In this document: positions 1 to 32,000 of the stretch, piece after piece
Layout of the letters: each line of letters begins with the position of its first letter
Position numbering within the stretch: the stretch's first letter is position 1
Assembly: GCF_000011465.1 (NCBI RefSeq)
Contig: NC_005072.1
Coordinates: 960,001-992,000, forward strand
DNA length: 32,000 nt
Reading direction: 5' to 3'
Source of the DNA: Prochlorococcus marinus subsp. pastoris str. CCMP1986
GTDB lineage: Bacteria; Cyanobacteriota; Cyanobacteriia; PCC-6307; Cyanobiaceae
Made by a program: the position numbers and the translations under genes
Notes under the pieces: model-generated
The model's input: only the letters and a program-made list of their open reading frames with translations
Database searches by the model: none
What the model was told of the DNA's origin: nothing

Positions 1-188
1 CTGTACATAAATATCTAAAATATTATGGAAAGATTTCAGAATTTAAGGAAGCTTATTTGGAAGAAATTTCCAGTCAATTCATGAAAATTAAATATGATGA
101 TAAGTTTGCAATTATAAATTTTAAAAATGAAATCTCAGAAGATGAAATTCATGGCACATTAGTTTCGATGATAAAAGAAATTGAATAA
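1..188 (+). CDS. 3' end of a hypothetical protein; the gene starts upstream of the window
   Basis: The frame starting at base 3 is open from the window edge to TAA at 186-188 (…YLKYYGKISEFKEAYLEE…HGTLVSMIKEIE*). I recognise no family. Confidence 0.4.
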   Translation, partial: VHKYLKYYGKISEFKEAYLEEISSQFMKIKYDDKFAIINFKNEISEDEIHGTLVSMIKEIE

Positions 189-211
189 ATTTCTTGAGCC
201 ATCTTCGTAAA

Positions 212-376
212 AAAAGAACATCTAAGAATTTCTCTCATAGTAATCCGAAATTTTTTTACATTCTTCAAACGTAAGCATACTCAATCTTGAACTTGCATTA
301 CATTTTAAGATTGCACATACAGCCAACAGATCAGAGCTGTCAACATTGAGTGCTTCAGAAAGCTCTATAACTCTAA
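212..376 (-). CDS. 54-aa ORF resembling the IF-2 N-terminal (IF2_N) helical domain
   Basis: Hand translation from a TTG start gives LKGLRVIELSEALNVDSSDLLAVCAILKCNASSRLSMLTFEECKKISDYYERNS*. The pattern matches the IF2_N repeat (I/L-RV-x-ELA-x-xL-x-v-x-s-x-LL..). It is under the track's 60-aa cut-off and has no in-frame ATG. Confidence 0.35.
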
Positions 377-430
377 GACCCTTCAATATTTTTACTTAAA
401 AGAGGATTGATAAAAACATTGTACTTCGAA

Positions 431-676
431 TTAATGTGCAGCATTTTTTCCTAAACCAGCTATAAATGGGAAAGCTTGCTCGTCGCCAAAAATATCTTCA
501 TTAGAAGTTATAGGGATATCGCCTTTATCCTTAATATCACTTTTAACATCACTAGATTTTGATTCCATAGATATATCATTACTTAATTCGCCACCAATTT
601 CATCGGCCAAGCAATTACTAAAACTAAAACAAAAGTAACTAATAAAAACAAATGAAATTAAAATAATGTTTTTCAT
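431..676 (-). CDS. Small secreted acidic hypothetical protein
   Basis: 81-aa ORF with an N-terminal hydrophobic signal-like segment (MKNIILISFVFISYFCFSFSNCLA) followed by an acidic, Ser-rich region. Confidence 0.5.
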   Translation of the reverse strand: MKNIILISFVFISYFCFSFSNCLADEIGGELSNDISMESKSSDVKSDIKDKGDIPITSNEDIFGDEQAFPFIAGLGKNAAH

Positions 677-773
677 AAAAAAACTAATAAAAAAATATTC
701 TCTTACAAAAATAAATTTTTGAAAAAAATTTTTCTTATATTAAAACAATTCTAAATATATAAATTAATACAAA

Positions 774-1010
774 CTATTTATTTAATTTATTTCTATTCTT
801 GAATCTTACCAAGAAATAAATTCCAATCATTATAAGAATAGCCATTGAATATTTAAAAAGGAAAACATAAACGACATAAACTAAGAAAGGGAACAAGCAT
901 GCTCTTTTAAAATTAATTTTTTGAGTTGAGTTCATTTTTTCCCAATTTAAATATTCTCTCCACTGGAATATTTTCTTCATTTTTCTTTCTTTATAATTTC
1001 GATTAAACAT
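774..1010 (-). CDS. Hypothetical membrane protein
   Basis: 78-aa ORF with a basic N-terminus followed by two hydrophobic helices (CLFPFLVYVVYVFLF, MAILIMIGIYFLV). Confidence 0.45.
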   Translation of the reverse strand: MFNRNYKERKMKKIFQWREYLNWEKMNSTQKINFKRACLFPFLVYVVYVFLFKYSMAILIMIGIYFLVRFKNRNKLNK

Positions 1011-1123
1011 AATTTTTAAAATATAATTTTTTATTTTTTTTTATTTTAATTAATAAAAACCAACTTCAATAACTATATTTTTATTATAAATATACACATA
1101 TAAATTTCAAAATTTTAATCTAA

Positions 1124-1537
1124 ATGAAAAAAATTTGGAAAATTGAAAAGTTAGTATTACCACAACATTCAGATCACGCTGGGGTTATGTGGCATGGTAC
1201 ATATTTTGATTGGCTTGAAGAAGGAAGGATCAATGCACTTTCAAAAGCAGGTTTAAATTATGTTGACCTTACAAAAAATGGTTTTGACTTACCTTTAATA
1301 GATACTTCAATAAAATATATATCACCCTTATTTCTTGGAGATACTGTAACAATAGAAACTATATTTGAAATAAGCAAAAGTCCAAAAATAAAAATCCATT
1401 CAAAATTCATTAACAAAAGCAAAACAATTTTGACCATAGCTAAGGTTAATTTGGTTCTAATAAATAAAAAAAGTTTTTCTATTATAAGGAAAAGGCCTGA
1501 TTTCATATCAAAAGCTTTTTTAAAATTAAACGGATAA
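1124..1537 (+). CDS. Hotdog-fold acyl-CoA thioesterase of the 4HBT/YbgC class; the cyanobacterial 1,4-dihydroxy-2-naphthoyl-CoA hydrolase belongs to this class
   Basis: 137 aa. The N-terminal motif …PQHSDHAGVMWHGTYFDWLEEGRINAL…, with the conserved Asp before GV, and a later …GDTVTIE… segment are typical of 4HBT-type thioesterases. Confidence 0.8.
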   Translation: MKKIWKIEKLVLPQHSDHAGVMWHGTYFDWLEEGRINALSKAGLNYVDLTKNGFDLPLIDTSIKYISPLFLGDTVTIETIFEISKSPKIKIHSKFINKSKTILTIAKVNLVLINKKSFSIIRKRPDFISKAFLKLNG

Positions 1538-1591
1538 GATTATAGTTAGCTAATTTATTAATTAATTAGAGTAATTAAATTCTTTTCACTA

Positions 1592-1792
1592 ATGAAGGAT
1601 ATATTTCTTGTCTTGGATTCATATCAATATCAAATGGAATCAAATTATCAGGAAACCTCTTCTCTAACTAATCTTTTTACTGAAAACAAATTTATAGGAT
1701 GGCTAGGTCTTTTTATTGTATTTTTTTCAATCTTTGCAATTATTATTTTTCAGTTTCTTGAATGGGAAAGTAATGACAAAAACAAGGAATAA
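1592..1792 (+). CDS. Small hypothetical membrane protein
   Basis: 66-aa ORF with one clear TM helix (FIGWLGLFIVFFSIFAIIIFQF). Confidence 0.4.
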   Translation: MKDIFLVLDSYQYQMESNYQETSSLTNLFTENKFIGWLGLFIVFFSIFAIIIFQFLEWESNDKNKE

Positions 1793-1831
1793 AAAAGACT
1801 TGAATTATAATAAATATAAACGTTTTATAAA

Positions 1832-2083
1832 ATGGCAATTTACTTAAAAATAACAAATCCGACTGAAGTTGTAAAAAAAAAGACCTCCAAATGGTTAACA
1901 GACTTAACACCAGAAAGAATTGATCGAAAATTAGTTGAAGACGAAGTTATTAAAGGTATTATTGAACAATTAACACTTGAAGGTATTGAAGGCGAAATCT
2001 CAGCAATAAATGGTTTTGATGTAAAAAACTCTACATTAATTACAAAAAATGATTTTATAATCAGAAAAACAAAATCTTTTTAA
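1832..2083 (+). CDS. Hypothetical soluble protein
   Basis: 83-aa ORF with balanced composition and no competing ORF on the other strand. Confidence 0.5.
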   Translation: MAIYLKITNPTEVVKKKTSKWLTDLTPERIDRKLVEDEVIKGIIEQLTLEGIEGEISAINGFDVKNSTLITKNDFIIRKTKSF

Positions 2084-2100
2084 CTAAAAAATAATAAATA

Positions 2101-2973
2101 ATGAATAATATTTTTATTATTTTAGTTTCTTTAATTTTGTTATTTTTGATAACTATATTAAAATCTTTTCTATTAAAAAAAAGAAAAGATAAATTAAATG
2201 ATGCCTTAAATGCAAATTACTTCCTTGAAACGATAAATAGACTTATTGAAGAAAATAAATACAATCTATTGGAGGAAAGAATTAGATTAAAAGTTATTGA
2301 TGCTTATGGCAACGAAGACTTGAAAAAGTGGATTGGTAATCCCCCTCTAGATGAAAAGTTAATTGAGAAAAGCATCAATAATGGTTCAAAAAGGTTAAAA
2401 GAAGGTATTCCATACTTTTGGGAAAAAGTCATTTTAAAAAAATTTTCAGGTACAGACATTTTTTTTGAAAAATGGAAAGCTTATCGCAAGATTAATCCAA
2501 TTATTAATGATGAAATAATTGGTGTGAGTAGAATTTTGGAGAATGAAGACTGGTTTATATTCATAGCTAGCCAAATAGAAAAAACTTGTTTAAATTTAAT
2601 AGAAAATAATACATCGAGGATTAATAATCAAAACTATAAAAAAGGAATTATATTTGAAAATCATTGTATGGAAATTCTCAAAGAGAATGGGTGGAAAGTG
2701 AAAGAAACACCTATTACCGGAGACCAAGGAGTGGATTTGATTGCCTCCATCGATAATTTAAGGATTTGTATTCAATGTAAAAATCATAAAAAAGCAGTAG
2801 GCAACAATGCTGTTCAAGAAATTTCTGCTGGTAAATTATATTGGAAAGGAACTCATGCGGTATTAGTCTCAAAATCTGGTTTTACTAAATCTGCACAAAA
2901 ACTAGCTAGAGCTAATAAAGTGAAACTAATAAATGATTTTGAATTAAAAGATTTAGAAAATTTACTGATATAG
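2101..2973 (+). CDS. Membrane-anchored protein with a C-terminal Mrr-like restriction-endonuclease catalytic domain
   Basis: 290 aa with an N-terminal TM helix (IFIILVSLILLFLITILKSFLL). The C-terminus reads …FENHCMEILKENGWKVKETPITGDQGVDLIAS…ICIQCKNHKKAVGNNAVQEISAGKLYW…AVLVSKSGFTKSAQKLA…VKLINDFELKDL, matching the Mrr_cat layout (D…D-x-I…Q/E-x-K, then …S-x-FT-x-x-A). Confidence 0.8.
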   Translation: MNNIFIILVSLILLFLITILKSFLLKKRKDKLNDALNANYFLETINRLIEENKYNLLEERIRLKVIDAYGNEDLKKWIGNPPLDEKLIEKSINNGSKRLKEGIPYFWEKVILKKFSGTDIFFEKWKAYRKINPIINDEIIGVSRILENEDWFIFIASQIEKTCLNLIENNTSRINNQNYKKGIIFENHCMEILKENGWKVKETPITGDQGVDLIASIDNLRICIQCKNHKKAVGNNAVQEISAGKLYWKGTHAVLVSKSGFTKSAQKLARANKVKLINDFELKDLENLLI

Positions 2974-2978
2974 TTGAA

Positions 2979-3383
2979 TTACATAAATTGGGATATCCCT
3001 TCTTTATATAAAACAAGTGTCGTAAAAATCCCAGAAGCCCATATTAAACCTCTAGCAATAGGAATATTTAAAACATAAGCGCCAATATACAAGAAACGTA
3101 AGAGAGGATGCATCCAAGCTGCTATTAATGAGAGGTTTGAATCAGGCAAAGTAATTAAACAAAGTATGCAAGCTGGAGCATGAATAGAAATGCTTTCCCA
3201 GCAATTCTGATGACACCAAACTGCTCTTTTACCAAAGTCTGGCAATTTATCAAATAATGCTCTTGGTGCAGACATATTCTCCACAGAATAACCAGCTTTG
3301 ATTCTTCCAAGAGTCAAAGGAATTGTCGATAGTAATACAACTACAACAGACAGGCAAAGGCTCCAAGCGAAAACTATTGGCAT
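2979..3383 (-). CDS. MAPEG-family membrane protein
   Basis: 134 aa with about four TM segments. The size and pattern (…GRIKAGYSVENMSAPRALFDKLPDFGKRAVWCHQNCWESI…LRFLYIGAYVLNI…) resemble bacterial MAPEG proteins. Confidence 0.6.
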   Translation of the reverse strand: MPIVFAWSLCLSVVVVLLSTIPLTLGRIKAGYSVENMSAPRALFDKLPDFGKRAVWCHQNCWESISIHAPACILCLITLPDSNLSLIAAWMHPLLRFLYIGAYVLNIPIARGLIWASGIFTTLVLYKEGISQFM

Positions 3384-3497
3384 ATATCTTAAATATTTAA
3401 TTTAGCTTAGTAAATTACTACTTATTAATGCGGAATAATATTTAATATTTAAAAACTAATGTTTTAATTTATATTCATAAGCTATATTAAAATCCTT

Positions 3498-3626
3498 ATG
3501 GACATTTCAAAAATATTAACAATCCTACTTGGTAGTATTTTAATTTATCTAATTTTTTTATTTTTAGGATTTAATTTAAGAAATAAAAATATAAAGGCAC
3601 AAAATCTAACTAAAAAAGACAAATAA
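3498..3626 (+). CDS. Possible 42-aa single-TM microprotein
   Basis: Hand translation gives MDISKILTILLGSILIYLIFLFLGFNLRNKNIKAQNLTKKDK*. It lies in an otherwise empty 370-bp gap and is below the track cut-off. Confidence 0.3.
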   Translation: MDISKILTILLGSILIYLIFLFLGFNLRNKNIKAQNLTKKDK

Positions 3627-3751
3627 TTATTTCCCACTAGAAATTTTTCATTATTTTTTTTTAATCATATTTTATGGAAATAAAAAAGATTATTAATTAT
3701 ATTAAATTGAAGAATTTTTAATAAAAATCTATTCTGTTTTAGCTAAAAATA

Positions 3752-4045
3752 ATGAAAAAGATCTATAAATTTATAAAAAGTTTTTTATTTATATCATTAT
3801 GGCTAATAATCTCTTCTTATTTGCAAAAATATTGGAATACATTTCACTGGGAATATATATACCTTAATTTAAGAACAATTTTTGATAAAGAGTTTTGGTT
3901 CGTTTTGGAAAGATATCTATTTGGACTTGACCTAGGTTATTGGATAGAGGAATTATTAAAATTTTTGTCATATGAAATACCCAAAGAGACCTTTAAATAT
4001 GTGCCAATATTCTTTTTTTTAAAATATATTTGGATTAAAAGATAA
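3752..4045 (+). CDS. Hypothetical membrane protein rich in aromatic residues
   Basis: 97-aa ORF with an N-terminal TM helix and many Trp, Tyr and Phe residues. Confidence 0.45.
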   Translation: MKKIYKFIKSFLFISLWLIISSYLQKYWNTFHWEYIYLNLRTIFDKEFWFVLERYLFGLDLGYWIEELLKFLSYEIPKETFKYVPIFFFLKYIWIKR

Positions 4046-4052
4046 AAATAAT

Positions 4053-4595
4053 TTAGAGAGACGTAATAAATTCTTGAAATCTTTCAAATAAGATATTGTC
4101 TTTAATTCTTCTGAGAATAAATAAAGTTCCTTTATCACCCCTGCAAATTCTAAGATTTTTGCTTAAAAAAGTAATTTCTAACCATCCTTTTTGTTCTTTT
4201 TTAATCTTAGTTAAAGCGTTTATTTTCCTTATTCCAATATAAGGTCCAATTATTCCAGCATGAGTAAAACTAACACCAATTTTCTTTTCATTTAAAGAAC
4301 TCAATTTTGCTACTATTCCTGTTCCAATAATTGAATTAATCCCTCTAGGCTTGAGTAAATTCAAACCATTTAGATTTAACGGATCAAGAATTTGAAGGTT
4401 ATCAACTAGAGGAGAGTAATTTAGAAATGGAGCTTTTGAACTACTCCATCTAAGCTCCCATATTCCTTTTAACTTCTCAACATCATTGCTAAGGGTAAAT
4501 TTTGATTCCTTCTCTAGTTCTTCAGCCATATTTTTAATCTTTTTTGTTTTAGGACTTGAAAGGATTAAGTCCAATAATTGTTGTTCTACATTCAT
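4053..4595 (-). CDS. PAP/fibrillin (plastid-lipid-associated protein) family protein
   Basis: 180 aa. It has the family motifs …LKGIWELRWSSS… near the N-terminus and …GWLEITFLSKNLRICRGDKGTLFILRR near the C-terminus. Confidence 0.7.
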   Translation of the reverse strand: MNVEQQLLDLILSSPKTKKIKNMAEELEKESKFTLSNDVEKLKGIWELRWSSSKAPFLNYSPLVDNLQILDPLNLNGLNLLKPRGINSIIGTGIVAKLSSLNEKKIGVSFTHAGIIGPYIGIRKINALTKIKKEQKGWLEITFLSKNLRICRGDKGTLFILRRIKDNILFERFQEFITSL

Positions 4596-4672
4596 TTAAA
4601 AAGATTTAAAAATAACCTGAGCAAAAATACTTACATTGATATGCTATATTCTACTGAAAATGTTTTGATTCC

Positions 4673-4957
4673 ATGACAAAGAGTTACTGGCTTAAGAAAA
4701 TATCCATACCAAATGCTGAGTTGTTTCTCGAATACATAAGGACAGTCTTGCCATGGATAAGATCTGTAGGTGGGGTTGTGGTAAAAAAAGATATTACTCA
4801 AGATTCCAACTCACACAAGTGGGATGGGGGCCAACTAGGTATAGTAATAGAATTTGAATCTAAGATAGCTGCAAAAAGAGCCTTTTATTCTGATGTATTT
4901 CAAAACTATTTGAAATCTAGAGATTTAATGGAACTAGTGACAATAAGCACTCTTTAG
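4673..4957 (+). CDS. DUF1330-like small protein
   Basis: 94 aa. The pattern …FLEYIRTVLPWIRSVGGVVV…WDGGQLGIVIEFESKIAAKRAFYSDVFQNYLKSR… resembles DUF1330. Confidence 0.6.
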   Translation: MTKSYWLKKISIPNAELFLEYIRTVLPWIRSVGGVVVKKDITQDSNSHKWDGGQLGIVIEFESKIAAKRAFYSDVFQNYLKSRDLMELVTISTL

Positions 4958-5123
4958 TATTAAAAAAATAGATCTCTCACAATAATATCTGCCGACAAAA
5001 ATTAAAAAATTAATTTTCGCAAATTAAGTATTTATTACTAGTAATTATTTTTTGTAATGGTTATAACTTCATTATTTATGAAATATTTAGCAAAATCTAA
5101 GGTAATAATCAAAATTAAATTAA

Positions 5124-5303
5124 ATGAATTACTCCACGGAACAAGAAGACTATTTAATGACAACCCCTTACACCAAAAAAATTCAAAAAAAATTTAAGGA
5201 AGTTAAAAACTTTCTTGAGAAAAATGGATTTAACTCATCTTCTCAAGGACTAATGCAGGATATTATTAGTTCTCAAGAATATATTTCCAAAAATGATTTA
5301 TGA
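5124..5303 (+). CDS. Possible 59-aa hypothetical protein
   Basis: Hand translation gives MNYSTEQEDYLMTTPYTKKIQKKFKEVKNFLEKNGFNSSSQGLMQDIISSQEYISKNDL*. It is one codon short of the track cut-off. Confidence 0.35.
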   Translation: MNYSTEQEDYLMTTPYTKKIQKKFKEVKNFLEKNGFNSSSQGLMQDIISSQEYISKNDL

Positions 5304-5316
5304 AAAAATGTTTTTT

Positions 5317-5487
5317 TCAAAGTGTTTTAAAATAATAAATCCCACCTATTAAGAAAGGTAATAATATCCCTAAGAATAAGAGAAAAGATTTTTTAGATTC
5401 TCCCTGTGTTATTGGAATAATTTCTGGTTCAATTGCGAATCCATTTTGTCTTCCACCGCTTTCTGTTGTATAACCTTTTTTATTCAT
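5317..5487 (-). CDS. Possible 56-aa tail-anchored microprotein
   Basis: Hand translation gives MNKKGYTTESGGRQNGFAIEPEIIPITQGESKKSFLLFLGILLPFLIGGIYYFKTL*, a polar N-terminus followed by a C-terminal TM helix. Confidence 0.4.
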   Translation of the reverse strand: MNKKGYTTESGGRQNGFAIEPEIIPITQGESKKSFLLFLGILLPFLIGGIYYFKTL

Positions 5488-5578
5488 AACTAAAAAATTT
5501 CATACGATTATCGCATGTATATTTTTTTTTATAAAAAATTTTTACATTTAGAAAAATTTTTAAATTTTCTAATAATTA

Positions 5579-5710
5579 TTAGTTAATTTCAATTTTGGAT
5601 TTTAATTTAGCAGCTTTTTTAAGTAAACCAACAATTTCTTTTCTACCATTAGCTTGTTCTGCTCTATTAATTAAATCACTATATCTTTTGGTAATTTCTC
5701 TATAGTTCAT
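5579..5710 (-). CDS. Possible 43-aa helical microprotein
   Basis: Hand translation gives MNYREITKRYSDLINRAEQANGRKEIVGLLKKAAKLKSKIEIN*. Confidence 0.3.
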   Translation of the reverse strand: MNYREITKRYSDLINRAEQANGRKEIVGLLKKAAKLKSKIEIN

Positions 5711-5802
5711 TTAAGTAAATATATTTATTTTATTATAAAAATAGAATTGAAAATTTTTTGTATAAAAGATATCAAAATCCTTTTTAAATTCTCTTAAATT
5801 AT

Positions 5803-6105
5803 TTACCTAAACCAACCTCTCTTTTTAGGCTCTTCTACAACTTTTACTGGTTCTACTTTTTTACCAAATAATCCCTTTTTCTTTGGTTTGACATCCTCAG
5901 TTATAGGTTCTCTTTTTCTACCAAATAATCCTTGCTTCTTAGGTCTATCCTCTAAATCTTTTTTTTGATTTACTTTTTTAACAGGAGATTTGGATTGATT
6001 CTGTATTGGTTTTTTACCATCTGATAAAAGCTGATAGACAAAATATCCAAAAACACCAAAAAATCCTATTGCTTGGACTAAGGCGGTACCGATATTATCA
6101 AACAT
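5803..6105 (-). CDS. N-terminally anchored protein with three tandem basic K-K-x-G-(L/W)-F repeats
   Basis: 100 aa with a TM helix (ALVQAIGFFGVFGYFVYQLL). This is followed by PKKQGLFGRKREP…, KPKKKGLFGKKVEP… and PKKRGWFR*. The repeat is also visible in the DNA (ttaccaaataatcc appears twice). Confidence 0.55.
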   Translation of the reverse strand: MFDNIGTALVQAIGFFGVFGYFVYQLLSDGKKPIQNQSKSPVKKVNQKKDLEDRPKKQGLFGRKREPITEDVKPKKKGLFGKKVEPVKVVEEPKKRGWFR

Positions 6106-6229
6106 TGGCGATTCTAGTTTTTTAATGAAGTAATCTATTAATTATGGAAAAATATTTTTATAAATGCGGAATAAAAGAATTCAGATTTATGAATTAAAAA
6201 TTAAGATATGAAATTTTTTTAAAATAAAA

Positions 6230-6409
6230 CTATTTATAGTAATTAACTAGATCGATTATTAAAATCGTAAGGAGAGAAATTCCCAAGATGTATGGAGCAA
6301 AAGGATATTTATTCAAGATTTGATTTAAATTACTTTTTGAGTCCTTTTTTGCTTCTTTCTTCTCTCTTGGCGGCAATCCTAATTCTTCTCTTCTTTTTGC
6401 TTCTCCCAT
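6230..6409 (-). CDS. Possible 59-aa tail-anchored protein
   Basis: Hand translation gives MGEAKRREELGLPPREKKEAKKDSKSNLNQILNKYPFAPYILGISLLTILIIDLVNYYK*, a charged N-terminus followed by a C-terminal TM helix. Confidence 0.45.
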   Translation of the reverse strand: MGEAKRREELGLPPREKKEAKKDSKSNLNQILNKYPFAPYILGISLLTILIIDLVNYYK

Positions 6410-6540
6410 ATTTTAAGATGTGTACTTTAAAACAAATATAGTACAGATATATATGTTTAAACAATATTTAGATCTTTGCTAAATTAGATTACAAGTTTAA
6501 TTAGAAATTTAGTTAATATATTTCTATAAATAAAAACAAA

Positions 6541-6648
6541 ATGATAGAAATAGTTTGGTCAGTAAATATAATGGTTGCAATTTTAATTGGTGGAGTTGGC
6601 TGGGTCTTATATTATATTTTCACTTACGACCAGAAATATACATCTTAA
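6541..6648 (+). CDS. Possible 35-aa single-TM microprotein
   Basis: Hand translation gives MIEIVWSVNIMVAILIGGVGWVLYYIFTYDQKYTS*. It explains the region that the track's 6587 ORF reads through in another frame. Confidence 0.3.
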   Translation: MIEIVWSVNIMVAILIGGVGWVLYYIFTYDQKYTS

Positions 6649-6655
6649 TATCAAA

Positions 6656-6838
6656 ATGGCTGAAAAAGATTTAGTAAATTTTCTAAAAAAAATAGAGCAA
6701 TTAAACAAGATATCAGAATTAATTAAAAATAATCCTGTAAAAAAGAAAGAGTTGTCGGATTGTAAAAATCATGAAGAAGTAATTTGCTTAACTTCCAAAT
6801 GGGGTTTTGAAATTGGCAAAAGATGGGGAGAATATTAA
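6656..6838 (+). CDS. Stand-alone Nif11-domain protein (60 aa)
   Basis: MAEKDLVNFLKKIEQLNKISELIKNNPVKKKELSDCKNHEEVICLTSKWGFEIGKRWGEY* follows the Nif11 N-terminal-domain pattern (L..FL.K……L…………E.VI.L….GFEI). I moved the start to the internal ATG at 6656 because the 23-codon upstream extension looks non-coding. Confidence 0.65.
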   Translation: MAEKDLVNFLKKIEQLNKISELIKNNPVKKKELSDCKNHEEVICLTSKWGFEIGKRWGEY

Positions 6839-6926
6839 ACAAATTAATATCCAACCAAAAAAAAATCATTTAAGTAGTACCAATACTCATAAAATAAATT
6901 AATATAGAGTTTGTGAAAATTTAATT

Positions 6927-7682
6927 ATGACTGATATTGAGGAGATAAAAAAGAAGATATATCAAATTGCAGCTATTACTGACAGGGGGCAAAGACTGAA
7001 CAAATTAATTGCACCTATGTATCAAGAGAAGTTGAAAGAGATGGGAAACCTTATAGATATTCTTGAAAGTTTTAATACGGAAGTTTCTGAAGAAAAATTA
7101 TCTGGAGAGTGGGAATTAATTTATTCAACAGTTGAATTATTTAGAAGTTCACCGTTCTTTTTAGCTATAGAAAAAGCATTAAATGATGAATTTAAAAGTA
7201 ATCTTTTTTTTAAACTACATCAATTACAAGTAGGATCATTTGGTCTTTCTACCATTGGAAGAATTGCTCAAAATATTGATTTTGATAAAAAAGAATTTTT
7301 ATCAACATTTGATACCACAATATTTGGGCTTACAATAATTCCAATTCTTGGTTGGTTCAAGCTTCTTCCAACTTTTGGAGGAAGAGTAATAACACTTGCT
7401 GATGATTTAATTTTAGAAGATAAGGTACTTAAAATGAATTTGAAGAAAACCAAAGTCTCCAAAGTTGATGGACTTAATAAGATTCCATTGTTTAGCACGC
7501 TATTAATGGAAAGATGGTATCCAGTCAAAGAAGTATGGGAAAAATTGCCTTGGAATAAAGAATCACCTTCTTGCGAAGTATCAGTTATCTATTTAGATGA
7601 AGAGGTAAGAGTAATGAAAGATATTTATGGATCAACTTTTGTTTATATCAGACCAACAATATCCTTACTTAATTCTAAATAA
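6927..7682 (+). CDS. PAP/fibrillin family protein, second paralogue in this window
   Basis: 251 aa. It has …LSGEWELIYSTVELF… and a C-terminal …CEVSVIYLDEEVRVMKDIYGSTFVYIRP. Confidence 0.7.
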   Translation: MTDIEEIKKKIYQIAAITDRGQRLNKLIAPMYQEKLKEMGNLIDILESFNTEVSEEKLSGEWELIYSTVELFRSSPFFLAIEKALNDEFKSNLFFKLHQLQVGSFGLSTIGRIAQNIDFDKKEFLSTFDTTIFGLTIIPILGWFKLLPTFGGRVITLADDLILEDKVLKMNLKKTKVSKVDGLNKIPLFSTLLMERWYPVKEVWEKLPWNKESPSCEVSVIYLDEEVRVMKDIYGSTFVYIRPTISLLNSK

Positions 7683-7784
7683 AAAATCTCTTGTGATTTA
7701 TCTAAGTGTTTATTACTAATAAACCAGAAATAAAAATCAGAATCAAGTAAATCTAATTAAGCGAATGTCGCGGGATTGGAATAA

Positions 7785-8132
7785 ATGAGTTATGTTCAGA
7801 GTGAACATTTTAAAATTATGCTAAAAAATAAAGAAAAAAATTCTGTTGTAAGAGGAATATTCTTAATCGGAGGTTGGGGTTTAGGTTTAGATAGATTTTA
7901 CGAGGGAGATAAAAAAGGTGGAGTCTTATCAATTATTGGATGGAGTATTACATTTTTTACTTTCCTTTACCTAAAATGTTCAGGATATGAATATGTTGAT
8001 GGTGTAAAGAATTATTCAGATTATTCACCAAATCCTTTAATTGTTTTACCTTTACTAGCTGGATTGTATGGAGGGTTTCTAATTATCAAAAAGGCTTTCA
8101 GGTTAGCTAAACAATTTGAAAACGCTGAGTAA
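7785..8132 (+). CDS. TM2-domain-like membrane protein
   Basis: 115 aa. …VVRGIFLIGGWGLGLDRFYEGDKKGGVLSIIGWSITFF… resembles the TM2 pattern G-x-x-G-x-(H/D)-R-F-Y-x-G. Confidence 0.5.
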   Translation: MSYVQSEHFKIMLKNKEKNSVVRGIFLIGGWGLGLDRFYEGDKKGGVLSIIGWSITFFTFLYLKCSGYEYVDGVKNYSDYSPNPLIVLPLLAGLYGGFLIIKKAFRLAKQFENAE

Positions 8133-8404
8133 TTATCTCAAAACATAGTCAAGACAATAAACCGGATCCTTTCAAATAAAATTTAAATAAAAGAATAACT
8201 AGTAAATTAACAATTACTAACGCCACTATTCCATTTCTGTTCTTTACATCTAACTTTTTAATTAAACTAGAGAGATAAAAAACAGGATTCTCAGGTTCTT
8301 TATTGTTCAATATTTTTAAAATAAAATTTAGATCAAATTATCACAATTTTTTTTTAAAACCAAAGAATGTAAAGTTCAAATTTCAGACAGATACAGCTAA
8401 GGTA

Positions 8405-8758
8405 TTACATTATTCCTGCATTTCTCAAGAAAGCTTTACCTATATTTCCAATAACAAAAAATAAAGACAAATTAATCAAAAGAATGATTAATAATGCCAA
8501 CATTTTATAGTTAGGATTTGATGAAATCCCATCAAATCCATCGTTGAGAACTCTTTTAAAAAGCGAATTGTCGTTAGTTACTGGTTTATCCACTTCTAAA
8601 TCAGATTTACCTTTTTCATCCTCAATCTCTTGATTACTTGCATTTTCAAGAAATTCAGTAAATGCTTTAAAATTCTCCTCTTTATTACTTTCTTTCTTAA
8701 TTTCGGAAGATGATTCAATTGAATTTTTCTCCTCAGGGATTTGCTTTGATTCTTCCAA
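8405..8758 (-). CDS. Hypothetical protein with an acidic N-terminus and a C-terminal TM anchor
   Basis: 117-aa ORF with a Glu/Ser/Lys-rich N-terminal two-thirds, followed by MLALLIILLINLSLFFVIGNIG. Confidence 0.5.
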   Translation of the reverse strand: MEESKQIPEEKNSIESSSEIKKESNKEENFKAFTEFLENASNQEIEDEKGKSDLEVDKPVTNDNSLFKRVLNDGFDGISSNPNYKMLALLIILLINLSLFFVIGNIGKAFLRNAGIM

Positions 8759-8936
8759 ATTTTAAATTTACGCTAGGGACATATTACACCATAAAAAAAA
8801 ACCCACTCGATCAAATGAAGAGAAGGTTAGTTAAGATTAAAATTCTTGATCTTATATTAATTAATTTTGATGAGTTTTGCGATTAGAAACTTTTTACTAA
8901 TCAACAGAATTTTAAAAGTAATTATTAAAATAAACT

Positions 8937-9140
8937 ATGCTTGATTCACAAACAATAAAAACCTGCAAGGAGAATCCAACAATAAGAGACATTAAGATAA
9001 AAAATATTGAGCATGCTATTGATCAAGCAGAAATGATGATTAAAGAATCAAAAATGAATCAAGAAGAATTAAGTTTTTTGAAAAGGAAAATATCTGATTC
9101 AAGGCAGGATCTGGAGATTCTTTATTTGATGAAAATTTAA
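8937..9140 (+). CDS. Hypothetical small helical protein
   Basis: 67-aa ORF with charged, coiled-coil-like composition. Confidence 0.4.
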   Translation: MLDSQTIKTCKENPTIRDIKIKNIEHAIDQAEMMIKESKMNQEELSFLKRKISDSRQDLEILYLMKI

Positions 9141-9229
9141 ATAAATAAATGTTTTTCAAAATTAAGTTTTAGTATATTTAGAGACTTAAGAATATATTGA
9201 ATAATGATTATATTAAAAAAAACAACATT

Positions 9230-9331
9230 ATGTCAAAGAAAAGTATTTATATACCTATAAAAGTAGTTCCATATATATTTGTCTTAATTGCTGCTATTAC
9301 TATTGCTGCTACTACAAATATAATTATTTAG
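9230..9331 (+). CDS. Possible 33-aa single-TM microprotein
   Basis: Hand translation gives MSKKSIYIPIKVVPYIFVLIAAITIAATTNIII*. Confidence 0.25.
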   Translation: MSKKSIYIPIKVVPYIFVLIAAITIAATTNIII

Positions 9332-9421
9332 TACTTAAGAACATTGTTTATGAATAACATATAAGATAATTCAATAGAACATATTAATTAATCAAAAAGA
9401 TCAGATAAAAACAATAAATAC

Positions 9422-9673
9422 ATGAAAAATTTAAGGATAACTCTCGCTGTGATTTTTTTATCTATAGTCTTCCTTTTTAGTTTAAAAACATATCGTGATT
9501 TTGTTATTACTAATGATTTAAAAAATGAAGAAAAAATTAAATTAAAAAAATCAGCTGAAATCTTGAATGAATGTTTTGATCTAGAAAACAAAAGTAAGAG
9601 AACTATAAATGAAGCGTTGAAATTGATTGAATATTGTTTAGAAGAATTTGGATCTGAAAAAAAATTAAATTAG
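9422..9673 (+). CDS. Hypothetical protein with an N-terminal signal or anchor segment
   Basis: 83-aa ORF with MKNLRITLAVIFLSIVFLFSL followed by a charged domain. It is preferred over the antisense ORF 9388-9591. Confidence 0.5.
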   Translation: MKNLRITLAVIFLSIVFLFSLKTYRDFVITNDLKNEEKIKLKKSAEILNECFDLENKSKRTINEALKLIEYCLEEFGSEKKLN

Positions 9674-9676
9674 CAT

Positions 9677-9946
9677 ATGCTCAACTACTTATATCTTTTT
9701 AAAATAACTCACTTAGCATATATAAAAATGTTTATGGATAAAAAAAATATTAATAGATGGGAACCAACAAAAATTCAAATCGATAATATCATTCTTCCTG
9801 CCTATACCGACCTTTCTAAGAGATGTGTTTCTTATATTAATGAACTTGAATGCCCACCACAATACATAGCTGATATGTTGAGAGATTTAGCTGATGCAAT
9901 AATGACTTCATATCCTGAAGTTAAAAACAATAGTTCTAATTTATAG
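9677..9946 (+). CDS. Hypothetical protein
   Basis: 89-aa ORF. The true start may be an internal Met at 9728 or 9734 (MFMDKKNINRW…). Confidence 0.5.
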   Translation: MLNYLYLFKITHLAYIKMFMDKKNINRWEPTKIQIDNIILPAYTDLSKRCVSYINELECPPQYIADMLRDLADAIMTSYPEVKNNSSNL

Positions 9947-9953
9947 TTTTTAA

Positions 9954-10361
9954 ATGAGTAAAATAACATGTTCTTATTTAGGGGACTTAAAATGCGAAGC
10001 CAAACATCTCCAATCTGGGAATCTAATCACAACTGATGCACCTATAGATCATTGCGGGAAAGGTGAAAACTTCTCACCAACTGATTTACTCGCAACCTCT
10101 CTAGGCTCTTGCCTTCTAACGATAATGTCTATCAAAGCGAGATCAAATGGTTGGGAATTAAAAAATATTTATTTAGATATTGAGAAAATAATGACTAAGA
10201 ATAAAGAAAGGAAAATAGCACAACTAAAAATAGATATTTATATTCCTGATGACTTATCAAAAGAAAAAATTGATTTTATAAAAAATGCTTCAGAAGATTG
10301 TCCTGTCACTAGAAATCTTTCTGAATCGCTTGATATTAAAATAAATTGGCATAACCAATAA
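9954..10361 (+). CDS. OsmC/Ohr-family peroxiredoxin-like protein
   Basis: 135 aa. …GKGENFSPTDLLATSLGSCLLTIM… and …ASEDCPVTRNL… are the two conserved Cys-containing blocks of the OsmC family. Confidence 0.8.
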   Translation: MSKITCSYLGDLKCEAKHLQSGNLITTDAPIDHCGKGENFSPTDLLATSLGSCLLTIMSIKARSNGWELKNIYLDIEKIMTKNKERKIAQLKIDIYIPDDLSKEKIDFIKNASEDCPVTRNLSESLDIKINWHNQ

Positions 10362-10402
10362 ACTTTATAAAAATAATTTTCAATTTTTAATAATACGATT
10401 AT

Positions 10403-10519
10403 ATGAAATACTTCATAGGAATAATTATTCTTTTACTTGGAATATTTATAATTACTGATTTAGCATTTAAAACTAGATATACCAGAAAAAGATTGTCCGA
10501 TAAAAACAAGAATGAATAA
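10403..10519 (+). CDS. Possible 38-aa single-TM microprotein
   Basis: Hand translation gives MKYFIGIIILLLGIFIITDLAFKTRYTRKRLSDKNKNE*. Confidence 0.3.
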   Translation: MKYFIGIIILLLGIFIITDLAFKTRYTRKRLSDKNKNE

Positions 10520-10556
10520 GATTCTTGTTCTTATTAATCGATATATTAGAAATTTT

Positions 10557-10763
10557 TTAGGATACTTTTCTGGACTTTCTATTACTTATTTCAACCCATG
10601 ATTTTTGCCTTTTGTTTAAATCTGAAATGTATGCTCGAGATTTTCTAGCTAATTGAATTTTTTTTTCTCTTTGTCTAAGTTGATTTAACTCTTGAATAGA
10701 ATAGATTTTAGTATCTTTTTTATGCTTAAAAATACTTAAAAAATTAAGAAAATATTTTTTCAT
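10557..10763 (-). CDS. Hypothetical highly basic small protein
   Basis: 68-aa ORF rich in Lys and Arg. Confidence 0.4.
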   Translation of the reverse strand: MKKYFLNFLSIFKHKKDTKIYSIQELNQLRQREKKIQLARKSRAYISDLNKRQKSWVEISNRKSRKVS

Positions 10764-10846
10764 AGACTTAATCTACTGTCTTTTGTCATTTTGCCAATAG
10801 AGTAAAATTACTTTTATTAAATAAAAAATTTAAAATAATTTTTGAT

Positions 10847-11134
10847 TTATTTATATTTATCAATTTTCTTATCAATTAAATCGATTAAAGGAATCATGAA
10901 ATTAACATTTATACCTACAGTACACCATACGTATGTAAGACAAAATAGCAACTTTATATATAAGTTAGAGGGTAAAGTAAGAAACAATTTAAAAAAGCTG
11001 CCAACAAATAATATTAGTATTCCAATTTGCAATAATCCCTTAGCTATCCATAGAAAACCTCGTTTCCTTATGTTCTTGTAGAACCAAAAAAAAATAGCTC
11101 CAAAAATAAATAATAAAATTAGATTTATTATCAT
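10847..11134 (-). CDS. Hypothetical membrane protein
   Basis: 95-aa ORF with three hydrophobic helices. It is preferred over the overlapping + strand ORF 10842-11081, which has no TM or domain logic. Confidence 0.5.
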   Translation of the reverse strand: MIINLILLFIFGAIFFWFYKNIRKRGFLWIAKGLLQIGILILFVGSFFKLFLTLPSNLYIKLLFCLTYVWCTVGINVNFMIPLIDLIDKKIDKYK

Positions 11135-11276
11135 TTAAATTCTTTAATAACACCTGTTAATAATAATGCTTTGGTTAAAGGAGAATATAAATATTACATT
11201 TTTAAAATCAATTAAAATTAAAGATATTAATTGATTATCTATAAATTTTTTTGAAAAACTATCGATCTAAATGAAT

Positions 11277-11672
11277 TTAAAACAACTTCGATTTTAATAA
11301 ATCAACCCTCTTTTGATTCACACCTAGATCACCTTCACCGACTCTAGATTCAGACCTAACAAGCAATTTACGAGATTCAGGAACAAAAGATACTTCTAAA
11401 TCATCAACGTATTTCATCCATTTACTTGTTACTTCAGCATGAAGATAGTCTCCATCAAGTTCAACAATTACTGATCTTGGGGTATTCTCGATAATTTCTT
11501 TAACTTCCTTAAAAGGTTGTTCGATTGAATCTACTTCCCATTCTTCTCTGACACAATGTGCTATTTCAACACACTCACTCAATTCAATGTGAGAAGCAAA
11601 TGAAGCTGAGGGAAATATAAATCCTATGAATACAAAGAAACTTACAAAAAAGATTTTCATTAAAACAAGCAT
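11277..11672 (-). CDS. DUF1499-like secreted or anchored protein
   Basis: 131 aa with an N-terminal signal-like segment. The C-terminus …LLVRSESRVGEGDLGVNQKRVDLLKSKL resembles DUF1499. Confidence 0.55.
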   Translation of the reverse strand: MLVLMKIFFVSFFVFIGFIFPSASFASHIELSECVEIAHCVREEWEVDSIEQPFKEVKEIIENTPRSVIVELDGDYLHAEVTSKWMKYVDDLEVSFVPESRKLLVRSESRVGEGDLGVNQKRVDLLKSKLF

Positions 11673-11798
11673 GAAGTTTTCTTAATCTAACTAACAAAAA
11701 TAAAAATTTGATGGAATAATATTCAGTAAAATTTATATCTTATAGAAGAACTAAAAACTTCTAAGATTTAGAATTAAGTTTCAATAAATTTAAATATT

Positions 11799-12089
11799 TT
11801 GGAATTAACTGAATTAATAAAAGATTATATAGCCACAGAATTATTGTCTAGTACTGAACTTGACTTTCTAGAAGCAGAATTATGGGAAACCATTCAACAC
11901 ATTTCAGAGATAAATACATTAACAATGGCTCCAAAGGATATATGCAATAAATTAGAACTTAAGGAAAAATCTTGCTGGCAATTATGTTGTGCTGCAGTAC
12001 TTGATTTTTCAAGACCTTTAAAAGAGAAAAATGAAAGAGTTGAAAATTTCAACAAATTATTAAATCAATATAACCTTTGCAGCAAATAA
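11799..12089 (+). CDS. Hypothetical acidic protein (TTG start)
   Basis: 96-aa ORF. A small hairpin follows directly downstream. Confidence 0.5.
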   Translation: MELTELIKDYIATELLSSTELDFLEAELWETIQHISEINTLTMAPKDICNKLELKEKSCWQLCCAAVLDFSRPLKEKNERVENFNKLLNQYNLCSK

Positions 12090-12092
12090 AAA

Positions 12093-12110
12093 AGACCCCT
12101 AAAGGGGCCT
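12093..12110 (+). terminator. Weak GC hairpin after the 11799-12089 ORF
   Basis: In agaCCCCtaaaGGGGcct the CCCC/GGGG stem is flanked by two more pairs. It lies 4 nt after the stop codon, but no clear U-tract follows. Confidence 0.3.
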
Positions 12111-12249
12111 AAATTGGTTCTAATAAATCGAGTGTTTCCTTGTTTCCACTGATTTAATAAAACCTCTCCTACACACAATTTAAATTTCACATGATTTTAT
12201 TATAGAGTAAATACTTATTGGGCAAGTATATTAATTGTCACAAAGCTAA

Positions 12250-12321
12250 AAACCAAAAGTACTCAAATTATTATTCGAGTACTTATTACTATCAGAAAAA
12301 TGTGTGTGAGGAGTTTCTGAT
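12250..12321 (-). ncRNA. yfr1: Yfr1 small regulatory RNA
   Basis: The minus strand carries an exact copy of the Yfr1 undecanucleotide ACTCCTCACAC (12304-12314). This motif lies in the loop of an 8-bp stem (ATCAGAAA/TTTCTGAT). An 8-bp terminator hairpin (AAGTACTC…GAGTACTT, 12257-12284) follows, then TTTTGGTTTTT. A -10-like TAGATT lies at 12328-12333. The predicted length is about 65-70 nt. Confidence 0.7.
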
Positions 12322-12437
12322 TCAATCAATCTACAATTATTCGAATTAAAAAAGCCACGGTATTAATCCCTATTTATATTTATTTACTTATTAAAAAATA
12401 AAACTAGAATACTTGGATTGGTACAAGATATTTTCAA

Positions 12438-12584
12438 ATGAAAAAAAGATACAAGAAAGTAATTTACATTTTTATTGCAATTGTCCTTATTTCAATTATT
12501 GGAGGAGTTGTAAAATATTCATTTAGGTACATTGACGAGAATCCTGATAAATATATTCCTAAAACAAAGCAAATAATAATTTAA
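12438..12584 (+). CDS. Possible 48-aa single-TM microprotein
   Basis: Hand translation gives MKKRYKKVIYIFIAIVLISIIGGVVKYSFRYIDENPDKYIPKTKQIII*. Confidence 0.35.
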   Translation: MKKRYKKVIYIFIAIVLISIIGGVVKYSFRYIDENPDKYIPKTKQIII

Positions 12585-12755
12585 TTTTTTGTTTTTTAGA
12601 TTTATTAAATTATATTTGCCAATTCCCTATTGTTTAAACTTAAACTCTGAATACTTAAAAAAATAACTAGGCTTAAAAAGAAATTATTTGAGTATAAATC
12701 CACTTTCCAAAATATTAAATCTGTCTTATAAACTTCTCGATGATTGGAGGACTTT

Positions 12756-12896
12756 ATGAAAAGAAAACATACCTTTTTTAAAAATAAAGATAATAATCTA
12801 GAAGACTTTAAAGCAAAGCATAATTATCAAATAGTTGAAGAATACTGGAGGAAAAGAAGAAAAGAATGTGAAAAAAATCTCTCTAAATTTTGCTAA
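12756..12896 (+). CDS. Possible 46-aa basic microprotein
   Basis: Hand translation gives MKRKHTFFKNKDNNLEDFKAKHNYQIVEEYWRKRRKECEKNLSKFC*. A GGAGG (12746-12750) sits 5 nt before the ATG, which is unusual in this genome. Confidence 0.4.
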   Translation: MKRKHTFFKNKDNNLEDFKAKHNYQIVEEYWRKRRKECEKNLSKFC

Positions 12897-12905
12897 CCAA
12901 AAATT

Positions 12906-13154
12906 ATGGATTTTATAATTTCTATTTTTCTAGCTTCTGTTATGTGGGTTCAAGTTCCTCAATGGGAGGCTGATTGGTCAAAGTGTGCAGTAGATGTTCC
13001 TGATACATCATGTCATTGGTATGTCGCTGCACCCGATAATACCTTTGGAGAAGGATTTGATTGGGAAAGTGCCCCTTGGTTTGATGCTAACGGACTTCAA
13101 GATGTAGCAAAAATTGAGAAAGAAAGTGTAGTAGAAAAGCTTCAAAAAAATTAG
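12906..13154 (+). CDS. Hypothetical Trp- and Asp-rich protein with an N-terminal hydrophobic segment
   Basis: 82-aa ORF with no competing frame. Confidence 0.5.
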   Translation: MDFIISIFLASVMWVQVPQWEADWSKCAVDVPDTSCHWYVAAPDNTFGEGFDWESAPWFDANGLQDVAKIEKESVVEKLQKN

Positions 13155-13247
13155 ATAATATTCAATTAATAAATTACATTTTTTAGCAATAAAGTATTCA
13201 TTTCTTTCTAATAATATTTAAGATGAAAATGACTTTTTAATATTTCA

Positions 13248-13394
13248 ATGCGCTTCAAAGTAAGTTTAAAAAAAGACGGCAAAGAGTTTGATGAAGTTGT
13301 GATAGCAAACAACAAGAAAGATGCTATTGAAGTGGCTTTAAAAAACAATCCAGAAGCGGAGGTCCTTAATTCTGATTGGACATTTAAACTTTGA
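13248..13394 (+). CDS. Possible 48-aa soluble microprotein
   Basis: Hand translation gives MRFKVSLKKDGKEFDEVVIANNKKDAIEVALKNNPEAEVLNSDWTFKL*, with a beta-alpha-beta-like alternation. Confidence 0.4.
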   Translation: MRFKVSLKKDGKEFDEVVIANNKKDAIEVALKNNPEAEVLNSDWTFKL

Positions 13395-13402
13395 AAAAAG
13401 TT

Positions 13403-14191
13403 TTAAAATTTATTTCCAATTTTTGGAATTATTAACGAAGCAACGCAAATAACACTTATTGCAGGACCAGGAGATAAGTTAAAAACAATTGAAAGAATAA
13501 AACCCAATAGAGAAATACAAAGTCCAAAGAATGAAGATCTCATCATTGCAATCCTAAGACTTTGTGCTTTATCAAGTCCTAATAAAGTAGGTGTTGAAAG
13601 TAATGCAATTACTAAAATTACTCCAACAGCAGACATTGAACTAACGATAACTAGTGCCGTCGTGAAACTTAGAGCTAGGTTTAACAAAGACACATTTATT
13701 CCACTAGCTGAGGCGCCCTCTGGATCTAATCCGACATATACAACTTTTTCATATCCGAACGTTACTAATAAAATGAATGTTAGAAAAGCAATAATTGTTC
13801 TTAACAAATCGCCAAGGTTTGCGGTTAATAAATCCCCAAATAATACTGCCTCTAAATCAATTCTTATCCCAAGAAGTGGAATTAGTAAAACCCCAAAACC
13901 AAGCATGCCAGCAAGAATTGTATTCATAACTGCTTCATAATTTTCACTTTTTTTATTAGTTAAACTCTCCGCAATAATTGCTCCGACAAGACCACTTATA
14001 ACTCCTCCAATTGAGGGATGAATACCTAGAGCTAGAGCTAGAGCTAGTCCCGGTAAAACACAATGAGAAATTAAATTTACTTGTAATAGTCTTCTATGAG
14101 TAATCAATACTGTTCCCATGGCTGGGCATAATATTCCAGAGAAAATAGTAATTATTAAAGGAATTAACCACCAGTTGTTTAAAAAAGACAT
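13403..14191 (-). CDS. znuB: ABC-3 family metal (zinc) ABC transporter permease
   Basis: 262 aa and polytopic. …VLITHRRLLQVNLISHCVLPGLALALALG… is the ABC-3 (ZnuB/MntB) pattern. It lies in a cluster with zur, znuC and znuA. Confidence 0.85.
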   Translation of the reverse strand: MSFLNNWWLIPLIITIFSGILCPAMGTVLITHRRLLQVNLISHCVLPGLALALALGIHPSIGGVISGLVGAIIAESLTNKKSENYEAVMNTILAGMLGFGVLLIPLLGIRIDLEAVLFGDLLTANLGDLLRTIIAFLTFILLVTFGYEKVVYVGLDPEGASASGINVSLLNLALSFTTALVIVSSMSAVGVILVIALLSTPTLLGLDKAQSLRIAMMRSSFFGLCISLLGFILSIVFNLSPGPAISVICVASLIIPKIGNKF

Positions 14192-14238
14192 TAATCGTAT
14201 GATTCGTTATGATCAAAAAAGCAGGACATTAAAAGATC

Positions 14239-14643
14239 TTGAAAATAATGGTAACCAAGCCCGACATTACCAAAAGACAAGAGCAACTTCTTGAAGAACT
14301 TAAAAAATGTGATGATGAATTGAGTGGTCAAGAATTGCATAGGCTATTGATTATCGAAGGCAAATCCATGGGGTTGACAACAGTTTATAGAAATCTTCAA
14401 ACTCTTATAAAACATGGATTGATTCGATCTAGACATCTTCCAACAGGTGAAGTACTTTACACTCCTGTTGATAGAGATATTCACCATCTGACATGTGTTC
14501 AATGTGGAGAAACCTCCAAAATGGAAGGTTGTCCGGTAAAAGATATTCATAGTCCAAAGAAAAACCCAAAAAAATTTCAACTTTTGTTTCATACACTTGA
14601 ATATTTCGGCCTTTGCCAAAACTGTTATCAAGCTCAGAGTTAA
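14239..14643 (+). CDS. zur: Fur-family metalloregulator, probably the zinc uptake regulator Zur
   Basis: 134 aa with a winged-helix N-terminus (…SGQELHRLL…GLTTVYRNLQTL…). This is followed by HHLTCVQCG and CQNCY CxxC pairs. The ATG at 14248 is a likely alternative to the TTG at 14239. The gene is embedded in the znu cluster. Confidence 0.85.
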   Translation: MKIMVTKPDITKRQEQLLEELKKCDDELSGQELHRLLIIEGKSMGLTTVYRNLQTLIKHGLIRSRHLPTGEVLYTPVDRDIHHLTCVQCGETSKMEGCPVKDIHSPKKNPKKFQLLFHTLEYFGLCQNCYQAQS

Positions 14644-14678
14644 ATTTAAAAATATTTTTAATCACAGATATTATTCTC

Positions 14679-15428
14679 TTATAAAGAACTAATATTGAGA
14701 TCATCCAATTTGCCTTGTATTGAATTGGGAGTTCCGGATGCTAATACTGTTTTATCTAAAACAACAACCTGATCATAACTATTGAGAGATGAGCCCCAAT
14801 CATGACTACTTATAAACAGAGCTAAGCCTGCATCTGCAAGTTTACGGACTATTTTAAGAAAATCGTCTTTTGCGGGAGGATCTAATGCAGCACATGGTTC
14901 ATCTAGCAGAAGAATTCTTGCAGGAGACATTAAAGTTTTAGCCAAAAGTGCTCTTTGTTGTTGTCCGCCTGAAAGAGAATCAAGTCTTCTATTTGCAAGA
15001 TTTGAAATGCCAACTCTTTGCATTGTTGCTTCCAATTCGCAACATTTATTAACCCAAGACTTTGGATTTGCGAGAAGAGCCTTTATTTGGAATGGATTAG
15101 TATTTTTTGATTTTGAATATTTTATTTGACCTAATGAGACTAATTTTTCAACAGTAATCGGAAATTTCCAATTCATTGAGCTTCTTTGTGGCATAAGTGC
15201 AACCTGGGATCTAGTTCTAACTAAACTTTCACCATCAATTGTTATATCTCCAATATCAGGATTATTTTGTCCTTGCAATAATTTCAAAAGAGTTGATTTA
15301 CCAGCTCCATTTGGTCCAACAAGAGCAGTCAATGTTCCTGGTTTTATTTGAACCGAAACCTTATTTAAAGCTGGCTTGCTTTTTTTTGAATAAGAATAAG
15401 TTAAATTATCTGCAATTAAAGTAGCCAT
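14679..15428 (-). CDS. znuC: Metal (zinc) ABC transporter ATP-binding protein
   Basis: 249 aa with Walker A GPNGAGKST, signature LSGGQQQR and Walker B ILLLDEP. Confidence 0.9.
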   Translation of the reverse strand: MATLIADNLTYSYSKKSKPALNKVSVQIKPGTLTALVGPNGAGKSTLLKLLQGQNNPDIGDITIDGESLVRTRSQVALMPQRSSMNWKFPITVEKLVSLGQIKYSKSKNTNPFQIKALLANPKSWVNKCCELEATMQRVGISNLANRRLDSLSGGQQQRALLAKTLMSPARILLLDEPCAALDPPAKDDFLKIVRKLADAGLALFISSHDWGSSLNSYDQVVVLDKTVLASGTPNSIQGKLDDLNISSL

Positions 15429-15528
15429 TAAAGAATATATTTAAGTCAGTTAGACCTTTATTTTATCAATATTAAGGAATCCATACTTATTTCATAACAA
15501 TTAATACCAAATATTGCTATGAATTATG

Positions 15529-15545
15529 AAAATGATTATCATTTT
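15529..15545. promoter_or_regulatory. Fur/Zur box in the divergent znuC-znuA promoter region
   Basis: AAAATGAT-T-ATCATTTT is a perfect 8-1-8 palindrome 22 bp upstream of the znuA ATG. The 19-mer at 15528-15546 matches the classical Fur-box consensus GATAATGATAATCATTATC at 15 of 19 positions by my count. Confidence 0.7.
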
Positions 15546-15566
15546 TAAGTATTTGAAATTTGTTTA

Positions 15567-16988
15567 ATGTCAATTTTTAAAAAAGTAATCTTTAGTAATA
15601 AGAGATCTAATCATTCTGTTATCAAAAACTCTTTATTAGCTGGAACCGTATTATTATCAACAGTTGCTCAAGATGTTTTAGCGAAAGAAAAATCATATGT
15701 AGCTGTAGAGCCACTCACTTGCGATTTAGTAAAATCTATTGCCTTACCTTCTGATGAAGTAACTTGTTTGGTTGATAGAAAACAAGATGTACATGACTTT
15801 AAAATAACTCCAAGACAAGCTCAATTACTTAAAAGTGCGGATAAAGTTTTTACTCTAGGGAAAGAGATGACCCCAAGCATGAAAAATTGGGAGGGTAAGC
15901 CTCAAACAGTTGTAATTGGTGTAAGTGCTATAGATATAGATGATCACTCTGGGCATGATGACCATGCAGAAGGTTCATTTGAATGGGCAGGCAAATTTCA
16001 ACTCTCTAAAGGTTCCTACAAATGGTCATTCGCAAAGGTAGGAGGGGAATATGCAGATCCAGCTATGAAAATGGTGATTCTCGAATCAAATGATATTGAA
16101 TCTTCTGAAAAACTTGCTAAAGAACTATTAGGTTCTAAGAAGTCAATAAATAAAAAAAATAATGGGACTCTTGTAGCTAGTAATAAAGCCTATGTTCTTA
16201 ATTTTGATCAAGGGAAGGAGAGTACAGTATTTAATGTAGAAATTCAAGAAGATGGCCAATATACATTCTTCACTGAACATATGCCTTTTGAGTTTGAAGC
16301 CGAAGAACACTTCTTTAAAGATTTATCTAATAGCGATGTTGAACCAATTGCACAAGTTCCAGATGAAGGCGAGGGAAATCATCACCATGATCACGGAGGA
16401 TTAGATCCACATGTTTGGCATGATCCTCATAACATCAAAAAGATGGGAGAAGTTGTAAGTAAAAGTTTAAAGAAAGATATCTCTGTTTTTAATAGATCTG
16501 ACAGGAAATCAATCAATGCGAGCTTTGCTTCAGTAGATTCAACACTAGAAGAACTTGATAGCTGGATTGTTGCACAGGTCTCAACAATTCCAGAATCCAA
16601 CAGAGTTATTGTATCTAAACATAAAGCAATGGAATATTACGGCAATGCTTTTGGATTTGAGACTATTAGCTTACTAGATTTTATTGGTGACTCATCAAGT
16701 TTAAGACCTGACAATATTCAATCAACGTTGAAGATGCTTGATGAAGAAAATGTTAAGGCAATATTTCCTGAACAAATACCAGCTTCTAAGTTATTAAAAA
16801 ACTTGAGTAGACAAAGTTCAGTTCCTTTAGCTTCTAATCAAATATTTGTTGATGGATTAATGATGACAGGGAATACAGTTTCTGTTGCTGTTCACAATAC
16901 ATGTACCATTGTTAATTCATTAGGTGGAACATGTGATAAGGAAGCAGGCTCCAGCATTGAAGGCAACTGGATTTCTCTACAAAATTAA
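15567..16988 (+). CDS. znuA: Cluster-9 periplasmic metal (zinc)-binding protein with a large insertion in its His-rich loop
   Basis: 473 aa with an N-terminal signal-like segment. The canonical blocks DVHDFKITP, GGLDPHVWHDPHN, VSKHKAMEYYGNAFG and IFPEQ are present. His-rich stretches DDHSGHDDH and GNHHHDHGG flank about 140 extra residues (aa ~125-277). Confidence 0.85.
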   Translation: MSIFKKVIFSNKRSNHSVIKNSLLAGTVLLSTVAQDVLAKEKSYVAVEPLTCDLVKSIALPSDEVTCLVDRKQDVHDFKITPRQAQLLKSADKVFTLGKEMTPSMKNWEGKPQTVVIGVSAIDIDDHSGHDDHAEGSFEWAGKFQLSKGSYKWSFAKVGGEYADPAMKMVILESNDIESSEKLAKELLGSKKSINKKNNGTLVASNKAYVLNFDQGKESTVFNVEIQEDGQYTFFTEHMPFEFEAEEHFFKDLSNSDVEPIAQVPDEGEGNHHHDHGGLDPHVWHDPHNIKKMGEVVSKSLKKDISVFNRSDRKSINASFASVDSTLEELDSWIVAQVSTIPESNRVIVSKHKAMEYYGNAFGFETISLLDFIGDSSSLRPDNIQSTLKMLDEENVKAIFPEQIPASKLLKNLSRQSSVPLASNQIFVDGLMMTGNTVSVAVHNTCTIVNSLGGTCDKEAGSSIEGNWISLQN

Positions 16989-16999
16989 ACTTTTCTATA

Positions 17000-17018
17000 G
17001 ATAACGGTTTTCATTATC
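17000..17018. promoter_or_regulatory. Candidate Fur/Zur box upstream of the COG0523 gene
   Basis: Read on the minus strand this is GATAATGAAAACCGTTATC. It matches the classical Fur-box consensus at 16 of 19 positions by my count. It lies inside the longer inverted repeat TAGATAA-N9-TTATCTA (16998-17020), 57 bp before the ATG at 17075. Confidence 0.5.
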
Positions 17019-17074
17019 TAATAATGTCTAGTATATTGATTGCTAGGCATTATTTTAATTAGATCAATTAATAG

Positions 17075-18433
17075 ATGAGTATCAACGAAAAAGTTCCTGT
17101 TACAATCCTTACTGGATTCTTAGGCTCAGGTAAAACAACTCTTCTTAATAGAATATTAAGTGAAGAGCATGGTAAGAGAATCGCTGTTATTGAGAATGAA
17201 TACGGTGAAGTTGGGATAGATCAAGGTCTTGTAATAAATGCTGATGAAGAAGTATTTGAAATGTCTAATGGTTGCATTTGTTGTACTGTTCGCGGAGATC
17301 TTATTAGAGTCCTTGGTAATTTAATGAAAAGAAGGGATAAATTTGACTACGTTTTAGTTGAAACAACTGGGTTAGCTGACCCTGGTCCTGTTGCTCAAAC
17401 ATTTTTTATGGATGAAGAAATTAGTTCTGAATTCACACTTGATGGAATAGTTACATTAGTTGATGCAGCTCATATTGATCAACAACTTGGGCGTAGTGAT
17501 GAGAGTTCTGAACAAGTGGCATTTGCAGATGTCTTAGTCCTTAATAAAACGGATTTAGTCTCAAATGATGCTCTTGACAACCTTGAATCAAGATTAAGAG
17601 ATATGAATCGAATGACTCGTATTATTCGAGCAGAGAAAGCAGATGTTCCTATTGAGACAGTTTTAAATTTAAGTGCTTTCGATCTTGACCAAATTTTAAA
17701 GCGTAGACCAACTTTCTTAGAACCTGAATATCCTTTTGAATGGTCAGGAGTTTATGAGCTTGAGCCTGGAAAATATGAATTAAAACTTGAAGAAGGGCCT
17801 GATCCTGAAATGTCCTTAGTAGCTTTTGCTAATCAAGGATTTAGTGAAGAAGAATTAAAAGAGAGTGCAGAAGCCTCTGTAAGACTTTATGCAGAAAAAG
17901 CTAAAAACTTAGAATCTGGAAATACTATTCCATATGATGAGCATGTAAGTCTTAAATTGCAAAACAAAGGATCTAAATCTTTTATTTTGGATATTGAAAA
18001 AGCGTCAAAAATTGGATTGTTCACACAACATACTGCTGAAGAATTCAATATGAAAGTGCTAAAAATAGACTCCCAAGATAATGTTAAGGAAATTCCTTTT
18101 AAAACTGAAAGAAACTGGGTCGCAGAACATGAACATGATGATGAAGTTGGATCAATTGCAATAGAGCGTTTTGGAGATGTAGATCCTGAAAAGTTGAATA
18201 CTTGGATGGGAAGACTTCTTTCCGAGAAAGGAGTTGATATATTCAGAACAAAAGGGTTTATTAGTTATTCTGGCAACCCACGCCGAATAGTATTTCAAGG
18301 AGTTCATATGTTATTTACTGCCCAACCAGATAAAGAATGGGGAAATGAACCACGGAGAAATCAACTCGTGTTTATTGGAAGAAATCTAAATGAAAAAGAA
18401 ATGCAAGAGGGATTTGATAAGTGCCTGATATAG
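17075..18433 (+). CDS. COG0523-family (CobW/YjiA/ZigA-like) G3E GTPase, a putative zinc metallochaperone, with an inserted module
   Basis: 452 aa with Walker A GFLGSGKTT, the family metal motif GCICC, and ETTGLADP and NKTD. The CobW_C-like C-terminus reads …IFRTKGFISY…RIVFQGVH…LVFIGRNL. About 135 extra residues (aa ~221-356) separate the two domains and end in EHEHDDE. Confidence 0.9.
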   Translation: MSINEKVPVTILTGFLGSGKTTLLNRILSEEHGKRIAVIENEYGEVGIDQGLVINADEEVFEMSNGCICCTVRGDLIRVLGNLMKRRDKFDYVLVETTGLADPGPVAQTFFMDEEISSEFTLDGIVTLVDAAHIDQQLGRSDESSEQVAFADVLVLNKTDLVSNDALDNLESRLRDMNRMTRIIRAEKADVPIETVLNLSAFDLDQILKRRPTFLEPEYPFEWSGVYELEPGKYELKLEEGPDPEMSLVAFANQGFSEEELKESAEASVRLYAEKAKNLESGNTIPYDEHVSLKLQNKGSKSFILDIEKASKIGLFTQHTAEEFNMKVLKIDSQDNVKEIPFKTERNWVAEHEHDDEVGSIAIERFGDVDPEKLNTWMGRLLSEKGVDIFRTKGFISYSGNPRRIVFQGVHMLFTAQPDKEWGNEPRRNQLVFIGRNLNEKEMQEGFDKCLI

Positions 18434-19494
18434 AACCTTTTAGCCCTAGAGGCATGTTTCATGAAGGTTGGTCTGCTGAAGTTGATGATTATGCAATAGT
18501 TTGTGGTTGGGCTTTAAAAGGGAAACTCTTTATCGTTGGAGACGTAGTTGGAGGGCTTTATGGGTTCGACGGAGATACAGGAAAGCTTATTTGGAAACAA
18601 GATGAAGCCCATTCCGGAGGTCTTCTTGCAATGTCTATCCATCCGAATGGAGAGATTTTTGCAACTTCAGGGCAAGACGGAATAGTTCGAATATTAAATT
18701 GCAATAATGGGGAGGAAATTAAAGCCATTAAACTTGGTAAAGGTTGGGTTGAACATTTAAGTTGGTCAAATGGAGGTTTATATTTAGCCGTAGCTTTTTC
18801 CAAAAAAGTATATGTATTTAATCAAGATGGTAATGAACAATGGGGTTCAGAAGAACATCCGAGTACAGTAAGTGCCATATCGTGGTCGAATAAGAATGAG
18901 TTAGCAACTGCATGCTACGGACGCGTAACTTTCTTTGATATAGCAAACAAAAAGACTAATCAGAAACTTGAATGGCAAGGTTCACTAGTTTCGATGCAGT
19001 TAAGCCCTGATGGAGATATTGTCGCCTGTGGGAGTCAAGATAATTCGGTACATTTCTGGCGTAGATCAACTGGACTTGATGCTGAAATGACAGGTTATCC
19101 TGGAAAGCCTTCTCACCTTTCTTTTGATGATAGTGGCATGCTATTAGCAACTAGTGGTAGCGAAAGAATTACAGTATGGAGTTTTTCAGGAAATGGCCCT
19201 GAAGGAACGATGCCAGGAGAATTATGTCATCATACTGAACCAATTTCTAGCCTAGCTTTTTCTAACAAAGGTTTACTAGTCGCTTCAGGTTCAAGAGATG
19301 GTTCAGTAGTAGCTAGTTTTCTTAAAAACGACGGAAATGGGGATCCTGTAGGAGCTGCTTTTGCTGGAGATTTAGTTGGAGATATTGCTTGGAGACCCGA
19401 TGACTGCGCTTTAGCTGCAGTTAATGCGAAGGGTGTTGTAACCGTTTGGAATTTTAAAGTCCGAACAAGTTCCTCTTCAAAAGGATTCAAGTAA
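18421..19494 (+). CDS. WD40-repeat beta-propeller protein
   Basis: 357 aa with repeated WD-like units (…IFATSGQDGIVRILN…, …IVACGSQDNSVHFW…, …LLATSGSERITVW…, …LVASGSRDGSVV…, …AVNAKGVVTVWN). The GTG start overlaps the COG0523 stop by 13 nt. An alternative ATG lies at 18454. Confidence 0.85.
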   Translation: MPDIEPFSPRGMFHEGWSAEVDDYAIVCGWALKGKLFIVGDVVGGLYGFDGDTGKLIWKQDEAHSGGLLAMSIHPNGEIFATSGQDGIVRILNCNNGEEIKAIKLGKGWVEHLSWSNGGLYLAVAFSKKVYVFNQDGNEQWGSEEHPSTVSAISWSNKNELATACYGRVTFFDIANKKTNQKLEWQGSLVSMQLSPDGDIVACGSQDNSVHFWRRSTGLDAEMTGYPGKPSHLSFDDSGMLLATSGSERITVWSFSGNGPEGTMPGELCHHTEPISSLAFSNKGLLVASGSRDGSVVASFLKNDGNGDPVGAAFAGDLVGDIAWRPDDCALAAVNAKGVVTVWNFKVRTSSSSKGFK

Positions 19495-19510
19495 TTTCTA
19501 GCTTATAGAT

Positions 19511-19684
19511 TTACCAATAATTAGTTTTCAAATGTCTCTCAATACAAATCACTTCGCAATCATTATCAATACCTTTTGGATGAATATCGCAATATGAAAG
19601 ACATTGTAAATATTCATCTACGGGATTATTTTTATTATTATTAATATCATTATTGTGATTATTTTGAATTTTTGAATTAGTCAT
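19511..19684 (-). CDS. Possible 57-aa Asn-rich protein with a twin CX3C motif
   Basis: Hand translation gives MTNSKIQNNHNNDINNNKNNPVDEYLQCLSYCDIHPKGIDNDCEVICIERHLKTNYW*. It converges on the end of the WD40 gene and is below the track cut-off. Confidence 0.4.
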   Translation of the reverse strand: MTNSKIQNNHNNDINNNKNNPVDEYLQCLSYCDIHPKGIDNDCEVICIERHLKTNYW

Positions 19685-20185
19685 AAATAGATTTCCTCAA
19701 TTCATTTAGGGTTAACATAAACGAGAGAGATAAGAAAAGAAATAAGCAAAACTTACTAAAAAAATAAACAAGAAATATATAAAATTTAAAGCTTAAAATA
19801 AACAAATTGATTATTACTATGGGACATTTTGGATTAAAAATCAATGCGTATAAAAACGGATTGTTTTTTTAAAAGTTTTTAATTAATTTGTGATTGTTGA
19901 GTTTTAGGAGGTCTTTCAAAATGATCGATAGCCTGCCTGCAATTTCGGAATAATTCCGAACTAATTTAATTAACTGCTCCAATTATTTTTTATTAATGTC
20001 TGAACTTACTTCTTTCGCATCGTTTAGGTGCCCTACAAGAAAAAGTTCAATTCTAGAGTCTTTGCCCCAGTTAAAAACTATTAGTTTATTAAGGTTATTT
20101 TTAGCTGAAAAATAATTAACAACAAGGATCAATGATTTAGGCTAGTTGTTAATTTTGATAGATAAAATAAGTAAGAAAATAAAAG

Positions 20186-20211
20186 GAGAGCTTTTAAAAG
20201 CTCTCTTTTTT
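20186..20211 (+). terminator. Rho-independent terminator
   Basis: GAGAGC-ttttaaaa-GCTCTC is followed by TTTTTT. No annotated CDS lies immediately upstream, so it may terminate an ncRNA. Confidence 0.6.
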
Positions 20212-20300
20212 ATTTGGGCTAAAAAAACAAACTTTGGCATTATTATATTTTTTTAGCTATCTATTGTAATAAGAAACTTTATTTGGATAGATATAAAATA

Positions 20301-20444
20301 ATGTCAAAAAAACTTAGATTTTTTTCTGATTTATTAGCTAGAGCTGTTAATGAAATCGAATACAAAAATGTTCTTAAAAAATTAAAGAAACAAGATCTTA
20401 TAGCAGATGTAGATGATCAGAGATCACACCATTTTTATTCATAG
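20301..20444 (+). CDS. Possible 47-aa hypothetical protein
   Basis: Hand translation gives MSKKLRFFSDLLARAVNEIEYKNVLKKLKKQDLIADVDDQRSHHFYS*. Confidence 0.3.
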   Translation: MSKKLRFFSDLLARAVNEIEYKNVLKKLKKQDLIADVDDQRSHHFYS

Positions 20445-20572
20445 AGAAGGGGACTAAATTGAACCATTGGTATAAATCTTTTACTTCAAAAAGCTTACTT
20501 TGGCTAAAAGTCTTATTACAAAATAAATTTTTTATATCTTTAATAATAAGAAAAATAATTTTGTTTTAATCC

Positions 20573-20899
20573 ATGAATAATTACTATTGTCCATACTGTA
20601 ATCCCAAATATCAATTTCAAAAAAAATCAACATCTGGAGAATTAATATGTGGGTTATGTGGTGACCCTCTAGTAAAAAAGCCATTGATTAAAATTAATCA
20701 AATAATTGCTATTATTGCCTCCTTATCGCTAGTACTTCCATTGATTTACACGTTTATTATTTTAATTAAAAACCAAATAAATCCTCCTAGTAGAAACTAC
20801 AATGCAATTACAAATTTTATCGAGAAAAATTCAAAAACAAGATTTTATCAACCTCTACAAAGTGATTTAATTAAACAAGAATCATCATCTTCAATTTGA
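20573..20899 (+). CDS. Zinc-ribbon (CxxC…CxxC) protein with a TM helix
   Basis: 108 aa. The N-terminus is YYCPYCNPKYQF…LICGLCGDPL, followed by IIAIIASLSLVLPLIYTFIILI. Confidence 0.55.
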   Translation: MNNYYCPYCNPKYQFQKKSTSGELICGLCGDPLVKKPLIKINQIIAIIASLSLVLPLIYTFIILIKNQINPPSRNYNAITNFIEKNSKTRFYQPLQSDLIKQESSSSI

Positions 20900-21069
20900 T
20901 TTTTATAACTAGAATTATTTAACTCTTTATTCATAATTAATGGTTTAACAGATTCTTTACAATGATTTTTACATCCTCCATTAAATAAATTGTGAGCTTG
21001 TAAAAAGTGAGTATTTGTTAAAAAGATAAACAAGATTAATTTAAAAGTTTGTTTTATTTTGGATTTCAT
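20848..21069 (-). CDS. Possible small secreted four-Cys peptide
   Basis: From the internal Met the sequence starts MKSKIKQTFKLILFIFLTNTHFLQA, a signal-peptide-like segment. It continues HNLFNGGCKNHCKESVKPL…DDDSCLIKSLCRG*. The longer track ORF (to 21120) would overlap the upstream gene. Confidence 0.4.
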   Translation of the reverse strand: MKSKIKQTFKLILFIFLTNTHFLQAHNLFNGGCKNHCKESVKPLIMNKELNNSSYKNQIEDDDSCLIKSLCRG

Positions 21070-21110
21070 TTTTAGTAAATTATTTACCAAGCCTGGATTG
21101 ATATTATCAA

Positions 21111-21347
21111 CTAATTCCAAGGAGTGTTAATCAATCCCCAAATATCAAAAAAGAAAAATAAAATTGCAATAACAACTAAATCCCAGGCCCTTTCCCTAAA
21201 AGCCCAAGGCGCTATAAAAACTTCTCCCAAACCATGAAGTGCAGCTCCAGTAGGTAGATGATCTAAAACAAGCAAACTATGAGAGAGAATAAAAAGTAAA
21301 CTCGCAAAATATCTAAAAAAAACAAATTGCCAATTGCCAGAATTCAT
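21111..21347 (-). CDS. Hypothetical small membrane protein (two or three TM helices)
   Basis: 78-aa ORF with hydrophobic segments FASLLFILSHSLLVL and LVVIAILFFFFDIWGL. Confidence 0.55.
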   Translation of the reverse strand: MNSGNWQFVFFRYFASLLFILSHSLLVLDHLPTGAALHGLGEVFIAPWAFRERAWDLVVIAILFFFFDIWGLINTPWN

Positions 21348-21473
21348 GTTTTTTATATTTTTAAGAAATATAGTTCAATGCATAAAATATTGAAATAGAT
21401 TTAGTTTATGGATATTTCTTTTTGTAGTTTTAAATACTAAATATCGTCCCAAGCTAAAGTAAAAAGTTAATAA

Positions 21474-22919
21474 ATGAAGAGATATATGTTTTCAAATTAT
21501 CGTCCTAAAAATAATTTTGATGAATACTTTAAAGATAATTTAAATTCTGCTAGAGAAATTTTAACCCCCTTATTATCTTCCCTAGATAATATGGGTTTAG
21601 AAGAACTAAACAGAAATCATTCGGCGGCCAAAAAGTTATTACTAAGACATGGAGCAACTTTTAGGCTAAACGACACAGGCTTAAAAGGTACAGAAAGAAT
21701 ATTACCTTTTGACCCTTTACCGAGAATAATAAGTAAGCATGACTGGATAACCTTAGAAGAAGGATTAAAGCAGAGACTTGAGGCAATAGATCTTTTCTTA
21801 GATGATATATATAATTCTCAAAATATAATTAATGATGGAATAATTCCAAGAGAATTAATTGAGAGCTCAGATGGATGGAGGCCTCAAATGTTGGGTTTTA
21901 AGCCTCCATTAAACAAATGGTGTCAAATATCAGGACTTGATTTAATAAGAGATGGTAAAGGTACTTGGCATGTTTTAGAAGACAACTTAAGATGTCCTTC
22001 TGGTGTGGCTTATTTTTTGGAGAATAGATTAGTGATGAAGAATATCTTCCCTAATCTTTTCTCAGGCAGGATAGTTAAACCTATTGATGAATACCCATCA
22101 TTTTTATTAAAGACTCTCCAAGAACTAGCTGTTTGGACTGATACACCAAAAATAGTTTTATTAACACCTGGGATTTTTAATAGTGCATATTTTGAACATA
22201 GTTACTTAGCCCAAGAAATGGGTATTCAATTAGTTCAAGGTCATGATTTAATTTGTAACGATGAATATGTTTACTTAAAGACTACTTCTGGATTAAAAAG
22301 AGTAGATGTAATTTATAGAAGGATTGATGATGATTTTTTAGATCCTGTACATTTTAGAAAAGATTCATATTTAGGTGTTAGTGGTTTACTAGATGTCATG
22401 AAGGCGGGTCATGTTGCTGTTGCGAATGTTCCCGGGACAGGAATAGCAGATGACAAAATGATTTATTCATTTGTTCCTAAAATGATCAAATATTTTCTTG
22501 ATGAAGAACCAATAATAAAAAATGTTGAAACCTATATTTGTTATTACGAAAAGGATAGAGAATATGTCTTAAAGAACCTTCCAAAACTTGTTGTCAAATC
22601 AGTCTCTGAAGCTGGTGGTTATGGAATGTTAATTGGTCCTCAATCAACTTCAACTGAGATAAATGAATTCTCGGATAAAATTAAAAGTAATCCCAGAAAT
22701 TTTATAGCTCAACCTACTCTAGAACTTTCTACGGTTCCATCGTTATGCGATGGTGAACTTTATCCTTGTCACGTTGATTTAAGACCTTACATTTTAAGAG
22801 GAAAGGATTCATGGGTAAGTCCAGGAGGTCTTACTAGAGTTGCTTTAAAAAAAGGTTCATTAGTAGTCAATTCTTCTCAAGGAGGGGGTTGCAAAGATAC
22901 ATGGGTTGTAGGAAATTAG
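21474..22919 (+). CDS. Circularly permuted ATP-grasp type 2 protein (COG2308-like)
   Basis: 481 aa. Blocks such as …ERILPFDPLPRII…, …CPSGVAYFLENR…, …VDVIYRRIDDDFLDP…, …VANVPGTGIADDK… and …FIAQPTLELS… are characteristic of this family. It is the first gene of a three-gene coupled operon. Confidence 0.9.
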   Translation: MKRYMFSNYRPKNNFDEYFKDNLNSAREILTPLLSSLDNMGLEELNRNHSAAKKLLLRHGATFRLNDTGLKGTERILPFDPLPRIISKHDWITLEEGLKQRLEAIDLFLDDIYNSQNIINDGIIPRELIESSDGWRPQMLGFKPPLNKWCQISGLDLIRDGKGTWHVLEDNLRCPSGVAYFLENRLVMKNIFPNLFSGRIVKPIDEYPSFLLKTLQELAVWTDTPKIVLLTPGIFNSAYFEHSYLAQEMGIQLVQGHDLICNDEYVYLKTTSGLKRVDVIYRRIDDDFLDPVHFRKDSYLGVSGLLDVMKAGHVAVANVPGTGIADDKMIYSFVPKMIKYFLDEEPIIKNVETYICYYEKDREYVLKNLPKLVVKSVSEAGGYGMLIGPQSTSTEINEFSDKIKSNPRNFIAQPTLELSTVPSLCDGELYPCHVDLRPYILRGKDSWVSPGGLTRVALKKGSLVVNSSQGGGCKDTWVVGN

Positions 22920-22920
22920 A

Positions 22921-23877
22921 ATGCTTTTAAGTCGAGTAGCTGAATCTCTTTATTGGATTAATCGTTATTTAGAACGTGCGGAAAATATATCTCGTTTCGT
23001 GGAGGTTAGTGAAGCAATGTCTTTAGATTGTCCACCAGGCAGTGCTGAACCATGGCTGCCTTTAATTGATGCTTCAAGTGATAGAGAAACATTTGATTCT
23101 AGATTTCCTGAAAAAAAACAGGATGATGTTATTAATTTTTTAATAAGGGATCGAATAAATCCCAACAGCATAATCTCCTGTATCCAATTGGCTAGAGAAA
23201 ACGCTAGGCAAATAAGGGATGTAATGACATCTGAAATGTGGGAACAAATAAATATTTTATATTGGAATCTACAAGAAGGGGAATCTATATGGGACCTTCC
23301 AAGGCAGGAGCAATTAAGCGAAATAAGAAGAGGATGTCAGTTGTTTTATGGCATTACAGACGCCACTCTTAGCAAAGATCTTGCATGTCAATTTAGTATT
23401 TTAGGTAGATTAATAGAAAGAGCTGATAAGACATCGAGAATCCTAGATGTAAAATATTACTTATTACTTCCAAGCCTAGATGAGCTTGGTGGAGTCTTGG
23501 ATGAGTTGCAGTGGATTGCTCTTCTTCGTTCGGCAGGTGCTTATCAAATGTTCAGGAAAGCAGAACAAAATTCTATCCAGCCAAATTCAGTAGCACGATT
23601 TCTCTTACTAGATAATAATTTCCCAAGATCTGTTAGATACTGTTTGGATGGTATAAGTAATACCCTAAAAATGATTGATACCTCTCCAAGTTCAGATAAT
23701 CCCTCAAAACTTGAGTGCATGAGGGGTTTACTTAAAGCAAAGTGGAGTTATATCAGAATTGAAGATATAATTAATGACGGACTGCATGAGGCTATTGATT
23801 CCCTACAAATTGATTTAAACAAACTGCATAATCTCATAGAAGATAAATATTTTATAAATAAAGAATTTGATCAATGA
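22921..23877 (+). CDS. Alpha-E domain protein (COG2307-like)
   Basis: 318 aa. The N-terminus MLLSRVAESLYWINRYLERAENISRF is the hallmark of the alpha-E domain. The gene starts 1 nt after the ATP-grasp stop. Confidence 0.9.
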   Translation: MLLSRVAESLYWINRYLERAENISRFVEVSEAMSLDCPPGSAEPWLPLIDASSDRETFDSRFPEKKQDDVINFLIRDRINPNSIISCIQLARENARQIRDVMTSEMWEQINILYWNLQEGESIWDLPRQEQLSEIRRGCQLFYGITDATLSKDLACQFSILGRLIERADKTSRILDVKYYLLLPSLDELGGVLDELQWIALLRSAGAYQMFRKAEQNSIQPNSVARFLLLDNNFPRSVRYCLDGISNTLKMIDTSPSSDNPSKLECMRGLLKAKWSYIRIEDIINDGLHEAIDSLQIDLNKLHNLIEDKYFINKEFDQ

Positions 23878-24734
23878 AAATTAAATATATCCATAACCTT
23901 GAATATTCCTATGAAGAATCAGTTCAATTGGGGGAACATCGATTATGTATCAAGCCCAGATCTCATGGATTTCAAAGGCTAATCAACTTTAATTTAAATA
24001 TTTCTCCAAATCCTAAAATTCTTTATCCTTTACTTGCCGCCAGTGGTGAAGAGATTAATAGAATTACCTTTGAGGGATATACCGATTCATTATCTATTAA
24101 AGCAATAAGCGAGGTTGAGACACTTAAACATCCTTGCATTCTTGATGGTGTAAAAGAAAGGGACCTTACATTACCCTTTTGTAGAAGTATCATTAATAGA
24201 GATCTTCAGGGAGCTTTGGAAGGATGGATGCCAAATGGGCAGCATGATCCTTCTGCTATTGAATTAGCGCAAGAGTCATTAGCAGGAAGTAGCAATAATG
24301 CCTTATCTTTCACATTTCAACTTATAGAAATTATTCAGGATCGAGTTAAGTATACGAAAAGGCATACTGGCCCAGCATGGCCAGCAAGCAGGACTCTTAG
24401 AGAAAGGGTTGGGTCATGCAGAGACTTAGCAATGTTAATGGTTGAGTCATGCAGGTCAGTCGGAATTCCAAGCAGATTTGTTAGTGGTTATCATTTTGAA
24501 GATCCTTTACCAAAAGAATTTGAATTACATGCATGGGCTGAATTATATATCCCAGGAGCAGGATGGAGAGGGTTTGATCCAAGCGGTAAAGGATTAATAG
24601 ACGAAAGGTATTTAACATTAGTATCTTCTTCAAAATCGAACCTAACAGCAGTGATTACTGGAAACTTTAGAGGCAAAACAAACCTTAAGAATAATTTGAC
24701 ATGGGAAATAAAGCCTTTAGAAATCTGTTATTAA
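23874..24734 (+). CDS. Transglutaminase-like cysteine-protease-fold protein with a Bact_transglu_N-type N-terminus
   Basis: 286 aa. The catalytic-triad context is GSCRDLAMLMV (Cys), HAWAELY (His) and GFDPS (Asp). An ATGA start/stop overlap links it to the alpha-E gene. Confidence 0.9.
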   Translation: MKIKYIHNLEYSYEESVQLGEHRLCIKPRSHGFQRLINFNLNISPNPKILYPLLAASGEEINRITFEGYTDSLSIKAISEVETLKHPCILDGVKERDLTLPFCRSIINRDLQGALEGWMPNGQHDPSAIELAQESLAGSSNNALSFTFQLIEIIQDRVKYTKRHTGPAWPASRTLRERVGSCRDLAMLMVESCRSVGIPSRFVSGYHFEDPLPKEFELHAWAELYIPGAGWRGFDPSGKGLIDERYLTLVSSSKSNLTAVITGNFRGKTNLKNNLTWEIKPLEICY

Positions 24735-24820
24735 TTAAGGCTTTTAGTCTTTACAATTATTTTGAAGGATATTTAAAAAATAATCTTAATTATTGATTTA
24801 ATAGAGGTGTTCCTTAATTT

Positions 24821-25405
24821 GTGTTAAATGATACGTTATCTTCAAAATTTATCTGTTTTCATTTAATTAATATTTCAAATAAATTGAACTCAACTTTAAA
24901 AATCGAACTTGCCAACCCAAACAAATCTGAAATGTTTGAATTGAAAAGTTACGAAAAATTTCGTGATACGGAAGATGTCAGATTTTTCGATATTAGTATT
25001 AATAACTCAAATTTTAGAGACTTAGTAATTCATAATGGGCCAGCTGTGAGTCCACCTAATGATAAAGAATTAGGCAATTGGCAGTTTTATATTCATCACA
25101 AACAAGAGGATAACCTTTTAGCTATTTCAGGAGGAAGAACTTTTTATCTCGTAAACTTAGGCTGGGAGTACCCTTTCTACAAAGTAAGATTAGAATCATG
25201 TGGATTAATCTTAAAAATCCCTAGAGGAACTTTTCATAGATCTGTTTCTGATGAAAATGGTTCTGTTGTTTTAAATCAAGCTATAAGAGATAAGGGGGGA
25301 AGTGTTGAATCTGAATTCAAAGTTACCAATAGCAAAGATAATAAAAAACTTCACGATTGTATAACAAATTTACAACCTAAATTTAAAATTTATAGTGTTA
25401 AATAA
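24821..25405 (+). CDS. Hypothetical protein, possibly cupin/RmlC-like fold (GTG start)
   Basis: 194 aa. …WQFYIHHKQEDNLLAISGGRTFYLVNL…LILKIPRGTFHRSV…VVLNQA… echoes the H-x-H-x-x-Q-x-D-x-L … IP-x-G-x-x-H layout of RmlC-like cupins. The start is uncertain. Confidence 0.5.
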   Translation: MLNDTLSSKFICFHLINISNKLNSTLKIELANPNKSEMFELKSYEKFRDTEDVRFFDISINNSNFRDLVIHNGPAVSPPNDKELGNWQFYIHHKQEDNLLAISGGRTFYLVNLGWEYPFYKVRLESCGLILKIPRGTFHRSVSDENGSVVLNQAIRDKGGSVESEFKVTNSKDNKKLHDCITNLQPKFKIYSVK

Positions 25406-25488
25406 CTTTAAAAACTTTATTCAAATTTTAAAAACAATTTAAATCATTATCTCATTAAGATAAGATAAAGAAACTGTAAAATCTCAAC

Positions 25489-26007
25489 ATGAATCGATTT
25501 AGCTTTTTAAAATACTTTTTATGTCTGACTTTTTCTTTTCTGATTTTTACCTCTCCTGTTTTTGCAGGTGCAAATGTGGCGACCAAAGGAGAGGGAGATG
25601 AGGTTCCTAGTTACGTAAGATCTAATATTACTGGTTTTGATTTTCATGGAGAGGATCTTCATTTATCCTCAATAGCAGGAGCAGTAGCAAGAGATGCTGA
25701 CTTTAGCGAAGTCGATCTTCATGGAACAACATTAACTTTATCTGACTTAAAAGGTTCTAATCTTAATGGAATAGATTTAACTGATACTCTCGCAGATAGA
25801 GTGAATTTTCAAAAAACAGATTTAAGGAATTCCATTTTGATAAACATGATAGCTTCTGGTAGTAGCTTTGCTGGTGCTCAAATAGAGGGAGCAGATTTTT
25901 CTTACGCGATTCTGGATAGTGAAGACCAGAGAAATCTCTGCAAAATTGCTGAAGGAGTTAATCCAACTACAGGGGTTTCTACTAGAGATAGTCTTGAATG
26001 TAATTAA
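25489..26007 (+). CDS. Pentapeptide-repeat protein with a signal peptide (lumenal or periplasmic type)
   Basis: 172 aa with the signal MNRFSFLKYFLCLTFSFLIFTSPVFA. Consecutive A(D/N)LxX-type pentads follow (…ADFSEVDLHGTTLTLSDLKGSNLNGIDLTDTLADRVNFQKTDLRNS…GADFSYAIL). Confidence 0.85.
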   Translation: MNRFSFLKYFLCLTFSFLIFTSPVFAGANVATKGEGDEVPSYVRSNITGFDFHGEDLHLSSIAGAVARDADFSEVDLHGTTLTLSDLKGSNLNGIDLTDTLADRVNFQKTDLRNSILINMIASGSSFAGAQIEGADFSYAILDSEDQRNLCKIAEGVNPTTGVSTRDSLECN

Positions 26008-26018
26008 GTAGTTTAATA

Positions 26019-26378
26019 TTAGATAAATTTTTTCTTCCCATTAATATATTTATAGATCTTTTGATCTGGATCTATAAATATTGTTTCTCCATTTAATTTT
26101 GACTTCTTAAATTTTGAGAGTCTTGCTCTATGAATATTAGATTTTCTATTTGTAATATCTTCATTATCATAAATTCCTATATTGATATTAATATCCGGAT
26201 CTGAAAATGTTTTTTCATCATCTCGTGAAAAAATTTTTTCAATATTTGACTCTTTACTAAGGAGTTTCTTTTTAAATTTAGATAACTTATTATTCTTATT
26301 TTTTTTTATATTTATAATTTTTTGAATTAGTAAAATTAGAACTAAAGCACAAGCAAAGCCAATTAAATATATATTCAT
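26019..26378 (-). CDS. Hypothetical N-terminally anchored basic protein
   Basis: 119-aa ORF with a TM helix (IYLIGFACALVLILLIQ). An ATGA overlap couples it to the upstream small ORF. Confidence 0.5.
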   Translation of the reverse strand: MNIYLIGFACALVLILLIQKIINIKKNKNNKLSKFKKKLLSKESNIEKIFSRDDEKTFSDPDININIGIYDNEDITNRKSNIHRARLSKFKKSKLNGETIFIDPDQKIYKYINGKKKFI

Positions 26379-26569
26379 CTAATTTTAATTTTGAAATCAA
26401 ATCCTAAATTGCTTTTAGTGGTTAATATTTCCTTTTTAAAAATCCCATAGGTAAAAATTCCAGATAAAGTTTTTAGAGATTCAAAAACCAAAAAAGAGAT
26501 TAATAAGAAGAAAATCATAATTGAATCAACAAGATAACTTCTTTTTTTATTTAACAAATTATTCATCAA
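26375..26569 (-). CDS. Hypothetical small membrane protein
   Basis: 64-aa ORF with one TM helix. It lies 12 nt downstream of the pfkB stop and overlaps the next start by 4 nt. Confidence 0.45.
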   Translation of the reverse strand: MMNNLLNKKRSYLVDSIMIFFLLISFLVFESLKTLSGIFTYGIFKKEILTTKSNLGFDFKIKIR

Positions 26570-26581
26570 AAATTCACCTAA

Positions 26582-27451
26582 CTATAATTGATAACATTTT
26601 TTATATGGTCCAAAATGTTCACTGCAATTTCTACCCATTATTTTAGCAAGATTTAAACTTTCTTCTATATTCCAATCTGAGGAAAGTCCATAAAGAATTC
26701 CTGCCGCGAAAGAATCGCCGCATCCATATGAGTCAACCTTATTTTTTTTAGTTTTAATAGCTTTATATCTACCTCCTGGGAATACTATCCCGCCATTCTC
26801 ACCTTCTGTTTTGATAACATATTTTGGGTTTAATTTTAATTCATCTAAAGAAAAAACTTCTCCAGGATCAAGATTACTTCCAATTAATCCATCTAAAAAT
26901 ATCTCGGATTCGTTAATTATATTTAACCCTACTCTGGGCGTCGTACATAATATTTTAGCTACCCTCGATTTTTTAAATAATTCTTTATCGCCTGCCGTAA
27001 TAAAAACTCCATCCATCTCATCAAGGATAGCCCAATCTAAATCATCAATATGATTAGGAGACAATCTATCTCCAATAATAGTGATAGATCTTTCGCCATC
27101 AGAATCAATTACACTGAAACCTTTTCTTGTTGGTTTATCTCGCCATCCTACATGTAATTTAATACCCATATTTTCAAGAATATTTAAACATTGCTTACCA
27201 TAAAAATCATTCCCTAAAGCTGTAAAGAAATGGACTTCACTGTTCGTTAATTCCCTTAGTCTTTTAGCTATTACTGATCCTCCCCCGGCAGGATATTCTA
27301 AAGATTTTTTAGAATGAGAGATTAAACCTGGTTGAGGTAATTGATCTACTTCAATAAAATTTATCCACTCGATATGTCCAATAACAGCAAACTTTAGGTT
27401 TCCTTTTATAAATTTATAATCCTGAAAATTATAATTTTCTTCTTCAATCAT
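26582..27451 (-). CDS. pfkB-family carbohydrate (ribokinase-like) kinase
   Basis: It has the pfkB signature-2-like block VDSYGCGDSFAAGILYGL, plus the GG motif and the overall layout of the family. I trimmed the start to the Met at 27451 (MIEEENY…, 289 aa). The 46-codon track extension overlaps the divergent gene at 27487 and looks non-native. Confidence 0.85.
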   Translation of the reverse strand: MIEEENYNFQDYKFIKGNLKFAVIGHIEWINFIEVDQLPQPGLISHSKKSLEYPAGGGSVIAKRLRELTNSEVHFFTALGNDFYGKQCLNILENMGIKLHVGWRDKPTRKGFSVIDSDGERSITIIGDRLSPNHIDDLDWAILDEMDGVFITAGDKELFKKSRVAKILCTTPRVGLNIINESEIFLDGLIGSNLDPGEVFSLDELKLNPKYVIKTEGENGGIVFPGGRYKAIKTKKNKVDSYGCGDSFAAGILYGLSSDWNIEESLNLAKIMGRNCSEHFGPYKKCYQL

Positions 27452-27486
27452 AAGTTTATTAATACTATTATTAGGGTATATATCAT

Positions 27487-27861
27487 TTGCATATGAATTC
27501 ACTAAACATACTAAAAGATAATAAACAAAAACTATCTTATCTTTACCTTTTTCTATCATTCCTTGGAGCAATCCTTCCAATGATGGCAAATTTTGATTTT
27601 GCTATTGAATATGGAAATAGTTTTGACATTAAAAATTTTATTTCATTAGCAAATGCTAATCCAGCAGCTCAATCCATTTCAAGAGATTTGTTAGTTGGTG
27701 CTACTGCAGTTTTTATTTGGATAGTAAATGAATCTAAAAAATTGAATATAAAAAATATGTGGGTTGTTTATATTGGAACCTTTTTAATAGCATTTGCTTT
27801 CTCTGCCCCTTTTTTCTTATTTCTTAGAGAAAGAAGAATAATTGAAATAGAAAAAAAATAA
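27487..27861 (+). CDS. Hypothetical small membrane protein (three or four TM helices)
   Basis: 124-aa ORF with hydrophobic helices (YLYLFLSFLGAILPMM, LLVGATAVFIWIV, MWVVYIGTFLIAFAFSAPFFLFL). Confidence 0.55.
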   Translation: MHMNSLNILKDNKQKLSYLYLFLSFLGAILPMMANFDFAIEYGNSFDIKNFISLANANPAAQSISRDLLVGATAVFIWIVNESKKLNIKNMWVVYIGTFLIAFAFSAPFFLFLRERRIIEIEKK

Positions 27862-27881
27862 ATATTATTTATATAAAACTT

Positions 27882-29111
27882 TTAAAATGATTTCTTAAAT
27901 ATCATCGCAAACATTAAAAAACAAATAAATGAAATTACTAACCACATAATCGATGCATATCCAAAAAGATCTAGTATTCTCCCAGAAATAAATGGTCCAA
28001 AAAAATATCCCATTGCAAAACATTGTGATAAAAGTGCTAGTGCATAACCTTTTTTATTTGTAGGGGCAATACTGAAAACAACATCTGTAGATGTTGGTAG
28101 AAAGGAAGATGTGCCTAAACTTATTAAGACGATTGCAAAAAACACGAAATAAAAAGCTGCAATATTTAAATAACTAGAAATAAATAACAACAGTGAGGCG
28201 AAAGAAAAGTTGATTAAGCTAAATTTCAATCCAAATAATTTTCCTTTTTTTGATATCCATGAACCAATTGGCCATTGTAAAATTAATAATAAAATTAACT
28301 GAAAAGAAATTATAAAACTAATAACTTGTTCATTTAAGATATCTCTAATGACTCCACCCTTAACAAGATCAAGTGGTAATGTCACCTGAATTAAAGCAAG
28401 AGATGTAGTTATTAATATCACAGATAAAACTATTATGGTTGTATTTTTATTCCATCTCTTTTGATAAATTTTAACTTCATCTAAAGCCTTTTTTTGAGAT
28501 TTCTCTAAAGTTTTTTTTATAGACTTTTTATTTCTTAAAATCAAAAAAATAATTGAAAGCATGCAAAATATATCATTAAAAAAAATCGATTTGAGATAAA
28601 TAAAATTATTCATAAATCCACCAATAAATACTCCTAAAAATATCCCCAAAGCCTCAGAAGTTCTAACGAGGGCATAAGCTTTTCTTGTATCAATAGGTTG
28701 ACAAAAATATGGGACTACAAATTCTGCAGTAGGCCAATATATCCCGGCGGCTGCCCCAATAAAAGCTTGACCAAGGATGTAAAAGTAAATATCTTTTGAA
28801 ATAATTAAACAAAATCCTGCAGCGATACTTATGAATGAAGAGATAACTAAAGGATTTTGAATTTTGCCTGTTTTATTTAGATAATTCCCAGTAACGATTC
28901 TTGTTAAAGTACCTATGATTGCTGATATCGTAAAACCTAGACCAATTTCTGTTGCTGACAATCCAATATTATTAAAAATAAGGGATGTTAAATAAATCAC
29001 GCCTCCTGCTCCAAATGAAGCAAAAAATCTTATTTTAGTAATTAACCTTAAATGAAAGGGAAATTGACTCCACCAAAGTTTACTTGTAATAAATTTATTC
29101 GGAATAAACAC
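27882..29111 (-). CDS. Major facilitator superfamily transporter (GTG start)
   Basis: 409 aa with about 12 hydrophobic segments split by a central basic loop (…RNKKSIKKTLEKSQKKALDEVKIYQKRWNK…). This is a typical MFS 6+6 topology. Confidence 0.8.
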   Translation of the reverse strand: MFIPNKFITSKLWWSQFPFHLRLITKIRFFASFGAGGVIYLTSLIFNNIGLSATEIGLGFTISAIIGTLTRIVTGNYLNKTGKIQNPLVISSFISIAAGFCLIISKDIYFYILGQAFIGAAAGIYWPTAEFVVPYFCQPIDTRKAYALVRTSEALGIFLGVFIGGFMNNFIYLKSIFFNDIFCMLSIIFLILRNKKSIKKTLEKSQKKALDEVKIYQKRWNKNTTIIVLSVILITTSLALIQVTLPLDLVKGGVIRDILNEQVISFIISFQLILLLILQWPIGSWISKKGKLFGLKFSLINFSFASLLLFISSYLNIAAFYFVFFAIVLISLGTSSFLPTSTDVVFSIAPTNKKGYALALLSQCFAMGYFFGPFISGRILDLFGYASIMWLVISFICFLMFAMIFKKSF

Positions 29112-29113
29112 AA

Positions 29114-30676
29114 TTGAAATTCATTTTTATACTTTTTTTAAGTTTCTTTAGTTTTTGTTCAGCAAAAGATGTAATAGCGGCTGAAAAGATAAATATCAAG
29201 TTCGAAGAGATGACAATCCCTTTAACTATAGATCAATTATTAAACTTAGAGAATTATAAGGATGATTCTACAGAAGTAATAGACTGGTTTAAGCAAAATG
29301 GTTTTTTAAAAGTATTTGAGATATCAAGATTTTTAAAATTCCCAGTTTTTAAAGAAGAAAGTTTGAACAGGCAAGTATTAAGAAGTTGGGTAGGTAACAA
29401 GATTCTTTCTGAATTAAGTAATACTATTTTGGTTCCCAATGACAAAGATGGTATTAAGGTTTTTAATACAATAGAAAGTTTGTTGGAAGTCAAAAATGAA
29501 GTTTCGACTTTGGACATCCTAAAGGCTTTACCTTCAGAAGAAATTTCATTAGATATTGATAATTTAATTTTAATAATTTCTTCATGGAAAAAGGAATTAG
29601 CAAAACAACAAAGTTTAAACCTAAAATTAAAATCATTAGAAAAAACCAATTACTCTTTATCCAAGAAAAAAATATATAAAGAGGATTCAGATCTTATAAA
29701 AATTAATAAGAAAATTTATTCGCCTCATAGAGGTGAGCCTTTAAAAATTGAATTATGGAAAAATAAGAAAACTAAATCAAATAAAGATCTAATTATATTT
29801 ATGCCAGGACTTGGAGGAAATATTGATAATTTCAGATGGATTGGTATTGAATTAAGTAAGAGAGGTTGGCCTGTATTATTTATAGATCATGAAGGAAGTA
29901 ATTCAGAAGCTTTTTTGGAAGTTCTCGAAGGTACTAATTCAATTCCAACAAGTGCTGACTTTTTCTTATACCGTATCAAAGATTTAGATGCAGTAATAAA
30001 AGCGCATAATAATGGGAAATTAGGATTAGCCAATGATTCATATATTTTAATGGGACATTCATTAGGAGCTTTAATAGCTTTTTTGTATGAAGGTGATTTA
30101 CCTAAAGATGAATTTGAAAAGAGATGTGATTTAGCTTTAAAAGATTTTGCAATAACAAATTTATCAAAATTACTTCAATGTCAACTAAACGAAATTCCAT
30201 TACCCGAAATAATCAATTCAAAGAAAGCAAATGGAATCATAGGATTTAATTCATTTGGAAGCTTAATCTGGCCAAATGAAAAAAATTCTGGGATTGAGAT
30301 TCCAGTACTTTTAATTGGAGGGACTTATGATCTTATAACTCCCTTAATAAGTGAGCAATTCAAAGTGTTTTTATCTACGACTAATAATCCCTTAAATAGA
30401 TTCTTGATTATTGAGGGATCAAGTCATTTTTCACCAATAAGAATCAATGATAAGTATTCAGAAAATATCGAAAATAATGATATTTTTAAAATCAATAAAT
30501 CTTTTATTGGATCTAATCCTTACTCTTTTCAAAATTTATCTTTAAAAGTTATCTTAGAGTTTTTAGAAAATATAAAAAATAATGAAAGCATTAAAGTTAT
30601 AAAAAATCAAACTGAAAGCAATCTTGATTTTCATCTTTTAGATAGAAAGACTTTAAAAACAATAATCAAAAATTAG
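29114..30676 (+). CDS. Secreted alpha/beta-hydrolase-fold esterase or lipase-like protein (TTG start)
   Basis: 520 aa with the signal-like N-terminus MKFIFILFLSFFSFCSA. It has the nucleophile elbow LMGHSLGALIAF (GxSxG). Downstream …GGTYDLITP… and …EGSSHFSP… fit the Asp and His positions. Confidence 0.8.
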   Translation: MKFIFILFLSFFSFCSAKDVIAAEKINIKFEEMTIPLTIDQLLNLENYKDDSTEVIDWFKQNGFLKVFEISRFLKFPVFKEESLNRQVLRSWVGNKILSELSNTILVPNDKDGIKVFNTIESLLEVKNEVSTLDILKALPSEEISLDIDNLILIISSWKKELAKQQSLNLKLKSLEKTNYSLSKKKIYKEDSDLIKINKKIYSPHRGEPLKIELWKNKKTKSNKDLIIFMPGLGGNIDNFRWIGIELSKRGWPVLFIDHEGSNSEAFLEVLEGTNSIPTSADFFLYRIKDLDAVIKAHNNGKLGLANDSYILMGHSLGALIAFLYEGDLPKDEFEKRCDLALKDFAITNLSKLLQCQLNEIPLPEIINSKKANGIIGFNSFGSLIWPNEKNSGIEIPVLLIGGTYDLITPLISEQFKVFLSTTNNPLNRFLIIEGSSHFSPIRINDKYSENIENNDIFKINKSFIGSNPYSFQNLSLKVILEFLENIKNNESIKVIKNQTESNLDFHLLDRKTLKTIIKN

Positions 30677-31713
30677 TATTCAATTCGAGGATCTAATATA
30701 GCAATTAAAATATCCACAAAAAGATTTAATGAGACTATTAGTAAAGAGGTGATAATTACAATTCCTTGAACAACAGTATAATCCCGTTGGGAAATAGCTT
30801 CATGTAACCTTAAAGCTATCCCTGGCCATGAAAAAGTAACTTCAAAAAGAAGCGCTCCTCCTGCTAAAGAAGCTATTGTTAAGCCAGAAATCGTAACAAT
30901 AGGCAAAAGTGCATTAGGTAAAGAGTGATTTAAGATAATTTTCCTTCTTGAAATTCCTCTGCATAAAGCTGCATTTACATAATCACTTTTAAGTGTCTTG
31001 TCTAAATTTATTCTTAAAGATCTACTAAAAATTCCGCTCAAAAGAAACCCAAGAGTTATTGAAGGTAGTGCAAGATGATATAAGCTTTCTCTTAAATAGA
31101 TAAAATTATTATTTAGAAGACTATCTAAAACTAGAAACCCTGTAATTTTAGGTTGGCTATAAGTGATTGGGAACCTCCCACCAATTGGAAAAATTCTTAA
31201 ATATACAGAAAATATTAATTGAGCTAAAATTGCCCCCCAGAAAGGTGGAATCGCATATGAAGAGATTCCTATTACTCTGGATATGTAATCTCCTTTTTTC
31301 CCTTTATTTTTTAAACCAAAAAAACCAAGCGGAAATCCTATAAAGATTGCAAAGATTATTGAAAAGATACCCAGTTCTAAACTCGCTGGTAATGATTTAA
31401 GAATAATATCAAGAACCGGTTCTTGAGTACTTAAAGATTCTCCAAAATTTAAGTGCAAAATATTATTAATGTAAGAAAGATATTGAATAAGAAGAGATTC
31501 ATTTAACCCTAATTTATATCTAAGAATTTCTCTTGAAGCTTCATTAGCTCCAGATCCTAAAATTGCGTCAACTGGGTCTCCTGGTGCAACTCTCAACAAA
31601 ATAAAAACTAATGTAGATATAATCCACAACATCAAAGGTATTAAAGAAATCTTTAATAAAGAATAATTTAAAAGTTTATTAAGATCTCTACTCATTAATG
31701 AATTTGAGATCAC
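30673..31713 (-). CDS. ABC transporter permease, DppB/OppB (peptide/nickel) type
   Basis: 346 aa. The N-terminus …LRVAPGDPVD… and the EAA-like loop …DYVNAALCRGISRRKIILNHSLPNALLPIVT… are typical of this family. The start is either GTG at 31713 or ATG at 31695. Confidence 0.9.
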   Translation of the reverse strand: MISNSLMSRDLNKLLNYSLLKISLIPLMLWIISTLVFILLRVAPGDPVDAILGSGANEASREILRYKLGLNESLLIQYLSYINNILHLNFGESLSTQEPVLDIILKSLPASLELGIFSIIFAIFIGFPLGFFGLKNKGKKGDYISRVIGISSYAIPPFWGAILAQLIFSVYLRIFPIGGRFPITYSQPKITGFLVLDSLLNNNFIYLRESLYHLALPSITLGFLLSGIFSRSLRINLDKTLKSDYVNAALCRGISRRKIILNHSLPNALLPIVTISGLTIASLAGGALLFEVTFSWPGIALRLHEAISQRDYTVVQGIVIITSLLIVSLNLFVDILIAILDPRIEY

Positions 31714-32000
31714 TCATTGAAATAATTCCTGCACCATTAAAAATAGGTTTTGAAATTTCATTTTGCGACCAAGCTTTTTGAGATGAAATCCATATTGGAA
31801 TATAAGGTATTGATTCTGAAGCTATTTTCTCTATTTCAATTAATTTCGCTAATCTTTCTTTACCGTTTAAATTTTCGCTATCAAGAAATAAATCTTCTAC
31901 TGTATTCGATCCCCAAAAACTTCCGCTGTAAACTGATTCTCCTTTTATACAGTTTTTACCATCTATTTCACTGCAACTTAGAAGGGGTGTTAAATATGCC
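31688..32000 (-). CDS. C-terminal part of a family-5 (peptide/nickel-type) ABC substrate-binding protein; the gene continues beyond the window
   Basis: Hand translation is open from the window edge: …GSFWGSNTVEDLFLDSENLNGKERLAKLIEIEKIASESIPYIPIWISSQKAWSQNEISKPIFNGAGIISMSDLKFINE*. It sits upstream of, and overlaps, the permease gene. It is absent from the track because it has no start in the window. Confidence 0.7.
   Translation of the reverse strand, partial: AYLTPLLSCSEIDGKNCIKGESVYSGSFWGSNTVEDLFLDSENLNGKERLAKLIEIEKIASESIPYIPIWISSQKAWSQNEISKPIFNGAGIISMSDLKFINE

Follow-up and report, generated by a model that had tools for sequence, protein, structure and literature searches.

We examined a 32,000-nt window of the Prochlorococcus marinus subsp. 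pastoris CCMP1986 chromosome (NC_005072.1, positions 960,001 to 992,000). It holds a znuA gene with an adjacent ABC-3 permease gene and an adjacent ABC ATPase gene, both recognized by Pfam, and with Zur control suggested by a candidate box. A FUR-family regulator lies in the same cluster, and a COG0523 GTPase gene and a WD40 gene follow. The features are listed in Table 1.

Table 1. Genes, motifs and module copies at the znuA-COG0523 locus (window coordinates).
Feature	Position	Strand	Evidence or remark
znuB-type permease, ABC-3 family	13403..14191	-	Pfam ABC-3 E=5.8e-43
FUR-family regulator, putative Zur of the cluster	14239..14643	+	Pfam FUR E=1.8e-18
znuC-type ABC ATPase	14679..15428	-	Pfam ABC_tran E=3.2e-31
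Zur-box-like 7-1-7 palindrome TGAAAATGATTATCA	15527..15541		1 mismatch vs TGATAATNATTATCA
znuA	15567..16988	+	ORF, 473 aa; cluster A-I metal-binding protein, AztC/TroA-like; signal-peptide-like N-terminus
N-terminal His-rich linker DDHSGHDDHAE, aa 125-135	15939..15971	+	pLDDT <50 over aa 118-135
ZnuA module copy, aa 136-265	15972..16361	+	pLDDT ~88-97; homology; conservation
C-terminal His-rich linker DEGEGNHHHDHGGL, aa 266-279	16362..16403	+	pLDDT <50 over aa 267-277
COG0523 G3E GTPase	17075..18433	+	ORF, 452 aa; Pfam cobW E=2.7e-61, CobW_C E=1.4e-24
FLEPEY linker motif	17714..17731	+	directly precedes module; conserved among COG0523-type members
COG0523 module copy, aa 216-331	17720..18067	+	AF2 pLDDT 88.2, pTM 0.80; alignment A1
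EHEHDDE His/acid motif	18125..18145	+	after module, just ahead of CobW_C
WD40 beta-propeller gene	18421..19494	+	Pfam WD40; overlaps COG0523 stop codon

The name Zur for the FUR-family gene is taken from Barnett et al. (2012; PMC3323870, Front Microbiol 3:142); every NCBIfam Fur, PerR or Zur match to this gene scored under its cut-off. The palindrome was the sole match in the window, where about one would be expected by chance at two or fewer mismatches, and taken alone it is without statistical significance. It is overlapped by the -10 hexamer of a promoter-like site at 15514-15542, upstream of znuA, and Barnett et al. located the Prochlorococcus Zur box between znuA and znuC. At the other end of the locus, the WD40 gene came next after the COG0523 gene in 12 of 12 loci viewed in full, and two of these (L074 and L076) kept the pair without an adjacent ZnuA or Zur. 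The WD40 gene is a conserved partner of this COG0523 clade, a pairing already recorded by Haas 2009 and Barnett 2012.

The znuA product matched the family profile PF01297 (E=7e-43; 147 bits, where 29 suffice) in one continuous stretch, aa 50-449, that encloses an insert. Foldseek matched its core to YfeA, MtsA, PsaA, TroA, AztC and ZnuA (E~1e-13, TMt 0.7-0.79), solved homologues that are all 255-286 aa long and lack the insert, and its best NCBIfam match was AztC, with 107 bits where the cut-off is 350. The protein is a putative zinc binder. H76 (in DVHDF), H282 (in DPHVW) and H352 (in SKHKA), which we take from family knowledge to be the metal ligands, were invariant or nearly so in an alignment of the family (A3). 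The initial annotation had placed the insert at the site of the canonical His-rich loop, and that is its position: it lies after the strand at aa 113-115 and before DPHVW (aa 280-284), the motif with the second ligand His. Its flanks are rich in histidine on both sides, with DDHSGHDDH before and NHHHDH after, and the C-terminal linker runs straight into DPHVW.

The COG0523 protein, a predicted GTPase and putative metal chaperone, consists of a cobW domain (PF02492, aa 8-184) and a CobW_C domain (PF07683, aa 359-451). Walker A (GFLGSGKTT, aa 14-22), GCICC (aa 66-70) and RTKG (aa 391-394) were all found. Alignment to E. coli YjiA (E=8e-63) gave two blocks, and the insert, aa 215-347, maps precisely to the interdomain linker, with YjiA residues 214 and 216 on either side; Pfam and this alignment thus bear out the initial annotation, which had put it between the GTPase and CobW_C domains and had given the coordinates and sequences of both inserts correctly. 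In this protein the His-rich flank lies downstream only, as EHEHDDE, which relatives keep in the form (Q/E)HEHDDEV. RxKG has been described as conserved in the COG0523 C-terminal domain (CTD), and ZigA carries a conserved PETEEY motif in the linker between G-domain and CTD, where the Glu gates Zn-dependent GTPase activity (bioRxiv 10.64898/2026.03.03.709369). We infer that FLEPEY and PETEEY correspond.

The two inserts had been aligned by eye over about 105 residues, and this alignment held up against controls. BLASTP of full-length ZnuA against full-length COG0523 gave one significant alignment (E=6e-8, 26% identity), which lies wholly within the inserts (ZnuA 112-275, COG0523 192-355). When the inserts alone were aligned locally (Smith-Waterman), the score was 103 against 33 ± 6 for shuffled sequences (z=11.9), a value that none of 2000 shuffles reached, and a reversed-sequence control scored 36. 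With the His-rich ends trimmed off, the score was 87 against 31 ± 6 (z=9.7). By these tests ZnuA aa 136-265 is homologous to COG0523 aa 216-331, and the two are copies of one domain. The idea of one module copied within a regulon did not survive, however: identity between the two copies is 23%, compared with 48-62% between the ZnuA copy and the modules of ZnuAs from other taxa, and clustering puts the copies in separate deep subfamilies. Because of this low identity and the age of the two subfamilies, the copies are not a local duplication. With the COG0523 module as single query, tblastn found modules in haloarchaeal ZnuA-type proteins (E~3e-9).

Both inserts had been taken for folded modules rather than loops, and AlphaFold2 agreed. 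The COG0523 module was modelled from a mixed alignment (pLDDT 88) and ZnuA from ZnuA-type sequences only, with a pLDDT of 88-97 in the module and below 50 in the His-rich linkers. The two separately built models are confident beta-sandwiches whose strand and helix order, compared element by element, is the same: b1-b2-b3-helix-b4...b7-short helix-b8. The module would be an ancient, autonomously folding beta-sandwich of about 115-130 aa with one long helix. Neither copy contains Cys, which fits a periplasmic as well as a cytoplasmic setting.

We aligned 132 instances of the module from every context and found the signature FEWxG ... DPxM ... FT(E/Q)HxPxEF. Its residues E7, W8, G10, D28, M31, H104, P106, E108 and F109 are kept in 74-96% of instances (E7 91%, W8 92%, G10 92%, D28 80%, H104 96%, E108 91%). 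Both copies in the window have the full signature (E139, W140, G142, D164, M167, H238, P240, E242 and F243 in ZnuA; E222, W223, G225, D243, M246, H319, E323 and F324 in COG0523), except that the COG0523 copy has Ala for P106. When we asked whether the candidate ligands are lost together, the result was weakly positive (p~0.003-0.01), a value confounded by truncated sequences and shared ancestry. The core has a single conserved His, and histidine is instead concentrated around it: at least 3 His occurred in 43% of the 30-aa windows upstream and 56% of those downstream of the module, compared with 4% for other parts of these proteins (p~1e-15 and ~6e-28), about a 10-fold enrichment in the flanks. 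These tails might give all of the metal affinity, with the core doing another job.

An exhaustive profile search recovered 539 cluster representatives with the module at E<=1e-3. Ninety-seven of these were scanned with Pfam, and they included 24 ZnuA, 16 COG0523, 10 ZIP, 3 CusB/HlyD, 2 CbiM, 1 CDF and 1 CbtA protein; by this tally the recognized host domains belong nearly all to metal-trafficking families. ZnuA-type binding proteins bear one or two copies. There are also ZIP proteins with modules in tandem at the N-terminus, which may come from eukaryotic algae. The hosts span periplasm, cell exterior and cytoplasm in bacteria and archaea, and haloarchaea, Bacillota and Proteobacteria are among the named carriers, so that the range of the module goes beyond marine picocyanobacteria, a question the initial annotation had raised. 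It had also asked whether the module occurs on its own, and it does, in lipoproteins that are about 180 aa long and have ends rich in His. In 3 of 3 Firmicute-type cases checked, these adjoin cbiM-cbiQ-cbiO and a NikL-like gene in cobalamin-biosynthesis clusters, while a copy on an Alicyclobacillus plasmid has CDF-type cation transporters and a metal-sensitive regulator as neighbours. A zinc-specific module, as first supposed, does not agree with hosts that also include cobalt/nickel ECF importers, CbtA, CDF and CusB-type efflux proteins.

Among Prochlorococcus ZnuA orthologues, the same loop position holds no, one or two modules. Those of the MIT 9302 type have a pure (D/H)n loop, the ZnuA of this window has one module, as does that of MIT 9201, and the ZnuA of the HNLC1 MAG has two in tandem; GG(L/V)DPHVW always comes next after the loop or module. 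Since six Prochlorococcus ZnuAs do without it, the module is dispensable in this protein.

Could the resemblance between the inserts be an artefact, either of His/Asp/Glu-rich composition or of recent duplication or gene conversion within the locus? The genes are adjacent and low-complexity His/acid runs flank both inserts, and yet the score without the His-rich ends, the greater similarity of the ZnuA copy to modules elsewhere, the separate subfamilies and the spread of the family through many architectures refute this reading, to which we give virtually no probability. It is very unlikely, too, that the module is a named and characterized domain overlooked by eye (for example ZinT/YodA, cupin, HMA, CopC/PCuAC or DUF2796/ZrgA). 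ZnuA-like proteins with fused metal-binding domains are known, such as AdcA with its ZinT domain, and Foldseek did list a few cupins at very low probability. Against this, neither insert matched any Pfam (2025) family at E<=10, seven stand-alone or tandem-module proteins matched none at E<=1, and in NCBIfam 20.0 (2026) the module and these seven proteins matched nothing except signal-peptide models at E<=1. A sequence-profile search of the PDB had a best E of 0.28, and Foldseek returned nothing at E<=1e-3. ZinT has a lipocalin-like fold, HMA domains have a ferredoxin-like fold with a CxxC motif, and cupins have two His-containing motifs. ZinT/YodA, HMA and cupin families were not among the Pfam matches; with no Cys in either copy, the CxxC of HMA is absent, and the cupins reached a Foldseek probability of at most 0.13 (E>0.1). 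RefSeq and GenBank label the carriers as hypothetical proteins or by host family only, and full-text literature searches turned up no description of the module as a shared domain. By Pfam, NCBIfam, the PDB and these literature searches, the module is apparently an unnamed domain. The initial statement that it is standard in neither host family therefore stands as far as Pfam and NCBIfam go, but Barnett et al. (2012; PMC3323870) had already remarked that the COG0523 insert might be an additional domain.

We propose, with a probability of about 60%, that the module is a mobile accessory domain for capture or hand-off of divalent metal (Zn/Co) on both sides of the membrane. We infer the divalent-metal role from the conserved E/D/H/E residues, the histidine enrichment of the flanks and the exchange of loop and modules in ZnuA; that it binds metal, through which residues, and in which direction the metal passes all belong to the proposal. 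In ZnuA, disordered His-rich linkers would tether the module near the mouth of the His3(Asp) site. The COG0523 copy occupies the G-domain-CTD linker between FLEPEY and EHEHDDE, a region that folds over the CxCC metal site in other COG0523 proteins. The module may have a site of moderate affinity for Zn(II), in other hosts for Co(II), whose candidate ligands are the two conserved Glu and the His, perhaps joined by the Asp. The His-rich tails would aid the gathering of scarce metal, which the module would then deliver to the host's high-affinity site; alternatively, it would gate that site. It would thus be a folded, upgraded His-rich loop. Zinc buffering, sensing or hand-off, the functions suggested at the outset, would be consistent with all of the evidence.

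The alternative is that the module is a protein-protein docking domain or regulatory spacer and that the tails hold all of the metal affinity. [quoted passage not shown] The closest Foldseek matches of the module, all non-significant, were jelly-roll folds (GOLD, C1q/TNF, capsid and CBM35), which more often bind protein or sugar, so that a jelly-roll-type sandwich with one conserved core His would suit an interaction module. In ZigA and MigC, moreover, the linker region and CTD control the GTPase through interdomain contacts (bioRxiv 10.64898/2026.03.03.709369). We nevertheless regard docking as unlikely. One partner cannot cover periplasmic, extracellular and cytoplasmic hosts in both bacteria and archaea, and the E/D/H/E set is typical of ligands for hard or borderline metals. 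Orthologous ZnuAs swap the module for a pure poly-His/Asp loop, and stand-alone copies lie beside ECF cobalt importers, in the slot expected for the metal-capture subunit.

The metal-capture reading can be set beside several known systems. The His-rich loop of ZnuA and AztC (Synechocystis, E. coli and Salmonella ZnuA; the "Z-loop" of Paracoccus AztC) occupies the same site, just before DPHxW. In cluster A-I proteins this loop, with its many His, Asp and Glu residues, has been proposed to concentrate zinc locally or to hand it on to the primary site (PMC8786288), whereas here the site holds a folded beta-sandwich of about 130 aa, elsewhere two, with conserved residues of its own. The "branch 1a" COG0523 insert of Barnett et al. 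(2012; PMC3323870) is this very insert, from the same clade (Prochlorococcus, Synechococcus WH8102) and with the same WD40 neighbour, but that paper does not link it to ZnuA or other proteins, to a wider family, to stand-alone forms or to a signature. COG0523 proteins have a regulatory linker and His-rich stretches at the same place between G-domain and CTD, a region that in ZigA covers the CxCC site and gates the Zn-dependent GTPase; in ZigA and MigC the linker is short and poorly ordered, and here it is a whole folded domain.

Like HMA domains (P1B-ATPases, Atx1/CopZ), the module is small and occurs alone or fused in one to several copies to transporters, and metal hand-off would be the shared logic of the two. 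HMA domains are ferredoxin-like, carry CxxC, are cytoplasmic and handle soft metals; the module is a beta-sandwich, lacks Cys, bears an E/D/H/E signature, is found inside and outside the cytoplasm, and rides on importers, exporters and GTPase chaperones. ZinT/YodA (fused in AdcA; free ZinT working with ZnuA) is likewise a folded, zinc-binding accessory to a ZnuA-type protein. Its fusion is C-terminal, however, not a loop insert, and it is unrelated to the module in sequence: no ZinT family appeared in the Pfam or NCBIfam results. The stand-alone lipoproteins occupy the slot of the metal-capture auxiliary subunits of ECF Ni/Co importers (CbiN, NikK, NikL), to which they have no sequence similarity by Pfam or NCBIfam; the cbiM-cbiQ-cbiO loci with a module lipoprotein have the NikL-like gene and no annotated CbiN.

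A wider reading is possible, although we would bet against it: that the module is a near-universal Zn/Co/Ni relay domain, a Cys-free counterpart of HMA, whose copy number tunes ZnuA scavenging in Prochlorococcus at picomolar metal, and that the "zinc" ZnuABC-COG0523 cluster may also be a missing cobalt route. Such a relay would operate in bacteria, archaea and probably algae and would serve importers (ZnuA, ZIP, CbiM, CbtA), exporters (CDF, CusB-type adaptors) and COG0523 GTPases alike. Prochlorococcus needs cobalt, and since the module serves cobalt import in other hosts, the cluster might carry this metal too.

Prochlorococcus is the most abundant phototroph on Earth, and the module bears on how it obtains zinc and cobalt at picomolar concentrations. 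For the gain and release of cargo by metal-binding proteins and COG0523 chaperones, it offers a handle on the hand-off step, and one that can be mutated, with 3-4 candidate ligand residues and natural variants of zero, one and two copies. Annotation would gain as well: hundreds of hypothetical proteins would be recognized as metal-trafficking components, as would the extra length, so far unexplained, of many ZnuA, ZIP and COG0523 proteins. In metagenomes, the number of modules per Prochlorococcus ZnuA could be used to mark trace-metal stress.

The inserts of ZnuA and of the COG0523 GTPase are homologous. When the two full-length proteins were compared by BLASTP, only one significant alignment emerged, and it stays within the inserts (E=6e-8; 26% identity, 175 columns). 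Smith-Waterman alignment of the inserts scored above 2000 of 2000 shuffles (z=11.9) and stayed clear of random once the His-rich ends were trimmed (z=9.7), bearing out a likeness that the initial annotation had drawn by eye. In E. coli YjiA, the site corresponding to the COG0523 insert (aa 215-347) is precisely between residues 214 and 216, in the interdomain linker. In ZnuA the insert sits after an N-lobe strand and before the DPHVW motif, and PDB homologues of ZnuA cover aa 35-108 and 275-435 only.

Clustering of 132 instances of the shared module resolved three deep subfamilies: ZnuA/ZIP/extracytoplasmic (63), COG0523 (53) and CbiM-associated (9). The ZnuA copy in the window was 48-62% identical to ZnuA modules of other taxa and 23% identical to the neighboring COG0523 copy. 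This difference, together with the separate deep subfamilies, ruled out a recent duplication within the window. Judged from these sequences, two old lineages of one domain happen to occupy adjacent genes.

We modeled both inserts with AlphaFold2, and both were predicted to fold. The COG0523 module, modeled from a 20-sequence alignment, had a pLDDT of 88.2 and a pTM of 0.80; the model shows seven to eight strands and two helices, one of 15 residues and one short. In full-length ZnuA the module (aa 136-265) reached a pLDDT of about 88-97, while the His-rich flanks (aa 118-135 and 267-277) fell below 50, consistent with disorder. The order of secondary-structure elements was identical in the two models; since the ZnuA model was built from ZnuA-type sequences only, it is a largely independent test of the fold. 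Foldseek matched the ZnuA core to structures of YfeA, MtsA, PsaA, TroA, AztC and ZnuA, and their lengths (255-286 residues) and a TMq of about 0.45 versus a TMt of about 0.75 indicate that the module is absent from them. Foldseek of the module against the PDB gave nothing at E<=1e-3; the best, non-significant matches were jelly-roll sandwiches (GOLD, capsid proteins, C1q/TNF, CBM35). A PDB sequence-profile search had a best E of 0.28.

We also determined whether the module had been described before. The proposal that it is standard in neither family held insofar as neither the module nor its stand-alone members matched a model in Pfam-A (2025) or NCBIfam (June 2026), and searches of full-text literature yielded no description of such a shared domain; the COG0523 half, however, was noted in 2012. 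Barnett et al. 2012 (PMC3323870) described a His-poor insert of roughly 150 aa in "branch 1a" COG0523 proteins, predicted 4-6 strands and 1-2 helices, found no InterPro match and considered it a possible extra domain, with ZnuA unmentioned. Records label carriers "hypothetical protein", "GTP-binding protein" or "metal/zinc ABC transporter substrate-binding protein". What appears to be new is the link to ZnuA, the breadth of the family, its stand-alone members and the conserved signature (FEWxG / DPxM / FT(E/Q)HxPxEF).

When 1.84 billion cluster representatives were searched exhaustively with the module profile (HMMER), 539 matched at E<=1e-3, 181 of them also at E<=1e-10. The module is not restricted to marine picocyanobacteria. 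Named carriers include haloarchaea (Halorubrum, Haloarcula, Halorientalis, Halosolutus, Natrinema, Halomontanus), Bacillota (Paenibacillus, Alicyclobacillus), Proteobacteria (Paraburkholderia, Pantoea), Rubrobacteraceae, Verrucomicrobiota and Ktedonobacteraceae; viral relatives were searched for and none was found. Among 97 of the best matches scanned with Pfam, host domains were ZnuA in 24 representatives, cobW with CobW_C (COG0523) in 16, ZIP in 10, CusB/HlyD adaptor in 3, CbiM in 2, and Cation_efflux (CDF) and CbtA in 1 each. By local mapping, ZnuA loops contain a single copy or a tandem pair, and ZIP transporters a tandem pair at the N-terminus; the mapping also placed N-terminal copies in CusB-type adaptors, copies within loops of CbiM, a fusion in CbtA, and a C-terminal copy in a Paenibacillus CDF protein that clustered with the COG0523 type.

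Several carriers merit separate mention. In nine ZIP proteins (P0135, P0161, P0163, P0164, P0195, P0199, P0205, P0209, P0254) a signal peptide precedes one or two N-terminal modules; they come from JGI contigs only about 2 kb long and look like proteins of eukaryotic phytoplankton. Alicyclobacillus curvatus plasmid CP071185.1 (L091) encodes the module in a 303-aa "hypothetical protein" (6835-7746), with a metal-sensitive regulator and a 2Fe-2S ferredoxin-domain gene upstream, and adjoining two "cation transporter" genes, a winged-helix regulator and a divalent metal transporter; the region is a plasmid-borne metal-homeostasis island. COG0523 proteins typical of picocyanobacteria occurred in L076, recorded as "uncultured SAR86 cluster bacterium" AG-899-P17 (G-domain 89% identical to that of the window, then a WD40 gene), and in P0078, labeled a Gammaproteobacteria MAG; contamination or misbinning of single-cell or MAG contigs probably accounts for both, rather than transfer. 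Five metagenomic fragments (P0004, P0014, P0081, P0082, P0142) end in LSLIHI or CLLYTSPSPRD, resembling translated sequencing adapter; they are artefacts of assembly that entered the public protein collection.

Complete module-only proteins were also found, answering whether the module ever stands alone. In these lipoproteins of about 180 aa, a His-rich stretch follows the lipobox and precedes the module, and the C-terminus is again His-rich. All three Firmicute-type examples with retrieved context adjoin cbiM-cbiQ-cbiO and a NikL-like gene within cobalamin-biosynthesis clusters. In the accompanying conserved ORF of ~140 aa (L081 6426-6842, L083 8445-8861, L084 7462-7887), His comes immediately after the signal peptide, ahead of a small domain and a transmembrane segment at the C-terminus; Pfam gave no match for this ORF, and its NikL match was sub-threshold (40 bits, cut-off 100). 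Because CbiN is unannotated in the three loci beside this set of genes, the gene content suggests a variant ECF cobalt importer composed of CbiM, the NikL-like protein, Q, O and the module lipoprotein.

Both inserts belong to a divergent metal-uptake cluster. The window as a whole has low GC (about 24-38%). The module region was 93-95% identical in protein to single-cell genomes of high-light-clade Prochlorococcus.

Features of the metal-uptake cluster, with positions counted from the start of the window
Feature	Position	Strand	Remark
znuB	13403-14191	-	ABC-3 family
FUR-family regulator	14239-14643	+	
znuC	14679-15428	-	
Palindrome TGAAAATGATTATCA	15527-15541		Zur-box-like, 7-1-7; one mismatch to cyanobacterial Zur-box consensus
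znuA	15567-16988	+	
Inverted repeat TAGATAA-N11-TTATCTA	16998-17022		AT-rich; inside znuA-COG0523 gap
COG0523 GTPase	17075-18433	+	
WD40 beta-propeller gene	18421-19494	+	overlaps COG0523 stop codon by 13 nt

Upstream of znuA lies a promoter-like site whose -10 hexamer the palindrome overlaps. The window has no other Zur-box-like match, and about one would arise by chance at this threshold; what gives the palindrome weight is its position, along with the Zur box reported between znuA and znuC in Prochlorococcus (Barnett et al. 2012). The regulator scored under every NCBIfam cut-off (PerR 49.7 bits, the best; Fur 45.5; Zur 25.5), and automated annotation would therefore not name it Zur; the low scores agree with the divergent cyanobacterial Zur proteins of the same study. 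The 86 bp that separate znuA from the COG0523 gene contain no terminator-like site, which makes co-transcription of the two plausible. The inverted repeat in the gap overlaps weak promoter-like sites and differs from the canonical Zur box.

This COG0523 subfamily has been associated with WD40 and znuABC genes (Haas et al. 2009). In each of the 12 loci listed in full a WD40 gene followed COG0523; among them are L074 (Synechococcus) and L076, where neither ZnuA nor Zur is adjacent. The WD40 protein lacks a signal peptide, has only a weak BamB-like repeat match in NCBIfam, and may be a client or partner of this COG0523 clade.

Among 70 picocyanobacterial loci with enough upstream sequence, ZnuA lay upstream of COG0523 in 67. 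The COG0523 copy was present in 80 of 80 loci (L001-L080). ZnuAs in this position carried the module in 62 cases and lacked it in 6 (P. marinus MIT 9302, L044; and L011, L014, L020, L025, L064), where a (D/H)n loop of about 55 aa was found. Two tandem modules occurred in L067, the HNLC1 MAG, named for high-nutrient, low-chlorophyll waters. In the orthologue alignment all three states, pure loop, one module and two, occupied the same loop position, with His-rich runs flanking the insert and GG(L/V)DPHVW after it; the module thus behaves as an optional extension of the canonical His-rich loop, variable in copy number.

The positions best conserved across all contexts were E7, W8, G10, D28, M31, H104, P106, E108 and F109 in module numbering, equivalent to E139/W140/G142/D164/M167/H238/P240/E242/F243 in ZnuA and E222/W223/G225/D243/M246/H319/(A321)/E323/F324 in COG0523, where P106 is Ala. 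The polar set E/D/H/E is of the kind that a moderate-affinity Zn/Co site would show; a joint-loss test of candidate ligand residues was only weakly suggestive. Neither window copy contains Cys, which suits both to oxidising and reducing compartments alike. His is strongly enriched around the module: three or more His occur in 43% of upstream and 56% of downstream 30-residue flanks, versus 4% of background. In COG0523 the module follows FLEPEY; a conserved PETEEY motif in the corresponding linker of ZigA provides a Glu that gates the Zn-dependent GTPase, and that linker folds over the CxCC site (bioRxiv 10.64898/2026.03.03.709369), so that the module is probably held next to CxCC. We infer that the module is best read as a domain for metal capture followed by hand-off or gating, which would make it a His-rich loop in structured, upgraded form. 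Its main competitor is the reading as a docking or regulatory domain whose His tails do all the metal binding.

Most hosts were of zinc type (ZnuA, ZIP, CDF, Zur-linked COG0523), and CbiM, CbtA and NikL supplied cobalt/nickel contexts. Because of the latter, the module tracks divalent-metal trafficking in general and is not zinc-specific. Blindauer's group reportedly asked whether the Prochlorococcus cluster also handles cobalt, and this breadth keeps that possibility open for the ZnuA-COG0523 cluster. The module is kin in kind to accessory metal-handling domains, and its copy number in ZnuA may be an ecotype marker of trace-metal regime.

Follow-up and report, generated by a model that had tools for sequence, protein, structure and literature searches.

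Gene organization and candidate control elements

[quoted passage not shown] The minus strand carries genes for a znuB-like ABC-3 permease (13403–14191; Pfam ABC-3, E = 5.8e-43) and a znuC-like ABC ATPase (14679–15428; Pfam ABC_tran, E = 3.2e-31). On the plus strand lie the gene for a Fur-family regulator and candidate zur (14239–14643; Pfam FUR, E = 1.8e-18), which was placed within this cluster previously (Barnett et al., 2012, PMC3323870), and a gene for a znuA-like periplasmic binding protein (15567–16988; Pfam ZnuA, E = 7.2e-43). They are accompanied on the same strand by a gene for a 452-residue COG0523 G3E GTPase of the subfamily 5 type (17075–18433; Pfam cobW and CobW_C) and a WD40 gene with a GTG start (18421–19494, 357 residues; identified with Pfam WD40, AF2 and Foldseek). 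The subfamily 5 assignment follows the label given to PMM1033, the orthologue in MED4 (Haas et al., 2009). An Rfam scan of positions 13000–21500 matched no RNA family.

The pairing of the COG0523 and WD40 genes is already known. It was described in 2009 for P. marinus MED4 (PMM1031-1033) as "znuC<>znuA-COG0523-5-WD40", together with a Zur site and the operon calls "znuA-COG0523-5-WD40" and "COG0523-5-WD40" (Haas et al., 2009, PMC2770081), and again in 2012, when the association in branch 1a was reported as strongly conserved and of unclear function (Barnett et al., 2012). Those clusters contain the same gene pair as the present locus and nothing differs in kind; a GTPase insert of ~150 residues together with a conserved WD-40 neighbour is also part of this literature. 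The sequence-only reading had regarded a WD40 protein as an uncommon partner of such a GTPase, whereas published work has it as the hallmark neighbour of subfamily 5 of COG0523 (Haas et al., 2009, Barnett et al., 2012).

Candidate Zur boxes were scored with a PWM derived from 10 published cyanobacterial sites, whose training scores are 22.6–28.5 bits. The site at 15523–15545 in the znuC<>znuA spacer scored 24.6 bits, inside the training range, and, read as the reverse complement, it has exactly the sequence of the MED4 Zur site (Haas et al., 2009). It overlaps a promoter-like element, TTGCTA-17-TATCAT, at 15514–15542, and the promoter region of the unit has a Zur box, as in members of a Zur regulon. 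A second, weaker Fur/Zur-like box is located at 16995–17018, 57–80 nt 5' of the COG0523 start. Its Fur-type element GATAACGGTTTTCATTATC at 17000–17018 matches the Fur consensus at 16 of 19 positions (3 mismatches) and scored 12.0 bits, which is below all training sites and a level at which about 0.65 sites are expected by chance per shuffled window. The core AAYGGTTTTCATT is kept in three HL clades while the remaining spacer diverges. The box overlaps the −35 of a promoter-like TTTTCA-18-TATATT at 17008–17037, and matches of this promoter-like kind are no commoner in the AT-rich region than in shuffles. We regard 17000–17018 as a weak but conserved secondary candidate Zur box. An earlier proposal had placed both genes under this element; the element is indeed present, but the main box is the one at 15523–15545. 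From znuA to the end of the WD40 gene, no promoter-like or terminator-like site was found on the plus strand except for the element in the znuA-COG0523 spacer. The COG0523 and WD40 genes overlap, leaving no promoter space between them, as had been noted before.

The metal served in this genome is most likely zinc, a conclusion that rests on genomic context. Zur or zinc control has been demonstrated experimentally for COG0523 genes of related clusters, namely all1751 of Anabaena and CC0320-0321 of Caulobacter. A zinc response of the pair is not general, however: SYNW2482, the COG0523 orthologue of Synechococcus WH8102, adjoins a znuABC copy that is under the control of neither zinc nor Zur. The pair might instead serve another metal, for instance cobalt or nickel, or respond generally to low metal supply, in which case only the annotation of the neighbours would suggest zinc. 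The WH8102 copy agrees with this, as do CbiM genes adjoining the pair in Myxococcota and Holophagales loci. Prochlorococcus also has an absolute requirement for cobalt. Furthermore, HoxN/NixA-type transporters stand beside the pair in some lineages (Haas et al., 2009, PMC2770081), and the cobalt question has been raised for these clusters (Barnett et al., 2012, PMC3323870). Since the pair lies beside CbiM or HoxN-type Co/Ni importers in some lineages, zinc specificity of the pair is putative. Against a non-zinc role here, the pair is embedded in a ZnuABC and Fur-family cluster with a full-strength cyanobacterial Zur motif, and the related Anabaena and Caulobacter operons respond to zinc and Zur. 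We consider a non-zinc role unlikely. Our literature search retrieved no Prochlorococcus expression data on zinc limitation or a zur mutant and no expression study of PMM1033/1034 or SYNW2482/2483.

The COG0523 GTPase and the WD40 propeller

The COG0523 protein matched Pfam cobW and CobW_C with 206.7 and 86.2 bits, respectively, and has the CxCC motif as GCICC at residues 66–70. The WD40 gene is located immediately 3' of a cobW plus CobW_C GTPase gene with CxCC, the composition of the COG0523-5/WD40 two-gene module (Haas et al., 2009). The C-terminal tail is conserved as ...F(D/E)xCL(I/V/G). YjiA is the closest solved structure, and in NCBIfam the protein belongs to no equivalog, being below the cutoffs for YjiA, CobW, and ZigA. 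An insert domain of ~135 residues (aa ~215–355, encoded at 17717–18139 on the plus strand) is rich in beta structure and has AEHEHDD at its end. AF2 modelled residues 221–348 with pLDDT values of 76–93, while the whole-protein model was poor (57.5), and a fold search with that model was uninformative, as YjiA and other GTPases made up most of its hits. The insert gave no match in profile searches of Pfam and the PDB.

The neighbouring ZnuA has a His-rich loop and an insert domain of ~140 residues (aa ~130–275) that splits its Pfam ZnuA match. This insert is homologous to that of the COG0523 protein (hhalign probability 96.9%, E = 2e-10), and the loop of Prochlorococcus ZnuA proteins holds zero, one, or two copies of the domain. 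That the COG0523 insert was recently duplicated in place into znuA was not supported, the ZnuA insert being no nearer to the COG0523 insert of its own genome than to others.

The WD40 protein matched PF00400 with 89.6 bits (cutoff 27) in three stretches, together with many other propeller families, and its best 60 sequence matches in the PDB are all canonical WD40 proteins. It is predicted to be an eight-bladed cytosolic beta-propeller: the AF2 model (pLDDT 91.7) has 32 blade strands forming 8 blades, and Foldseek gave TM scores of 0.83–0.85 to the eight-bladed WD40 proteins Notchless/Rsa4, ODA16, and TBLR1. Conservation was taken across 70 cluster representatives, and top-face positions were mapped through the order of DSSP strands in the model and not through coordinates. 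On this basis, 46% of the positions in the top-face B–C turns are at least 85% conserved, versus 0–9% in strands A, C, and D.

Such a propeller might itself bind metal, either as a cytosolic zinc chaperone or store or as a metalloprotein client loaded by the COG0523 protein. Eight blades are also found in the zinc chaperone AztD. This periplasmic propeller of Paracoccus (PMC6689063) is exported, lacks WD40 repeats, and has conserved zinc-binding sites. It shows that a propeller can carry and hand over zinc, and aztD genes often adjoin ZnuA-type, Fur, and CobW genes, a setting like that of the WD40 gene here. Family-conserved His and Asp residues (H64, H211, H271, D86, and D207) could be read as ligands. 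However, H64, H271, D86, and D207 fall at the positions of the canonical WD40 His/Asp structural tetrad, and H211 lies within strand C. C203, in strand B, is the only invariant cysteine among close orthologues but is less than 85% conserved family-wide. No conserved clustered His/Cys/Asp motif was seen among the close orthologues or the 70 representatives. The sequence-only reading had suggested a check for metal-ligand clusters on the top face; the loops there are conserved and contain no conserved His/Cys ligand cluster, which disfavours a metal-requiring client role. Unlike AztD, the protein has canonical WD40 repeats, no signal peptide, and no conserved ligand cluster; its N-terminus, MPDIEPFSPRGMFHEGWSAEVDDY, contains no hydrophobic signal segment of the kind expected for export. 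AztD was absent among the best 50 fold and best 60 sequence matches, all of them canonical WD40 proteins, and NCBIfam gave only a sub-threshold match to BamB. We therefore rejected an AztD-like zinc-binding propeller, and metal binding by the WD40 protein in any form appears improbable.

Conservation of the pair and its overlap

The 3' end of the COG0523 reading frame reads ...GAT AAG TGC CTG ATA TAG, so that the overlap with the WD40 GTG, GTGCCTGATATAG (18421–18433, plus strand), which contains the start codon of the WD40 gene and the stop codon of COG0523, is exactly 13 nt. The coordinates of both reading frames thus bear out the previously claimed overlap. A TAA in the WD40 frame at 18418–18420, directly 5' of the GTG, makes a longer WD40 reading frame impossible. 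The TAA is one of four lines of support for the GTG at 18421 as the probable start codon. Sister clades, including one with ~85% identity, have ATG in place of GTG at the same position, an A/G difference that, read in the COG0523 frame, only exchanges one Lys codon for another. In the WD40 frame, most variation in codons 2–11 falls at third positions. An SD-like GAGG, read from the sequence at 18407–18410 on the plus strand inside the COG0523 coding sequence, lies 10 nt 5' of the start codon, and other phyla have purine-rich equivalents at the same place. The ATG at 18454 (Met12) was rejected as the start, given that codons 2–11 evolve as coding sequence and ATG or GTG is kept at 18421. The WD40 start lies within the upstream gene with no intergenic space, the position typical of translational coupling.

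The pair with its 13-nt overlap was found in 79/79 informative Prochlorococcus loci. The identical overlap occurs in 11 loci of 8 other lineages, which include Synechococcus, Proteobacteria, Gemmatimonadota, Myxococcota, and Holophagales, and it is accordingly kept in 90/90 informative loci overall. The COG0523 partner in these loci is insert-bearing and has 445–461 residues. The adjoining importer varies (ZnuABC, CbiM, or TonB receptors) while the pair is constant. Judged by these counts, the arrangement is far beyond chance, and the expected conservation of synteny is seen far beyond picocyanobacteria, which is consistent with a dedicated functional partnership. Both proteins are unusually conserved at the sequence level: the WD40 protein is 57–60% identical to its Proteobacteria and Gemmatimonadota orthologues, and COG0523 orthologues are 74–79% identical, with 76% for P0495 from a 4.17-Mb genome that is presumably non-cyanobacterial. 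GTPase residues 8–160 are nearly invariant.

These data bear on two further explanations. Overlapping gene ends are common in streamlined genomes, and the WD40 gene could be functionally unrelated to COG0523, hitch-hiking in the operon with an overlap that is a by-product of Prochlorococcus genome compaction. This is very improbable, as the same 13-nt overlap occurs in large genomes of 4–5 Mb and in at least five phyla despite changing flanking genes, and each of the 11 contexts inspected outside Prochlorococcus had the WD40 family member beside a COG0523 partner. A fusion of both reading frames by programmed −1 ribosomal frameshifting, to which only the −1 position of the WD40 frame relative to COG0523 points, was rejected as hardly credible, with no slippery heptamer in the overlap, an ATG or GTG start and SD-like purine run at the same position in all lineages, the Prochlorococcus TAA directly before the start codon, and no ~800-residue protein among the single-domain members of the family in the best 150 representatives.

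The WD40 protein as a proposed partner of the GTPase

We propose that the WD40 gene probably encodes a dedicated partner subunit of the subfamily-5-type COG0523 metallochaperone GTPase. Its likeliest function is that of an obligate partner, serving the GTPase as an adaptor or regulator, and not that of a client that binds metal; the adaptor role is no more than plausible. In the suggested mechanism, znuA, COG0523, and WD40 would form one transcription unit that may be repressed through the strong Zur box overlapping the znuA promoter. A second control point may be offered by the 86-nt spacer between znuA and COG0523, with its weaker Fur-like box and its promoter-like element. With the WD40 start 13 nt 5' of the COG0523 stop and behind the SD-like GAGG, ribosomes ending COG0523 may re-initiate on the WD40 gene and yield roughly matched amounts of both proteins. 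The conserved top face of the propeller, whose key residues would be W109, Y166, Q206, Y226, and K229, may then bind the nearly invariant GTPase or a client protein. In this role the propeller would receive clients or regulate the GTPase cycle, without being a metal site itself. Our literature search found no functional study of the WD40 partner and no report of direct COG0523-WD40 protein binding.

Comparison with other GTPase systems suggests what such a partner might do. ZNG1 (CBWD) recognizes its client METAP1 via an N-terminal peptide motif, and the COG0523 protein is like it in being a GTPase that needs a protein-recognition element to find its client. Unlike ZNG1, it starts directly at the GTPase core (MSINEKVPVTILTG...); in place of the N-terminal motif it has an insert within the chain and a WD40 protein as a separate partner. 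Subfamily 5 is a bacterial relative of this eukaryotic zinc chaperone, and most eukaryotic COG0523 proteins, including human ones, belong to it (Haas et al., 2009, PMC2770081). For the question of how its bacterial members find their clients, the propeller, whose gene has the same overlap in different phyla, is the obvious candidate for a specificity or regulatory subunit. By analogy only, the pair also resembles G-alpha/G-beta and the G3E accessory complexes UreG-UreF/H and HypB-HypA, in which the cycle or targeting of a GTPase is under a dedicated non-enzymatic partner. G-beta is itself a WD40 propeller with its top face as the binding surface, while the COG0523 protein, unlike G-alpha, is a SIMIBI-class GTPase unrelated to G-alpha.

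The association has been in print since 2009, and the value of the present analysis is a sharper, directly testable hypothesis, not a discovery. To the known clusters it adds the 13-nt overlap that does not vary between phyla, a model of eight blades whose conserved top face is devoid of a ligand cluster, the second weak box 5' of COG0523, and the homology between the COG0523 and ZnuA inserts. Prochlorococcus is the most abundant phototroph in the ocean and lives at extremely low zinc and cobalt, so the cluster probably bears on its trace-metal economy. A more tentative extension, possible but on balance doubtful, is that the pair is an ancient obligate two-subunit metallochaperone. The top face would gate the GTPase cycle or select clients, in a G-alpha/G-beta-like manner within the SIMIBI class, and the ~135-residue insert would be an unnamed portable metal-handling domain that is also found in the ZnuA loop. 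If so, a single pathway of uptake and delivery would use the same insert module on either side of the membrane.

The COG0523–WD40 pair and its overlap

The zinc cluster of this high-light-adapted Prochlorococcus, whose nearest loci are 98% identical at the protein level, comprises genes for a znuB-like permease (13403–14191, −), a Fur-family regulator (14239–14643, +), a znuC-like ATPase (14679–15428, −), a znuA-like binding protein (15567–16988, +), a COG0523 GTPase with cobW and CobW_C domains and a GCICC motif (17075–18433, +), and a WD40 protein (18421–19494, +). The COG0523 gene ends in GAT AAG TGC CTG ATA TAG. Because the GTG start of the WD40 gene sits within AAG TGC, the two genes share 13 nt (GTGCCTGATATAG), exactly as an earlier sequence-only reading had it. 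Four lines of evidence indicate that the start codon at 18421 is real. A TAA (18418–18420) abuts the GTG in the WD40 frame and closes off any start farther 5′. A sister clade of ~85% identity has ATG at this position; read in the COG0523 frame, this A/G exchange leaves the Lys unchanged. Codons 2–11 differ mostly at third positions of the WD40 frame, which rules out Met12 as the start. Finally, GAGG (18407–18410) lies 10 nt 5′ of the start, with purine-rich counterparts correspondingly placed in other phyla.

Every one of the 79 Prochlorococcus loci whose upstream sequence reached far enough shares the overlap and the gene order znuB-zur-znuC<>znuA-COG0523-WD40. WD40 orthologues of 57–60% identity are present in Synechococcus, one Proteobacteria MAG and Gemmatimonadota, and more distant members were found by profile in Myxococcota, Holophagales and Gammaproteobacteria. 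The synteny extends to 11 of 11 inspected loci from eight lineages: in each, the WD40 gene overlaps the end of a 445–461-aa COG0523 gene by 13 nt, and the loci have in common the GTPase C-terminus F(D/E)xCL(I/V/G)* and the propeller N-terminus (M/V)(S/P)xL...P(Q/R)G.L(R/H)xGW. The importer alongside differs from locus to locus (ZnuABC, CbiM with an ABC ATPase, or TonB-dependent receptors with PepSY_TM), so the constant unit is the pair.

The genomic association is already known. Genes of prokaryotic COG0523 subfamily 5 lie in clusters with znuABC and genes for WD40-repeat proteins; the listed arrangements include "znuC<>znuA-COG0523-5-WD40" in P. marinus MED4, "COG0523-5-WD40" in Nostoc and Cyanothece, and, for Bradyrhizobium, Nitrobacter and Rhodopseudomonas, "znuCBA-COG0523-5-WD40(-sapB)" (Haas et al., 2009, PMC2770081, and its Additional file 5). 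The co-localization was described as strongly conserved, and the role of the WD-40 protein as unclear (Barnett et al., 2012, PMC3323870). Within subfamily 5, WD40 proteins are thus not the uncommon companions of zinc genes that the sequence-only reading took them for. We found no later paper characterizing the WD40 partner in the literature searched. Overall, the initial observation was confirmed and its interpretation only partly supported; the biochemical meaning of the pair is a testable question.

A strong Zur box and a weaker candidate in the cluster

A Zur position weight matrix was built from ten published cyanobacterial sites, leaving out the site of P. marinus MED4 to avoid circularity. 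The segment 15523–15545 scored 24.6 bits (training range, 22.6–28.5) and overlaps a promoter-like TTGCTA-17-TATCAT; on the opposite strand it reads exactly as the MED4 site, AAAATGATAATCATTtTCATaaT (Haas et al., 2009, Additional file 5, PMC2770081). The sequence-only reading had judged both genes probably to lie under a candidate Fur/Zur box at 17000–17018. This box, matched at 16995–17017, scored 12.0 bits, under every training site, and four distinct sites in the window reached this score versus 0.65 expected in shuffles. In its favour, the core AAYGGTTTTCATT has been preserved in three high-light clades while the rest of the spacer has diverged, and the box overlaps the −35 element of a promoter-like TTTTCA-18-TATATT. 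The main Zur box is the one at 15523–15545. With one strong box and one weak but conserved box, the best-supported picture is a single Zur-controlled unit, znuA-COG0523-WD40, with a possible second control point in the 86-nt znuA-COG0523 spacer. Experimental support for such control comes from relatives only: Anabaena all1751 is a Zur regulon member, and Caulobacter CC0320–CC0321 is repressed by zinc and Zur. By contrast, the subfamily-5 gene of Synechococcus WH8102, SYNW2482, lies beside a znuABC copy that is under neither zinc nor Zur control. Two other matches scored at least as high as the weak box, at 24475–24497 (+, 14.4 bits) inside a transglutaminase-like gene and at 20875–20897 (−, 12.3 bits) inside the end of a 108-aa ORF (20573–20899); both are probably due to chance.

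The propeller as a probable partner of the GTPase

The AlphaFold2 model of the WD40 protein (26 orthologues; pLDDT 91.7) has 32 blade strands and thus eight predicted blades. The best structural matches (TM 0.83–0.85) are the eight-bladed WD40 proteins Notchless/Rsa4, ODA16/DAW1, TBLR1 and the designed Tako8. AztD, the periplasmic beta-propeller zinc chaperone of Paracoccus, is absent from the best 50 matches, and the WD40 protein, unlike AztD, has no signal peptide. Among 70 cluster representatives, 46% of positions in the B–C turns, which form the top face, are at least 85% conserved, versus 0–9% in strands A, C and D, as mapped by strand order in the model rather than by coordinates. Family-specific conserved residues are W109, Y166, Q206, H211, D220, M223, Y226 and K229, together with a GPxGxxP loop (259–265). 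The modelled top face resembles a surface for binding proteins or peptides, not a metal site.

The GTPase is remarkably conserved: it shares 74–79% identity with its orthologues in low-light Prochlorococcus and Synechococcus, and 76% over the full length with one protein of a presumably non-cyanobacterial 4.17-Mb genome. Residues 8–160 (17075–17560) are almost invariant among 26 aligned orthologues from these groups and high-light Prochlorococcus. Such constraint is not usual in a family characterized as segmentally variable; it is to be expected where a protein makes extensive, obligatory contacts. In eukaryotic ZNG1 the client is recognized by way of a peptide motif at the N-terminus; the GTPase here begins directly at the G1 strand and lacks such an extension.

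We are highly confident that the two proteins work together, and consider it somewhat probable that the WD40 protein is an obligate partner acting as an adaptor or regulator of the GTPase. The znuA, COG0523 and WD40 genes would be co-transcribed from the znuA promoter, translational re-initiation would match the stoichiometry of the two products, and a GTPase–propeller complex would form in which the propeller may serve as a client receptor or regulate the GTPase cycle. As the importer next to the pair is not the same in every lineage, the propeller is more likely to bind the GTPase or a cytosolic client than to dock to a particular transporter. That the pair serves a metal other than zinc is rather unlikely, though compatible with the obligate-partner model. 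It is improbable that the propeller is itself a metal binder or client: the check for metal-ligand clusters on its top face, proposed in the sequence-only reading, found none, as neither the orthologue alignment nor the 70 representatives contain a conserved His/Cys cluster, and the conserved H64, H271, D86 and D207 occupy canonical structural-tetrad positions. Mere hitch-hiking of the WD40 gene deserves very little weight, and a frameshift fusion slightly less. The exhaustive representative search gave ~70 clusters of single-domain proteins (325–370 aa) aligning over their full length at roughly 30–55% identity, and no fusion-size protein (~800 aa) occurs among such members in the best 150 representatives.

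A shared insert and neighbouring genes

An insert of ~150 aa has been noted in these GTPases (Barnett et al., 2012, PMC3323870). The whole COG0523 model is poor (pLDDT 57.5), but residues 221–348 of the insert are confidently modelled as a beta-rich domain that includes a single long helix; fold and profile searches found no fold, PDB or Pfam relative. Homologous inserts are present in the periplasmic ZnuA (aa ~130–275; 15954–16391) and the cytosolic COG0523 protein (aa ~215–355; 17717–18139), with 26% identity over 175 columns in BLASTP (E 6e-8) and a probability of 96.9% in hhalign profile–profile comparison (E 2e-10). Both contain FEW-G, DP-M and F(T)x-H-..-EF motifs followed by a His-rich stretch. 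We found no mention of this relationship in Barnett et al. (2012, PMC3323870). The ZnuA insert is not closer to the COG0523 insert of the same genome than to others, and non-cyanobacterial ZnuA proteins adjoining the pair are without it. ZnuA of high-light Prochlorococcus carries only low-complexity His/Asp repeats (DHDDH-type, variable in length), such repeats plus one domain copy, or two tandem copies; its size is, for example, 358–365 aa in loci L027 and L048, 473–476 aa in the window and L075, and 611–613 aa in L003, L004 and L057. This loop is modular, with strain-level copy-number variation in a metal-binding region. Given the homology with ZnuA, the COG0523 insert is more likely to be a module that handles metal than one that serves purely to dock WD40.

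Downstream of the WD40 gene, a convergent 57-aa ORF (19511–19684, −), whose stop codon is 16 nt from that of the WD40 gene, encodes a twin Cx3C motif (QCLSYCDIHPKGIDNDCEVIC); of 80 Prochlorococcus loci, 78 have this ORF in the corresponding position, and its C-terminal half is highly conserved. Further downstream (21474–24734, +), a three-gene set encoding a circularly permuted ATP-grasp, an Alpha-E domain and a transglutaminase-like protein is conserved beside the zinc genes in the majority of Prochlorococcus loci.

Follow-up and report, generated by a model that had tools for sequence, protein, structure and literature searches.

A candidate small RNA of high-light Prochlorococcus at the locus annotated as PMM2057

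A gap in the Prochlorococcus MED4 genome that carries the annotated coding sequence PMM2057 is best explained, with slightly better than even confidence on our part, as the gene for a small RNA specific to the high-light clades HLI and HLII. The RNA would exist in forms of about 175 and 316 nt, and the internal coding sequence would be an artefact. Comparison of homologues shows that the core of the RNA is constrained at the level of nucleotides and not of codons, and that at least one of its helices is held by compensatory substitutions. Positions are given for the window, the 32,000-nucleotide stretch of MED4 (960001-992000) that was analysed; the gap occupies window positions 19685-20300, and the features in and around it are collected in Table 1.

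Table 1. Features of the gap and its neighbours, in window coordinates
Feature	Position	Strand	Evidence or remark
PMED4_11781, 57-aa protein with twin CX3C motifs	19511..19684	-	Divergent neighbour; codon periodicity
Candidate regulator-binding box, -60 to -30 from the start site	19836..19866	+	Conservation; imperfect palindrome CAATGCG-N8-CGGATTG
-35-like TTGTTT	19862-67	+	16-nt spacer to TAATTT
-10 element TAATTT	19884..19889	+	Ends 7 nt before the mapped start; TATA box in Steglich 2008 Table S2
Near-invariant RNA core (short species, 174-177 nt)	19896..20072	+	5′ RACE, 3′ RACE, dRNA-seq, conservation
Full primary transcript to the intrinsic terminator, about 316-320 nt	19896..20215	+	Array unit; HLI/HLII homology reaching the terminator
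SD-like AGGAGG	19906..19911	+	Predicted partner CCUGCCU at 19932-39 (RNAalifold)
Candidate 10-codon mini-ORF MIDSLP[A/E]ISE*	19921..19953	+	AGGAGG 9 nt upstream of ATG
Hairpin with the mini-ORF stop in its loop	19944..19960	+	TTCGGAA-TAA-TTCCGAA; conserved core UUCGG/CCGAA
CDS PMED4_11782 / PMM2057 (probably spurious)	19969..20115	+	GenBank annotation; 48 aa from ATT, 39 aa from ATG 19996
Covarying helix UGAACUU/AAGUUCA	20001..20049 (20001-07 with 20043-49)	+	Encloses a small hairpin GCAUCG..GGUGC
Inverted repeat AATTAACAAC..GTTGTTAATT	20114..20154 (20114-23/20145-54)	+	Within the 3′ portion of the long transcript, which is less conserved
Rho-independent terminator GAGAGC..GCTCTC, then T6-T9	20186..20211	+	Terminator scan; array signal ends at 20215
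Zinc-ribbon and transmembrane protein, 108 aa	20573..20899	+	Gene after the terminator in all clades; weak Pfam Zn_Ribbon_TF match

Transcript ends, promoter and terminator

The gap is bounded by the ATG of the 57-aa ORF on the minus strand and the ATG, at 20301, of a 47-aa ORF on the plus strand. The original prediction, made from the sequence, called it gene-free and proposed an unannotated non-coding RNA of about 100-300 nt. Current automatic gene calls do place nothing in the gap, but the GenBank MED4 record lists PMED4_11782 there as PMM2057 (CAX37121.1), a 48-aa ORF with an ATT start. A stable RNA from the interval is likewise documented by published RACE, Northern, array and dRNA-seq data, and its evolution favours a non-coding role; it had, however, been published in 2008 and annotated as a CDS.

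The plus-strand transcript was mapped by 5′ RACE, 3′ RACE and Northern analysis by Steglich et al. (2008 PLoS Genet, Table S2), who filed it as IG1054f8-13, mRNA of ORF PMED4_11782 in the class ‘5′+3′UTR + orf’, without further discussion. The 5′ RACE start was G19896 in five of five clones, the 3′ RACE ends were 20042, 20069, 20070 and 20072, giving RNAs of 147-177 nt, and the microarray transcription unit was 979896..980215, with array signal to window position 20215. The locus is the same as ours: MED4 979896..980215 is window 19896..20215, the published 5′ RACE string, 3′ RACE string and RT primers all map exactly, and the RACE ends place uniquely at 19896 and 20042-20072. In a later, independent dRNA-seq study (TSSAR) an orphan start site was reported at 979901(+), window position 19901, and the dRNA-seq tables list no plus-strand start site between 979901 and 981473. 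From the probe numbering of Steglich 2008 we infer that probes beyond the terminator were not reported as expressed.

The transcript thus has a promoter and start of its own (TAATTT; 19896/19901), its neighbours lying on the opposite strand or beyond the terminator. The TAnnnT pattern of the -10 element is kept in all clades. Further upstream, the box at -60 to -30 shows 94.2% identity from MED4 to HLII, where the intergenic DNA around it reaches 61-65%. Its half-site CAATGCGTA is retained in a divergent homologue (L114), and nothing else in the window resembles this half-site when up to three mismatches are allowed. Judged by this conservation, the box is a probable regulator-binding site. 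That the conserved box adjoins a poorly conserved -35 region suggests a regulator-dependent promoter. At the other end of the unit, the terminator and T6 tract foreseen by the original prediction are present, as a stem followed by T6-T9 close to the end of the array unit. Compensatory changes occur at four pairs of the stem, in which 98.5% of cells are paired. The stem is palindromic, and so could terminate transcription in both directions.

No sRNA candidate was reported at this position by Lott 2020, whose screen discarded contigs overlapping an annotated protein-coding gene; the known Yfr22, 23, 24, 26 and 27 are positioned away from the gap in that comparison. The RNA is probably missing from that list because the locus sits in databases as the hypothetical protein PMM2057. 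We found no mention of PMED4_11782 or PMM2057 in the literature beyond Steglich 2008, although a later name or classification may exist, and the ORF is absent from the Waldbauer 2012 supplements.

Conservation and structure of the RNA

About 85 related genomes were compared, and the set of homologues from the high-light clades HLI and HLII comprised 84 distinct sequences. The RNA is a single-copy feature. Over its core (19896-20080), HLII shares 90.6% identity with MED4, compared with 77.8% for the neighbouring WD40 coding sequence (52% at third codon positions) and 61-65% for other intergenic DNA. The locus is among the most conserved non-coding stretches measured in its surroundings, and exceeds the neighbouring protein genes in conservation across HLI and HLII. 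The locally GC-richer stretch that had been predicted at 20020-70 is real: its GC content is 43.1%, where the gap as a whole has 25.3% and the sequence flanking the RNA about 21%.

The RNA is kept in L114 with a different upstream gene. Downstream of the WD40 gene, the RNA and the 57-aa gene were both absent from four loci, including that of MIT 1223, in which the WD40 protein is 66-71% identical to that of MED4; these more distant relatives probably belong to low-light clades. With the 57-aa neighbour as query, a protein search retrieved close relatives of high-light type and no others, at 65% identity or more. A phage origin of the RNA was also considered, and found no support: blastn against 50,697 phage records gave only short, unrelated matches, about 40 nt long, between the terminator end of the query and phages of Escherichia and Acinetobacter, and three pattern scans of IMG/VR gave nothing or 20-nt chance matches only.

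The original prediction had described stacked hairpins in the gap, some of which proved to be conserved and others not, and it missed the helix that is best supported, at 20001-07/20043-49. This helix has no unpaired cells among the 84 distinct sequences. Two of its pairs swap between G-C and A-U from HLI to HLII, and G.U intermediates are present. The covariation score of the whole structure was higher than those of 500 out of 500 shuffles and of all slid controls, in a comparison that spans a handful of evolutionary events, in essence the divergence of HLI from HLII together with L114.

Other elements are constrained to different degrees. The palindrome at 19944-60 is present as predicted, its loop holding the stop codon of the mini-ORF, and relatives keep its 5-bp core (99% paired); the outer two A-U pairs are limited to MED4-like genomes. 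One pair, 19948-19956, changes from G-C to U-A in 3 of 84 sequences, beside a few broken pairs. The AGGAGG is nearly invariant, with a single change in 3 of 72 sequences, and its predicted pairs with CCUGCCU never vary. The 10-bp inverted repeat lies where the original prediction placed it, and is perfect only in MED4-like genomes. Alignment of this stem, suggested at the time as a search for compensatory changes, gave 90% of cells paired and one compensatory pair, and also one pair that is broken in 48 of 67 sequences.

The fold z-score was -2.67 for the full transcript (19896..20215), but the 176-nt core was no more stable than shuffled sequence (z = -0.58). Structure alone therefore fails to explain near-invariance over 180 nt. 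An Rfam scan of the gap, also suggested by the original prediction, matched no family: Rfam 15 at gathering thresholds gave nothing in 19685-20300, and at permissive E-values there were only chance-level matches, mostly to the terminator, the best of which reached 24.6 bits where the gathering score is 60. Nor were any genes for tRNA or tmRNA found. The sRNAs Yfr1/Yfr2 and the Yfr10 family also contain ultraconserved single-stranded motifs, believed to base-pair with one another or with mRNAs, but these RNAs are 54-100 nt long and recognised by Rfam, whereas the RNA described here is longer and shares no sequence similarity with them.

Rfam matches to Cyano-1 and Yfr10 do occur elsewhere in the window, at 12111-12321. 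Their presence 7.5 kb away, as in MED4 island 1, raised the possibility that the gap was Yfr8/Yfr9. This identity was rejected: the published primers and start-site strings of Yfr8, Yfr9 and Yfr10 are absent from the window, and the pair at 12111-12321 is Yfr18/Yfr5 according to Steglich 2008 Table S2.

Reading frames and alternative explanations

The mini-ORF raises the possibility, which we regard as unlikely but worth keeping in view, of a dual-function RNA or micro-peptide mRNA in which the 10-codon ORF is translated and either the peptide or ribosome loading is functional, the latter perhaps by opening the 5′ hairpin or by making the RNA more stable. The AGGAGG and the reading frame MIDSLPAISE*, starting from the ATG at 19921, are as the original prediction described them. 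Across 78 genome loci and 42 metagenome contigs, this SD, the 9-nt spacer and the ATG hardly vary. All 78 loci have the ORF, with a shorter version of 8-9 codons in a few cases and in L114 (MVDSLPEIF*), so that every homologue contains a short ORF with a ribosome-binding site inside the RNA. The 25-nt leader from the start site is of normal initiation geometry. Similar cases of RNA plus peptide, Yfr6 and Yfr9, were accepted by Steglich 2008.

Selection on the peptide was nevertheless not seen. Apart from the A/E clade difference at 19940, the first 27 nt of the mini-ORF are invariant. Variable sites are as scarce at third codon positions as at the other two (1/2/1 of 10), with one synonymous change in the whole ORF, while the nonsynonymous and nonsense changes comprise the A/E difference fixed between clades, an E to V change and three premature stops. 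The peptide is thus without a codon-level signal, in a sequence whose nucleotide invariance leaves too few substitutions to judge by, and that invariance by itself entails retention of the ORF. The SD is moreover predicted to be sequestered by CCUGCCU.

Comparison with known RNAs of this kind gives a similar picture. Like the RNA described here, Yfr6 and Yfr9 (240-290 nt; Axmann 2005; Steglich 2008) belong to high-light clades, are conserved outside a putative ORF and carry a short ORF of uncertain meaning. They lie at other loci and have other sequences, and the present RNA also differs in having no reported antisense partner that overlaps it and in lacking conserved peptide frames. E. coli SgrS/SgrT and S. 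aureus RNAIII/hld are also structured regulatory RNAs with an SD-preceded short ORF near the 5′ end. Their peptides are conserved as peptides, in contrast to the absence of codon-level signal in the present RNA. A type I toxin-antitoxin system, which Steglich 2008 proposed for Yfr6 and Yfr9, does not fit the locus either, as the ORF products are polar or basic without a transmembrane stretch, and no antisense transcript has been reported at the core.

The original prediction had also suggested a leader peptide or attenuator-like element, for which we found little support. In the form considered here, a cis-acting 5′ leader with a regulated, attenuator- or riboswitch-like terminator would govern read-through into the zinc-ribbon gene in HLII, and into the 47-aa and zinc-ribbon genes in HLI; we think this doubtful. 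The RNA precedes the zinc-ribbon gene on the same strand in both clades, and in HLII the ATG of this gene lies 54-72 nt past the T-run. The dRNA-seq tables contain no separate plus-strand start site for the downstream genes, which might therefore depend on read-through. The conserved 5′ domain, variable linker and terminator also form a riboswitch-like layout, and the locus resembles trpL-type attenuators and riboswitch leaders in having an SD and short ORF, hairpins and an intrinsic terminator before a same-strand gene. Unlike those systems, however, it has its terminator 233 nt past the mini-ORF stop, MIDSLPAISE contains no single-amino-acid or regulatory codon run, and the downstream gene varies by clade. 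In HLI the zinc-ribbon gene begins 354-362 nt past the T-run, because the 47-aa gene (20301..20444) has been inserted; a whole gene and about 300 nt have thus been placed after the terminator with the RNA unchanged. The HLII spacer contains a conserved promoter-like ATGACT-N16-GATAAT ahead of the zinc-ribbon gene, and the abundant species stop at about 175 nt, well short of the terminator. A conserved antiterminator was not noticed by eye, the consensus fold has no alternative pairing of the terminator arms, and the core has neither a stability signal nor an Rfam riboswitch or leader match. A leader role for the zinc-ribbon gene after the terminator may apply in HLII genomes.

That the annotation is correct, and the transcript the mRNA of a small protein PMM2057 / PMED4_11782, is very improbable, and this reading is largely refuted by the comparison of homologues. 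Besides the GenBank entry and the class assigned in Steglich 2008, it can call on an ORF from ATG 19996 that is present in most genomes, with the first 13 residues fairly constant. The annotated start is, however, an ATT. Single-nucleotide indels shift the frame between clades, giving 39-aa and 29-aa products with unrelated C-termini; some genomes have truncated versions, so that products range from 13 to 40 aa, and the ATG is lost in two lineages (L008 and L114). Codon periodicity is absent: at the three codon positions PMM2057 has 17/18/17 variable sites of 39, compared with 97/60/292 of 357 in the flanking WD40 gene and 13/13/43 of 57 in PMED4_11781, and the counts in the core are flat whichever frame is taken. 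Of the differences in the ORF that are fixed between clades, most are nonsynonymous, and four of these ‘amino-acid changes’ are the compensatory swaps of helix 20001-07/20043-49. The mapped 3′ RACE ends fall within the ORF. BLASTP of the ORF gave ‘NO HIT’ in 2008, and among 15 billion proteins the exact MED4 protein is now a one-member cluster from one contig, while the HLII 29-aa and 39-aa versions are absent. Neither a conserved frame, start and stop, nor third-position bias, nor homologous proteins were found, and the conservation of nucleotides and structure without a coding signature is that of an sRNA gene. The CDS is probably spurious. Where Steglich 2008 placed the transcript in the small-ORF mRNA class, we find an ORF that fails every coding-conservation test, in an RNA with covariation and near-invariant sequence.

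It is hardly credible that the conservation is due to a minus-strand feature, either a long 5′UTR or promoter of PMED4_11781 or an antisense RNA: the palindromic terminator could serve either strand, there are a few metatranscriptome reads at 979717-979820(-) and the minus-strand fold z-score is -2.2, but the start site of PMED4_11781 at 19706 is 190 nt from the core, L114 has the RNA without PMED4_11781, it is the plus strand that carries the conserved T-run and the mapped 5′ and 3′ ends, and the G.U pairs of the conserved helices would be A-C mismatches on the opposite strand.

Genomic setting and possible function

The small RNA lies in a conserved module, in which it is preceded by the twin-CX3C small protein and followed by the zinc-ribbon membrane protein, and which adjoins a znuABC-zur-cobW-WD40 zinc cluster. 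PMED4_11781 is annotated and expressed (Steglich 2008 Table S2), has an orphan start site at 979706(-), window position 19706, in dRNA-seq, and is found together with the RNA in almost every high-light contig. Upstream of both znuA and cobW there are clear Zur-box palindromes. For the RNA itself there is only a weak resemblance to a Zur box at 19805-19821, with about 9-13 matching positions, so zinc control of the RNA is unsupported.

Transcription starts at G19896 from the TAATTT -10 element, and array signal stops at the covarying terminator at 20186-20211, giving a primary RNA of about 316 nt. In the mechanism that we propose, the promoter would depend on a regulator at the -60 to -30 box. 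The form of about 175 nt, with ends at 20069-20072 that coincide with the near-invariant core, would be produced by 3′ processing. The RNA may act in trans. Its likeliest contacts would be the conserved C/U-rich stretches that are predicted to be unpaired, CCUGCCUG at 19932-39, CUGCUCC at 19975-81 and UUUGCCCC at 20061-68, which might bind G-rich or ribosome-binding regions of target mRNAs, or a protein partner. A search for complementary targets within the 32-kb window gave one GC-rich 12-nt match in a coding sequence (6986-6997) and loose AU-rich duplexes, at chance level.

A more ambitious picture is a long shot. Here the core would represent a new class of ribosome-engaging or protein-binding RNA, switched by a regulator at the -60 to -30 box, translated through its SD and mini-ORF, and coordinating the cysteine-rich proteins with the Zur/ZnuABC/COG0523 cluster. 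If true, it would be a dual-function riboregulator linked to zinc or to stress, in the phototroph that is most abundant in the ocean.

Protein regulators are very few in Prochlorococcus, which is believed to lean heavily on RNA regulators. About 30 sRNAs have been catalogued in the genus, mostly in MED4, and most are without a known function. Reclassification of the locus as a small RNA gene would remove one spurious protein from the MED4 proteome. In its place the HLI and HLII clades, which dominate the surface oceans, would gain an sRNA candidate whose start and ends are mapped, with one helix that has support and a box that may bind a regulator, in a conserved three-gene module beside the zinc-uptake cluster that can be tested jointly.

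The transcript and its annotation

The gap lies between the start of the 57-aa minus-strand gene PMED4_11781 and a 47-aa plus-strand ORF whose ATG is at 20301. The sequence elements of the original prediction were all found in place: AGGAGG at 19906-11, an ATG at 19921 opening the mini-ORF MIDSLPAISE* that ends at 19953, the palindrome TTCGGAA-TAA-TTCCGAA (19944-60), a 10-bp inverted repeat (20114-23/20145-54), a GAGAGC/GCTCTC stem followed by T6 (20186-211), and a GC-richer stretch (43.1% G+C at 20020-70, against 25.3% for the whole gap). The unannotated ncRNA of about 100–300 nt proposed from them corresponds to RACE-mapped RNAs of suitable size, but the locus is already annotated, as PMM2057.

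Steglich et al. 2008 (PMC2518516, Table S2) list IG1054f8-13, PMED4_11782, as '5'+3'UTR + orf' at 979896..980215 [979969..980115], detected by microarray, 5′RACE (5/5 clones), 3′RACE and Northern blot; their PMED4_11781, complement(979511..979684), is exactly the 57-aa ORF, which makes window position x MED4 position x + 960000. The transcript ends, which were to be defined by dRNA-seq or Term-seq, are available from published data. The 5′RACE string has a unique match at 19884-19896, placing the RNA start at G19896, and the 3′ ends fall at 20042, 20069, 20070 and 20072, giving RNAs of 147–177 nt; the RT primer sites are 19998-20031 and 20053-20070. Independently, a TAATTT −10 box and the limit of the conserved sequence had pointed to a start at ~19896-19900, and Read et al. 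2017 (PMC5607370), independently of Steglich et al., report an orphan start site at 979901(+), window position 19901, in three of four TSSAR tables. A second orphan site in that study, 979706(−), precedes the 57-aa gene by 22 nt, and is an orphan because the older annotation lacked that gene.

In GenBank the ORF is 'hypothetical protein PMM2057' (CAX37121.1), with an ATT start codon. No discussion of PMED4_11782/PMM2057 was found in a literature search that left aside Voigt et al. 2014. The RNA is not listed as an sRNA candidate in Lott et al. 2020, where contigs that overlapped protein-coding genes were dropped by the pipeline. The suggested Rfam covariance-model scan of the gap was run and matched no family. 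Yfr8 and Yfr9 were rejected as identities for the gap, as neither their primers nor their start-site strings occur in the window. Two minus-strand Rfam matches in the window, to Cyano-1 (Yfr2 family; 12111-12178, 64.5 bits) and Yfr10 (12241-12321, 60.3 bits), are by position (MED4 ~972.1-972.4 kb) Yfr5 and Yfr18, not Yfr2 and Yfr10; the window lacks both the primers and the start-site string of Yfr10.

Conservation and genomic context

For comparison with the window, 80 related loci were retrieved; together with the Cyano-1 and Yfr10 matches they mark its source as a high-light Prochlorococcus. CP138976.1 differs at one base across the 9.4 kb compared, and several lab-culture assemblies match exactly. 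Between HLI-type and HLII-type genomes (the two high-light-adapted clades), nucleotide homology runs from 19511 through the end of the terminator, and the extent of the conserved core is that of the 174–177 nt RNA species.

Features of the locus, with identity between MED4 and ten HLII genomes and variable sites per codon position over 68 genomes
Feature	Position	Strand	Identity	Variable sites at positions 1/2/3 (sites per position)	Remarks
WD40 CDS			77.8%; third codon positions 52%	97/60/292 (357)	
57-aa gene	19511-19684	−	72%	13/13/43 (57)	
Intergenic	19685-19835		64.6%		
Upstream box	19836-19866		94.2%		
Promoter spacer			61%		
RNA core	19896-20080	+	90.6%		
Mini-ORF	19921-19953	+		1/2/1 (10)	
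PMM2057 frame	19969-20115	+		17/18/17 (39)	
Core to terminator	20081-20185		71.7%		
47-aa ORF	20301-20444	+			HLI-type contigs only, between terminator and 108-aa gene
Conserved 108-aa protein	20573-20899	+			N-terminal CxxC...CxxC zinc ribbon and one transmembrane helix
RNA homologue L114, contig Ga0163109_10366705	732-922	+			134 bits, against ~205-232 for most others

Within the upstream box (31 bp, 94% identical clade to clade, −60 to −30 from the RNA start) lies the imperfect palindrome CAATGCG-N8-CGGATTG; the box has no second copy in the window and matched no known transcription-factor motif. As it is conserved beside a −35 region that is not, we take this to mean that the RNA promoter may depend on a regulator.

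The RNA is single-copy, and a search for phage copies found none. A metagenome scan yielded 42 true homologues, in the order cobW, WD40, 57-aa gene (−), RNA (+), zinc-ribbon/transmembrane gene (+). The divergent homologue L114 has a different upstream neighbour, a 103-aa ORF with no Pfam match; at least one lineage therefore carries the RNA away from its usual context, and this homologue would be useful for covariation analysis. Four more distant loci, probably low-light-clade and including MIT 1223, carry cobW and the WD40 gene without the 57-aa gene or RNA downstream. PMED4_11781 has twin CX3C motifs (CLSYC...CEVIC), an N-terminus of varying length, clear coding periodicity and no Pfam family; all homologues retrieved are from close high-light-type relatives, and the gene nearly always adjoins the RNA.

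This gene order, together with the lack of a listed start site for the zinc-ribbon gene in the PMC5607370 tables, is consistent with a leader or attenuator for that gene, and this alternative remains. Against it stand the gene inserted in HLI, where the zinc-ribbon gene begins 354–362 nt past the T-run, the promoter-like spacer in HLII (ATGACT-N16-GATAAT, conserved, before the zinc-ribbon gene, which begins 54–72 nt past the T-run), and the 3′ ends that give the 175-nt RNA.

Fur/Zur-box-like palindromes lie upstream of znuA (15527-15545, AAAATGAT-T-ATCATTTT, perfect 8-1-8) and of the cobW/COG0523 gene (17000-17020, GATAA-N9-TTATC), so that znuABC, zur, cobW and the WD40 gene would fit one Zur regulon. 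In the interval separating the 57-aa gene from the RNA, positions 19805-19821 resemble such a box only weakly. A 13-nt overlap (18421-18433) between the cobW-like gene (17075..18433) and the WD40 gene, which starts with GTG at 18421, suggests translational coupling; loci L087 to L090, more distant and probably of the low-light clade, show it too.

Folding and coding capacity

A consensus fold of 67 distinct sequences was computed with RNAalifold, and its pairs were then counted explicitly. The helix 20001-07/20043-49 is 100% paired, and two of its pairs swap G-C/A-U across the HLI/HLII split (19 versus 48 sequences). Adding 17 metagenome variants still gave zero unpaired cells, with G.U intermediates, L114 included. 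Four pairs of the terminator covary; the stop-codon hairpin retains a 5-bp core, with a few pairs compensated and a few broken. The 10-bp repeat, originally described as perfect, is so only in MED4-like genomes, one pair being broken in 48/67 sequences. A predicted AGGAGG-sequestering hairpin is invariant. Total covariation exceeded 500/500 shuffles and all slid controls; few evolutionary events underlie it. Fold stability is not unusual for the 176-nt core (z = −0.58) and unusually high for the 320-nt form (z = −2.67). RNA positions 20057-20068 are perfectly complementary to a G+C-rich 12-mer, GGGGCAAAGACT, at 6986-6997 (+), 60 nt into a 251-aa ORF (6927..7682); this is probably a chance match.

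Across 68 genomes the RNA core showed no codon periodicity in any frame. The mini-ORF is found in every homologue, only because its nucleotides hardly change; its one fixed clade difference is A/E, and rare variants comprise E to V, three premature stops, a single synonymous substitution and a switch of the stop codon from TAA to TGA. A dual-function RNA from which the mini-ORF is translated remains an alternative. That PMM2057 is a real protein is largely refuted: from ATG 19996 the product is 39 aa in MED4-like genomes and, because of 1-nt indels near 20039, 29 aa in HLII and some HLI, where the C-terminus is unrelated; truncated forms of 13 to 20 aa also occur; the ATG is replaced by ATA in L008, another homologous locus, and by AAG in L114; clade-fixed differences are mostly nonsynonymous, and the four substitutions in the swapping helix pairs appear in the ORF as E to K and F to L; and the 48-aa product forms a cluster of one member among 15 billion proteins.

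A probable small RNA of the high-light clades

The transcript itself was already known, and as a bacterial sRNA it is of an ordinary kind; so far as could be checked, the novelty lies in its non-coding class, the helix, the upstream box and the conserved module. The reading with the best support makes it an independent small RNA restricted to the high-light clades, and the annotated CDS spurious. The primary transcript would be ~316 nt and the conserved form ~175 nt. As to its mode of action, we infer that the obvious candidates to pair with purine-rich ribosome-binding regions would be its conserved C/U-rich stretches, which are single-stranded in the predicted fold.
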